From positions 50,344,001 through 50,408,000 of the forward strand of contig NC_043005.1 in assembly GCF_006345805.1 (NCBI RefSeq): a stretch of 64,000 bases of DNA, read 5' to 3'. The translations under genes were made by a program, and so were the position numbers. The notes beneath the pieces were generated by a model, which searched no databases, was not told where the DNA came from, and saw nothing but the letters and a program-made list of their open reading frames with translations. Position 1 is the first letter of the stretch. Each line of letters starts with the position of its first letter. This DNA comes from Octopus sinensis (lineage: Eukaryota). Positions 1 to 64,000 of this stretch are shown piece by piece.

Positions 1-1168
1 CACTCTCTGTCTCTCTCTGTCTTCGTATCTTTGTTTCTCTTTTACTATCTCTCTCACACTTCATCCCTTTCTCTCTCTTTCTTTCTCTCCCTCTCTCTCC
101 CCCATTTCCTATATTTCTTTTTCTTCTACGCATTCTGTCTGCTTCTTGCAATCACGTCTTTCACCCTGTTTCTGTCTGTCTGTCTGTCTGCCTCTCACTC
201 TCTCTCTCTCTCTCGCTGTCCCTCTCTCATTCTTAACTAAATTTATTTCTTCCTCTTTCTCCCGCTTCTTTCTCTCTCTCTCTTACTCATTGACACTTAA
301 CAAACCGATTTTCAATAGATGTCTTTCTTTGCCTTCACCCTCTCATCCCCCCCACCATCTCACAACCCCCTCCTTCACCTCGCCATTTTGACTATCCTCC
401 CGCCGCACACGTACCTATAACGAACATATTCATACACTCGCACATACACAGGCAGAAACACAAACACACACACACAAGCACAACAACAACAACAAACACA
501 TACACAGCGACACTCAGTATTGTTCAGTTCTTCTTTGAATAATGTCATTCCTATCGGAAGCTTTCAAATTTTGTCTGCACATTTCTGCTACCTGTTCTTC
601 AATTGTGAATTCTTCAGCGGCAGTAAGATTGAACAATCTCTATTGCCAATAGGATCTCACATTATACATCTATACATACACACAAGCACACATAAACGCA
701 TTCATACATACAGACACACATACACACAAACACACGCATACACATACACACACATATACATAACGTAACGTACACAGTTTTGATTCTATTCGTTCAAAAT
801 TTTCATTCTTTCACTTTCATTTTCGTACTCCACCCCACCCCCACCTTCGTTTTATTTTAGGGGTGGGACAGGGGTTCCTTCTTGCTCTTTTACTATTTCT
901 CACTTCCTTCTCTCTTACACCATCAATATACAATACATTCCACCTTCACCTCTCCACATTTCAACTATTTCATAGCCATTCAAAGACTCACGTCGAACTC
1001 TCTTAGACTATTCATTACCATTATGTATTACATGGGAATGCGGTATTTACTGAAATCATTCTACGTTCTAAGTTCAAATCCAACGAAGGTCACTTTTGCT
1101 TTTCGTTCTTCAAGATTTTTTGTTCTTATATTTTCTTACATGAGAGCCACTGTTTTGGCACTGCATAT

Positions 1169-2148
<980 letters not shown>

Positions 2149-2168
2149 AATAATAATAATAATAATAA

Positions 2169-2377
2169 GGCGAGCTGGCAGAATCGTTAGCACGCTGGAA
2201 AAAATGCTTGGCGGCATTTCGTCTGGCTTTACGTTCTGAGTTCAAATTCCACTGAGGTCGAAGTTGCCTTTCATCCTTTTGCGGTTGATAAATTACGCAC
2301 CAATGAAACAGTGGGGTCGATATAATCGACTTGTCTCCTCCCCTAAAGTGGCTGCCCTTGAGTAAAAAAATTGAAAC

Positions 2378-2378
<1 letters not shown>
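2169..2378 (+). mobile_element. tRNA-derived SINE-A, (ATT)n-tailed (tail-2) subfamily
   Basis: A-box-like TGGCAGAATCGTTAG, B-box GAGTTCAAATTCC, body CCTTTCATCCTTT-CGG..GTCGATA..; followed by (ATT)n. Confidence 0.88.
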
Positions 2379-2429
<51 letters not shown>

Positions 2430-4168
2430 GTTATTATTATTATTATTATTATTATATAAAACTGTTTGATTCGGCTCCATGCGAACCGATGTTTCATCAT
2501 CTCATTACAGAAACGTAGCCCGTTCAGAGTGAACGAGCTATGTTCATGTAAGAAGTCTAGGAAACTGTAAGTTGCATGGAGCCAGATCAAATTATTTAAA
2601 ATAATAATGTAACTCTTAGAAAAAGTCACACGTGCCTTTTTCTTTCGTTTGTCCCTATACTCGTATATTTGTTATTCGGGACTTCTATATAGTTTCCGTT
2701 TATGAAATTCACTCCTAAGGCATTGGTCGTCCCGGGGCTATAGTCTTCTTATTCGCAAATCGAATTTTTTTAACCACACGCTCCTGTCACTGCGCCTATA
2801 GAACCATCAATGTACCCTATGTTAACATTTTATCCAACCGTCTTTTTTTTATTAAGAGGATCTCTGTCAATTGTGTAGAAAGCTCTTACTCACCAAATAC
2901 CATCGTATTTCGTAGCATATTATTTCTGAACCATTTAGCAATTACATGGCCAAATTGAAGCGTGTATATATTCAGTTTTTGTTTTCTTGTCTGTATAAGC
3001 CTTCACGTGACTGTATTCTAAATTTTCTTTTACTATCTACTTCAGTAGAAATCTCAAGATGCCGTCGCTTTAGCAGTCTATTTTTGGTAAACAATAAGAA
3101 TAAGACATTTGAGGATGAAGCTGTTTTCTTCTTTCTAAACAAACTGCAGTCTTAAATGAAGTGCAAATCGAGGATTGATATCTTACAATTGGTGGCTGCT
3201 TTATTGTTAGCTTCTCGCCGCTTTTAAAACAAACGGCTACATGATTGTTCTGTAAATAAGGTTTGAAATGGCGATACCGCTGGCGACTTTATGAAATAGC
3301 AGACGATATACGCGCAACCGTAAAAGGGGGAGATAATGCAATGTAAAACAAATTGAATGATTTATAGCTTGAAGCCATTTTATTTTAGTTTAGTTTAGTT
3401 CGTTTTCAAAGCAAGTGGATTGGGGATGCGGGAATTGTTTCAAATTTTCAAAGAATCACTGAAGATTAAAAATTAGAAAAGAAAACAAATTGCTGGGTTG
3501 GTTTCCTGTAGCGAAACCAGTTATCTTTCATGCAGGCATAAAGAAGTAGGGCATGTCGAATTGTGTGTCACACTCAAAAGAAACAAGCCGAGGGAGAAGA
3601 TTAGCAGATAAAAGAGAAGGAAAAGAACAGAGAGAAGACAATGAACAATAGAAGGAAAGAGAGAAAGAGACAAAGAAAGAAATTAGGAAATAAAAGAGAA
3701 ATGAATGAGTGAAAAAAAAGCTAAGGGGGGAATTTAATCGGCCTTAGTAATCAGCTTGTACATATTTCATCTATCACCAGGGGGATGAAGTAAGCAGCTG
3801 AATAGAAATAGTGTTAGAAAAGCAGTGTCACGCAGCGTTTAGTTGTGCTTCTTGACTTTGTAGATTCAAAATCAACTTTGTATCACAGAGTTTGATAAAA
3901 TAAAGTATGAGTCAAATACGGGATTGAAAGAAATTAGTAAGGGAGATAGCAAGAAGTAACAAGATCCCAAATATTCATAACATGAAGACTTCTAGATTTA
4001 TTTTATTTCACTTTTATTTTCGAAGACAGATATCTAGAGTTCTTATGCTACCAAGGCAGATTTTGCTTTTGCTCTTTCCATATAATAAATACCAGTCATG
4101 TATTAAGGTTAATTTAATTTATGTCTTCCACCAAAATAAGAGACCTCGCACTAAATTTACAAACATTT

Positions 4169-4870
4169 AATATTCTTTTCTACCCTAGGCACAAGGACCT
4201 CGAAAGGATGAAAGGCAAAGTCGACCTCAGCGGAATTTGAACTCAGAAAGTAAAGGCAGACGAAATACCTATTTCTTTACTACCCACAAGGGGCTAAACA
4301 CGGAGAGGACAAACAAGGAGAGAACAAACGAACTAAGTCGATTTTATCGACCCCAGTGTGTAACTGGTACTTATTTAATCGACTCCGAAAGGATGAAAGG
4401 CAAAGTCGACTCGGCGGAATTTGAACTCAGAACGTAACGGCAGACGAAATACCTATTTCTTTATTACCCACAAGGGGCTAAACACAGAGGGGACAAACAA
4501 GGACAGACATAGGTATTAAGTCGATTATATCGACCCCAGTGCGTAACTGGTACTTAATTTATCGACCCCGAAAAGATGAAAGGCAAAGTCGACCTCGGCG
4601 GAATTTGAAATCACAACGTAACACAGACGAAATACCTATTTCTTTATTACCCACAAGGGGCTAAACACAGAGAGGACAAACAAGGAGAGGACAAACGGAT
4701 TAAGTCGATTTTATCGACCCCAGTGTGTAACTGGTACTTATTTAATCGACTCCGAAAGGATGAAAGGCAAAGTCGACCTCAGCGGAATTTGAACTCAGAA
4801 CGTAACGGCAGACGAAATACCGCTAAGCATTTCGCCCGGCGTGCTAACGTTTCTGCCAGCTCGCCACCTT
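4169..4870 (-). mobile_element. SINE-A stack: one head + three tail-1 units + one deleted tail-2 unit
   Basis: Junction GAAATACCTATTTC at ~4262, 4446, 4629; head junction GAAATACCGCT at ~4814; period 183-185 bp. Confidence 0.92.
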
Positions 4871-4920
4871 ACAAATATTTAATACTAAAAGACGACAAAC
4901 GGTAGAATCAGTAATGCATT

Positions 4921-5150
4921 GTTTTTCTTTTACTTGTTTCAGTCATTGGAATGTGGCCATGCAGGGATACCTCCTTGGTGTGGGGGTTAGTGAAGCAAAT
5001 CGGCCCCAGTACTTATTTTTTATTTAATCTATTTATTGAAGTCTGGTACTTATTCTATCATTTTTAGTCGAACCACTATATTACGGTCACTTAAACAAAC
5101 CAACACCTGTTATCAAGAGGTGGGATGACAAACGCTAAGACACACGGATG
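4921..5150 (-). mobile_element. SINE-B 3' fragment (degenerate)
   Basis: TTTTACTTGTTTCAGTCATT..GTGGCCATGC tail; TGGTACTTATTCTATC body motif. Confidence 0.7.
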
Positions 5151-5261
5151 TGTGTATATATGTATATGCGTTAAATTAATAAGAGGTGTTGGTTCGATTC
5201 CCACGCGTACTAATAGCCATTCTTTTTTCTATCGGGATTTATATACCCCAATATTAGATTA

Positions 5262-5881
5262 GGATCTTTGCGGTTTTTTGTCACTGTTTACAATTATCTT
5301 TAAAAAAATTTTTTTAAGGTATCATGTAGATGTAATTTTCGATGCTGAATCCAAATTTGCTATTCATTTATTCCAGAAAAATTTGCAAAAGTGTTACAGG
5401 TGTTCAAAGTTTGGTAATTTTCAGAATTTTCAGCCAATCAGAAAACAGCGCGTTCGCTGCTTCTTCTTTCATCAGGGGGCGGAGGGCATCAGCATGTCAA
5501 AACATTAAACTAAAATTGTTGATCCTGTGCTCCATCTGTTATAGAATAAGTGGTGGTTACACTCCTCGTGCGCATGCGCAGCATCTTTGGTTACTATGGA
5601 AACAGAGTTCTTTGTAATCAGCTATTGAACACGTAGTGCTTCTTTGCTTTGGTTACTATAGAAACAGACTTCTTCGCCACGGTCATGTCTAAAATACTCG
5701 CTTCTGATTGGCTAAAATACCCAAATTTTGCAAACTTTTATAGGCCAAAAGCGTTTTAATCATGGATTTATAGGGAAAATGAATTTCATTTTCATAACTA
5801 GTGTACAAAACTTAACCCATATATCAAATTTGAAAACAATTGAAGCAAAATTGTAAACTGTGTCGAAAACCACAAAGATCC
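5262..5881. mobile_element. PIF/Harbinger-type (Tourist-like) MITE, 620 bp
   Basis: Imperfect ~35-bp TIRs GGATCTTTG(C/T)GGTTTT..CA(C)(T/A)GTTTACAATT; TTA on both sides (5259-5261, 5882-5884); GG termini and a 3-bp TTA/TAA TSD are the Harbinger signature. Confidence 0.75.
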
Positions 5882-5955
5882 TTAGATTATTTTCTTTGGC
5901 CAATGCACAGTGAACGCTTATCAGTTTAAAGCTTATAACTATTATTTAGAAAAAT

Positions 5956-5986
<31 letters not shown>

Positions 5987-6014
5987 AGAGAGAAAGAAAT
6001 TACCAATCCATGAT

Positions 6015-6280
6015 GGTGATTTGGCGGAACTGTTGGGTCACTGGACGGGATTCCTTGCAATAAATGTTCCGGCACATTGCGTCATATACAATAACGACTG
6101 AGACGACACTGATGCCAAGCTGCATCGGCCTTTGCATTGCTTTGTTTTCCCTTAGACAACATCTGTGGGGCGGATACAGAAGACCTGTGTATAGAAGCCA
6201 CTGTTTGCTTTCCATAAGAATGTTTCCCTGGCCAACCTATACCAGGTCATCTCTGAATTAGACTATAAAGGTCTTAACAT
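6015..6280 (+). mobile_element. Old, degenerate SINE-C-like copy
   Basis: GACGACACTGATGCCAAGCTGCATCGGCCTTTGC..CCCTTAGACAACATC resembles the SINE-C body at 20320-20360. Confidence 0.55.
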
Positions 6281-7179
6281 ATTCCAATCGCATTTTGTTT
6301 TGTACGCGCGTGTCTATGTGTGTGTGTATATGTGTCTATCTGTACGTATATCTCTGATTTCTTTTCTGCTGTGTTACCTGTAAATCTACAGCATTTCGCT
6401 TTTGTACAACCGATTTTATTCGCATTACCAGTATTACTTATAGCAGTGATGTTTCTTTATAGCTGATATCGTTTTTCGTTCTATCACCTTCATTTTTCAA
6501 TAAATCGATTTCATTTTGCATACATGTATATCTGTAAGCATTTCGTCTTTTGTAAAAGTAATTTCGTTCTCCGTTCCATTTCATTTTTCTACATAACTGA
6601 TTTCGTTTTGCGTATCACCTGTGTATGTGTTGGCATTTTGCATTCTTTATATAGGCGGTTTCGTTTTCCCTTTTATCTCCTCTTCCTAATTAGCTGATTT
6701 CGCTTTGCGTATAACTTGCACATCTGGTAGCAGTTCGTTTTCTATGTAACTAAATTTGTTTTTCATTTAACCAGAAGTTACTCCAAACGTATCTAAATAT
6801 ATAGTTTGTTAAAAATAATGGAAATATTAAGAAAAATTATTGTTATATTTCGGAATGGTCATTTTGCCAGTTTAGCCAATAAAAAATCTTGCACAACAAA
6901 TATATAAACGTACTAAGAAAAATTATAAAAATATCAAATATTTTATATAATTTACTCAGTAACCATCGATAAATATTAGAATTTTCTAACAATTAAATGC
7001 CTAAACAAGTGCACTGAATGGGAAAACATAATAACTACCTTGATATGGATACCCAATCTGCAAGAAATATTAACCAAATTTCTCTCAAATATTATCCTAC
7101 CGTGTTTTCGGTTTTTTGTTTTTGTTTTGTTTTAATGTAGTCCTAGACACACTACAAAAAGTTGCAGAAAATATAGACA

Positions 7180-7720
7180 GAAAGAAAGGTAGAAACAAAG
7201 AAACTATATAAATTATATTTATATAAATATTTATATTTATATAAATATATAAACAAAGAAAATATATAAATAAATGAATGAATACAAAATGGGAAAGTTT
7301 GAATTGAAGGAAGTTTGAACCGGAAAGAAAGAATGAAGGAAATGAAGATGGTTAAAGAAAGAAAGAAAGAAAGAAAAAAGAAAGAAAAATAATGTAAAGA
7401 CGAAGAAAGAGATGAAGCTAGAAAGAAAGGTAGGATGGAGAAAAGAAATAATGAAGACGAAAGAGGAAAAGCGAAGAAGAGACAGAAAGGATGACAGAAA
7501 GATAAAAGAAAGAAATGAAAGAATTAAATATGAACGAAAGAGAAGCTGGGAGGAAAAAATGGAAAGAAAGAAAAAGAGAAATGAAGAATGCACAAAATAT
7601 TAAAAAAAAATAAGACAACCAGAAAGATGTACAGAAAGGAAGGAAGGAATGAATGAATGAATGAATGAATGAATGAATGAAGGAAGGAAGGAAGGAAGGA
7701 AGGAAAATAGAAAGAAAGAA
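7180..7720. repeat. Purine-rich low-complexity tract (GAAA/GGAA/GAAT)
   Basis: Directly visible; source of K/E/R-rich artefact ORFs. Confidence 0.9.
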
Positions 7721-8281
7721 AGTGACCTGACTGATTTGTATGGTACAGCACTATTTACACGACCGGATTATAACAGCTTTATAAATTAACTCTCCCTATA
7801 ACCATTTTAGAAAGAGAGAAAAAAATGGATGAGGAAAATCACATTACAAGACTTAAGAATTATCTTGCCTTGTTCCTATTTATATAGTTCGATCTACAAG
7901 CATTCAGCATATCTTAATGGTATTTTAGCCATCGATCACAAAAATCGAGTCTGCTAAACATTTATTGATCGAGTGTGGATTTTGCTTGATTTTTCTATAA
8001 TAGTTTACTTAGGCCGAGAAGTCGCTGCTTTAAAACGAACAGCATTCCATCATTCTACGCACACGCCAAGAAAGATCTATTTTTGATGGCGGCCATGTTG
8101 ATTGAATGTTATCCTTTGTATTAGAGCTGTGAGCTTTTCACCCTCACATAATAATCTTACAAGATTCGGCCATTGTTCTGCATAATATACATACATGCAA
8201 ACATCCATTCATTCATCCACTCAACTATCCGTCCATGTATGTACGTATGTAAGTGTGTGTGTATGTGTATGTGTATGTGTC

Positions 8282-8321
<40 letters not shown>

Positions 8322-8532
8322 CTTGCGTAGGTGTGTGTATTACATACAAACTTAAGCAGTCAACTGACATGAAAAGCATGTGATTTCTGATTTATATATA
8401 AAAAAGTAATTTTTTGTCCGATTGCTGTTGTTATTGTCATTATTATTATTGCTGTCGTTGCTGTTATAAATAATAATATTATTACCATAATTGCTATTTT
8501 TGTTATCATTACGTGTTGATATGCCTATAGAA

Positions 8533-8589
<57 letters not shown>

Positions 8590-8611
8590 CGCGCATACAC
8601 AAGGACCTATA

Positions 8612-8650
<39 letters not shown>

Positions 8651-9525
8651 GTAGATTCCGAATACATATACTTTATTATACAAAATCCGGGCGCGCACAA
8701 ACATGTATGTATGTAGCTGCGTACATACGTAACGTATATGAATCGTTATATATTTTAAAAACAACAATTTGTGCGTACCAAAAAATTTTGAAAATTGTTG
8801 ATATTCATTTCTGTTGCTGTTTTGTGTGTGTCTGGGTGTGTGTGTGTGTGTATGTGTGTGTTTCTGAGTGGATTTTATATATTTTGCATGTGTGTGTAAA
8901 ATTTATATAGATGCAATGCTCTACTCCCGTCATTACACCTGAGTTACATGTTTCTTGAACATTCGTCCGGATGCCTTGTGGTGGGCCAACAGCATCAGTT
9001 AATTGAAGGCATGGGAGATAACTAACAATTTATTGTCAGCATTTGGCACAAGCGAATAAATGAAAATATATTGAAGTTGAAATTAGTACAAAAGTTACGG
9101 AAAGTGAGAGACTGTGATATCCATGCCTTTCAAAAACAACGTCAGAGCTGCTGTATGAAATGAAAAACAGCTTCAGTTGGAATGAACCCAGGATCGGCAA
9201 CTCGACTCGCTATAAACTTACTTGGATTCTGCTGCACCTCATGAAGCAACTAGTGAAAAACGTTGCAGAATTTTTTTTTCATGTTTATTGTTAATGCTGT
9301 CGTTTAAACTCCCTGATCAGTTCTGATCGAACAGACGTATTGATCATGCCGTTTGTTTCCTCCTATATGTTAATGAACTCAGGTCCTTTTTTTGTGTGAT
9401 TGTATGATGTGTTTTGAGGAAATCTTCATGTTAATGCTTGCAAGTTGCGTGACTACATAAAGAGGTTCACTCATTCAAACGGCAGACAAGATCATTGATT
9501 TCAATGTCCACGAAACGAAATAATA

Positions 9526-9752
9526 TATATTTCTTTATTGCCCACAAGGAGCGAAACATAGAGGGGACAAACAAGGACAGAGAAAGGGATTAAGTCGATT
9601 ACATCGACCTCAGTGCGAAATTGGTACTTTATTTATCGACCCCGAAAAGATGAAAGGCAAAGTCGACCTCGGCGGAATTAGAACTCAGAACGTAACTCAA
9701 TACGGCTACGCATTTCGCCCGGCGTGCTAACGTTTCTGCCAGCTCCCCGTCT
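9526..9752 (-). mobile_element. SINE-A monomer, tail-1
   Basis: Full head CATTTCGCCCGGCGTGCTAACG and tail TATTTCTTTATTGCCCACAAGG. Confidence 0.88.
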
Positions 9753-10402
9753 TTGCAAAGTCCCAAGCTCAATTCAAGAACATCACACTTCTATAAAACA
9801 CAGGAGTGCTCATACAGCTTTTATAACAATTAGTTGAAAATGGGGATACGTCTTATACATGATATTGTGTTATACATGATCTTTTACAGTAATTCCTTTT
9901 GAATTGACAGAAAACAACAGCAAGAATATAAATGATGTGTACAAGGGAACTAATCGAACCCTTTACGTTGTTTTCAAGTCGGTGGCGCAGTCTCGGTGTA
10001 CATGACCTTCATCTCCGAGATCCATTAAAAGAAAGCAGAAATCACGCGTGGGTTACTGCAGTAGGAAAAAACTCATCAAAATGACATCTTATCTACAGTT
10101 CAGAGACCTGGTCCAATCGCTTGCAAAAGAGTGGACTGTACAAAAGACAGCCAAGGGCCAGGTGGTGGTGGTAAACCGGGGAATGGATTAGGAAGATTAA
10201 AAAAAATTAATCCAGTGTCGGTGTAATTTATTGGTGTTAAGGCGTTTCATCCGTCACCATCCCATCTCAGTTCCCTGGCTACATTGTGTAGTCCATTGTG
10301 GCCTTAAACTTTAAGATACCAGATTTGGTTGCTGTTTCTAGTAGCTCGCGTGACCATATAAAGACTCTTTGTTAAATCGTCAGCGTTATTTGAATGCAGA
10401 AG

Positions 10403-10455
<53 letters not shown>

Positions 10456-10950
10456 GAGAGAGAGAGAGAGAGAGAGAGGCTAAAGTCAGAAAAGCGGTTT
10501 AGTTTCGACCAATGAATTCTCACCTCCGCCAACTCCACCACTCTCAAAACAAATCTATATTGATGTTGTTAATGAAATTATATTATAGGAAAGGGAAATT
10601 GTGTTATTGTATGTGAATTATACGGCTGTTGGTTGTAAAATAAATCGTAATTGGCAATGAAATATATGGTAGTAGCTGATGAAAATATAATGGTGTAGAT
10701 AATGAAAATATATTGAAACTAACAAATCTGAATCGTCAAAAATGGCGTATATTTATTTTTAGCATAATCTGTACATGAATTTTCCTTGTCGGTGTACAAT
10801 GAATTTTCGACTTCTCCCTGACTTAGTCTAATTTTGTGTCAAGTATTTGAAAGAATTATTCTAAATGGTACAAAATTTACAATTTATTTTCCTCCTCCTC
10901 CTGGTCGTCGTCGTCGTCGTCATCATCATCAGCATCATCATCATCATCAT

Positions 10951-11457
10951 TATTGCCTTTGCACAGCTTCTAACGCTGGAGATGTACTACAGTGTCAGCT
11001 GTTCACTACCAGTGAAAAAAGATAACACCTCTTATTTTTCGAGCACCTTCCGGAGTATTCGGGCGGTTCCAAGCAGTGCTGTTTTCTGCAAGTGCTCCAC
11101 CTTTATTGCAGCCCCTATTTGTTCAACGTACCTCTCGATATTTTTGCTTACTGTTCCCAGGGCTCCGACAATTATTGGTACTACCGCTACCTTTTTCATC
11201 GACCACAACTGCTTAACTTCCCAAGCTAACCTGTTACATCTCTTGACTTTTCTTTCCTCCTTATCTCATACCTTGTTGTCAGCTGGGCATGCTATATCTA
11301 TGATCCAGCAGAGTTTGTTTTCTTTCTCAATTAAGACTATGTTTGGATACCTATTCTCTATCTCATGGTCGCACTGAATCATAAAATCCCATAGTTTCTT
11401 TGCATTTTTATTTTCGACGATGACTTCGGGTTTGTGGACTTGACAGAGCAAAAAAGA
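10951..11457 (-). mobile_element. 5'-truncated R4/Dong-clade non-LTR retrotransposon (restriction-like endonuclease C-terminus plus 3'UTR), pseudogenised
   Basis: Translation HKPEVIVENKNAKKLWDFMIQCDHEIENRYPNIVLIEKENKLCWIIDIACPADNKV*DKEERK..LAWEVKQLW..VVPIIVGALG..LQKTALLGTARILRKVLEK* fits the PD-(D/E)xK RLE domain of R4/Dong-type elements; catalytic PD is PN; one in-frame stop at 11266-11268; terminal stop 11032-11034; AAT/GAT repeats on both sides. Confidence 0.85.
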
Positions 11458-11459
11458 AA

Positions 11460-11496
<37 letters not shown>

Positions 11497-12015
11497 GAGT
11501 GAGAGAGCAGTGCATGCCATCAAAGTGACACTGGGGTAAAATATACGAAGCCCAATATACCCATCATGACTACCCGTCTGATAAGGGTACACCAGGCACA
11601 TGCATCACAAACATATGTGAGCGACATGGTGATCTCATATCAAGATAAACAGCACATGACCTTGCAGGTGGGGCCCAGTTAGAATTTTCTTCAGGTTGAG
11701 TAGCCCATCCCGCTCAAAAAGTCCCTGAATAAGGGTTGTTTAAGGATGTTGAAAGAACCACCCATGTTTCCAGAGGTGAATTATTCAAACCCCAAAGAAT
11801 CCCTCTCAACACATGGCTATGATGCTCCCCCACTACTTCTGCTCGTGATCAGAGATGCACATATCGTCAGCCACTAAGGGACATGCTCAACTGGTTAAGG
11901 TCAAACAACTGACAAGCAAATCTGTGGTATTGAGCAGAATATTTGCTGTAGCCCATCTTTTATACCAAGACAAAACAATGTACATGATAACACTTCCAAT
12001 CAGTTAAGATCAGAA
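11497..12015 (-). mobile_element. Element D copy 2 (5'-truncated by ~35 nt)
   Basis: Reverse complement of 1630-2148; (TTA)n on both sides. Confidence 0.9.
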
Positions 12016-12074
<59 letters not shown>

Positions 12075-12075
<1 letters not shown>

Positions 12076-12305
12076 GGCAACGAGCTGGCAGTATCGTTAG
12101 CACGCCGGGCGAAATGCGCATCGGTATTTCGTCTGTCTTTACGTTCTGAGTTCAAATTCTGCCGAGGTCGACTTTGCCTTTCATTTTTTCGGGGTCGATA
12201 AATTAAGTACCTGTGAAACTCGGTGGTCGATGTAATCGACTACTCTCCTCCCCCAAACTTCAGGCCTTGTGCCTATAGTAGAAAGAATTATTATTATTAT
12301 TATTA

Positions 12306-12350
<45 letters not shown>

Positions 12351-12945
12351 CATCATCTAAGGCAGTGAGCTGGCAGAATCGTTTGGACGCTGGACAAATG
12401 TTTAGTGGCATTTCGTCCTGGGTTCAAAATCCGTCGAGGTCGACAATGGCTTTTATTTCTTTGAGCCCCTTCATCCAACATTTCAGCCCTTGTGTCTGTA
12501 ATAAAAAAGTATTATTATCATTAAGATGGCGGTGAGCTGGTAAAATCGTTAGCCCATCGGACAGAATGCTTAGTGGCATTTCCTATTCCAGTTCTTTACG
12601 TTTGCCGTGGTCAACTTTGTCTATCATCCTTTAAAATAAAAGCACCCATTAAAAAAAAAAGTAAAAGTACTCATTAAATACTGAAGTCTTCATAATAGAC
12701 TTGCTTATCCCTTCAATGTGCCAAAATTAGAAAGGATTATTATTATTATAAAGACGGTGAAAGGCAGTGATCTTGCAAAATCGTTAGTACGCCGGATAAA
12801 ATTCTTAGTGGTATTTCGTCCGGCCTTACCTTCTGAGTTCAAATTCTGCCGAGGTAGTCTTTGTCTTTCATCCTTTCGGAATATCGACATATCCCCTTCC
12901 GTGAAATTGCTGGCCTTGTGCTAAAATTTGAGATTATTATTAATT
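12075..12945 (+). mobile_element. Train of four head-to-tail SINE-A tail-2 copies separated by ATT-rich tails
   Basis: Heads at ~12075, 12360, 12525 and 12755, each preceded by an ATT-rich run; bodies variably degenerate. Confidence 0.82.
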
Positions 12946-13170
12946 GCTGTTTTTGTGCCGAAATTTGAGACCAATATTATTACATTAATAGTATACTCGC
13001 CCTTATGATTTTTTTATCTAGACTTTTTTTTCAACCTACTATTTATAAGCTATTATTTATAGTTTTATCTACTTCGACTGTAATCATAAAATTCTAATGA
13101 CGTAAATATTTCTAATTCCATTTTTGACGCCCATTGCATTAAATATCTTAACACACTGACTTAACTCTCT

Positions 13171-13590
13171 CTTTTCTCTTTTACTCTTTTACTTGTTTCA
13201 GTCATTTGACTGCGGCCATGCTGGATCACCGCCTTTAATCGAGCAACTCGACCACGGGACTTATTCTTTTGTAAGCCCAGTACTTATTCTATCGGTCTCT
13301 TTTGCCGAATCGCTAAGTAACGGGGACATAAACACACCAGCATCTGTTGTCTAGCAATGCTAGGGGGACAAACACAGACACACAAACACACACACGCATA
13401 TATGTACCTCCCGATATTTTTGCTTACTGTTTCCGTCTTTCAGTTTCCGTCTACCAAATCCACTCACAAGGCTTTGGTCGGCCCGAGGCTATAGTAGAAG
13501 ACACTTGCCCAAGGTGCCACGCAGTGGGATTGAACCCGGAACCACGTGGTTGGTAAACAAGCTACTTACCACACAGCCACTCCTGCGCCT
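13171..13590 (-). mobile_element. SINE-B, full length (tRNA head, partly CORE-like CACCTTGGGCAAGTG, LINE-like tail)
   Basis: Minus strand: GGCTGTGTGGTAAGTAGCTTG..CCGGGTTCAATCCCACTGCGTGGCACCTTGGGCAAGTGTCTTC..CAGCATGGCCGCAGTCAAATGACTGAAACAAGTAAAAG. Confidence 0.88.
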
Positions 13591-13795
13591 ATTGCTTCTT
13601 CGTGCAGATGACATCTATAAGTAATTAGCCTCAGTGATATGTTGATATATTTTCACATATTTTTTTCTCATACATCTTTTGACAAACTTAACTACTGTAT
13701 TGTATTCTTCTCTTTAGCTTTATTTTGAAAAAAAAATACTATCATTCTACACTTACACGTATAGAAAATACCTCACATTGTAACTGTAGCTAATA

Positions 13796-13861
<66 letters not shown>

Positions 13862-14204
13862 CAATATTTTTTATACTGACTTAGGTGCATCACGTTATAA
13901 TTTCCTTTCACTGTTTCGTAACATTTCTTAGACGATCTACGCCATACACTTACTGCTGCAATTATATATATTTACTGAATTAGGTATAATTAAGTGTTTA
14001 TCTCTTTCTCTCTGTAGACTCTCTCCGATGTAAAAATAGGGGGAAAGGCCTAATGCATTTTGTTCAAAAACTCTGTGATGCCTCACTGCCTGCAATTATA
14101 TCAGGTGATAAAAACTACCTGTGACCTGAAGGGATCGCAAGTAGAGAGAAAGGCGGGTTGAATCGTGAACCTCGAAGGAATACATGAAAAAATAAATGAA
14201 TACC

Positions 14205-14700
14205 ATGACTCTTTGGTTAAGCAGTTCGTTTCCCAATCATATGATTTTTGGTTCAGTCTCACCAAGTGATACTTTGGACAAGAATCTTCTACTACAACCC
14301 TAGGATAACTAAGGCCTTGTGAGTGAACTTGATGGAAGAAAACTCTACCGAGGACCGTCGAATGCGTATGAGTATGTATGTGTTTGTGTGAGTGTGTGTG
14401 CGTGTGAGTGTGTGTGTGTGTGTGTGAGTGTGTGTGCGTGTGAGTGTGTGTGTGTGAGTGTGTGTGTGTGGGCGTGTGTGTGTGTGTCTGTGTCCACCCC
14501 CGCCCCTTGACACACACACACACCTTTTGGTGTGTTTACATTCCGTAACTTAGCAGTTAGGCAAAAGAAACCGATAGGAAAAGTAACAGAATAACAAAAA
14601 AAGTACCACAGTCGATTCAACCGACTAAAACTTATTCAAGGCGGTGCCCCAGCATGGTCTCAGTCAAATGACTGAAGCAAGTAAGGAAAAGATAAAAGAT
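14205..14700 (+). mobile_element. SINE-B, degenerate, with expanded internal (TG)n
   Basis: Body AAGGCCTTGTGAGTG and tail GGCGGTGCCCCAGCATGGTCTCAGTCAAATGACTGAAGCAAG. Confidence 0.78.
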
Positions 14701-15454
14701 AAACACACACACACACACACACACACACATTTAGAACAAGACATACGCATATACATGATACTAATGCACTGAGGAGAAGAAAACATTAACCCAACAGTTA
14801 AGATTGCTTTAATCTAATTTTGGCAAATATGGGCGACAAATATGGATATGTTTCTATCTCTTTATACCCCCATCTCCTTCCCACTGTGTTCCATCGTCTC
14901 AGCAAAGCACAGCTTTCTCTGTACCTGCCAAATTAATCACAAGATTGATCAATATATTGATTACAATAACGTACACAAACAAGCCTCACTGCATACGTAT
15001 TATTTAAGTTTAATTATTATTTTCTGTACTACATTAAGTATGATGGCTCTTAGTGTCGAGTGGACTATCGAGACAAGACAAGGATTTATCTCGTTTATAA
15101 CTGGAGGATATTCTGACTTGTTCATTACGGTTATCATGAAGGTTTGTAGACACTGCTTGTTATTATATTAGTTATACTGAAAGACTGCATTAAGATAAAC
15201 CAGTGAAGTAACCTCTAGGCCAATGTTGCGAATCAACGACATATATCAATAGTGACACGGTGCAGGTTTTTAGGCGACACGCGTTGCACTTTCGAGACAA
15301 ACATACCCCTGCACTAACATGTTATAAATAACCTATCTATGTGCAATTCCTAAAGTAGATGCATTTTAGAAAATAGATAAATTTTAGATTTAAATATATA
15401 AACTTTAGTTTAAGCTAGAATATATCCATTTTAAATAATAAAAAATGAAATTAT

Positions 15455-15810
15455 TGAATATAGTGCTCAGGTGCACTACAACTTGTCAAAAGTGCGTATA
15501 AAGCATATGCAGTAATGTACAAATGTCTGGAACAGTGTATGAGTCAGATACATGCTTGCGTATGTATGGAGAGGAGAAAATCAGGTGTAGTGTTGGTGAA
15601 TCTCAGGAAGCATGGAAGTTTTGAAGGATACAGTGCTACGACAACTAACAGACTTCAGGAACTCTTAAAGTGAAAACCTGTTTCCGAAAGTCAGGGGAGC
15701 TGTGCCGTTTTCTGACTTTGTAAACATGTCCAAGGGTGTTAGACAGGTGGAGTTTGAAAAGGTGCTCAGAGTTATTTTAAATTAGTTTTAACCATTTGGC
15801 TGCGTAATTA
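15455..15810 (-). mobile_element. CR1/L2-type LINE 3' end fragment
   Basis: Minus translation SEHLFKLHLSNTLGHVYKVRKRHSSPDFRKQVFTLRVPEV resembles the CR1/L2 ORF2 C-terminus; 3' region shared with 39230-39430. Confidence 0.7.
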
Positions 15811-16119
15811 AATTCCATGGTCATTCCTGTAAAGATGTTAATTGTCCACCAAAAAATAGACTTGGTATTTTCTGCTTCTGCTGTACTTTTTCAGTGTCTC
15901 TCAAAATATTTGATTACACTTAGTAACAACTTTTTTTTTGTTTTTGGTCACTAAGTGTTATTTCCTATTTGTTTCTATCTAGAAATGAAAGAAAAGGCTG
16001 CTACTCCCTTCAAACTTTGCTTTCGTTACTTGGACATCAATGTTTTGAAACTGACCTATTTTCCATTAAATTTCAGACAGATTATTCAACATTGAGTTAC
16101 TGAAGCAGAAATATCATTA

Positions 16120-16260
16120 CAGCAAATATTCGGCTTAATACCACAAATTTGCTTGTCAGTTGCTTGAGCTTAACCAATAAGTGCATCTCTGATAATAAGC
16201 AGGAATAGTGAGGGAGCATCATAACCATATGTTGAGACGGATTCTTTGAAGTTGGAATAA
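16120..16260 (+). mobile_element. Degenerate internal fragment of element D
   Basis: ACAGCAAATATTC..AATACCACA(A)ATTTGCTTGTCAGTTG..GGAGCATCATA matches ~1697-1860. Confidence 0.7.
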
Positions 16261-16689
16261 ATATAGCGAAAGCATATTTCGAAGGCCATTTTCCATACTT
16301 TCTAGGGGTGAGCAAATAGGACATATCAGTTGGTACTCAAGGTCAAAAATCGTGTTACACAGTGTTAATGTTCTGTAAAGAGATACGAAGGAATATGAGA
16401 AAATCTGAAAAACTATCTTTTGTAAAAGGCATCATTGGAGGTGTCTCCGCTTCCTGCAGTATAAGGAGAGGGATTTTCTTTGTTTCAAAGTCTTTGGATA
16501 AAGACTTTCCGCAGTTAACGGTAATATAATTTTGATCGGATATATCCGCTTTCGGCGTTCAAAAGGTTGAAATACATTCTAATAACTGGATTATTAAGAA
16601 AATTAAAATTTCGGCAAGTCAGACTAACACAAGATTCGTTATCATTGCTTTAGACAGTTTTTCAGTCCTCTTGAAACTGTAGCCTCAAA

Positions 16690-17110
16690 TCTCGCTGAAA
16701 TCATGTCCTAGTGGCTGAAATCTCGCTGAAATCACGTCCTACCGTCCTAAATGAAGAATAATATATTGGACAAGTTTGTCCCTGATATCGGATGATCACT
16801 GACTCGCTACGGTTATTTAATGGGTACTGACCTGTGGCTAAACAACAACGAAAACAGAAAAAGCTACATAGATAAATCGAACGTTTCAATCAAATACAGA
16901 TAATCTTTCTGTGATCCTCTACGAACAGAAATTGTAATTTCTACTCCACAAAAGATAAAGATTGTTGTTGTTGGTGTTTAGCCCTGGGTCAGCTCAGATC
17001 GAGGAAATCTATGGTTAAAGGTATAGCAGCTATCACCACTTTTCCTTATCTTGATCATTACGTATTTATGACTAAATTATTCAAAGGCGTCCTTTCTTTT
17101 CTGGAGCGAT
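16690..17110. mobile_element. Two SINE-E-like fragments in tail-to-tail orientation
   Basis: GAAATCACGTCCTACCGTCC..TGACCTGTGGCTAAACAACAAC (+) and GTTGTTG..TTTAGCCCTGGGTCAGC (-); family also seen at 27250-27470, 34575-34770 and 42350-42530. Confidence 0.55.
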
Positions 17111-17116
17111 AGTGTG

Positions 17117-17535
17117 CAGGTGCAGGTGTGACTGTGTGGTAAGAAGCTTGCTTCCCAACCACCTGGTTCCAAATTCAGTTCCATAGCATGGCACCTTCGG
17201 CGAGTGTCTTCTACTATAGTTTTGGGCTGACCAAAACCTTGTGAGTGGGTCTGGTAGACAGAATCTGAAAGAAGCCCATCATATATACATATTTATGTGT
17301 GTGTGTGTGTGTGTGTTTCCTTGTGCCTATGTTTGTTTCCCATCATCGCTTGACAACCGGTGTTGGTATGTTTATGCTCCCGTAACTTAGCAGTTCGGTA
17401 AAAATCTGATAGAATAAGTACTAGGCTTAAGAAATAAGTCTTCGGATCGAATTGTTCGACTAAAACCCTTCAAGGCGGTGCTCCAGCATGGCCGCAGTCA
17501 TATGACTGAAACAAGTTAAAGAATAAAAAGAATAC
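17117..17535 (+). mobile_element. SINE-B, full length
   Basis: Head GTGTGACTGTGTGGTAAGAAGCTTGCTTCCCAACCAC, internal (TG)n, tail GGCGGTGCTCCAGCATGGCCGCAGTCATATGACTGAAACAAG. Confidence 0.88.
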
Positions 17536-18239
17536 CGTTTACTTTTCACCTAAACTACATTTCAAGATCAAATGTGCACTTCATCTTTTTATGAGGGGAG
17601 ATTTAAATTTGGGAGAGATATGGCTGTTAGTTTTAGCAGGACATACGATCGTCAAGACCGCCCATATATATTGGCATTGAATTTCTTTCATATTATTCGT
17701 GAAGAAATGAACATGAATTGACTGTTTCCTTCAAAGGTTTTATGTTTCCCGCAACTAAAATTCCATTATATGAATTCAGTTCCTGTTTAGAACCATTTCA
17801 TATTCACAGTTAAAGACTCTGGGAATTAGAAGACCATCCCGACTTACACACACTTCTTTAAAAAGTTTGTACCTTTTTTCGTTTAGTCAAAATAAAACCA
17901 ATATTAGGCACTAGTGTGAGATGTGATACTGAATTAGCAGATGGAACCGTGTATACGTGGTTAACTGTGAAATTCTACTTTAGATAGTAAATAGAATGGT
18001 ATGGAGGTAGGTTTGGAAATGGTATTGTAGAATGAACTAGAGAATTGATATTCCAGTGTCTTGTATATATATACATTATAAATGAATACACATTGTTAGA
18101 GGAAACAAGCTTATTGATGTAGACAGATTGATTACTAGATCAATACATGGGTCAATAGACAAAGAGACAGATGGGTGGACAGATGAAGTAGAGAGAGAAA
18201 CAGATAGATATATAGATTTATAGATTGAGTAACAAATAT

Positions 18240-18269
18240 ACCTATAGATAGACAGACAGATAGATAGAC

Positions 18270-18331
<62 letters not shown>

Positions 18332-18515
18332 ATACAGGGAATGGAAAGATGATTAAAGAGAGTGAGACAGAGAGGCAATGGAGAGAGAAAGAGAAATTGA
18401 ATTATGTCATTATTTGCCTTGCGTTATACATTTTCCAGCGTTTTGCACACCTTCGACTTGCACTTTATATATATATGCATATTCATATATATATATATAT
18501 ATACATACATGTAAG

Positions 18516-18556
<41 letters not shown>

Positions 18557-18609
18557 TCATATATGTATATATATATATACATGTATATATACATATGTAT
18601 ACATATATG

Positions 18610-18659
<50 letters not shown>

Positions 18660-18707
18660 ATATATATATATATTATATATATATATGCATATATGTATAT
18701 ATATATG

Positions 18708-18744
<37 letters not shown>

Positions 18745-18761
18745 GTACATATTTATGTATG

Positions 18762-18793
<32 letters not shown>

Positions 18794-18978
18794 ATATATA
18801 AAACAAGGTATAAATAATGGTCATTACACACACACACATTTATATATACATAAACGCATGCATAATACAAAAGTATCTATGTGTATGTGTGTTTGTGTGT
18901 GTGTAGAAAGAACGTGTCCGTGTGTGAGTTATTTCTGTAATTACATATAATTATGTATATATATATATATGCATATTC

Positions 18979-19032
<54 letters not shown>

Positions 19033-19340
19033 CATAGCAATACATGACTATGGTATGTATTTATTAATTTTATTTATTGTGAATTATTGCAGCAGAAAAC
19101 TGTTATCAATACTTGTAGGTTTTTGGAAACCATCTTACGTAAACCTCCGAGGAATGACAGGTGTATAAACGTAAGAGTTTAAATTAAAATGTGTGTTTGT
19201 GTGGTGTGTGTATACATACCACTACGCACATATACATATACACACACACACATACATATATGCATGTGTGTTTATGTACGTGTGTGTGTATATATATATA
19301 TATATACACACATATATGGACATACGCGCACATATACACA
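18240..19340. repeat. GATA/GA/TA/CA microsatellite field
   Basis: Directly visible. Confidence 0.93.
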
Positions 19341-19879
19341 CACATATATAAATGGAACAGCATATAACTAGCACGAGGTTTAAAAAAAAAAACTAGAAAC
19401 GAATCAGTTTTTATTAATTATTCATTTAAATTTCGCCCAATCGATAAAGAAAGATTAATTTTTATGAAGAACAATTTGATCAGTACAATTAATTCGTATA
19501 TCAAATTACAATTAACTAAAATTATATAGTTGTTATTCTTATTTTGTTTCAATATTCTGATTATATTAATAAAAAAAAAAGTGGTTAAAATTCAGTTAAT
19601 AATTTGCTTGAAAATTGAGTTAATTAATTCTTAAATACATTTTGCGAAAGCATTTTTTTTTCTTTTTTGATTAATCGCAATTTTCGCTCTCCAGTCGGTT
19701 AGTAATTAGGAAACATCATGTCACCGTTTTGTAAAGGTTTTCTGCTCAACCGAATATAAAGCGGTAGAGCGCTTCAAAGTTATCTCCCCTATTACTTTCC
19801 TGATGAGCTTTGCACGAAGCCAAACATTAGGTTCAGTGTCTGGAAATGTTTATTAAATATTGTCTTTAATGTTTAGTTA

Positions 19880-20670
19880 TATTCAGGGATCGTAATCACA
19901 CTGCACAAAATGCCCAGCGGCATTTCTTCCGGTTTTGCGTTTCTAAATTCAAATTCCACAGAGATTGACTTTGTCTTTCACTCTTTCGAAGTCTATAAAA
20001 TACATCAGTTGAGTAGCGTGATCGAGGTAATCGACTTGACCCTATCCCAAAACTTACTGGCCTCGTGTCAAAATTTTGAATCCAATATTTTATATTAAGG
20101 CGGAGAGCTTGCAGAATCATTATCACATTGGTAAAATAATGCTTAGCGGCATCTATTCCGGCTTTACGCGAAGGCGTATGGCTCAGTGGTTAGAGCATCG
20201 GGTTCACAATCATAAGATAGTGAGTTCGATTCCCGGATCGGGTTGTGAGCTGTGTTCTTGAGCAAGACACTTTATTTCACGTTGCTCCAGTTCACTCAGT
20301 GGTAGAAATCAGTTGCGACGTCACTGGTGCCAAGCTATATCAGCCTTTGCCTTTCCCTTGGATATCATTGGCGGCATAGAGAGAGGAGGCTGGTACGCAT
20401 GGGTTACTGCTGGTTTTCCATAAACAACCTTGTCTGTACTTGTTCCTCGGAGGGTAACTTTCTAGGTGCAATCCCATGGTCATTCATGACCGAAGGGCGT
20501 CTTTACTCTTACATTCCAAGTTCAAATTCCGCCGGAGTCGCCTTTACCTTTCACGCTTTTCAGGATTGCTAAAATATGTACCAACTGAGTACCAGGGTCA
20601 AAGTAATCGACTTGCTCAATACCCCAAAATTTCAGGCCTTGCGTCTATTGCAGAAAGAACTATTCATATT
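19880..20670 (+). mobile_element. Two old SINE-A tail-2 copies, the second split by SINE-C
   Basis: Second copy head 20097-20168 ends CTTTACG and resumes TTACATTCCAAGTTCAAATTCC at ~20509. Confidence 0.75.
20172..20508 (+). mobile_element. SINE-C, tRNA-derived CORE-like SINE
   Basis: A-box TGGCTCAGTGGTTAG, B-box GAGTTCGATTCC; TGTGTTCTTGAGCAAGACACTTTATTTCACGTTGCTCCAGTTCACTCAG..TAGAAAT aligns by eye with the CORE domain (TGTGACCTTGGGCAAGTCACTTAACC..CAGTTTCCTCATCTGTAAAATG). Confidence 0.85.
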
Positions 20671-20674
20671 TTTT

Positions 20675-20802
20675 TAGTAATTAGACTGCGGTCATGCTGG
20701 GACACCAGCGGGAAAAATCTTAGTCGGACAAATCGACTACAGAGCTTATTTTTTAAATTCTGGTACTTATTCTATCGGTCTCTTTTGCCGAACTACTAAG
20801 TT
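20675..20802 (-). mobile_element. SINE-B 3' part, cut by the RTE insertion
   Basis: GACTGCGGTCATGCTGG..GGTACTTATTCTATCGGTCTCTTTTGCCGAACTACTAAGTTA abuts the RTE 5' truncation point. Confidence 0.75.
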
Positions 20803-21783
20803 ATGAGAATTGCAAAAACCAGCAAAGCATTTGGAAGGCTTGAAAATTGTGTGTGGTCTGATAGAGATATCACCTTTAAAACCAAGCTTAGTATCTATGA
20901 ATCTTGCATTTTAATGGTCCTCCTGTACTCTTCTGAGACCTGGACGACATATCGGCGCCACATGAAGACTTTAGAAAGATTCCACCAGACTTGCCTAAGG
21001 CGGATACTAGACATCAAATGGAAGTCTTTAACACCAACCACCGTTGTTCTTCAGCAAGCTAACACATTCAGTATTGAAATGATCCTCATATGCAATCAGA
21101 TGCGTTGCGTTGGGCACCTTGCTAGGATGCATGATGACAGGTTGCCAAAGGCGGTTAGCTGGCGGAATAGTTAGCACGCCGGGCGAAATGCGTAGCCATA
21201 TTTCGTCTGTCGCTACGTTCTGAGTTCAAATTCCGCCGAGGTCGACTTTGCCTTTCATCCTTCCGGGGTCGATTAACTAAGTACCAGTTACGCACTGGGG
21301 TCGATATAGTCGACTTAATCCGTTTGTCTGTCCTTGTTTGTCCTCTCTGTGTTTAGCCCCTTGCGGGTAGTAAAGAAATAGGTTGCCAAAGCAGTTGTTT
21401 TACGGGGAGTTGCAGCGTGGCAAGCGTCCGAGACATAACCTTAAGAAACGTTTTAGGGACGCTGTCAAAAGCAACCTTAAGGCTCTTAATGTGAAAGTTG
21501 AAGACTGGGAGCAGATGACGCAAGATCGATCGGTTTGGAAACAAATGATCTGCAATAGATGTAAACCATTTGAAGCTTGAAGAATTGAACATTCTATCTT
21601 GAAACGAGCACTTCGTAGACAGGACTTGACTACAGTCCCAGAAACTTTTCTGCTTAAGATTACTTGTAAGATCTGCAGTAGAGTTTGTTTGTCAAGTGCA
21701 GGACTTGCTAGTCATATAAGATCTCATGAAAGTATTTATTAATTGAAGAGATGGCTTTCTTCTGTAAAGAAGCGGCAATCATC

Positions 21784-21786
<3 letters not shown>
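20803..21786 (+). mobile_element. 5'-truncated RTE (BovB-like) LINE, ORF2 C-terminus plus short 3'UTR, interrupted by SINE-A
   Basis: RIAKTSKAFGRL..TKLSIYESCIL..LLYSSETWTTYRRH..LERFHQTCLRRIL..GHLARMHDDRLPK|QLFYGEL..GKRPRH..W..QDRSVW..CKICSRVCLSSAGLASHIRSH, typical RTE motifs; short (ATC) tail. Confidence 0.9.
21151..21379 (+). mobile_element. Young SINE-A tail-1 monomer with 12-bp TSD
   Basis: AGGTTGCCAAAG at 21139-21150 and 21380-21391; removing the insertion restores the RTE reading frame (RLPK-QLFYGEL). Confidence 0.93.
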
Positions 21787-21816
<30 letters not shown>

Positions 21817-21966
21817 TGTATGTATGTATGTATGTATGTATGTATGTATGTATGCATGCATGTATGTATGTATATATGTATGTATGTATGTATATATGTA
21901 TGTATGCATGTATTTATGTATGTATGTATTTATGTTTGTATGTATATGTATGTATAAATATGTATG

Positions 21967-21999
<33 letters not shown>

Positions 22000-22070
22000 T
22001 ATATATATGCATATACATATATATTCATATATATAAATAAATAAGTATATATATATATGTAAAGCATGTA
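21787..22070. repeat. (TATG)n/(TA)n microsatellite
   Basis: Directly visible. Confidence 0.95.
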
Positions 22071-22586
22071 GTTCATATTTTAATTGCGCTCAACAACAGC
22101 TTCATTGCGATAAACATCATTATATATATAATTACATAATTATGTGATACATAATAAATTAATTTCAATTAAATTAAATTAAATTAAATTAAATTAAATT
22201 AAAAGTTATGTTTACCCAAATCATCATGAATGTTGTTACGTTAATCAGTACACCATAATCGGTGTAAATGTTCTGAGAAAAAGAAACCTCGAAAACGAGG
22301 AGGACGAGAAGAAGGAGGAGGAGGAGGAGGAGGAGGAGAGGAGGAGGAGAAGAAGAAGGAGAAGGAGAAGGAGAAGAAGAAGAAGAAGAAGAAGTCTAAC
22401 TCTAAATAATGATACACAGTGCAAACATACCTACACATGCATATGCGTAGATATACATATATACATACACAATTATACAAACACACATCTATGTTTCAAT
22501 ATATATATATATAATATATATATATATATATAATACATATACATATACATATGTTTATATATGCGTATAAATATGTACTATATCTA

Positions 22587-22627
<41 letters not shown>

Positions 22628-23315
22628 GTATATTGGCTCACATATGCATCGTTCATCTATATGTAGATTTAGATTTCTTCTTCTTCCTCTTCTTCTTCTT
22701 CTTCTTCTCGATGTTTTTCTTTCTCGAGGTATTTATATCTGTGACAATGTTGTTATTAAGATAACTCAGCATTTCTGATGATTTGGGAAAGCACCGCCTT
22801 TTCAAGTAATTAGATTTAAATTTATCTGATTTAAATTAATTAATTATCCTATGCATTACAATTATGTAATTACACATTATAGATGTTAATATTAATGAAA
22901 CAGCCGTTGAACACAATGCATGAAATTTTTTCGTCCTGCTTTCTACTTCTCAAGAACATTTTAAACGATTATGTATATATATATATATATGCCAGTAGGT
23001 CCAAGCTGGATTTACTGTAACGTACTAAACTGATTATGTTTATACATACATACATACATACAAAAATACCTGTTGATGGTGTTGAAATTCCGATGAAAGA
23101 GCCTTGGATCTAGGTTAGAAACCGACTCTTTCTCTCGGCATGAAATCTTGAAATAAAGCCAAATACCGACATACATACATAAATATATAGATGCATACAT
23201 ACATACATTCATACATACATACTTACATACGTACATACATACACACACACACACACACGCACGCACGCACACACATATATATATATGTGCGTATATATAT
23301 ATATATACACACACA

Positions 23316-23517
23316 CAAAAGTAGGTTTACAGTAATTCAACTATCTCTTTCGCATTCATATATCCACAGTTTAGATCTTAATTATACAAAAATATGAAAC
23401 CATTATTCTATGCTGATTTAGTTAATCGTCAGATAGAAACTTAAATGTAATAAAATGTTTTAAAAGTAAGTTAAAGTGCCTACGTGATAACTGTAAACCT
23501 ACTTTTGGGCCACCCTG
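23316..23517. mobile_element. Tc1/mariner-type MITE (~200 bp), left terminus eroded
   Basis: CAAAAGTAGGTTTACAGT (23316-23333) is inverted at 23490-23507; right end TTTTGGGCCACCCTG is followed by TA. Confidence 0.7.
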
Positions 23518-23519
23518 TA

Positions 23520-23557
<38 letters not shown>

Positions 23558-24556
23558 ATATTTTTATACGTATAAAAATATAATTATAGTTAAGGGCTAC
23601 TGGAAATATCTTGCGCCTGTGCAACTCTAAAATTTGTTCTCTTTATATATATTTGTTCTGTGTATATATTTAATATCATGTAGACCATATTGATAGACAT
23701 TATAGAAAAAAATGATAAACACTTAAAATGAATAAGACGAGAAAGCCCATCTGATATTTCGGCATGAAAATGCTTTTCTCAAAGTTCTAGAGAGAATATG
23801 AAATATATTCCAATCATGATGAAATCTGTGATGTTCTTAGAATATCATTCCAATCTTATAATGTTTCTTTGTCTTTGTAGTTTCCCGTAAGAGATGAAAA
23901 TCCCTTGCTTGACTTCACTAAGAAAACATAATATGCCTTAGCATATTGAATAAAGCAGTACGTTTTTGTTAATAAAGACATCTCCTAGGTCTTTTGAAGA
24001 ATCTGTTAATTCGAATTGGTGGCAGTAAACGTTTTTGTTATTCGTGTTATATTGTTTGGCATTCATATTTTATTCATTTAACAGAATTTCTATAACGCCA
24101 ACCAATGCGTTTTCCTTTTTAATTTTGTTATGTAATTCAGCTTAACAAGTTGAGGTCAGTGGAACTGAGAAATGGAAAGAGATCGGTGAAATCCCAATGA
24201 GAGAGGTTTTATTTACGAAAGCATTTACTGTTCGAATCAACAAGTATCAACAAGAAGTGAGATTTTGATTGCTAAAGCATATCATATCTTCTCAATTCTT
24301 CTGTCAATTTAGGGATTTTCAACTCGTGGACAAAGGCGAGAGATAGAGATAGAGAGAGAAAGAAGGAGAGAAAAAGAGAGAGAGAGAGAGAAAGAAAGAG
24401 TGAAAGTGAATAAGAAAGATACAGGGAAGGAGAAATAGGGAGAGAGAGAGAAGGCAATAATACCCAATATGATGTTCTGTAGTTATCGAAGGTTCCACGT
24501 TCCATCACGATTACAATCTATTTGTTATATCTATGCATGCGTGTGTGTGTGTGTGT

Positions 24557-24594
<38 letters not shown>

Positions 24595-24982
24595 TGTGTG
24601 TATATGTATGTATCTGTGTGTGTGTGTGTGTATTATTTATATATGTGCTTATATAGATATAGATATACATGTATATGTATATATGAAAATATATATGCAT
24701 GTGTACGCATATATATTTATACAGTTTGGTCTCCTTATTTCCGATATTTAATGCAAAACCATACTTAGATAAATATAAACATACGTATATATATTTATAT
24801 ATGTGTGTGTGTGTGTGTGTGTGAGTGAGTGTATACATGGACGCATGTATAGGTACACATACACATACACACATATAAGAAACCAGCATATAAGAAAGGA
24901 GTGTAAATGCTCAATTAAGTCCATTCATCGCACTTGTGTTAGAATAAATACGTCTTTATCCCAAATTCGTGTGTTGCTATAA

Positions 24983-25025
<43 letters not shown>

Positions 25026-25394
25026 TGCTTAACATTCACGCAATATGTGTTGGTAACGAACAAAGAAAGAGGTACCTCTAATATCACAAAACAGTATTAA
25101 TTTGATTTGATCGGCTGTAACAAGCACTAACAACAACAACAACGAGATTTCTCTGCGTGGGCGTAAACGCCATTCGTCAAATCTCATGATGGAATATGTG
25201 TGTGTGTATGTGTGTGTGTGTGTGTATGTACGCGTGCTTTTGTTGTATGTGCCTATGTGTATTCTTTTATGATCATGCTGGTTTCATTCACTGGACACAC
25301 TGACCATGCTGGGGCACCTCTTCATATACATTCATACTTGTAAACTATACATATATATACATATATATAAATACATGCATACATACATGTATAT

Positions 25395-25772
25395 ATTCTT
25401 TTCTACTCAAGACCCGAGATTTTTAGGGAGGGGCCAGACGATTACCTAATTTATCGACCTCGAAAGGATGAAAGGCAAAGTCGACCTCGGCGGAATTTGA
25501 ACCCAGAATGTAAAGACAGACGAAACACCTATTTCTTTACTACCCACAAGGGGATAAACACAGAGGGGACAAACAAGGACAGACAAACGGATTAAGTCGA
25601 TTACATCGACCCCAGTGCGTAACTGGTACTTTTTTTTATCGACCCCGAAAGGATGAAAGGCAAAGTCGACTTCGGCGGAATTTGAACTCAGAACATAACG
25701 ACAGGCGAAATACGGCTACGCATTTCGCCCGGCGTGCTAACGTTTCTGCCAGCTCGCCCACCTCGCCACCTT
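25395..25772 (-). mobile_element. SINE-A stack: head + tail-1 unit + tail-2 unit
   Basis: Junction GAAACACCTATTTC ~25522, head junction ~25707; the 3'-most unit ends ..CTTGAGTAGAAAAAGAATA (tail-2 type). Confidence 0.88.
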
Positions 25773-25838
25773 AGATACATACATGCATATATTATATATA
25801 CATAAACATCTGTGTGTGTGTGTGTGTGTGTGTTATAT

Positions 25839-25887
<49 letters not shown>

Positions 25888-26159
25888 CCATATATATGTA
25901 TATATATATCCATATCTATATACACGTGCACTCACGTATTAACACACGTACTTATATGTGTTTGTGTGTGTCTGTCTGTGTGTATGTGTGTGTGTTTGGA
26001 TGCGTGTTCGTATTTATGCATATCTATATTTAGTTGTTCATTCAGTTGTAACATACAAGAACATGTAATCGATTAGAACTCTCCCTCCAGAGAATGAAAA
26101 CTAAACTTTTCTCATAACAAAGTTGCAGAGAATTAAATAATTTAATCAGTATTCTCCTC

Positions 26160-26180
26160 CCTTTCTTTTTCCTTCCTCCT

Positions 26181-26244
<64 letters not shown>

Positions 26245-26442
26245 TTTCTTTCTTTCTTTCGTTCTTCTTTTTTTTATGTCTCCTTCTTGCTTTACTTCTT
26301 CTATTTCTGTATTATATCTTCGTTCTTCTTTTTTTCCTTTCTTCCTTCCTTTTTCTTTCCTTATTTTTTGTTTGCCACTTTTAGTTTTCAGTTTTCTGTT
26401 TCTCTTTCTTTCCTTCTTTCTTTCTTCTTTCTTTCTTTCTTT

Positions 26443-26484
<42 letters not shown>

Positions 26485-26777
26485 TTTCTTTCTTCCTTCC
26501 TTTCTTCCTTTCTTTCTGCCTTCCTTTCTTTCTTTCTTTCTTTCTTTCTTCCTTTCTTCCTTTCTTCCTTCCTTTCTTTCTTTCTTTTTTCTTTCTTCCT
26601 CCCTTCTGTCCTTTCTTTCTTCCTTCCTTTCTTTCTTCCTTCCTTTCTTTCTTTCTTTCTTTCTTTCTTCGTTTCTTCCTTCCTTCCTTTCTTTCTTCCT
26701 TTCTTCCGTTCTTCATTCCTTTCTTTCTTTCTTGCTTTCTTTCTTCCTTCCTTTCTTTCTTTTTTTCTTTCTTCCTC

Positions 26778-26808
<31 letters not shown>

Positions 26809-26930
26809 TCCTTTTCTTTCTTCCTTCCTTCCTTCCTTTCTTTCTTTCTTTCTTTCTTTCTTTCTCCTGTTGTCTTTTTCCTTTTACTCGCTCCTACCAG
26901 TTCCACTTTCTTTTATTACTTAATTAATTA
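26160..26930. repeat. ~770-bp polypyrimidine (TTTC/TTCC)n tract
   Basis: Directly visible; F/L/S and K/E/R ORFs are artefacts. Confidence 0.96.
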
Positions 26931-27249
26931 ATTAATTATTTAATTCATTCATTCATTCATTCATTCATTCATTCAATCATTTTTTCTTCCTACCATACTT
27001 TCATTCTTCCTTTCTTCCTGACTTGACGCTAATTATTACTGGGCGAAATCGATCACGTGACGTGTTTTCTGTATTTTTTTTTATCGATCCTATTGACTTA
27101 ACACTTTGTTGGAGTTTCAGTCGAAGGATTTACTATAAATCAATCACAGGAAATGAGTTGAAAGACGAAACAATTGATCAGGTTGGAGTGGGTGGGGCTG
27201 CTTAAGGTGGGAGAGAATATCACTAAAACTTTGACTCAGCAAAATTTCC

Positions 27250-27456
27250 GACACGCAGTAGGAGAGCCTCTGCCTAGTCGCTCTACTTGCTAGATATAGC
27301 AACCAAATCTTCTCCCCACTCAAACCATATCCGTGCCTTCACAAAGGAAAATACCCTATGGATAAAGCAGTCCAACACATACTTCTAATGATATAGGGTG
27401 GTCATAGTTGGATCATCTGTCATCTTAAGTCTGTTCGAGAGGGACTGACATGGGAC

Positions 27457-27470
<14 letters not shown>
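27250..27470 (+). mobile_element. SINE-E-like repeat with (AAC)n tail
   Basis: CTACTTGCTAGATATAGCAACCAAATC..GACTGACATGGGACTAAAC(AAC)n. Confidence 0.6.
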
Positions 27471-27511
<41 letters not shown>

Positions 27512-27689
27512 AAACAACAACAACAACAACAACAGTAACAACAGCAACAGCAGCAGCTGCAGCAGTAACAGTTACATAGCTATACACATACATAAGCGAG
27601 CCAACGAAGGAACATCTATTTTATACGTGGTTGCTAGACATAACAGCTAAATCTACGCCAATTTACACGCTACTATTTTAGAATAGTGA

Positions 27690-28190
27690 AGGCACATGGC
27701 TCAGTCATTAGAGTGCCGGGTTGTCATGAGATAGTGAGTTCGATTCCCAGGCCAAGCTGTGTGTTGTGTTCTTAAGCAAGACACTTTGTTTCACGTCGCT
27801 CCAGTTCACTCAGCTGTAGAAATGGGCTGCGATGTCACTGGTGCCAAACTGTAACGGCCTTTCCCTTGAGTAACATCGGTGGTGAAAAGATGGGAGGCAG
27901 GTGAGTTCAAATTCCGCCGAGGTCGACTTTGCCTTTCATCCTTTCGGGGTCGATAAATTAAGTACCAGTTACGCACTGGGGTCGATGTAATCGACATAAT
28001 ACCTATGTCTGTCCTTGTTTGTCCCCTCTGTGTTTAGCCCCTTGTGGGTAATAAAGAAATAGGTATGCATGGACAGCCGCTGGTCTTCCATAAAGCAACG
28101 TTGCTTGGATTTGTGCATCAGAGGGTAACTTTCTCGGTGCAATCCCATGGTCATTCATGACCGAAGGACGTCTTTATCGTTTACCCTTTT
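27690..28190 (+). mobile_element. SINE-C interrupted by a headless SINE-A tail-1 unit (27903-28060)
   Basis: AGGT at 27899-27902 and 28061-28064 brackets the insert; the SINE-C body resumes ATGCATGG. Confidence 0.87.
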
Positions 28191-29357
28191 TATTTTAGAA
28201 AATCGCGCAGTCCTAGAAAGAAAGTCGAGACCTTATGCTCTTGAGACCATAAGCACCACCACTAACTTATTGTTTCTTTACAATATATGGAATCTCTGTT
28301 TCAGTTATTTCTAGTATTATCAAGGCCCATATTAAGTCATGATCCGACAACAGAGATTCAAGACATACAATACGATTTCCCTTTGGAGGAGCAAAATGTT
28401 ATCCCGAAGGACAAAGATGAGGTGCCACAGCAGTAATGTACTGAACTGTTACTATGCAAGACACGAACAACGTATATCGTATAAGAATGAACCCAGGTAA
28501 TATGTAGAATCATGTTTTATAACTACCCAAAGAAGATCAAATAGTGAACATAAACAAATTAAGATGATTATGGAAGTATTTTGGTTGAATGAGAGTAATC
28601 TATAGTAGCTACTAATAATTAAATTCAATAACAAGGGAAGATGAAAAGGTAATATTACAAGCCCTACCCTAGGAAATAATAATATGCCAAAGGCATAAAG
28701 TTGTTTATGGCATCCTATTTTTGACGTGTAGAATAATTCAGAGAATTTGATAAGATACGTAATGGAATAAATTAAAAAATGCTGGAAATCTTCGTTCGAA
28801 AAAGGGGACGTGTTGGTAAAATGAAAATAGTTTGATGTTGGATAAAACCAGGAAGGATAATAAAAAAAAATGTACGATTAGTAATGATGAAGTACAATGA
28901 ATGTATTGGAAAGTATTTGGGTCAGATAGGTGAATAAATAAACGAATAAGAGGAAATATAAAATATATAATGAAATAAGATTAAATAGATATCAAATTTA
29001 CAATAGGGGTAAATAAAGCGAGATGAAGAGACAGGGAAGAAATGAGTTAAGCGTTTGATTAGAATGAAGTGAATGAAGTGAGATCGGTTATAAGAAAACA
29101 AAGATGATGTGAATGGAATGTGTTAAAAGAAGAGACAATGAACTACATTAAAAGTAAAATGAACGGAAAGTATATAAATAGAAGTAAAGATTTAGAAGGT
29201 CAAGAAAAATGTATATGGAGATTAATACTGTAATAGGAAAAATAGATTAAAATAGTTAATCGAAAAAGTTTGACAAATTATATATATGTAAGTATATATA
29301 CATTTACGTATGTTTATCTCTCTCTCTCTCTCTTTCCACACACATACACACACACAT

Positions 29358-29394
<37 letters not shown>

Positions 29395-30447
29395 GAGGGA
29401 GAGATAGATACGATTTAACGTACACAGTATAAAGATAAGAGCTACGAATAGTTTCTTACTGTTAAGACACGTAGCTAGGTGGGATTATTCTTTTATAACG
29501 TGCCTTATGTCTCTACGCAATTTTCAGGCTTTGAACATATACGTGAGAAACTACGAGGAAAAGCAAGAAAAAGCGAGAAGGTTGATGCAAAAAGTGGAAG
29601 GGTGAATAAAAACGGAAAAAGAAAAGTAAGGCAATTAAAGTTACGTCTCTTTCGACCGTAGAAGCCAACGTTTTGGATTTGTATCTAAGACTACAGCCAC
29701 TTATGTATAAAATGCGCTCTTTTTATATACAAGACGGTTGATTTAACATAGAACTCACTGTGAAAATCCAATGTGATTTAAGATAGATTTAGTAGCCATT
29801 TCTAACATGTCAAATGATCAAAGGACTCGTTGTTGCGAGTTGTTAAGAATTATTTATGGAAGTGGCTAAGGGGACAACACAATTTTGTCCGAGAATGGAC
29901 ACGATCCGTCCGTCAACCACTGAGTTCGCTGAACAACAGCACATTATCGCTTTGCTTGTCCACATTCTCAAATGCGAATATTGATCGCTAACAGTGGTAC
30001 AAGATTACACATTTGACAAGGGAGCGTGGGCGAGTGGAGAGGGGATTATAATTTATTAAATGAACTCCAGTACTTGACAGATATTTTATTTTATCGACTT
30101 TGGACGGATGAAAGAGCAAAGTTGATCTCGGCAGAATTTGAACACAGAACGCCAAGGGCCATAACTTAAGTTAAATTCTCAACGGATATTGACCTCACTT
30201 ATTATCTGCCACATGAGATAATTGTCAAGGTCAATTAGTTAGTTGAGGTCAACTAGTTAGTTGTCACAGCCTATGCCACCAATTATCCAGTGTGCTACCA
30301 ATTATCCAATATTTCTAAATCGAGCACCAAACTTTAGGTATGAAATTATTGAAACAATTAAGTTCGTGCCGTATGAGAGAAATTAAGGTGAATTCTACAT
30401 TCTAAGATATATATATATATATCTTAGAATGTAGAATTGACCTTAAT

Positions 30448-30498
<51 letters not shown>

Positions 30499-30689
30499 TA
30501 CTAATATATATATATATATGTACACACACACACACACACACCGCACATGTGTGTGTATATGTATATATATATACATATATATATGTGTGCGTGTATGTAT
30601 GTATAGGAAAATAAAGCATATAACGTCCCTCAAATGTGTATACTAATATATAAGATGCCTATATATGTGGATATAAAGCGTATAGCATT

Positions 30690-31150
30690 CTTTTATCTTT
30701 TACTTGTTTCAGTTATTGGCCAGCAGCCATGTTGGGGCACCACAGTGAAGAGTTTAGTCGAATACATCGTCCCCAGTACATTTTTTCTCTAAATCTGGTA
30801 CTTATTCTATCGGTCTTTTTTGCCGAACCGCTAGACGTAAATAAGCCAATACTGGTTGTTAAGCAGTGGTAGAAAACAAACACAAGACTCATACATTCAT
30901 TCATACATACATACATACATACATACATACATACACACACACACATACATACATACATACATACATACATACATACATACATACATACATACATACATAC
31001 ATACATGCACACATATATATCCACTCACAAGGCTTTTGTTGGCCCGGGGCTATAGGAGAAAACACTTGTCCGAGATGCCGCACAGTGGGACTGAACTCGA
31101 GATCACATGGATGGGAAGCAAATTTCATGACGTTTGCATGGCATGGATAA
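30690..31150 (-). mobile_element. SINE-B, near full length, with (CATA)n expansion
   Basis: Tail TTTTACTTGTTTCAGTTATTGGCCAGCAGCCATG; body CCACTCACAAGGCTTT..GGGCTATAG. Confidence 0.8.
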
Positions 31151-31552
31151 GGAACTGAGAGTAGAAATGGTCGAGCAAATTGAGTACGAGTTTGCACTCA
31201 GTCCTTGCCATTTTTCCATGTCCACAACAAAATCATTTGATTTCCAACAGCTTTGTTATATTGTAAACAGTGGCAAAGCTAAAGAATTCACAAATGAATT
31301 CGTTTGTCTTAAATCGCCAATTCTATGAATCTCAAGATATAACCCAAAGGGAATGGATCAGCGTCCTATCCCTAAATAAGTTCTTGACTGTCATTTTGTT
31401 TGATATCGATTTCTAACAAAGACACAATCACACATCACGCGCGTGCGAGCGATTTGGGGTGATTGAACAATCCCTTAAATTGACTCCAGTACATGACAAG
31501 AACTTTATGCTATGTAAAATTTTGACCCCACATCTTATAAGATATAAGAGAG

Positions 31553-31686
31553 GGAATGGCTGAAACAGCTAAGACTCTACTCCCTGGAGCGAAGGCGGGA
31601 GAGGTATGCTATAATATACATCTGGAAGATCCTGGAAGGAATTGTACCAAATTTTGGCATTGAAAGCTACACCAATGCTAGAATGG
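31553..31686 (+). mobile_element. Internal fragment of the CR1/L2 LINE seen at 50355-52011
   Basis: GGCTGAAACAGCTAAGACTCTACTCCCTGGAGCGAAGGCGGG..CACCAATGC is near-identical to 51539-51660. Confidence 0.88.
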
Positions 31687-32364
31687 GTGGTGGTGAGTGA
31701 AATGTGTAATTTTTTTTTGAACTAAGCTTTTTCCTCCGTTACTTAGCCCGTCCGTTACGCTTTCAGGTGATTAGTTGAATGGAAAGGCGATGAACGAAGG
31801 AAAAAGGAAAGAGAAAAAGATGTTAAAGTGAAAGAGAAAGAGGGAGAGTGCTGTGTATTAAGTCTGTAAAATTGTACATAAAGTATATAAAGTGCATTAA
31901 GTAATCATCGTATTCCAATTTCCTTCACTTTTCAATGAATAGCGGATGAGCGACACAACACAGGTTACGCTTTCAGGTCTTTAGGATAGAGTTTCCAGAA
32001 ATGACCCAATAAATTTATCATTGATTCCGTGAAATAGCGGATCCCACTAGTTTGCATTATATTAAGAAAACCCTGTGTTAAACAGTGATTCTTCTATGGA
32101 TCGTTGCCATTCGGCAAAGGACTGAGGCTGTGTACACTGGAAATGGAAACTGGATCATGAAGTTGATTAGCGGCAGAATTGAAGTGAACCAAATTCTTCC
32201 GGGAATCAAAACATAATAGTGAACTCCACTAATCGCCATATTTTTTATATTGGATTCTTTTTAAGGCGCACGCACACACGCGCACAACAATACATTATAT
32301 ATATGTTTTTGTGTTATGTGTTTGTGTGGGTGTGTGTGTGTGTATATGTACACACATACATATT

Positions 32365-32441
<77 letters not shown>

Positions 32442-32675
32442 ATATATAGGTATATATGTTATAGTATATGTATTATGAAGAAAGAAATGAGGTACTCAGA
32501 AATTGGATGTTTATATTACAGATATTTATTAGTATGTTACATATTTTTATAAATCATATATCATAAAATAGTGCTTTCGTGCACTCTAGTGGAGTTGTGA
32601 AATATGTGCATGTATATATGTATATATATATATATACTGTATATATGTATATATATATGTACTGTATATATGTAT

Positions 32676-32726
<51 letters not shown>

Positions 32727-33132
32727 CGTATGTGTGTGCTATCAGTGCACTTAAGCCAGCTTGCCGACTCACGAAATACGACAGGTTATAGGCGTCCAAA
32801 ACAAACGAAAGTAGCTAACCGTATTTGGCGTTAAGTGCGTTTATGATAATTACCGGAAAATAAAATCCCTCTTGGTGAGTAATCTTTTTATATTGGTTTC
32901 GTAATAACCATTTTTGCTGTAGTATTTGTATGTTTGACCTCGTCGACCATACAACTTCGCATTGTATGATTACAACATCGACTGATAGTAAATTCTATAA
33001 AAATGTCTCGAGCAGAATCAATAGAACGGTAACGTAATCGCTAACACACTTAATGTGGCGGACACGATAACTTTAATAATCGACACTATACCCGTATCGA
33101 AGAAAGGTTATTATTGAACAGAATGTTTAAAC

Positions 33133-33262
33133 CAGTGTTTCTCAATTTATTTGATTTCGTGGTACACTGGAGATCAAATAAAAAAGCAAATTACCAGCGC
33201 ACTTCACATGGAAAGTTTAAAAAATTATGTTTTAATGTTTAAAAGAATTGGCAATATATACT

Positions 33263-33309
<47 letters not shown>

Positions 33310-33690
33310 TATATATATATGGCTTATTTTATTATCTACACTTGTATACAATGGCTTCAGTGTTTTATTATGTACTTATTTTTGGCACAAGATCATTAAT
33401 TTTAGATGAGTCGATAAGTCGATTAGATTGACTCCAACGCTCAACTGGTACTTATTTTATCGACTCCGAAGGATGAAAGGCAAAGTCGACCTCTAGGGAA
33501 TTAAATCTTAGAATGAAAAAAGCTGGATGAAATGCCGAGGCGCTAACGAGTCTGCCAGCTCACCTCCAGCTTGTACTTGTCTGCCAGCTTGTACACTACA
33601 TATTTGTTAACAACACGATTCTTTTAAGACTTTTCAATGCTTGTGGCACCTAAATTTTTTTGGGGTACACCAGTGAGGTATTGACTTAAA
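33133..33690. mobile_element. Possible hAT-like MITE split by SINE-A (33375-33565, -)
   Basis: Left end CAGTGTTTCTCAA is hAT-like; right end degenerate; no TSD seen. Confidence 0.3.
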
Positions 33691-35914
33691 ATCAACCAAA
33701 GGTAACATTTACTAATCAAAATGAAAAATACAAATGTAAGTTTGTTATAATTAATTTTTAATTGATCGGCGCACATTGGTTGAAGTTTCGTTTATTTATA
33801 ATTGGAAAGAAAATAATCGATGGGTTGTTTAATCCTCAAATCAATCCTGGTCGAACAGAGGTATGATCAAAGATATTCCAAGTGTGGCCATTCGGTTTTT
33901 ATTTTATCCAAACCTTTTTTAGTGAATTTATAAACGTTTGTAAATGAAATTTAATGACAGTGAATTGATTTGATACGGGAAGTGAAAATCTAATGTTTTT
34001 GAAAATTGTCCTTCTGAGTTAGATAGACAGATAGATGGATAAACAAACTGATAGATAGATAGTTAGAGAAGAAGGGGAGAGGAGGAGAGGAAGAGGAAGA
34101 GGAGGAGGTTTTAACACTAGGATGCAAGTAATTCGAATGAGAGAAAAGTGGAAGGTTATGTGAAAAGTTAGATGTGACGAGAGAGTGAGAGGATAAAACC
34201 AGAAAGCATTGGAGAGGGTTGTATTGGGAAAGTCTGAAATCCAGATATTACCCTTATGCTAAATTATCCTATGTGCCTTTTCTAAGATTGAATGGTATAA
34301 TTCGAGGGACACTCAGTTGTTATTTCTAATAGAATTATCGGCCACATAAGGGCTACATTTTTAACGCGTTGAATGGCTGTTTCAATGAGAGCTTGAGTAC
34401 TTCCGTTTCACTTATCGACTTGACATTGGATTTAACTAATGAATTGAAAACCAGTTGAATTATAGTTGCACTAAATTGCGATGGAATTTTCATACACCCT
34501 TTCCTTTTCACATCCTTTCAAATCTTAAGGAAGTCATCGACGCTGATCAAGAAGAATACTTCTAAACGGTCGTTCGACTTGTGAGAAATAGCTACCAAAT
34601 CTCCTTCAAATCACATACTATGGTCTTAAAAACAGGATAACATGGTGGATAATATAGTCGTATGTACACTCTGGCTGAACATTCAAATCTAGATAGTCAA
34701 GTCTTTAATCTCTTTCATCATAGGTCGTCTAGATCAGAGCTGGCCTCCGCTAGGTGACAATATCAATAAATTTAACAAATGAACAATTCTAAATACACAA
34801 GCACATAAATATACACACGTCCGTATATTCATACATACACACATACATACTTCAATCCATGCATGCATGCATGCATACATACATACATACATACATACAT
34901 ACATACATACATACATACATACATACATACATACATACATTCATACATTCATTACATACATACAATTAATCAGTCAGCCAAGGCAAACCAAACGAACTCA
35001 TACGCATAAACACGTACAAACGAACACGTACTCGCGTGCACCTTCCTCCACCACATTCTTTTTCTCTGTTTATTAGAAATTTTGCTAGATTCAGATTTCT
35101 TGATTTCATATTTCTACACTCGTCATGCGTGCAAGCGGATCTCTTCTTATCTCACTTCGAACTACATCTCCACATTCTCCAAACCCAGTAGCTATTCTTG
35201 GAATATGATTTCCTTCTTTTTCTCAAATACTTGTGATAAATCTGTAGCTTTTACACAAGTTCCCGGAGTTCTTCTTCATATTGTGAATAGGGCAAACAGC
35301 GAAACAATTATCAAGGACAGTAAAGTAATCTTTCCTCTCGTTTACCTAATCAATACTGTTTCCTTGCAGAATATTCGCTTCTGTTTAATTTACAGTTCAG
35401 CAAACAGGTCGATATAGAGGACAAACCCTCGATCACCTTCCAACTTCCTATTGCCATAGTTGGAAATGTCTGTGTGTCTCTATGAATATGTGTATGTGTG
35501 TAAATGCTTGTAGTGATAGAAGACATGGGGAGTGTTCAGGTGTTGTTAAATGCTCACCAAACGCAGCTTACCTTTCCCCTCGGCTCTCATTAATGTTGTC
35601 AGTATGACAAATAAAGGTAAAGTTCACTCAGCATTTTTGAAGTATCCTTCTTTCAATTATTCATTATCGCTATTTTACGCTCCACTGAAATTGATGTTTA
35701 ACCCTAGGTCAACTGGTATCATCAATCCCATTGTATTTTCAAATTTAGTGTATCTAGATGCATATCGTCCTCAATGCCACGTCTTTCTTAAAATGGTGGG
35801 TGAGTATAAGCGCGGGAACGAAACTTCTTTAAAGGGTGCAAATCCAGGCCCAATGTCGGTTTTTTTTTTCAATCTTAATATCAAAACAAACACAGGTATA
35901 ATAATATTCACAAT

Positions 35915-36610
35915 AATCCTTTCTACTAAAGACACAAAGCTTGGAATTTTGTGAGAAGGGTCTAGTCGATTACATCGACCCCAGTGTTTCACTGGTACAT
36001 AATTTATTGACCTTGAAAGGATGAAAGGCATAATCGACCCCAGCAGAATTTGAACTCAGAACATGAAGACGGACGAAGCATTTCGCCCGGCGTGCCAACG
36101 AATTTATCAGCTTGCTGCCTTAGCAATTATAATAACAATGGTTTCAAATTTTTCCACAAAGGCAGCCACTTTTGGGGAGGGGATGTGTCGATTACATCGA
36201 CTCCTGTGTTCAACTGGTACTTAATGTATCGACTCTGAAAGGATCAAAGGCAAAGTCGACCTCGGCAGAATTTAAACTGAGAACGTAGCGGTAGACGAAA
36301 TACCTATTTCTTTACTACCCACAAGGGGCTAAACACAGAGAGGACAAACAAGTGCGTAACTAATACTTATTTAATCGACCCCGAATGGATGAAAGGCAAA
36401 GTCGACCTCAACGGAATTTGAACTCAGAACGTAGCGGCAGACGAAATACGGCTACGCATTTCGCCCGGCGTGCTAACGATTCTGCCAGCTCGCCGCCTTG
36501 CACGGTTATAATGATTAAAATCATTGCTTTCTATTCTAGGCACATGGCCCGAAATTTTGAGGGAGGAGACCAGCCGATTAGATCGACACCAGTACGCAAC
36601 GGGTACTTAA
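35915..36610 (-). mobile_element. SINE-A cluster: tail-2 monomer, a head + tail-1 + tail-2 stack (36135-36500) and a tail fragment
   Basis: Junction GAAATACCTATTTC ~36297, head junction ~36444 (unit internally deleted). Confidence 0.83.
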
Positions 36611-36959
36611 TGTTGTGCAGAAGCAGAATGGCCTATAGTACTTAGTTATTATCTTATTCTTTTACTGATTTCAATAATTCACTGCGGCCATTCTGGAGTA
36701 CCCCGTTTACGCTTTCAAGGGTTTGTTTTTATCCATCATGTCTATTGTAGTCAGGTATTTATTTTATTGATCCCTATTTATCGAACAGTTGGTTTACCTT
36801 TTCTGATCAAAGGGAAATGCAACTCGACATATCCGTAGTTGTAATGACACGCTCAGACTGGCATCTACATACGCATGCGCGCGCACACATATACAGACAC
36901 ACACACACACACACAGATACACATACACACGCGCGCACACACACAATACACGCACAAAC

Positions 36960-37096
36960 GCACATCGCATATATATATATACATATTATAGATATATTAT
37001 ATATATATATGTATATACATATATATGTAATATCTATATATTATATATATTATATTATATATAATATATAACATATATATGTATATAATATATATG

Positions 37097-37130
<34 letters not shown>

Positions 37131-37190
37131 ATATACATATATATGTATATACATATATATATATATAATATATATATATACATATATATG

Positions 37191-37232
<42 letters not shown>

Positions 37233-37247
37233 ATATGTATATACATA

Positions 37248-37339
<92 letters not shown>

Positions 37340-37340
37340 A
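36960..37340. repeat. (TA)n-dominated microsatellite
   Basis: Directly visible. Confidence 0.96.
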
Positions 37341-37803
37341 TATGTGAGTGCGCGTGTGTGCAAGCAATAACCGTGACTCCGACAAAACAATTGTTGTGGA
37401 ACTCACGGTTATTGATTAAATATCTCGACTCTCAGTCAATAGCCGGACGATATTTGTTTGAACCTGTCACCTCCTTCTATACTATTACATACACACACAC
37501 ACACACATACACACACACACACACACACACGCATGTCTATATAGCATGCTAATCTAATGCAACTCACTTACAGTGAGATGGTCTCCCCTGTCAGTTCAAG
37601 TAGAACGTGCCTTTTGTGGCTAAAGAGCCTGTGGCTCTTATTTGTAGAAATGCCGGTACTCTCTGCACCCTTGGTCACTTCTAGTGACGGTGAATTATTT
37701 CCCTTTTGGCTTTAAATTGCGTCTAGCCACCTTAATTATTTTGTACGCACGCACGCACACGCACGCACACACAATTATATCTAAATATATTCATATATAT
37801 AGT

Positions 37804-38747
37804 GGAGGCGCAATGGCCCAGTGGTTAGGGCAGCAGACTCACGGTCGTAGGCGGCGAGCTGGGAGAAACGTTAGCACGCCGGGTGAAATGCTTACCGGTA
37901 TTTCGTCTGCCGCTACGTTCTGAGTTCAAATTCCGCCGAGGTCGACTTTGCCTTTCATCCTTTCGTGGTCGATTAAATAAGTATCAGTTACGCACTGGGC
38001 TCGATATAATCGACTTAATCCTTTTGTCTGTCCTTGTTTGTCCTCTCTGTGTTTAGCCCCTTGTAGGTAGTAAAGAAATAGGTATTTCGGCTACCGCTAT
38101 GTTATGAGTTCAAATTCCGCCGAGGTCGACTTTGCCTCTCATCCTTTCGGGGTCGATAAATTAAGTACCAATTACGCACTGGGGTCGATATAATCGACTT
38201 AATCCGTTTGTCTGTCCTTGTTCGTCCTCTCTGAGTTTAGCCCCGTGTGGGTAGTAAAGAAATAGAAATAGGTATTTCGTCTGTGTATATGATCTGAGTT
38301 CAAATTTCTCCGAGATCGATGAATTATGTAGCAGTTGCGTACTGGGATCAATGTGATCGACTGCCCCCGCAAAAAAAAAAAAAAAATTCGTGTCTTGTGG
38401 CTAGAGTAGAAAAGGATCACAGTTTCGATTAACAGATCGGGCGTTATGAATGTTTATTCAGCGAAAACACCTATAGGTTCACGAGCCTTCGGCAAGGGTT
38501 GGTGGAGAACCCTGCTGTACTCTTTCACCACAACTTTCTCTCAGTCTTTCTTCCTGTTTCTCTTGTACCTGTATTTGAAAGGGCCAGCTTTGTCACACTC
38601 TGTATCACGCTGAATCTCCCCGAGAACTACGTTAAGGATACACATGTCTGTGGAGTGCTCAGTCACTTGCACGTTAATTTCACGAGCAAGCTGTTCCGAT
38701 GATCGTATCAGCTGGGACCCTCGTTGTCATAACCGACGGAGTGCTCC
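37804..38747 (+). mobile_element. SINE-F (tRNA-like head 37804-37849, body 38415-38747) split by a SINE-A stack (37850-38414)
   Basis: Head GGAGGCGCAATGGCCCAGTGGTTAGGGCAGC..GGTCGTAG continues as GATCACAGTTTCGATT (B-box-like) after the stack; stack GGTATT sites at 37897, 38081 and 38271. Confidence 0.8.
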
Positions 38748-38792
38748 TTATTATTTACATACATACATATGTATGTATGTAAATATATATAT

Positions 38793-39000
38793 GTTACCGC
38801 GTGTGTACCGTTGGCGATTTTTTTCCCTCTGTCTTCCCTTCTCTGGATCTTTTCTTTTCCTATGTTTCTGACGAAGAGCTCCGCTCGAAACGTAAAACCC
38901 TCCTTCTTCCCTTCCTTCCTGAGCGTCCAATAATACTCTATTTGTTCCACATCCTCGTGTTGTTGTGTTTTCTCTTTGTGTTTTCATGTTTGGATTAACT
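38793..39000 (+). mobile_element. Penelope-like (pLTR-type) repeat carrying a minimal type-I hammerhead motif
   Basis: CTGACGA(38868-74)-A-GAGC/TCC/GCTC-GAAACG..GCGTC(38927); TA-rich flanks; related copy on - at 54340-54507. Confidence 0.65.
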
Positions 39001-39229
39001 ATATATATATATTATTGTTATTATTATTGTATAGATATAATTATGATTAAAGGTACTGAGAAATAGCACCTACATGCTAGAGACAGACGTCAAATGACGT
39101 CTATCTCTAGTATGTATGTGCACGCGTGTACATAATATATATATATATATATATATATATACGACGTATTTTGACACTGTTTCGACCTATCAAATAACAT
39201 TTCATTTGCAAAGCATTGTTCAGCTCGAG

Positions 39230-39430
39230 GCAACCGTAGAACTTCTCAAGTTGTGTGGTGGGATTGTTACTCGGAAGCATGTGGCTTTGTGAAGCGGACT
39301 TCTTAACCGCACGACTGTCGAGACACTACATATTTCAAAACTTCCATGCTTCCTGAAATTCACCAACAGAACACCTGGTCCCTTTTGTTTCTTAGTCGTA
39401 TGCACCTGAGCACTGTGTAAAACACTTTCA
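39230..39430 (+). mobile_element. CR1/L2 3' end fragment (same family as 15455-15810)
   Basis: TTCAAAACTTCCATGCTTCCTGA(A)ATTCACCAAC..TGCACCTGAGCACT shared. Confidence 0.65.
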
Positions 39431-40898
39431 TTATTACTACTTTTGAAGATTATATTTAGTGTTTATCTAATTGAATTTGTACAATGTGACCTGGTGATTA
39501 AGTTTCCAAAGCCCCTTAGAGGCTTTGGCAACCTAAAGATCACATTGTGGACGACAAAATGACAACTGTCGGGAGTTTCCTCTTGTTACCAGAACGACAT
39601 TTTACCTTTTATCTTCAGGTTAGCGATATAAGGGCCCGTGGTTTTAATGGTATCTACATTTCTTTTTTCATGTTGCGGCATTCTCAAAGTATTTTCTTTA
39701 ATGTGATGCGCATCAGCGGAGATTCTCTTTGATTCGGATGTATGATGGCCGAACAGTGTGACCGACTTAATATTTGCTGCGTTTGCGCACTGGATCTCAT
39801 CTGAAATACAGTGTAAGTATGCACAGAAATAATTAAACGCATACAAGCCGACGATTAATAACTGGCAAATTGAATGAAAACCAGTGATTACTATACATAA
39901 CCAATCTTATGCAATAGTCACAAAGCATCACAAAACTCGACCCAATTCTTCCTCTCACACATTATCTCTCCCTGGCACTTGTGCCCCGTGGAATTCAATC
40001 GACAGCCTTCAATTCTAAACATCTAAACATTTACTAATTCGAGTATCACAGAATAATTCGACAAGCCAACATGATGAACCCGTAATTAATTTCTGTCTCT
40101 TATTCTCTAAATACCTTTTGTAAAGGTTTTTTTTTTGTTTTTTTTTGCCCGAAAATATCAGGATGAATTATTTCTAAGGTAACATTTCGATATCGCTTTT
40201 ATTGATATTTTTTTTAATACTTAATGTACGATTTGTTTTGCTATACACTGATTTTTGCACACACATATATAGGTGTTCATATATGTATACATACATACAA
40301 TTACACATACACATATATACACAGATTCACACGCACAGACTTCTTCTCCACACACACACACATACACACACATATACATACATACATACATACATACATA
40401 CATACATACATACATACATAACATACATACATATATACATATATATATATACACGCACACATACAAAACATACTATCACCAATGTTTGCACTAAATATTA
40501 ATTGCACTACAACTATACACTAATCCCACTCTTCGATATCAGTTTAAATCGTATCTGGAAAAGCTAGAGACAATCTTTTCTTTTCTCTCCAGAAATCATC
40601 TATTGGAAGTTCAACCTTGGATTATCTGTATTAACTGTCTCTTTCTCTCACTCTTGCTCTCTCTCTCTCTCCCTCTTTCTTTCTCTTTCTCTTTTACTCC
40701 TCTGTCACGTTATTCTTCGTTCAACTTCTGTCCTTGCTGACATCAAAAATAAATGTTATCTTTTCCAACCAGCCGTCACCACAAAATGAACTCGTCTTTT
40801 TTTTAAACGTGAAAATAATTGTTTCTATACTATTTAATTTTATATCCTCCATTCTTCGTTGCGTTATCAATATGTCATTTGCTTTTAAAATATATTTA

Positions 40899-42159
40899 TC
40901 AGGTCATCCCATAAGTTCTGTCCGATTTTACCTTTTTTTAAATTGAATGAAATTTAATAGTATTTTAGAATGTCTAATACAATTAAAATTTATTTTTATG
41001 TATTTGTGTACATTTAAACTAATTAAATATTATTTTACAGAATAATAGAATTAAAATTTCTTGGATTAAAACCCTTTCTAACATGGAAGTATCCAAAGAG
41101 TATTTGAGGCACATAATGCTTTACGAGTTGAAGAAAGGAAACTCTGCAGCCGAAGCGACTCGAAACATATCCTCAGTTTATGGGAAAGAATACTTTTATG
41201 AAAGAACTTGCAGAAAATGGTTTGCAAAATTCAGAAGTGGAGATTTAAGCCTTGAAGATGAAGATCGAACAGGACGTCCAGTTGAGGTTGATGATAAGCT
41301 CCTTGAGGCATTTTTTGTAGAAATTCCTGCATTATCAGTTCAAGAATTGGCAATAAAGCTTAGCTTAAACCATGCAACTGTTCATCCTAAACTTGAAAAA
41401 TGGATGCCTCAGGAATTGTCCGAAAGCAACCGCAAATCCCTATTTGACATCTGTTCTTCTCTCCATTCTCGCGAACTCATTTTACACGTTTTGGATAGAC
41501 TTGTGACTGGTGACGAAAAATGGATCTTCTATCGAAATGTTAAACGTCGTAAACAGTGGGTTGGTAAAAGGGAGAAAGCTCAACCACAAACGAGAAGGGA
41601 ACTTCATGGGAAAATGGTTCTTCTCTCTATCTGGTGGGATTGCAAAGGAGTAATTCACTTTGAATTGTTACCACCTAATGCAACAATCAATGCTCAAGTC
41701 TACTGTCAGCAATTAGAGCGTTTGAGCCAAACTTTGAAGAAAAAAAGACCCGCTTTAGTGAATCGAAAAGAAGTGATGTTTCATCAGGGCAATGCGCAAC
41801 CCCACACTGCAAAGATCACATCACAGAAGATCGAAGAGCTTGGTTGGGAAAACATTCCTCATCCACCTTATTCTCCCGACCTTGCTCCTTCACACTACCA
41901 TTTGTTTCGTAGTTTACAGAATCATTTGGGGGACATAACTTTCTCAAGCCAGGAGGAAGTCGAGACTGACATTACAGAGCTCTTCGCTTTGAAACTAAAA
42001 GAGTTTTACATTAATTGGATTAAAAAGCTTGTAAATAGATGGAAGGAAGTCATAGATAATCAGGGAAAGTACATTGATGATTAAATATCAATTAAATATA
42101 ACATTTGATCACTTGTTTTATTTATTCAAATTTCGGACAGGATTTACGGGATGAGCTGA
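40899..42159 (+). mobile_element. Mariner element 1, full length (1261 bp)
   Basis: TA TSDs at 40897-98 and 42160-61; TIR TCAGGTCATCCCATAAGTTCTGTCCGA versus right-end TCAGCTCATCCCGTAAATCCTGTCCGA (4/27 mismatches). Confidence 0.95.
41083..42084 (+). CDS. Mariner transposase ORF, 333 aa, open but catalytically mutated
   Basis: N-terminal HTH region ending RTGRP, WMPQEL (WVPHEL), LVTGDEKW, HQGNAQPH (normally HDNARPH), YSPDLAPSHYHLF (normally YSPDLAPSDY). Confidence 0.88.
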   Translation: MEVSKEYLRHIMLYELKKGNSAAEATRNISSVYGKEYFYERTCRKWFAKFRSGDLSLEDEDRTGRPVEVDDKLLEAFFVEIPALSVQELAIKLSLNHATVHPKLEKWMPQELSESNRKSLFDICSSLHSRELILHVLDRLVTGDEKWIFYRNVKRRKQWVGKREKAQPQTRRELHGKMVLLSIWWDCKGVIHFELLPPNATINAQVYCQQLERLSQTLKKKRPALVNRKEVMFHQGNAQPHTAKITSQKIEELGWENIPHPPYSPDLAPSHYHLFRSLQNHLGDITFSSQEEVETDITELFALKLKEFYINWIKKLVNRWKEVIDNQGKYIDD

Positions 42160-42898
42160 TAGTTATACTTTACATTACAAGTACATCGTTAACCGATCGA
42201 TTTTAATATTCGTCGAGAATGTTATTTCTGAATTTTGCTTATCATATTGTTTTTATCTTTAATATCAGTAACAACAGCAACAGCAATAATTACAACATAA
42301 AAAATGATTCACGATCCACCGAATGAATATTTATTTTGCCGCAGGACTTTTTGAAATAGTAGCCAAACTCTCAAATCTTACACTATTGCCATAAACATTA
42401 AAACTAAAACACAACTTGAACGATATTCCAAGATATATTATGGTTGAATAGATAAAAGTGGATTAGTCAAGTTAAAATGCTGTTTATCATAGGTCTACTG
42501 AACCAGAGATGGCCTGGAGCCATTCGACAACACCAGTGAGAATATAGAATATGAATTTCTAAAATGCCGAACATTTTGTGAGAGTAATGTATTCAACTAT
42601 ATTGAATTCAATACTTGACAGCTACTTGCTTTGTCAATACCTTTTCTCTCAGAGTGTAAAGGACAAATTGATGAGGTAAGTCATATTTTATCTTTTATCT
42701 TTTACTTGTTTCAGGCAATAGACACCGGCCATGCTGAGGCACCGCTTGAAGAATTTTTAGTCGAATGAATCGTTCCTCTTCACAAGGCCTGAAATTTCGG
42801 GTGGTGGGAAGGTAAGTCGATTACATCGACCCCGGTATTTAACTGGTACTAGATCTAATGGTAAACGTGAAAAGGCTCAATCACAACACAGATTTTTT

Positions 42899-43712
42899 AA
42901 AACTATACAGTTTAAAACTTTGAATACTAGTAGAATTTGTCACGTAGAACACGGTTTACTCTGAACGTTCTTGACCAAATTTCGTATTTTAGAAGTTATT
43001 TCATATTAAATTTGTCGTATTTGGATAATTTCAACCAATCAACGACGTGTATTCAGTTGAAGAAAGCTACTGCTGTTTGCGATTGTAATCGATGAAGAAC
43101 AACTTCCGGGTCATCTCTACTAAATATCACTACTCTGTTCGAAGAATCAACACCACAGAGCAACGAGTCCGCAGCTAGAATTTTTTGTTGTTGACGTGTA
43201 TGTGGTTTCAAAATACCTTATTTTACAACTATGAGATGTATTGTTATTGTCATGATTTTATCTTACTATAATCAACAGACGCATTTCGTCAATATAATCG
43301 TCTTTATTAGACAAAAAAAAAGAAGAAAATTATCAAAACACGGTAATTGTAGTGGCAGTGCCAAGTTCGCTCGCTGGTTGCCAGTTGATAGTGTAGAAGA
43401 GAAGGAAAGAGTAAGGAATGCACGTTGATGACTACAAAGGAAGAATGGATAGAGGTGGCATCGTCTTCGCACAACATACAAATAGAACAGAGTGGTGACA
43501 TTTAGGAGAGATGATCCGAAAGTTGTTCCTCTTCGATTATTATTGCAAACAGCAGTAGCTTTCTTCAACCGAATACACATCGTTGATTGGTTGAAATTAA
43601 CCGAAATACGACGACTTTAACACGAATTAACTTCTAAAATACGAAATTTGGTTAAAACCGTGTTTTACGTGAGAAATTTATCAGTATTCGAAGTTTCAAA
43701 CTGTTTAGTTTT
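42899..43712. mobile_element. Long-TIR (foldback-type) MITE, ~815 bp
   Basis: ~200-bp imperfect inverted arms, e.g. CCAAATTTCGTATTTTAGAAGTTA and TTTCAACCAATCAACGA..TTGAAGAAAGCTACTGCTGTTTGC mirrored at 43520-43712; superfamily not assignable. Confidence 0.8.
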
Positions 43713-44787
43713 CCCGTCTCTCATTAGTCTCATAGCCCTGTAAAAGGGTTACTACATAGTCCATCCCTCCTGACAAAATTATTAAAAATGAAACGAGAGG
43801 CAAACAATCCTGGCTGGTGGCCATTAGCCCCAGACATCGCGGCTATACGATCAGCAAAATAATCCCTTCTAATAGATACTTGCTTCATCAAGTAACAACG
43901 ATATTTAGTATTTCAAAAAACAAAAAACAATTGTTTTTGAGATCACGGCCACAGGTTATAGTAGAAGGTAGTTGCCAAAGTGCTGCACAGAAGGATTGAA
44001 CACAGAAACCATGCAATCTTCGTGATCACAAAAATAAACTTCCGTGGCCACCCGTTCATATCAGTAGGTTTCATTTATTCAGAACTTGTCCCAAAAATCT
44101 AATCATTTTCTACGATGTATATTACGTTGTGTGATTTTTCATAAATTTCTAGAGAAAAAATATTTCCCCATGCTAATACATTCCCTGCTTCGCAAGTACT
44201 CACCTTCACTGACAACATGCAATGACACTAAGACTGACACACTGACACATATATTCACACATACGCACGTACACAAACACAGTAGGAATACTTTTATACA
44301 TACACAAACATACACCCATACACATATATGCTTACAAACCCATAGAATACCTCACATATATGTATTTATATTTTTCATATATACATATACACAAATATGT
44401 ATTTGTATATGTATGCACAGATATTTATATGTACGTATACATTATATATACATATATACATATACTGATGTATATATACATATACACATACACATACACA
44501 TGTATATATACATATACACATATATATATGTATGTGTGTGCATATATACATATACACATAAACATATAATCATATGCAAGGAAATATATTTGCGCACACA
44601 CACACGCACGCGCATACACACACGTGTCTGCGTGCGTGACTATATTTATATATATAAATATATATTTATATATATACATAAGCATGCACATACACACATA
44701 TAACATACATTTTCTTTTATATATATATATTATATACACACATTCAATTAACAGATGTTTAGATTAGTGTCTATTGATTACAGATTT

Positions 44788-44833
<46 letters not shown>

Positions 44834-44843
44834 CATATATTAT

Positions 44844-44876
<33 letters not shown>

Positions 44877-45451
44877 ATATATAATATATACACAACATTT
44901 CTTTATATACATATATATATATACTTACACAGAATGCACACACAGACACATATGCATATATGTGTCTGTATGTATACATACATACATGCATACATACATA
45001 CATACATACATACATACATACATACATACATACATACATACATAGGCATACTGGCATATAAACAATACAAACACAGCTTGTGTTTAAGCTATTCATCCAA
45101 CGTCCATTATCGAGGAGTCTGATATCTCTTCCACCATCTTGTTTTTATTAACGTTAGAATAAACACGCTCGCACATAGCAGCCATATTGTTCCGCCATTT
45201 TCTTTGACATTTTTTTCCGTACATTGTTCAGTTGTTTTTCTTAAACATCTTTTTTTAAAGTGTATTTCCTCTTCAATCATTGTCTTTCTTTAACTTCACT
45301 ACATTCACAACATTCTCTTTCACAGCATATTCAATGAACTTATCACCTTTATCTTAATTTTCTCACGCTTAACCATACATACTCACACACACACACACAT
45401 GTACATGCTCCGACAAATATCTACTCGTATAGATATAATATATATATATAT

Positions 45452-45509
<58 letters not shown>

Positions 45510-45550
45510 GGATAGATTTATATATATATATTCTTTCTCTCTCTCTCTCC

Positions 45551-45584
<34 letters not shown>

Positions 45585-45980
45585 ATATATATATATAATA
45601 GATATATTCTCTCTTAAAACACACTAGAATGCCCGCTTTCATGCACGCATAAACGCAAAAATTTAAACACACATGCGCACACCTGTATATGTATATACTA
45701 TTTTTTTTTCTCTTCTGTTCCTTTCAGTCAAACGGCTGGGTCCATGCTGGAGCACCATCTTCAGCGAAGTTAGTCGTTCATGTTGACCGCAATACTTACT
45801 TTAATACAGTAGTTATTTTAACGATCCGTGTTTAGCTAATAGCTAAGTTATATATTGAAAAAACATAATGGGACCCAAGTTGATGTCTATTTAAAATGGT
45901 AAAGATAAACATACACGCACATACACACACACACGTACGCACACAGACACACGTACATACACACACAGACACACTTACAT

Positions 45981-46011
<31 letters not shown>

Positions 46012-46632
46012 ATTCTTAGAGTACATTCTCGCCATTCTCTCACTAATTCTTTAAGACTTTTTCATCATTCTCCCACTTGTCACTAACTTCTTCACAACTC
46101 TTGCTTCCTTATCTGCCTAAAACGTTTTCCTTGCTTCTATTATATTAGTTACACAATGATATAATAGATATAACGCTACACATACATTTAGTCAATGTGT
46201 GTGTATGTGCTTGCGTGCATGCGTGTTGTGTGATAAATGATGGACAAACGCAGAAACGCGCATATATTACATTATATAATTCATTTCGTTTACAGGAAAT
46301 ACACACATTCTGCTACTTTTATTTAGGCAGCTTGTTCCTTTGTTTATATAGTCATACAGATTTAAGTGGTTGTAATTTTGTAAGCTTTATTACATAATGC
46401 TATTTGCCAGGAGTCTGGAGCGTGAACTGGTGTTTACTTCTTGGTTCTCCTTTCTTTTGTATGGAATTACGTGGCCATTGGGGAAGTGTTTGAAGGATTT
46501 CATGGAACTGTTGAATATGCTTTGGAAGGAATTAAACGTATGTCAAAATTTCACTTCCTTTTCATGTTGATAAATTTGGATTCAAACTTTGTATGTTTCT
46601 CATTAGAGAAGAGGGCATTTTTTCGATGAGGC

Positions 46633-46882
46633 ATGTGTTACAAACTTTCTTTGATGGTGTTTGTACATCTGCGACGATTTCATCTCAATCGAAGGAGAGG
46701 GGCTTTCTCCGTCCGGGTTGCGGATCCGTGGAATAAGCTGCCGGACGAGATAGTGAAGATGCCGACGACCGCTCGGTTCAAAGTTTCTCTTGACCAGAAA
46801 TGGCCTGAACTCTTTGCATGAACACCTTCCCAGTACATAATTCTGTGTCCCCCTACATGGCCTCGCTTTTTGCTTTTTGAGC
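46633..46882 (+). mobile_element. CR1/L2 LINE 3' end (second family)
   Basis: RRGAFSVRVADPWNKLPDEIVKMPTTARFKVSLDQKW C-terminal motif; 3'UTR TGTCCCCCTACATGGCCT..TTTTGAGCCAAA also at 54973-55066. Confidence 0.82.
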
Positions 46883-47009
46883 CAAAAAAATAAACTTAAC
46901 TTATATCTTTCAATGAATAGAAAACGGGTTGCTTCTCTAAATTAAACCGCTTATTCTCGGTTCGTACATGAGAGCGACAAAATAGGTGCGTGTATGCATC
47001 TTTATCATT

Positions 47010-47240
47010 TATCTTTTACTTGTTTCAGTCATTAGACTGCGCACATGCTGGGGCAACGTATTGAAGGATTTTTAGTCGAATGAATCAACCGCAGTGCGTC
47101 CTTTTTTTTCTAAAGCCTGGTACTTATTATATCGTTCACTTTTGCCGGACTGCTAAGTTACGGAAACGTAAACGCTCGAACACCAGCTGTCGTTCGATGG
47201 TGTGGAAGAAACACAGACACAAAGACACACTTACACATCT
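47010..47240 (-). mobile_element. SINE-B 3' half
   Basis: TTTTACTTGTTTCAGTCATTAGACTGCG..CATGCTGGGGCA..GGTACTTATT. Confidence 0.78.
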
Positions 47241-47269
47241 ATCCATTTATGTATCTATCTATCTATGTT

Positions 47270-47315
<46 letters not shown>

Positions 47316-47318
<3 letters not shown>

Positions 47319-47598
47319 CAATATAGGGTGGCAAAAAATTTCGTAGAATTTATTTGCCACCAGCGGCCTAGTGGGAAAAATTAAATAGTCATAGACCATT
47401 TATAAGTTCAACATCACAATCAAGGAATGGCCATAATAGGCCATTCACCCACTAGAAATAACAGCCAAAGCTTCAACCGCAAAATAACATTAATTCCGCA
47501 ACCAGGTTTGCGGAATTAATGTTATTTTGCGGTTGAAGCTTTGGCTGTTATTTCTAGTGGGTGAATGGCCTATTATGGCCATTCCTTGATTGTGATGT

Positions 47599-47601
<3 letters not shown>
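47316..47601 (+). other. Fold-back element copy 1: 92-bp unique module + perfect 94-bp inverted repeat with 6-nt loop
   Basis: 47408-47501 is the exact reverse complement of 47508-47601; (TA)n on both sides; homologous to 50004-50235. Confidence 0.9.
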
Positions 47602-47658
<57 letters not shown>

Positions 47659-47668
47659 GATATAGATA

Positions 47669-48959
47669 CGAGGGGCGTTCAATAAGTAATGCCCCTGACC
47701 CACTTGCAGTTGTTCGATATAGCTGAAATTTTGCATGTGCAATTATTTATATCTCTATAGAGTAAGTGGCAAATTACAGCTCTGAACTAATTGTGGTTTC
47801 CGATTTACAGGTGTTTGAACTGAGTCAAGTGTGAAATGGAGCATGTTGAGTGTCGAGCAGTGATCCGGTTTTTGTATTTGAAAGGACGCACACCACGGGA
47901 GACTTTTGATGAAATGAAAGTAACTTATGGTGATGATGCCCCATCATATGACCTTGTAAAACGATGGCATCGTGAATTCAAACATGGTCGGAACTCTGTG
48001 GAAACAGCTCCCAGATCTGGTCGCCCCCTTCTGCTATTGATGAGGCATCTGTCTGTCAAGTTGAGGCTGCCATTTTGGAAGATCGACGCATAACTATTCG
48101 CCAAATAGCCCATGAGGTCAAGATTAGTACCGGGTCTGTGGAAACTATCATTCATGACCATTTGCATATGCAAAAGGTGTCTGCCAGATGGATTCCCAGG
48201 CTGCTCACACCTTTCCAGAAGCAAGAACGCGTCGATTGCTCGAGGATGAATTTGGAGATGTGCCAAGAAGATGTGTCAAAATTTTTCAAAAGACTGATTG
48301 CATAGGATAAGACCTGGGTCCATCACTATGATCCAGAGACCAAAGCCCAGTCAATGCAGTGGAAGCACCGTGACTCACCTCCTCCAAAGAAGGCAAGAGT
48401 GCAGCCCTCCGCTGGCAAGGTCATGCTTACAGTCTTCTGGGACCAGGACGGAGTAGTGAAGACAGATTTCCTGGCAAAGGGTGCCACAATTACAGGAGTC
48501 TATTATGCTTCACTTTTGAGGAAATTAAGAGAAGCTATCAAAATCAAGAGGCGGGGCAAGATCAGCAAAGACATCCTCCTCCTGCAGGACAACGCTCCGA
48601 TCCACAACTCGCGTGTCGCCAGATCAGAAGCACAGGCGTGCGGCTATGAACTCATCCCCAATCCCCCTACTCTCCTGACCTTGCACCCTCTGATTTTCAC
48701 CTCTTCCCAGCCATGAAGTTGTTTTTGAAAGGAAAGCGTTTCCCAGATGATGCAGCCTTGATTTCTGAAGTGGCGTCGTGGTTGGAGGACCAAGCTGGGG
48801 TCTTCTACAAAAACGGTCTTCAGAGCTGCATCAAACGATGGGTGAAATGCGTAACTCTGGGTGGTTCCTATGTAGAAAAAGACTAATAACTGTTCCAAGT
48901 TTCGTTGCTCTACTGCTATGGGAAGTGGGTCAGGGGCATTACTTATTGAACGCCCCTCG
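47669..48959 (+). mobile_element. Mariner element 2 (irritans/Hsmar2-like), full length (1291 bp)
   Basis: Identical 37-bp TIRs CGAGGGGCGTTCAATAAGTAATGCCCCTGACCCACTT; TA on the left, AA on the right. Confidence 0.95.
47836..48886 (+). pseudogene. Disrupted mariner transposase (two frameshifts, one stop)
   Basis: MEHVECRAVIRFL..PRSGRP / WIPRLL / LIA*DKTW / LLQDNAP / PYSPDLAPSDFHLF..GGSYVEKD*. Confidence 0.92.
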
Positions 48960-48974
48960 AATATGTATATTGAC

Positions 48975-49135
48975 GAGCTTCTTTCAGTTTCTATCAACCA
49001 AATTTACTCAGAATACTTTCGTTGGCCTGAGGCTATAGTAGAAGACACTCGCCCAAGGTGTCACGCAGTCGTACTGAACCCGGAACCATATGGTTGGGAA
49101 GCAAGCCTCTCTCCACACAGCCACACCTGCGCCTA
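48975..49135 (-). mobile_element. SINE-B 5' half
   Basis: GGCTATAGTAGAAGACACTCGCCCAAGGTG..CCACACAGCCACACCTGCGCC. Confidence 0.8.
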
Positions 49136-49529
49136 TACACATACAGATTTGAAGGGCTAGTTTGTTAAAATTGTCAGCTGCTATTAATTAAAGGATCCAA
49201 AATGTAAATATTGCTGTGAATGAATATTTATAAATTTAGTTATATATTGAATGATTAGCGAAGAATAGTAGAATATTTTGGTCGCGATTTTGTCAACCTT
49301 TATATGGAACAAGAATAAATTTGAATATATTTAGTTATAAAATACAGCTGTTTGGAGAAATTCACAGAAAGGGGGTGGGCGTGACTGAGTCTATAAATTA
49401 TAGTGTTCTCTGTCTCTTTAGTTTCTAACATAGTTAATTTTAATATATTGCATGTATATGTATGTATGTATGTATGCATGCATGCATTATATATATATAC
49501 ATATGTATGTATGTATAAATAAATAAATG

Positions 49530-49561
<32 letters not shown>

Positions 49562-49579
49562 TGTATGTATGTATGTATG

Positions 49580-49609
<30 letters not shown>

Positions 49610-49610
<1 letters not shown>

Positions 49611-49987
49611 CCCTATATAAACGGCAGTTTGTCTGTGCGTTTTCTGTGTGTCTGTTTTCTCGTACCCTCACTCTGACCACGGCTTTCAACCGATTCTGAT
49701 GAAACTTGACACACACATAGCCCAATGTCATAATTCAAAACTAACGCAGCGAAAATTTTGAAAAGTTCCCCCAGTTCTGAAAAAAATCGATAAATTCGAC
49801 ATGGGGTCGAGAATCAGAAACCCAAACCACAGACCGTCTAGGAGACGCAACTCCACCTTTTTTAACTCAAAAAAAATTTACCATCATTTTTTTCCCATTT
49901 TTTTGCTATTTTTTGGCTATAACTCTCTAAAAATGCTTTATAGTTATTTCCCTTACAAACCTGAGCAACGCCGGGCGATACCGCTAG
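49610..49987 (+). mobile_element. Non-autonomous Helitron 1
   Basis: A|TC 5' end, subterminal hairpin region CCTGAGCAACGCCGGG, CTAG|T 3' end; inserted in an AT dinucleotide with no TSD. Confidence 0.85.
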
Positions 49988-50003
49988 TATATATATATAT
50001 ATT

Positions 50004-50230
50004 AATCAATTTAGGGTAGCAAAAAATTCAATAGAAATTTATCGCTACCAGCGGTCTAGTGGGAAAGAGAAAATAGTCAAAGACTAAATATATAAAGTTA
50101 AAACAATTTAGGAATGGCCTTAATAGGCCATTCGTCCACTAGAAAGAGCAGCCATAACTCAAACCGGTTTGAGTTATGGCTGCTCTTTCTAGTGGACGAA
50201 TGGCCTATTAAGGCCATTCCTAAATTGTTT

Positions 50231-50235
<5 letters not shown>
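50004..50235 (+). other. Fold-back element copy 2: 92-bp unique module + perfect spacerless 140-bp palindrome
   Basis: 50096-50165 is the exact reverse complement of 50166-50235 (centre AAACCGGTTT); TA-rich on both sides. Confidence 0.9.
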
Positions 50236-50288
<53 letters not shown>

Positions 50289-50354
50289 TAGATATACAGA
50301 TAGGTAGGTAGGTAGGTGGATAGATAGATAGATAGATATGTATACATATGTATA

Positions 50355-52011
50355 TACTACTAGCCATAGATGTGTCGGACGCATACTCAATTGCTGGTCC
50401 TGATGGTTTCCCAGCAATCCTCCTCAAATAGTGTTAGCGTGCCCTGGCAAAACCTCTACAGATTCTCTTCCAGAGTTTTCTTGCAAACGACAGGCTGCGA
50501 AGCAAACTGAAGGAGGGAATAATATGTCCAATCCATAAAGGAGGAAGCAAATCAAATGCCAAAAACTATAGGCTTATTACTCTGACTTCACAAAGTCATG
50601 GAACGGATAATCAGAGGGAAACTGATCGTATTCCTAGAGGGGAAACAACTTGCTGAGTGATACCCAGCATGGCTTACGACCAGATAGGAGCTGCCTGACC
50701 CAGCTCTTACAATATTATAACTGGATGTTGAAGCAGTTACTCAACAACTCAAAAGTGGACGTAATATACCTTGACTTTGCAAAATCTTTCGATGAAGTGG
50801 ATCATGGTATGATATGCCACAAACTGCGTGATCTTGGCATAGCTGGAAAACTTGGAGAGTGGTTACATGACTTTCTGAAAGATAGAAGTCAGGCAGCAGT
50901 GGCTAATGGAGCCTCCTCAAAGAAAAGAAAAATAGTGAGCAGTGTTCCATTGGGCACTGTCTTGGGACCACTGCTTTTCATAGTGGCCCTCTCAGATAAT
51001 CCCTCAGCCGCCTGGATAGCCACCCCTGCTAGCTACGCAGGCGATACGAAAGTCTCGCAGAAAATACAGAACCCCAGCGATGTTGCGCACCTGCAGCAGG
51101 AGTTGGACTCAGTTTACAGATGGGCTGAGGATAATAATAAGCAGTTTAATGCTGAAAAATTCCAAGCCCTGCGCTACCAGCGTCCAAAACTGAATATAAA
51201 ACTTACAGGGTACACTGTTCCACAGGAGATTACAATCCCAGAGCCTAAATCAGTGAGGGACCTGGTTATCGATATGAGTGATGATACGTCTTTCCAAGTG
51301 CACATTACCAGGATGGCTACAAAGTGCCGTCGACTGGCTGGAGGGATCCTGAGAACGTTCAGAACCAGAGAGAAGGAAACTATGATGGTCCTCTGGAGGA
51401 CATTCGTACTCAGCCACCTGGACTATTGCTCCCAGCTATGGTCACCCAACAGTGTAAATTTAACGGCGGATCTTCAAGCAATCCAGCGAAGCTTCACAAA
51501 GAAGCTTGTCTCGTTGCAACAGCTCAGCTACTGGGAAAGGCTGAAACAGCTAAGACTCTACTCCCTGGAGCGAAGGCGGGGGTGGTATGCAGTAATATTC
51601 ATCTGGAGGATTCTGGAAGGAATTGTGCCAAATTTTGGCATTGAGAGCTACACCAATGCCAGAACGAGTCGACACTGCACAGTTCCAAAGATCCAATCAA
51701 TGCCATCGCGTTTCAGGACCAGTTACTGCAACAGCCTGGGTTACTGGGGCCCACAGCTTTTTAATATTCTCCCAAAGAGCCTGAGAGACCTACAATAAGT
51801 GGATGTAGGTGTTTTCAAATCGAAACTGGACCTCATCCTGTCGAGAGTTCCAGATGAACTCACCTCGCGGGAAGAAGTGCAAATGAGGGTAGCGACACCA
51901 AACTCCCTTATTCACCAAATGTCACATATTAGATAAGGCTCTCAATAATAACAGTGAAGCAAAACGACGATGCCCCAGCATAGTCGCAGCTCTGAGCTGA
52001 AACTACAAAAA
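50355..52011 (+). mobile_element. 5'-truncated CR1/L2-clade LINE with RT domain, inactive
   Basis: AGPDGFPAILL..PIHKGG..KNYR; ORF 50650-51798: QHGLRPDRSCLTQL, YLDFAKSFDEVDH, SSVPLGTVLGPLLF, SYAGDTK (YADD mutated), LSHLDYCS..WSP; stops and a frameshift; structured 3' tail 51966-52011. Confidence 0.92.
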
Positions 52012-52023
52012 TTATATATATCA

Positions 52024-52539
52024 CTAGCAGTATCGCCCGGCGTTGCTCGGGTTTGTAAGGGAAATAACTATATAAGCATTTTTAGAGAGTTACTTCCTTT
52101 ATAGATGCCAATTCGGGCTTTCTTAGCCATTTCTGTTTTGGTGTCTTCAAGCCATGAAGTCGTTGTTCTAAAAGAACGCTGGTCTCCTTGACAACGCATT
52201 ACGACGTTGATTTCCTTAAACTCCCTTCCCCACAGCTTCACGAGGGAGGAAGAAGGGGGAGAAGCAAACACAGGTGCAGGTGTTTGAGCGTGGACGCCAA
52301 CTCCGCCGCCATCGACACACGAAAAATTATGCATTAAAATGGAATAAAAAATGATGTTAAATTATTTTTAAAATCGTAGACTCATCGTAGACGCGCGCTA
52401 ATAGTCAGACGGGCTCGATATTAATCACGACTATAAGATACCCGAATTTGGTTAAACTGCACCGCAAAATGTGGGAGGAGTTAGGAATCTAAATCGTAGG
52501 AGACAGACACTCACACAACTACAGTTTTATATATATAGA
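52024..52539 (-). mobile_element. Non-autonomous Helitron 2
   Basis: Minus strand A|TCTATATATATAAAACTG..CCCGAGCAACGCCGGGCGATACTGCTAG|T. Confidence 0.87.
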
Positions 52540-54289
52540 TATATATGTGTGACTTTAGTATGTTTGTATGTATGTGTATGCGCGCGCGCGCGTGTGTGTA
52601 TGTGTGTGTAGGAATTTTTTTGAAGGAAATGATTGAAACTGACTTCATAGTATCAGTTTACAAGCTCTCATTAGACTAGTTTACTTCATTTTCTCTGCCT
52701 TTATATACAGCTTTTGGTAGGGTGACTTTTGCCAGGTGTAGTAATGTAAATGAAAAATATATATGACATAGGAAGATAGAAGAGGTCGTGTATTAATGTT
52801 GGGATGGAAAAGAACAGGACAAAAGTATGTGTTTGTGGTTTATAGGTAGAGAGAGGTATGTTGGAGTGAATATTTTTTCTTTAATAAGGCAAGTTTACTA
52901 TAGTATCTGTTCATGTCAGGCTTTTATGTAAATAAACATACTGTCATAGGGTTTTATACAGCAAAAATGACATGTTCGAGTTACAATTCATGTTTGTTGA
53001 CATTTTTATTATGACTTGTTGTTGCACTATATTAGGAACATAAAAGAATGTCTATAGATAACACCGGTTCAATTATTCAGAGAGCGTAGGTCAGAGAGAG
53101 CTCAGTGATAGTGTTGATGTTAAAGGTTTTCTTTTGGGAAATTTTAAGCTGACTTTTTTTAAAAGGTGAACTTGATATAGAGTATGTTACTATGAATTAA
53201 TCATTGGATAATTATAATATGCTTCTGGCATAGTTATTTATAAATATACGACTATACAAATATGAATGTAACTACTCATCACTACGTACATATCCAGCTA
53301 AATGCATATAGTTGATGCATTTCCCGAACAAAATACGTGCATATGTGTGTGTTTGTGTATGTATTTATATACTTATGCGGACACACATATGTGTGTGTAT
53401 GTATGTGTATGTATATATGCATATATGTGTCTATGTATGTATGTATGTATGTATGTATGTATGTATGTATGTATGTATATATGACGTGTTACTTTGAAAG
53501 CTGAAAAGCAAGATGACAGAGATATCTGTTACTGGTTTTAGATTTGGATTGATTATTATGGGTCACGTAGTGAAATTCAGTACCCTTTGTTAGTTCTAGT
53601 TAACATGAGAGAGCAGTAATTTATATGGCAGTTCCTTTCAGCAGTAAAAGGAAGGTCACTCTGTTGGAAGAAACTTGTGAGTTGAAAGGAATTACTATTA
53701 AAAAAAAAAAAACATTTGATAAAATGCCTTTAAAAAAAACTTGCGATATTAATTTCTTAGAAAATTCTTTATTCATTTGAAAATTTTTAGAAACTATTCT
53801 GCTTTGTACTTGAAAAAATACTGTCCTTTCTCTCCAGTAAGTGCAGTTTATGTGTTTCTACAACAACAAGGCAATATTTCATTCTCATTTATGTATGGAA
53901 GTGCAGTATCTTCACCCCCACCCGTATATGGTTAGAACACCTTGAACATTTTTTTATTCGATTAAAAAAAAAAAACAATTTCATGAAACAGGTCGGTCCT
54001 TTCCCAAGAAAAGATTGAACATTTGAGCCTAGTATCTCAAGTGTCTTTGAATTCCACGAACGTCAACAAGAGGTACTAAAGGTAATTTAGTACCTCCTGT
54101 CACCAGCATTTTGATTTTTTGGAAGTCACACGTTCAAAGACTGAACGAGCATGTTTCACACACCTAATAGTTAAGAGTGATTAACCAAGGGATTACACAC
54201 ATATATAAACATACAAGTATTTAGTACTCTGACTGGTATATATATATATTATATATAAATAATATATATATATATTATATATTATATAT

Positions 54290-54337
<48 letters not shown>

Positions 54338-54339
54338 CA

Positions 54340-54507
54340 TATAGGGAGAATTTACAAAATAAAACCCCAAAAGACGAAGACAGGCGTTGTAGACAACAAA
54401 CAAAAGTATTCGTATAACGCTCAGGAAGTGAAAAAGTCTTTAACGTTTCGAGCCTACACTCTGCCACAGAAAGAACACAGAAAGAAACAAGGAGAGAAAA
54501 ATAAAGA
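54340..54507 (-). mobile_element. Penelope-like pLTR-type repeat with degenerate hammerhead
   Basis: Minus: TTTCTGTGGCAGAGTGTAGGCTCGAAACGTT..CCTGAGCGTTA; shares GCTCGAAACGT..CCTGAGCGT with 38868-38927; (TA)n on both sides. Confidence 0.55.
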
Positions 54508-54972
54508 TATATATATATATATATCAGGGACGTGCCGCCTGCGTGAGTAAGGTGGTTAGTGCACCTGAATAAATAGATTGATAGTAACATTTTCCTTTCA
54601 TGTCAAAATATAGACCTAATTCAATAAAATTATGAAGGCACCACGATTACTATGCAAAAAATGCAAAATATCTTATTTTTTTTAAAGATTAGGCAAGCAT
54701 AATTCACTCCTGCCTTTCAATTTCAGTATTAAGACTACGCATAGCACTGCTGTCGTATACGTGCAGCATACTTTCCTACAACAACGTTTCTTTACGCGCT
54801 ATAAATGCAGAGGTAATTCTGTCTCCAACTCAGTCGCGCGCCTGCGTTTCACTTATTTTTTGCGTGTTTTTACTACATAAACATCACCAACTACCTACCT
54901 TGAGTAATTACTGACGGCACATGCCTTATAAATACATACATACATACATACATATATATATATATATTCTTT

Positions 54973-55066
54973 ACATGAACACCACCCTGTATTCAACTCC
55001 ATGTCCCCCTACATGGCCTTGCTATTTGCTTTTGAGCCAAATTAACTAACTAACTAACTAACTAAC
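54973..55066 (+). mobile_element. Very short CR1/L2 3'UTR copy with (CTAA)n tail
   Basis: Matches 46817-46882. Confidence 0.75.
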
Positions 55067-55097
<31 letters not shown>

Positions 55098-55149
55098 CTT
55101 ATGTTGTTTTGTTTGTTTTCGTCATTGTCCTGTACGTTCGGTAGCTATT

Positions 55150-55260
55150 CCCAGTGGCTGTTAACCACTGGCACCAGCATAAGTGAATAATATCACGTTA
55201 AAGGCACAAAAGCCTTGTGAGTGGATTTGGTAGACGGAAACTGAAAGAAGCCCGTCGTAT
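55150..55260 (+). mobile_element. SINE-B internal fragment
   Basis: CAAAAGCCTTGTGAGTGGATTTGGTAGACGGAAACTGAAAGAAGCCCGTCG. Confidence 0.72.
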
Positions 55261-55271
55261 ATATGTTTATA

Positions 55272-55334
<63 letters not shown>

Positions 55335-55459
55335 ATATATGTATATATATATATATAAGACAGAATGAGATAACAAATCTAAGGGTGTGAGGAGTTTTCA
55401 GGACGTTTACAATGAAATAGTCTTACATCTGTTTCTGGATATTATGGATATCCCTTCAT

Positions 55460-55506
<47 letters not shown>

Positions 55507-55631
55507 CGATTATGAATTCGTTTTACAAGATTCCTAATGTGAAATTGTGTGTGTGTGTGTTGAAACAGATATTGCTGTATTTCGGGATGGTCATGTTTTC
55601 TGTCTTCGTTTTTGCTAAATAAACAAAGGCA

Positions 55632-55713
<82 letters not shown>

Positions 55714-55729
55714 ACACACACACACACAC

Positions 55730-55766
<37 letters not shown>

Positions 55767-55979
55767 CTATATTCTGTGTGCTTAAGCATAAAAATTTGTT
55801 TTCACAAGTCTTTCTGTTTATATCACAATATTATAGTATAGCGCTGAATTCGATATAATTTAAATATATATGCGCCATTTATCACTCTTTTCATCAACTG
55901 CGTATATGTATAAATGTTATATACAACATATTCATATGCGATAAATTTCAATTTTTAACACTTGAAATAAACAGACAAT

Positions 55980-56284
55980 TAACAGTTCTATATCTGTACG
56001 TGTCTGCGTTTATACACATATATGTATGCATATAGACACACACATATATATTTACTTATGTTGTTTATGTACTTACGTGTATGCTTATATAGATACATAT
56101 ACACATATACATATGCATGAATACATATGTGTGTGTGTGTTTGTGTGTATATGTATGTATATATATACATATATATATACATGCATATATATTCATATAT
56201 ATGTCAATACATACATACACACAGATATATATATATTATATTATATATATATATATATATAATATATTGTATATATATATATAT

Positions 56285-56336
<52 letters not shown>

Positions 56337-57003
56337 GTATATACATTCATACATACATATACATTCACACACTCAAACATAGACACTCAAACACACACAC
56401 ATATAAACGAGTGCAGCAATCGTGTTTTGTTTGACTGCCAAAGTCAATGTGCATATATCAGTCTACACATACGATTCTGACTAAAAATCTATACATAAAT
56501 TCTGCGGTATCTTATACGGAAAGAAAACACGGTTCACGCCACAGTAATTGAACTAGATGCCAAGAATACGTTATAAATGAAAATTTTTGTTTGTCCAGTA
56601 CTTAAGCCCCTAGAAATATCATGTTTTATACGTAGTGCCTCCAGGGACAGCTAAAGAGAGTAGTTTTTATCTGTTCACATATTTGTCAGAGATCATCTCT
56701 GACAACAAATTCCAAGACAGGGCTGAATCTAGGCGGCCTGATTTCTTTTCTTTCTTTCTGCTCAGGAAGGTATTTCAATAAATACAGCCGATAATTTTAT
56801 ACATCTGTGTACGCATGTAGTAATAGCTTCAAAATTCAGATCTGAAAACCTGGTAATACCATCTATTGTACATACATGCAAATGTGTATATATATATATA
56901 TAATATATATATTATATATATAGATAGATAGATATAAAAATAGATACAGATATGTATATGTATATATATATATTATATATATATGTATATGTATATATAT
57001 ATG

Positions 57004-57036
<33 letters not shown>

Positions 57037-57838
57037 ATGTACATATATATACATATATATATATATATGTAGATTTAGAAAAAATGTTGCATATATATAG
57101 TCATATACATACATGTATATATATACACACACACATTTATAAACATATATACATACTTACACACACACACCAATGTACATATGGTTATGTGCCCACACAG
57201 ACAAACACACATACACACACACATATATATATATACATAAACATATTTATAGACACATATCTATCTACCTGTCCATCTATCTATCCATCTATATATATAT
57301 ATATATATGGATATAGGCCTTTTACTGTATTCAATTGCTTTCAATTGTTTGATAATGTCCACTATATTTTCTCCATATACTATATTGCAGTTTGTAGTTT
57401 TGTAGCTTAGTTTTTGCTTTGGGTTTGTATGATGTTTGTGTATTTTGTATTTGTATAGAAAATTTTTTGTATATATGTTTAATGTAATTCGTACAATAGG
57501 AACCTATCACATCTGTTTGTGTTTTTTGTGTATAATGTCTATGATAAAATACCATAATAGCATAGTACTAAGAATGTCTGTAATTCCTGTCTGGAATACA
57601 AGAATATGTCTGCTAAATTGATTAATGGTGGCATTGGGAAGCAAGTATCAAGAGTTTGGTGTACTGTTTTGCTTCAAGTAGATTCTTTGTTGTGACTTTA
57701 TTAAACAAAACTCATGCGTATTTTTACTGACACAACCACAAGCAAGTAGGCTTGAATATAAAGTAGATACACACGCATATATATATATATATTATATATA
57801 TATATATATTATATATACATATATATACATATATATGC

Positions 57839-57879
<41 letters not shown>

Positions 57880-58048
57880 GTAATATATCATATATATATC
57901 ATATACATACATACACACATCTATATATGTATGTATATAGATGTGTGTATATGTATGTATATTTGTATGTGTGTATGAGGGAGAATTTGCTCCTGTGTAT
58001 TGAACTATAGCCATAATTCATCGCAAGTTGTATGCGTAAATGTCTCAT

Positions 58049-58111
<63 letters not shown>

Positions 58112-58550
58112 GTATGTATATATATATATATATATATATTTGTGTATTGTGTGTATGTCTGTGTGTGTGTGCGCACATACATACATACATACGTATATGC
58201 ATATTAGTTATAATTCGTTTAAAGACATACTTGCATATACACACATACATAGATACATACACGTGTTTTTATATGAAAACAGATAAATAGATATGCGCGC
58301 ATACACACACACACACACACACTCTCTCTCTCTCTCCCTCTCATACACACACACACATACACACACGCACACTCACGCACTCACTCACACGCACATATAA
58401 TTTATAAGTTCTTTCACAAAAACCAAACTAAGCAATATATTGTGTCGAGAGAATATACTTATAAAACGGTTGATAAACATTACTACATTCTCTATGTTTA
58501 CATTTCATGCTGAACAGTATATGCTTCATGGAATGTTAAGTGGAGAATGT

Positions 58551-58594
<44 letters not shown>

Positions 58595-58628
58595 TCTCTC
58601 TCTCTTTCTCTTTCTCTCTCTCTTCTCT

Positions 58629-58682
<54 letters not shown>

Positions 58683-58697
58683 ATATATATATATATA

Positions 58698-58735
<38 letters not shown>

Positions 58736-58818
58736 TGTGTGTATGTGTATTATTTTATATCATATATCTATAATTTTATATGACATAATGTAATATAATA
58801 TAATATGATATCATATAT

Positions 58819-58854
<36 letters not shown>

Positions 58855-58860
58855 ATCATT
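55980..58860. repeat. Extended TA/CA/TATG/CT microsatellite field with short unique islands
   Basis: Directly visible. Confidence 0.9.
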
Positions 58861-59202
58861 TAATACACACATTTAATCATTTAGAAAAGATCTACTAATA
58901 GTTTCACGCTTTAGAGATACAATCATTTGGTAAATTTATATAACATGCCGTGTATCTCTAAGCAATCTTTCAGGATCAGTGCATATCGTTAGATGTATTT
59001 GCAAACCAGGACGCTGATCTTTGAGAAAACATGAGAAATAGCGTGGAGAAAAAAAAAACGTAAAGCAAAAAAAAGAAAAAAAAATGAGAGGAAAGTTGAT
59101 GCAAAATGTGAAACGAGAAAAAAGGAAAGATAAGAAAGAAAACTAATAAATTCGTCGTCTTTGTCTGTGGAAATCATAATTAATCTATGTATTATAAACA
59201 CG

Positions 59203-59242
<40 letters not shown>

Positions 59243-59275
59243 ATCACACAATTATATACTTTTTATAATAATATT

Positions 59276-59826
59276 GAGTGAGAAAGCAGTGCATGCCATC
59301 AAAGTGACACAGGGGTAAAATATACGAAGCCCAGTATACCCATCATGACTACCCGTCTGATAAGGATATACCAGGCACATGCATCACAACTATATGTGTG
59401 CAACATAGTGACTTTATATCAAGACAAGCGACATATGACCTTGCAGGTGGGGCCCAGTTAGAATTTTCTTCAGGTTGAGTAGACCATCCTGCCCAAAAGG
59501 TCTCTGATTAAAGGTTGCTTAAGGATGTTGAACGAAACACCCATGTTTCCAGAGGTGAATTATTCAAACCCTAAAGAATTCTTCTCAGCACATGACTATG
59601 ATGTTCTCCCAGTACTTCTGCTCGTGATCAGAGATACACATATCGTCAGCCACCATGGGACATGCTTAACTGGTTAAAATCAAACAACTGACAAGCAAAT
59701 CTGTGGTATTGGGCAGAATATTTGCTGTAGCCCATTTTTTATACTAATACAAAACGTACTTAATAATACTTCCAAACTGTTAAGATTAGAAGCCATGAGA
59801 ACCAGTGCCTGGTACTGAAGCAGGGC

Positions 59827-59827
<1 letters not shown>
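59276..59827 (-). mobile_element. Element D copy 3 (full length, more diverged)
   Basis: Reverse complement of 1594-2148 with scattered substitutions; long (TAA)n on its 5' side, only a short AAT on its 3' side. Confidence 0.9.
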
Positions 59828-59886
<59 letters not shown>

Positions 59887-59924
59887 TACTATTATTATTA
59901 TTATTATTACCATTATTATTATTA

Positions 59925-59971
<47 letters not shown>

Positions 59972-59979
<8 letters not shown>

Positions 59980-60150
59980 TCCGCCTTAGCGAAGGCGGAG
60001 ATATTCTTTTCAGTCGTGTTTGTTTGTTTGTCTGTGGACAAGAAACGCTGGATGGATTTAGATGAAACTTTCTGGGATGTTTGCCATTGTGACTGGTACG
60101 AACTGATTAGATTTTGGGATCGATCCGTTACAAGGAATCTGGATTATTTA
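59972..60150 (+). mobile_element. Helentron/HINE-like 5' fragment
   Basis: TTATTACCTCCGCC start with hairpin CTCCGCCTT-AGCG-AAGGCGGAG, (GTTT)n, GATGAAACTT and GATTAGATTTTGG motifs like those of DINE/HINE-type elements. Confidence 0.55.
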
Positions 60151-60431
60151 CTATCTTTACTTTATTTTACATGATTACGATCTCACGTTGACTTTCAAGT
60201 CTTTCTCAATTCTCTCCCTTTAGGATGTTTCCAAAGTTTGGTTTTCGTTTCTCTATTATCAATATTATTCGTGTCTCTAGCTTAGTAGAAACTGATGTTT
60301 TGTACAGACTACTGTTTGTTTCAGTTCTTGCAACCATTCAGCATACCATTCAGCATCCCTCTCGCGCTCCTTGTCTTTGCTCAAGATATCACTCCAAAAC
60401 CTTTGACTTTCAATGTTGATAACAGATATTA

Positions 60432-60476
<45 letters not shown>

Positions 60477-60881
60477 TATTATTATTATTATTATCATTAT
60501 TATTATTATTATTTTCAGATTGTCCTGATGGTGACTAGCATTCATGGGTTTACGTCAGCGAAATTTGAAGAAAAAAACCACACCTCTTTGCGTTTCAACT
60601 GAGTTATGTCCCGATACGCCAATGGCCAATTTGCATTTTGTACCTCAAGAGATCCATTAAATAAATATCAGAGATACTACTTTGCTCGATATAATCGACT
60701 AAGACACTAGAAGACGGTACCCCAGCAAAGCTGCTGTCCAATAACTGAAACTAGTAAAATAGAAGAAAAAGAAGAATTAACGCAAAACCCTGTTATTCTC
60801 TCAGGGGAAGTAGAAATGGAAAGTTTAGCATAAGGAGAAATCAGAAATAACTGCCTCTTTCCTTCTCCCATTTTTTCTTCC

Positions 60882-61052
60882 AGTCTCGTTCTTTGTCTCC
60901 CCCTTCTCTCTCTCTCTCTTTCCCTCATCCTCTCTCTCTCTCTCTCTCTCTCCCTCTCTGTCTGTCTTTCAAAGCCTGCGACTCCGTTCTTTGTCTCCTC
61001 CTTCTCTCTCTCCTCTTCCTCTATCTCTCTCTCTCTCATCTCTCTGGTCTCT

Positions 61053-61084
<32 letters not shown>

Positions 61085-61510
61085 GTCTTTCAAAGCCTGC
61101 GTCTCCGTTCTTTGTCTCCCCCTTCTCTCTCTCTCTCTTTCCCTCATCCTCTCTCTCTCTCTCTCTCCCTCTCTTCTGCCTTTCAAAGCCTGCGTCTCCT
61201 GTTCTTTGGTCTCCCCTTCTCTCTCTCTCTTCCCTCATCCTCTCTCTCTCTTCTCTACTCTCTCCCTCTCTCTGTCTGTCTTTCAAAGCCTGCGTCTCCG
61301 TTCTTTGTCTCCCCATTCTCTCTCTCTCTCTCTTTCCCTCATCCTCTCTCTCTCTCTCTCTCATCCTCTCTCTCTCTCTCCCTCTCTGTCTGTCTTTCAA
61401 AGCCTGCGTCTCCGTTCTTTGTCTCCTCCTTCTCTCTCTCTCTCTTTCCCTCATCCTCTCTCTCTCTCTCTCCCTCTCTGTCTGTCTTTCAAAGCCTGCG
61501 TCTCCGTTTT
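60882..61510. repeat. Composite minisatellite, ~6.3 units of ~90-120 bp with nested (CT)n
   Basis: TTCAAAGCCTGCG(T)CTCC recurs at ~60968, 61089, 61182, 61281, 61397 and 61489. Confidence 0.92.
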
Positions 61511-62170
61511 GGTTCAAGCCGAAGTTTACTTTTTGATCTGTGGCACTCGATCGACCTTAAGTTGAAGCAATATAGATTTTGGAAACTTTCAGCACCAAGT
61601 CATATCTGAAGAATACCGTGTTTGATGAGAGGCGAGGATTAAACTTCACTTTTACTTTCACTTTCGCGTACAACCAGAAACACACACGCACACACACACT
61701 ACATACATACACACACATACACACACACACACGCATTCACCCAAAAGCTCATACACACAGGCACATAGGCATGCACAGAAACACACATTCATAAACGCAG
61801 AGGGTGTGAAAGACTGTCCATTTCATACATTCTCTTAAGAGGATTAGCGAAGCTTTTAAGCGATTATAACAGATCTCAACATGGCAAGTTTTAAATTAAT
61901 TTATTTATTTGTTTTTGTTTACTGAATATAAAAAAAAAGAAATAAGAAAGAAAATGAAAAGCAAAGGAAAAGAAAATTATTTTGGCACGAGTTAACGGAG
62001 TCAAATAGAATTTTTATAAATGGTTTCTTTGCTGTAAGGGATGTGAGACTACGAAGGGTCCTTGGCGGTTCGTTTCGTACCGCTCAACCGTCATCTGTTT
62101 ATTTCTAGCTTATGTCGTTGTTATTGCTGTTGTTTAGCAACAGGCTGGCCTCGATGAAATAAGCCTATGT

Positions 62171-62516
62171 TTTATCCTTTATCTTTCACTTTCGCTTGTT
62201 TGGGTCATTAGGTTGCGGCCATGCTGGAGCACTTACCTTGAAGAATTTCTAGTCGAATGGATCGACCCTGGTGATAACTTTTTTTATTATTTTAAGCCTG
62301 ATACTTATATCAGTCTCTTTTGCTGAACCACTATTTTTTTACGGGGACGTAAACACACCGACATCGGTTGTCAAGCGCTAGTGAAGGACAAACACAAACA
62401 CACATACACATATATGTATACATACATACATACATGCACACACACACATATATATATAGAGAGAGAGAGACAGACAGACAGACAGAGATGGAGAGACAGA
62501 GAGAGGGAGAGAGAGC

Positions 62517-62548
<32 letters not shown>

Positions 62549-62712
62549 TACGACGAGCTTCTTTCAATTTCCGTCTATCAAATCACCTCACAAAGCTTTG
62601 CTCGGCCCGAGGCTATAGTAGAAAACACTTGCCCAAGGTGCCACGCTGTGCGACTGAATCCAGAACCATTTGGTTGGGAAGCTAGCTTCTTACCACACAG
62701 GCACGCCTGCGC
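62171..62712 (-). mobile_element. SINE-B, full length
   Basis: Tail TGCGGCCATGCTGGAGCAC, body, internal CA/GA/GATA repeats, head CTTACCACACAG. Confidence 0.85.
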
Positions 62713-63258
62713 TCGTACAAAGTCTATCCATGGTAGCAGTGAGATGTTTAATTCCTTTTGGCTCCGGTGGTGTCTATTGTAGTTATAGTGGTGATTGTGG
62801 TTGTTTCTGATACCAGGTCGGTTGTGCCGAGTCGACCTATCTGTATTTCTCGGACTGTCCAATATGCCTTTTCTTGTATGGAGGGTAATGGTGAATATTG
62901 TGGTGGAGGTAGTGATGGCGGTGACTATTGATAGTGGTAATAGTGACAGTGATAAATGTTGTCGTAGTCTTTGTGTGTGTGTGTGTGTGTGTGGTGGTTG
63001 TGGGGGGGGGTTAAGCCTCTGTATCAGTCGCTAGCGCGTAGATTCAGCATCAAAGTCGTTCCAGTTAAGACCATACCTCTTCAGTATATTTTGCATTACA
63101 ATATCTAATGGGACCTCTCTCTTTTTAAACATAATTTGTGGGAGGTTTGGATGCTATTTGTGCAAGTCATGCGACCGCGTAGAACATCACTCAGGGACTT
63201 GTAATTATGGTAGCAAGAAATGATACCAGTGGTGATAACAGTTGTAACATCGGTGCTA

Positions 63259-63600
63259 GTAAAGTAAAAAGACCCCCTTCGGTTATGAATAACTGTGGGA
63301 TTGCACCTAGAACGTTACCCTCCGAGGCACAAGTCCGGGCAAGGTTGTTTATGGAAGACCAGCAGTCGCCCATACATACCAGTTTCCTCTCTCCATGCCA
63401 CTGATGTTATCCTAAAGGAAAGGCAAAGGTAAAAACAGCTTGGCACCCGTGACGTCGCAACTCAGTTCTACAGCTGAGTGAATTGGAGCAACATGAAATA
63501 AGGTGTCTTGCTCAAGAATACACCACACAGCCCAGTCCAGGAATCGAACTCACTACCTCATGAGGGTGAGCCCGACACTCTAGCCACTAAGCTATATGCT
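63259..63600 (-). mobile_element. SINE-C (CORE-like), full length
   Basis: Reverse complement of 20172-20508: GAGCAACATGAAATAAGGTGTCTTGCTCAAGAA..GGAATCGAACTCAC.. Confidence 0.86.
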
Positions 63601-64000
63601 TTCCCGTCAGTGGTATTAGCGGTTTTTGCATAAGCTATCTGCTGTGGTTTAACCTTAGGTGAGAGTTTATTGGGCAATCACATGACTTTTAGGTTACTAC
63701 GGTATGTAGCCATAGTGCGATATAGATAGGTCTACTCGATCACAGATGGTCTGACGCTAAAAAAACAACCGCAAACACCACACTATAGCTACATGCCGTG
63801 GAAAGCTAAAAGCCATATCCGTGTCTAAGTGGTTGTTCATCTTTAGAATATATGTGTAATAAGATAGATATTTTGTAGATGCAGGTCATTGTATAATCTG
63901 TTATGATAAGTAGTCGACAATACGTTACATTTACACTCCCATATACAGTGATGAATAGTATAGAGTGTGGTGTGGCAGTTTGTACGTATTGTGTTCACTG

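What the first reader, a model, noticed from the sequence alone, without database searches (positions are those of the whole stretch)
47316..50235. Two diverged (TA)n-flanked elements, each terminating in its own perfect fold-back palindrome
Seen: 47316-47601 and 50004-50235 are homologous (roughly a quarter of positions differ by eye), start at the same AATCAAT boundary and sit in TA runs. Each ends in an inverted duplication with zero mismatches (94-bp arms + 6-nt loop; 70-bp arms, no spacer). The outer arm boundaries fall within 3 nt of the same homologous AGTT(C/A)AAC site, while the centres are unrelated. Inference: perfect arms in otherwise diverged copies mean the hairpin is built anew at each insertion (or homogenised by conversion), with a fixed boundary and variable turn point. 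Established: Penelope-like elements make tail-to-tail inverted pLTRs with variable tails, and some favour microsatellites, but I found no ORF or hammerhead core here. Candidate undescribed non-autonomous hairpin-generating element.
Basis: partly seen in the sequence, partly recalled or inferred. Interest (0 to 1): 0.82.

Follow-up and report, generated by a model that had tools for sequence, protein, structure and literature searches.

The report
Hairpin-ended repeat copies in TA microsatellites
Two diverged copies of a small non-coding mobile element sit inside TA microsatellites of what looks like an octopod genome, each ending in its own flawless fold-back duplication; this looks like the known insertion scar of Penelope-like retroelements rather than a new kind of element, but the link could not be proven without the host genome.

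Summary
Copy 1 (47316-47601) and copy 2 (50004-50235) are 76-79% identical. Both start at AATCAAT and both lie inside (TA)n. Each ends in a perfect palindrome: 94-nt arms in copy 1, 70-nt arms in copy 2. They are the only long, complex perfect palindromes in the 64 kb. Their flanks share no unique homology, so they are independent insertions.

One correction: the centres are not unrelated. Both turn after AACC (…CAACC-A-GGTTTG… and …AAACC|GGTTT…).

I found no ORF, hammerhead core, Rfam family, terminal inverted repeats or Helitron ends.

The anatomy matches published Penelope-like element (PLE) behaviour: a preference for (TA)n or AT-rich targets, an inverted 5'-truncated copy joined head-to-head, and a one-sided "tail". 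The tail is explained by priming cDNA on both target strands from two alternative RT start sites. Here each fixed outer boundary lies beside a UA-rich patch and just 3' of a conserved GC stem-loop.

My best reading is a non-autonomous or extremely truncated PLE-type retroelement whose arms are rebuilt at each insertion by template jump or snap-back. PLE membership is unproven. No further copies or autonomous partner could be reached, because no cephalopod genome was searchable. Moderate-to-low interest.

The parts
47274..47316 (.). (TA)21 run abutting the left end of copy 1. It is the target microsatellite, possibly partly a UA tail brought by the element.
   Evidence: TRF, 100% pure; sequence
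47316..47407 (-). Copy 1, unique part A (92 nt). It is present on one arm only and is read here as the 'tail'. The inferred RNA sense is the minus strand, so 47316 is the terminal RT start site.
   Evidence: 79% identical to 50004-50095. It has no inverted partner. The orientation is inferred.
47327..47361 (-). Conserved stem-loop in A (GGTGGCAAA...TTTGCCACC), 11 nt from the left boundary.
   Evidence: Folds. One compensatory G-C to A-U change between the copies. One further pair changes A-U to G.U, which is a valid pair only on the minus strand.
47398..47405 (.). TA-rich patch (ATTTATAA) at the A/B junction. It is read as the internal priming or annealing site that fixes the outer end of the inverted arm.
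   Evidence: Sequence. The function is inferred.
47408..47501 (-). Copy 1, arm B (94 nt). It contains the conserved small hairpin GAATGGCC-N6-GGCCATTC at 47425-47446.
47502..47507 (.). Copy 1 centre, CCAGGT. It can be read as CC-A-GG plus one extra T, so the palindrome reaches the apex apart from 2 nt.
47508..47601 (+). Copy 1, inverted arm B', the perfect reverse complement of B. It ends ...GTGATGTTGA at the TA run.
47601..47668 (.). (TA)n run on the right of copy 1
   Evidence: TRF, 34.5 copies, 91% matches
49988..50003 (.). Short (TA)n run on the left of copy 2. An unrelated 377-bp element at 49611-49987 separates it from a further TA run.
50004..50095 (-). Copy 2, unique part A (tail). It holds the stem-loop at 50015-50049 and the TA-rich patch at 50085-50095.
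50096..50165 (-). Copy 2, arm B (70 nt). It contains the small hairpin at 50112-50133.
50166..50235 (+). Copy 2, inverted arm B'. It is perfect, with no spacer, and the centre reads AAACC|GGTTT.
50235..50296 (.). (TA)n run on the right of copy 2
   Evidence: TRF, 32 copies, 90% matches

Best explanation
These are two independent insertions of a short non-coding retroelement. It is either non-autonomous or an extremely 5'-truncated copy. It integrated by target-primed reverse transcription (TPRT) into (TA)n microsatellites, most likely through the machinery of a Penelope-like element (PLE).

Inferred mechanism:
1. The element RNA corresponds to the minus strand of A+B, that is 5'-GGUU...B'...UA-patch...A'-3'.
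2. The endonuclease cuts both strands of the AT-rich target, and both 3'-OH ends prime cDNA.
3. One strand starts at the terminal site, just past the stem-loop GGUGGC/GCCACC followed by CCUAUAUUGAUU. This gives the arm that carries the 92-nt tail A.
4. The other strand starts at an internal site next to a UA-rich patch, just past the stem-loop GAAUGGCC/GGCCAUUC followed by CCU(A/U)NAUUG. This gives the arm without the tail.
5. The inner ends coincide for one of two reasons. Either both cDNAs run to the same RNA 5' end, or one cDNA jumps onto or snaps back along the other. Either way the arms are copied from one template at the moment of insertion and are therefore identical.

Shown: the anatomy, the TA-run location, the independence of the two loci, and the absence of coding capacity, ribozyme, TIR and TSD.

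Inferred: the RNA intermediate, the strand polarity, the two start sites, the jump or snap-back, and the PLE partner.
For: - The arms are perfect (0/94 and 0/70 mismatches), while the copies differ at 21-24% of positions. The arms are therefore regenerated far more recently than the lineages split.
- The flanks share no unique homology, so these are separate insertions.
- Both copies lie in (TA)n, which covers only 3.3% of the window.
- Both outer boundaries are fixed in the two copies, and the extra 92 nt is present on one side only.
- Each boundary lies next to TA-rich sequence and 11-18 nt from a conserved GC stem-loop followed by CAAT(W)(W)AGG on the plus strand. The A stem carries a compensatory change, plus a G.U pair valid only on the minus strand.
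- Both centres read AACC(A)GGTT, so the inferred RNA would start GGUU in both copies. The odd apex A in copy 1 fits a non-templated nucleotide at a template jump.
- Naiad PLEs prefer (TA)n and lack hammerheads. PLE insertions in general are heavily 5'-truncated, often carry an adjacent inverted 5'-truncated copy, and have a tail at one end only (PMC8557442).
- A purified Poseidon PLE protein cleaves and extends both target strands, prefers AT-rich DNA, and starts RT at two internal sites. The tail is the sequence between those sites (PMC11167929).
- cDNA snap-back at 5' junctions is documented for R2 TPRT in human cells (PMC11371274 and PMC11331408).
- PLEs were recently active in Octopus vulgaris (PMC13282606). 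The window looks octopod: the RT homologues that carry an organism name and score highest are from Argonauta and Octopus.
Against: - There are only two copies, and no RT/GIY-YIG partner or longer copy was found. PLE membership therefore rests on architecture alone.
- The tail is 92 nt, against the published 30-40 bp.
- There is no pLTR or partial tandem.
- In the Poseidon assay RT starts at sites that are not homologous to the target, whereas I invoke UA/TA pairing.
- Cephalopod Naiads are reported as ancient remnants, which sits badly with flawless arms unless another PLE clade is responsible.
- The similarity between the two proposed start modules is not significant on its own (61/1000 shuffles).
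- Perfectly coincident truncation of both arms is not a stated feature of PLE insertions.
Confidence: 0.5

Rival explanations
1. A SINE-like element mobilised by a non-LTR (LINE) retrotransposon. First-strand cDNA snaps back on itself at the RNA 5' end. The snap-back strand then joins the upstream (TA)n target by microhomology at the first TA-rich patch it copies. Only one priming event is needed and no PLE is involved.
For: - Snap-back 5' junctions occur in R2 TPRT.
- A TA-rich patch lies exactly at the fixed arm boundary in both copies.
- There is a stem-loop near the inferred RNA 3' end, as in stringent LINE/SINE pairs. That comparison rests on my own knowledge.
- LINE RTs are abundant in the window.
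Against: - Snap-back is a minority outcome for R2, yet both copies here show it.
- The elements share no 3'-end similarity with the LINEs in the window.
- There is no tRNA-like head.
- (TA)n targeting and inverted copies are hallmarks of PLEs rather than LINEs.
Confidence: 0.17
2. A DNA-level element whose palindrome is an inherent part of it. It could be a fold-back or MADE1-like palindromic MITE, or a single-strand/HUH-type (Helitron-like) element. The two copies would be young insertions from two subfamilies, and hairpin-dependent replication or repair would re-symmetrise the arms in each cycle.
For: - TA and A^T are the targets of Tc1/mariner and Helitrons respectively, and TA-microsatellite-targeting DNA transposons exist (MuTAnT).
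- The plus strand begins A|TC, as Helitrons do.
- Mariners are present and apparently intact in the window.
Against: - The two ends of the full unit share no terminal inverted repeat; at most 5 nt match, and in copy 1 only.
- The 92-nt A lies outside the palindrome.
- The 3' ends are GTTGA and TTAAC, not CTRR.
- The hairpin is 70-94 bp and reaches the terminus, instead of being a short subterminal hairpin.
- The ends are unrelated to the neighbouring mariner TIR (I24).
- The window holds no Rep/helicase or matching transposase.
Confidence: 0.15
3. Old insertions whose closely spaced arms are kept identical by intrastrand gene conversion. The hairpin or cruciform extrudes and mismatch repair corrects it. 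The perfection of the arms would then say nothing about how the element inserts.
For: Arm-to-arm conversion is established for large palindromes (my own knowledge). The spacers of 0-6 nt favour hairpin extrusion. The copies are 21-24% diverged, which could mean they are old.
Against: - This does not explain why both copies have the same outer boundary, a one-sided tail, and a centre at AACC/GGTT.
- The divergence may reflect subfamily differences rather than age.
- Long spacer-less palindromes are usually unstable rather than conserved (my own knowledge).
- No other palindromes in the window are comparably maintained.
Confidence: 0.1
4. Assembly or sequencing artefact, such as fold-back chimeric reads.
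For: Perfect spacer-less palindromes are a known artefact class. No reads were available to check.
Against: - Two separate palindromes occur at homologous positions in two diverged copies.
- Each is embedded in normal sequence on both sides.
- The arms are short (70-94 nt) with element-specific boundaries.
- The window contains no other such palindromes.
Confidence: 0.03

Closest known systems
Penelope-like elements, especially the Naiad and Neptune clades that target (TA)n, and the insertion architecture shown biochemically for Poseidon_Ac
   Same: - (TA)n or AT-rich target.
- Heavy 5' truncation.
- An inverted 5'-truncated copy joined at the truncated ends.
- An extension ('tail') at one end only, bounded by two alternative RT start sites.
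- TSDs that cannot be discerned inside microsatellites.
- No hammerhead, as in Naiads.
(PMC8557442; PMC11167929)
   Different: - No RT/GIY-YIG ORF and no demonstrated similarity to a PLE 3' end.
- No pLTR or partial tandem.
- The tail is 92 nt rather than 30-40 bp.
- The whole insertion is only 232-286 bp.
- The two arms are truncated at exactly the same point, which gives a perfect palindrome.
Non-autonomous PLE derivatives: MRC1-type non-autonomous Chlamys elements and animal non-LTR retrozymes
   Same: Short, non-coding, and presumably mobilised in trans by a PLE (PMC8557442; bioRxiv 10.64898/2026.07.22.740005).
   Different: Those elements form head-to-tail tandems or pLTRs, and retrozymes carry hammerhead ribozymes. 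Here the duplication is inverted rather than tandem, and no hammerhead core is present.
cDNA snap-back 5' junctions in R2 target-primed reverse transcription, and L1 twin priming
   Same: An inverted copy of the element's own sequence is made during integration, at the 5' junction (PMC11371274; PMC11331408).
   Different: These are minority outcomes for R2. L1 twin priming gives an inversion of a different segment rather than a perfect palindrome (my own knowledge). Neither involves a (TA)n target.
DNA transposons that target TA microsatellites (MuTAnT in Medicago; Micron in rice, cited from my own knowledge)
   Same: Insertion inside (TA)n arrays (PMC4486113).
   Different: Those elements have TIRs or subterminal inverted repeats and TSDs, and they lack a copy-specific perfect fold-back. 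Here no TIRs were found.
Helitrons
   Same: An A^T-compatible site, a 5' TC, and a 3' hairpin.
   Different: There is no CTRR end. The hairpin is 70-94 bp and terminal, rather than about 8-10 bp and subterminal.

Membership tests
Penelope-like element (non-autonomous or truncated copy) | PLE-clade RT plus GIY-YIG endonuclease ORF in the element, or 3'-end sequence shared with an autonomous partner | not testable with these tools
   The elements have no ORF longer than 43 aa. The window contains no GIY-YIG motif; its only RT ORFs are LINE-type. No host genome was searchable: metagenome, viral and peptide searches all came back empty.
Penelope-like element (non-autonomous or truncated copy) | Inverted 5'-truncated copy adjoining the direct copy, with the element's fixed ends on the outside | tested here: met
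   Arms 47408-47501 / 47508-47601 and 50096-50165 / 50166-50235. The outer boundaries are homologous in both copies.
Penelope-like element (non-autonomous or truncated copy) | 'Tail' extension present at one end only (published as 30-40 bp, lying between two RT start sites) | tested here: inconclusive
   A one-sided extension is present in both copies, but it is 92 nt long. The start sites are inferred, not measured.
Penelope-like element (non-autonomous or truncated copy) | Pseudo-LTR or partial tandem arrangement | tested here: not met
   Neither copy has a direct tandem duplicate of the unit.
Penelope-like element (non-autonomous or truncated copy) | Hammerhead ribozyme in the pLTR (canonical clades only; absent from Naiad and Chlamys) | tested here: not met
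   Rfam gave no hammerhead hit at the gathering threshold or at E<=10. Neither copy contains a CTGANGA core.
Penelope-like element (non-autonomous or truncated copy) | Insertion bias for AT-rich or (TA)n DNA | tested here: met
   Both copies are bracketed by (TA)n, which covers 3.3% of the window. The sample is only two copies.
TIR MITE (Tc1/mariner, piggyBac or hAT type) | Terminal inverted repeats at both ends of the unit, plus a target-site duplication | tested here: not met
   The left end is AATCAAT(A/T)TAGGG. The reverse complement of the right end is TCAACATCAC or AGTTAAAACA. At most 5 terminal nt match, and in copy 1 only. A TSD cannot be scored inside (TA)n.
Fold-back element | The whole element consists of long inverted arms, usually built from subrepeats, that reach both termini | tested here: not met
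   The 92-nt part A lies outside the palindrome, and the arms contain no subrepeats.
Helitron | 5'-TC, 3'-CTRR, a short hairpin about 10 nt before the 3' end, and insertion between A and T | tested here: not met
   A 5' TC is present and the site is A^T-compatible, but that is trivially true in (TA)n. The 3' ends are GTTGA and TTAAC. The hairpin is 70-94 bp and terminal.
Retrozyme | Tandem units that carry a hammerhead ribozyme | tested here: not met
tRNA-derived SINE | tRNA-like head with A and B boxes, and a tail shared with a LINE | tested here: not met
   ARAGORN found no tRNA-like structure. The elements have no similarity to the LINE 3' regions in the window. One A-box-like string (CGGCCTAGTGG) was seen by eye only.

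The most novel reading that the evidence does not exclude
A family of tiny non-coding elements that obligatorily builds a perfect, copy-specific hairpin at every insertion. The mechanism would not yet be described, for example priming at two modular 'stem-loop + CCUAAAUUG + UA patch' start sites with an end-to-end jump at a defined GGUU RNA 5' end. The element would populate (TA)n microsatellites of a cephalopod genome and might seed long hairpin-RNA loci or fragile palindromes.
Probability: 0.12. Interest if true: 0.7.

Novelty: new member of a known kind. Interest (0 to 1): 0.35.

Why it matters
If the PLE reading is right, these two copies are unusually clean natural records of the least understood step of PLE integration. 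They show both outer RT start sites, the one-sided tail, and the junction between the two convergent cDNAs, all within fewer than 300 bp.

A genome-wide series of such mini-insertions would give a map of start-site usage and jump points. That map could test the double-strand priming model proposed from in vitro work.

The insertions also add perfect 140-190-bp palindromes next to long (TA)n tracts. Such structures are potentially fragile or may generate hairpin RNA, and standard TE pipelines are likely to misclassify them as MITEs or miRNA-like hairpins. The Rfam sub-threshold miRNA hits illustrate this.

If the reading is wrong and the element moves as DNA, the copy-specific perfect arms would need a new explanation.

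Tried and rejected
- **More copies in the window.** blastn at word size 7 and nhmmer --max found only the two. Weak hits at about 10.3, 17.6 and 27.6 kb were unrelated to each other and to the element.
- **Copies elsewhere.** Two motif scans of the metagenome contigs gave 0 hits and then 1 chance hit in a GC-rich prokaryotic contig. Two viral scans gave 0 hits.
- **Spurious-ORF search.** I searched the 5.8-billion-protein set with the element's own short ORFs, hoping for spurious gene calls on other copies. No candidates came back.
- **Sampling the host genome through window proteins.**
  - An exact look-up of the intact mariner transposase found nothing on record.
  - Its homologues sit on Logan contigs of about 1.3 kb.
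  - The RT homologues led to a 21-kb piece of Argonauta hians and a 2-kb ENA contig, neither holding a copy.
- **Supplementary TE libraries.** None is held as text for the two key papers.
- **Segmental duplication of the locus.** Rejected, because the flanks share no unique homology.
- **A and B as diverged tandem units.** Not significant by shuffling.
- **Known RNA families.** Only generic sub-threshold miRNA-hairpin matches appeared, which any long perfect hairpin would give.
- **piggyBac-like reading.** Copy 2 has TTAA near both arm ends and a CCACTAGAAAG string. I rejected this because copy 1 has TTCA at that position, the strings are internal, and there is no CCC/GGG terminus.
Full report
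**1. The observation**

Copy 1 spans 47316-47601 and copy 2 spans 50004-50235.

- Copy 1 has a unique 92-nt part A (47316-47407). It is followed by arms 47408-47501 and 47508-47601, each 94 nt and 100% complementary, around a 6-nt centre.
- Copy 2 has A at 50004-50095 and arms 50096-50165 and 50166-50235, each 70 nt, perfect and without a spacer. The tool's 81-nt, 98% version simply runs on into the self-complementary TA flank.
- Predicted folding energies lie 25 and 20 standard deviations below shuffled controls.
- The copies are 79% identical in A and 76% identical in B (alignment).
- Both begin AATCAAT directly after a TA run. The outer ends of the arms fall 3 nt apart at the homologous AGTT(C/A)AAC site.

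A scan of all centres with spacers of 0-40 nt found no other long perfect palindrome of complex sequence in the 64 kb. The next best has 24-nt arms. Pure (TA)>=6 runs cover 3.3% of the window, so two elements each bracketed by such runs is not a chance pattern, although the sample is only two.

**2. A correction to the observation**

The centres are not unrelated. Copy 1 reads ...CGCAACC-A-GGTT(T)GCG... and copy 2 reads ...CAAACC|GGTTTG.... Both turn immediately after AACC. Copy 1 also carries the homologous CAACCG 22 nt upstream, at the position where copy 2 turns.

The 6-nt "loop" of copy 1 is really CC-A-GG plus one extra T. Its palindrome therefore reaches the apex except for an unpaired A and a 1-nt bulge in a T run.

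**3. What it is not**

- *Not coding.* The longest open stretch is 43 codons.
- *Not a known RNA family.*
  - Rfam gave nothing at gathering thresholds in the window.
  - The permissive search gave only sub-threshold miRNA-precursor models, which any long perfect hairpin would match.
  - Neither copy has a hammerhead CUGANGA core.
  - No tRNA-like structure was found.
- *Not a local duplication.* The flanks of the two copies share only microsatellite matches.
- *Not a TIR element.* The two ends of the full unit share at most 5 nt, and only in copy 1.
- *Not a canonical Helitron.* There is no CTRR end, and the hairpin is 70-94 bp and reaches the terminus.
- *Not a fold-back element.* A lies outside the palindrome.
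- *No partner nearby.* The window encodes no PLE-type RT, GIY-YIG, Rep/helicase or matching transposase. The neighbours are a decayed mariner (47669-48961, TIRs I24) and a LINE RT (50638-51795).

**4. Further anatomy**

- *Stem-loop in A.*
  - A holds a conserved stem-loop at 47327-47361 in copy 1 and 50015-50049 in copy 2.
  - It carries one compensatory G-C to A-U change between the copies.
  - One further pair changes A-U to G.U, which is a valid pair only on the minus strand.
- *Hairpin in B.* B holds an invariant small hairpin, GAATGGCC-N6-GGCCATTC.
- *Shared motif at both boundaries.*
  - On the plus strand, each outer boundary is followed within 3-9 nt by CAAT(W)(W)AGG, which runs straight into one of these stems.
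  - In copy 2 the 9-mer CAATTTAGG is identical at both boundaries.
  - On its own this similarity is not significant (61 of 1000 shuffles).
- *TA-rich junction.* The A/B junction is TA-rich in both copies: ATTTATAA at 47398-47405 and TAAATATATAA at 50085-50095.

**5. Relevant literature**

- *Craig et al. 2021 (PMC8557442).*
  - Naiad PLEs preferentially insert into (TA)n and lack canonical hammerheads.
  - PLE insertions generally, Naiads included, are heavily 5'-truncated.
  - They often carry an inverted 5'-truncated copy immediately adjacent.
  - They often show a 30-40-bp tail at one end only.
  - TSDs cannot be discerned in the microsatellite.
- *Frangieh et al. 2024 (PMC11167929).*
  - A purified Poseidon PLE protein cleaves and extends both strands of an AT-rich target.
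  - It initiates reverse transcription at two internal sites.
  - The tail is the sequence between those sites.
- *R2 work in human cells (PMC11371274 and PMC11331408).* This documents cDNA snap-back at 5' junctions.
- *Host context.* Octopus vulgaris has 30 recently active Penelope families (PMC13282606). Among the RT homologues that carry an organism name, those from Argonauta hians and Octopus score highest, so the window is probably octopod.

**6. Best explanation (inference)**

The element moves through RNA whose sense is the minus strand of A+B. A PLE-type protein nicks both strands of a (TA)n tract, and both 3' ends prime cDNA.

- One strand primes at the terminal start site, which gives the arm with the 92-nt tail.
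- The other primes at the internal UA-rich patch, which gives the arm without it.
- The inner ends coincide because both cDNAs reach the same RNA 5' end, or because one cDNA jumps onto or snaps back along the other. The inferred RNA would read GGUU... in both copies.
- The arms are therefore copied from one template at insertion and are identical. The lone apex A in copy 1 fits a non-templated nucleotide.

This accounts for the TA location, the two fixed outer boundaries, the one-sided tail, the perfect arms in otherwise diverged copies, and the absence of TIR, TSD and ORF.

Weak points:
- There are only two copies and no demonstrated partner.
- The tail is about three times the published length.
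- There is no pLTR.
- Priming by UA/TA pairing differs from the non-homologous initiation seen for Poseidon.
- Cephalopod Naiads are reported as old remnants.

I put this model at about 0.5.

**7. Rivals**

- LINE-driven snap-back with a microhomology join at the TA patch: 0.17.
- A DNA-level palindromic element (fold-back, MADE1-like MITE or Helitron-like): 0.15.
- Old insertions homogenised by intrastrand conversion: 0.10.
- Assembly artefact: 0.03.

The evidence for and against each, and what would refute it, is given in the Rival explanations section.

**8. What could not be done**

No eukaryotic genome collection was searchable. Motif scans of metagenome and viral contigs, a peptide search for spurious gene calls on other copies, and sampling through window-encoded proteins all failed to reach further copies.

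**9. Verdict**

The feature is real, clean and non-random. However, the architecture is already described for Penelope-like elements, so this is most likely a new non-autonomous or truncated member of a known kind rather than an undescribed class. Interest is moderate to low (0.35). A roughly 12% chance remains that the mechanism is new.

Noticed in passing
49611-49987 (+) and 52024-52092 (-): A second repeat family associated with TA runs. A 377-bp non-coding element lies between (TA)n runs and ends ...GCGATACCGCTAG next to (TA)n. Its last 69 nt recur inverted, 96% identical, again abutting TATATATA just past the LINE 3' region.
   Followed up: partly
47669-48961: A decayed mariner-like element with 46-nt, 93% terminal inverted repeats (ACGAGGGGCGTTCAATAAGTAATGCCCC...). 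Its transposase frame is broken in several places. It is inserted in the TA/GATA flank just to the right of copy 1.
   Followed up: partly
41083-42084 (+): An apparently intact 333-aa mariner transposase ORF. The closest database relative is 86% identical, on a 1.3-kb Logan contig, and the exact protein is not on record.
   Followed up: partly
50438-51795 (+): A 5'-truncated LINE reverse-transcriptase ORF (RVT_1). Its highest-scoring organism-named relatives are from Argonauta hians (57%) and Octopus (65% over half its length). This is the basis for calling the window octopod.
   Followed up: partly
1210-1594: (TTA)63 is directly followed by (TAA)66. This strand-switched microsatellite is formally a palindrome with arms of about 190 nt.
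   Followed up: no
30375-30455: A near-perfect palindrome with arms of about 37 nt, centred on (TA)8 (GAGAAATTAAGGTGAATTCTACATTCTAAG-(TA)8-CTTAGAATGTAGAATTGACCTTAATTCTC). It is followed by (CT)n and (TA)n. The geometry is the opposite of the finding: here TA is at the centre, not outside.
   Followed up: no
4196-4821 and 37897-38265: A 184-nt SINE-like unit occurs as short tandem arrays (3.4 and 2 copies, about 90% identical) in opposite orientations. Fragments of the same family are scattered through the window.
   Followed up: no
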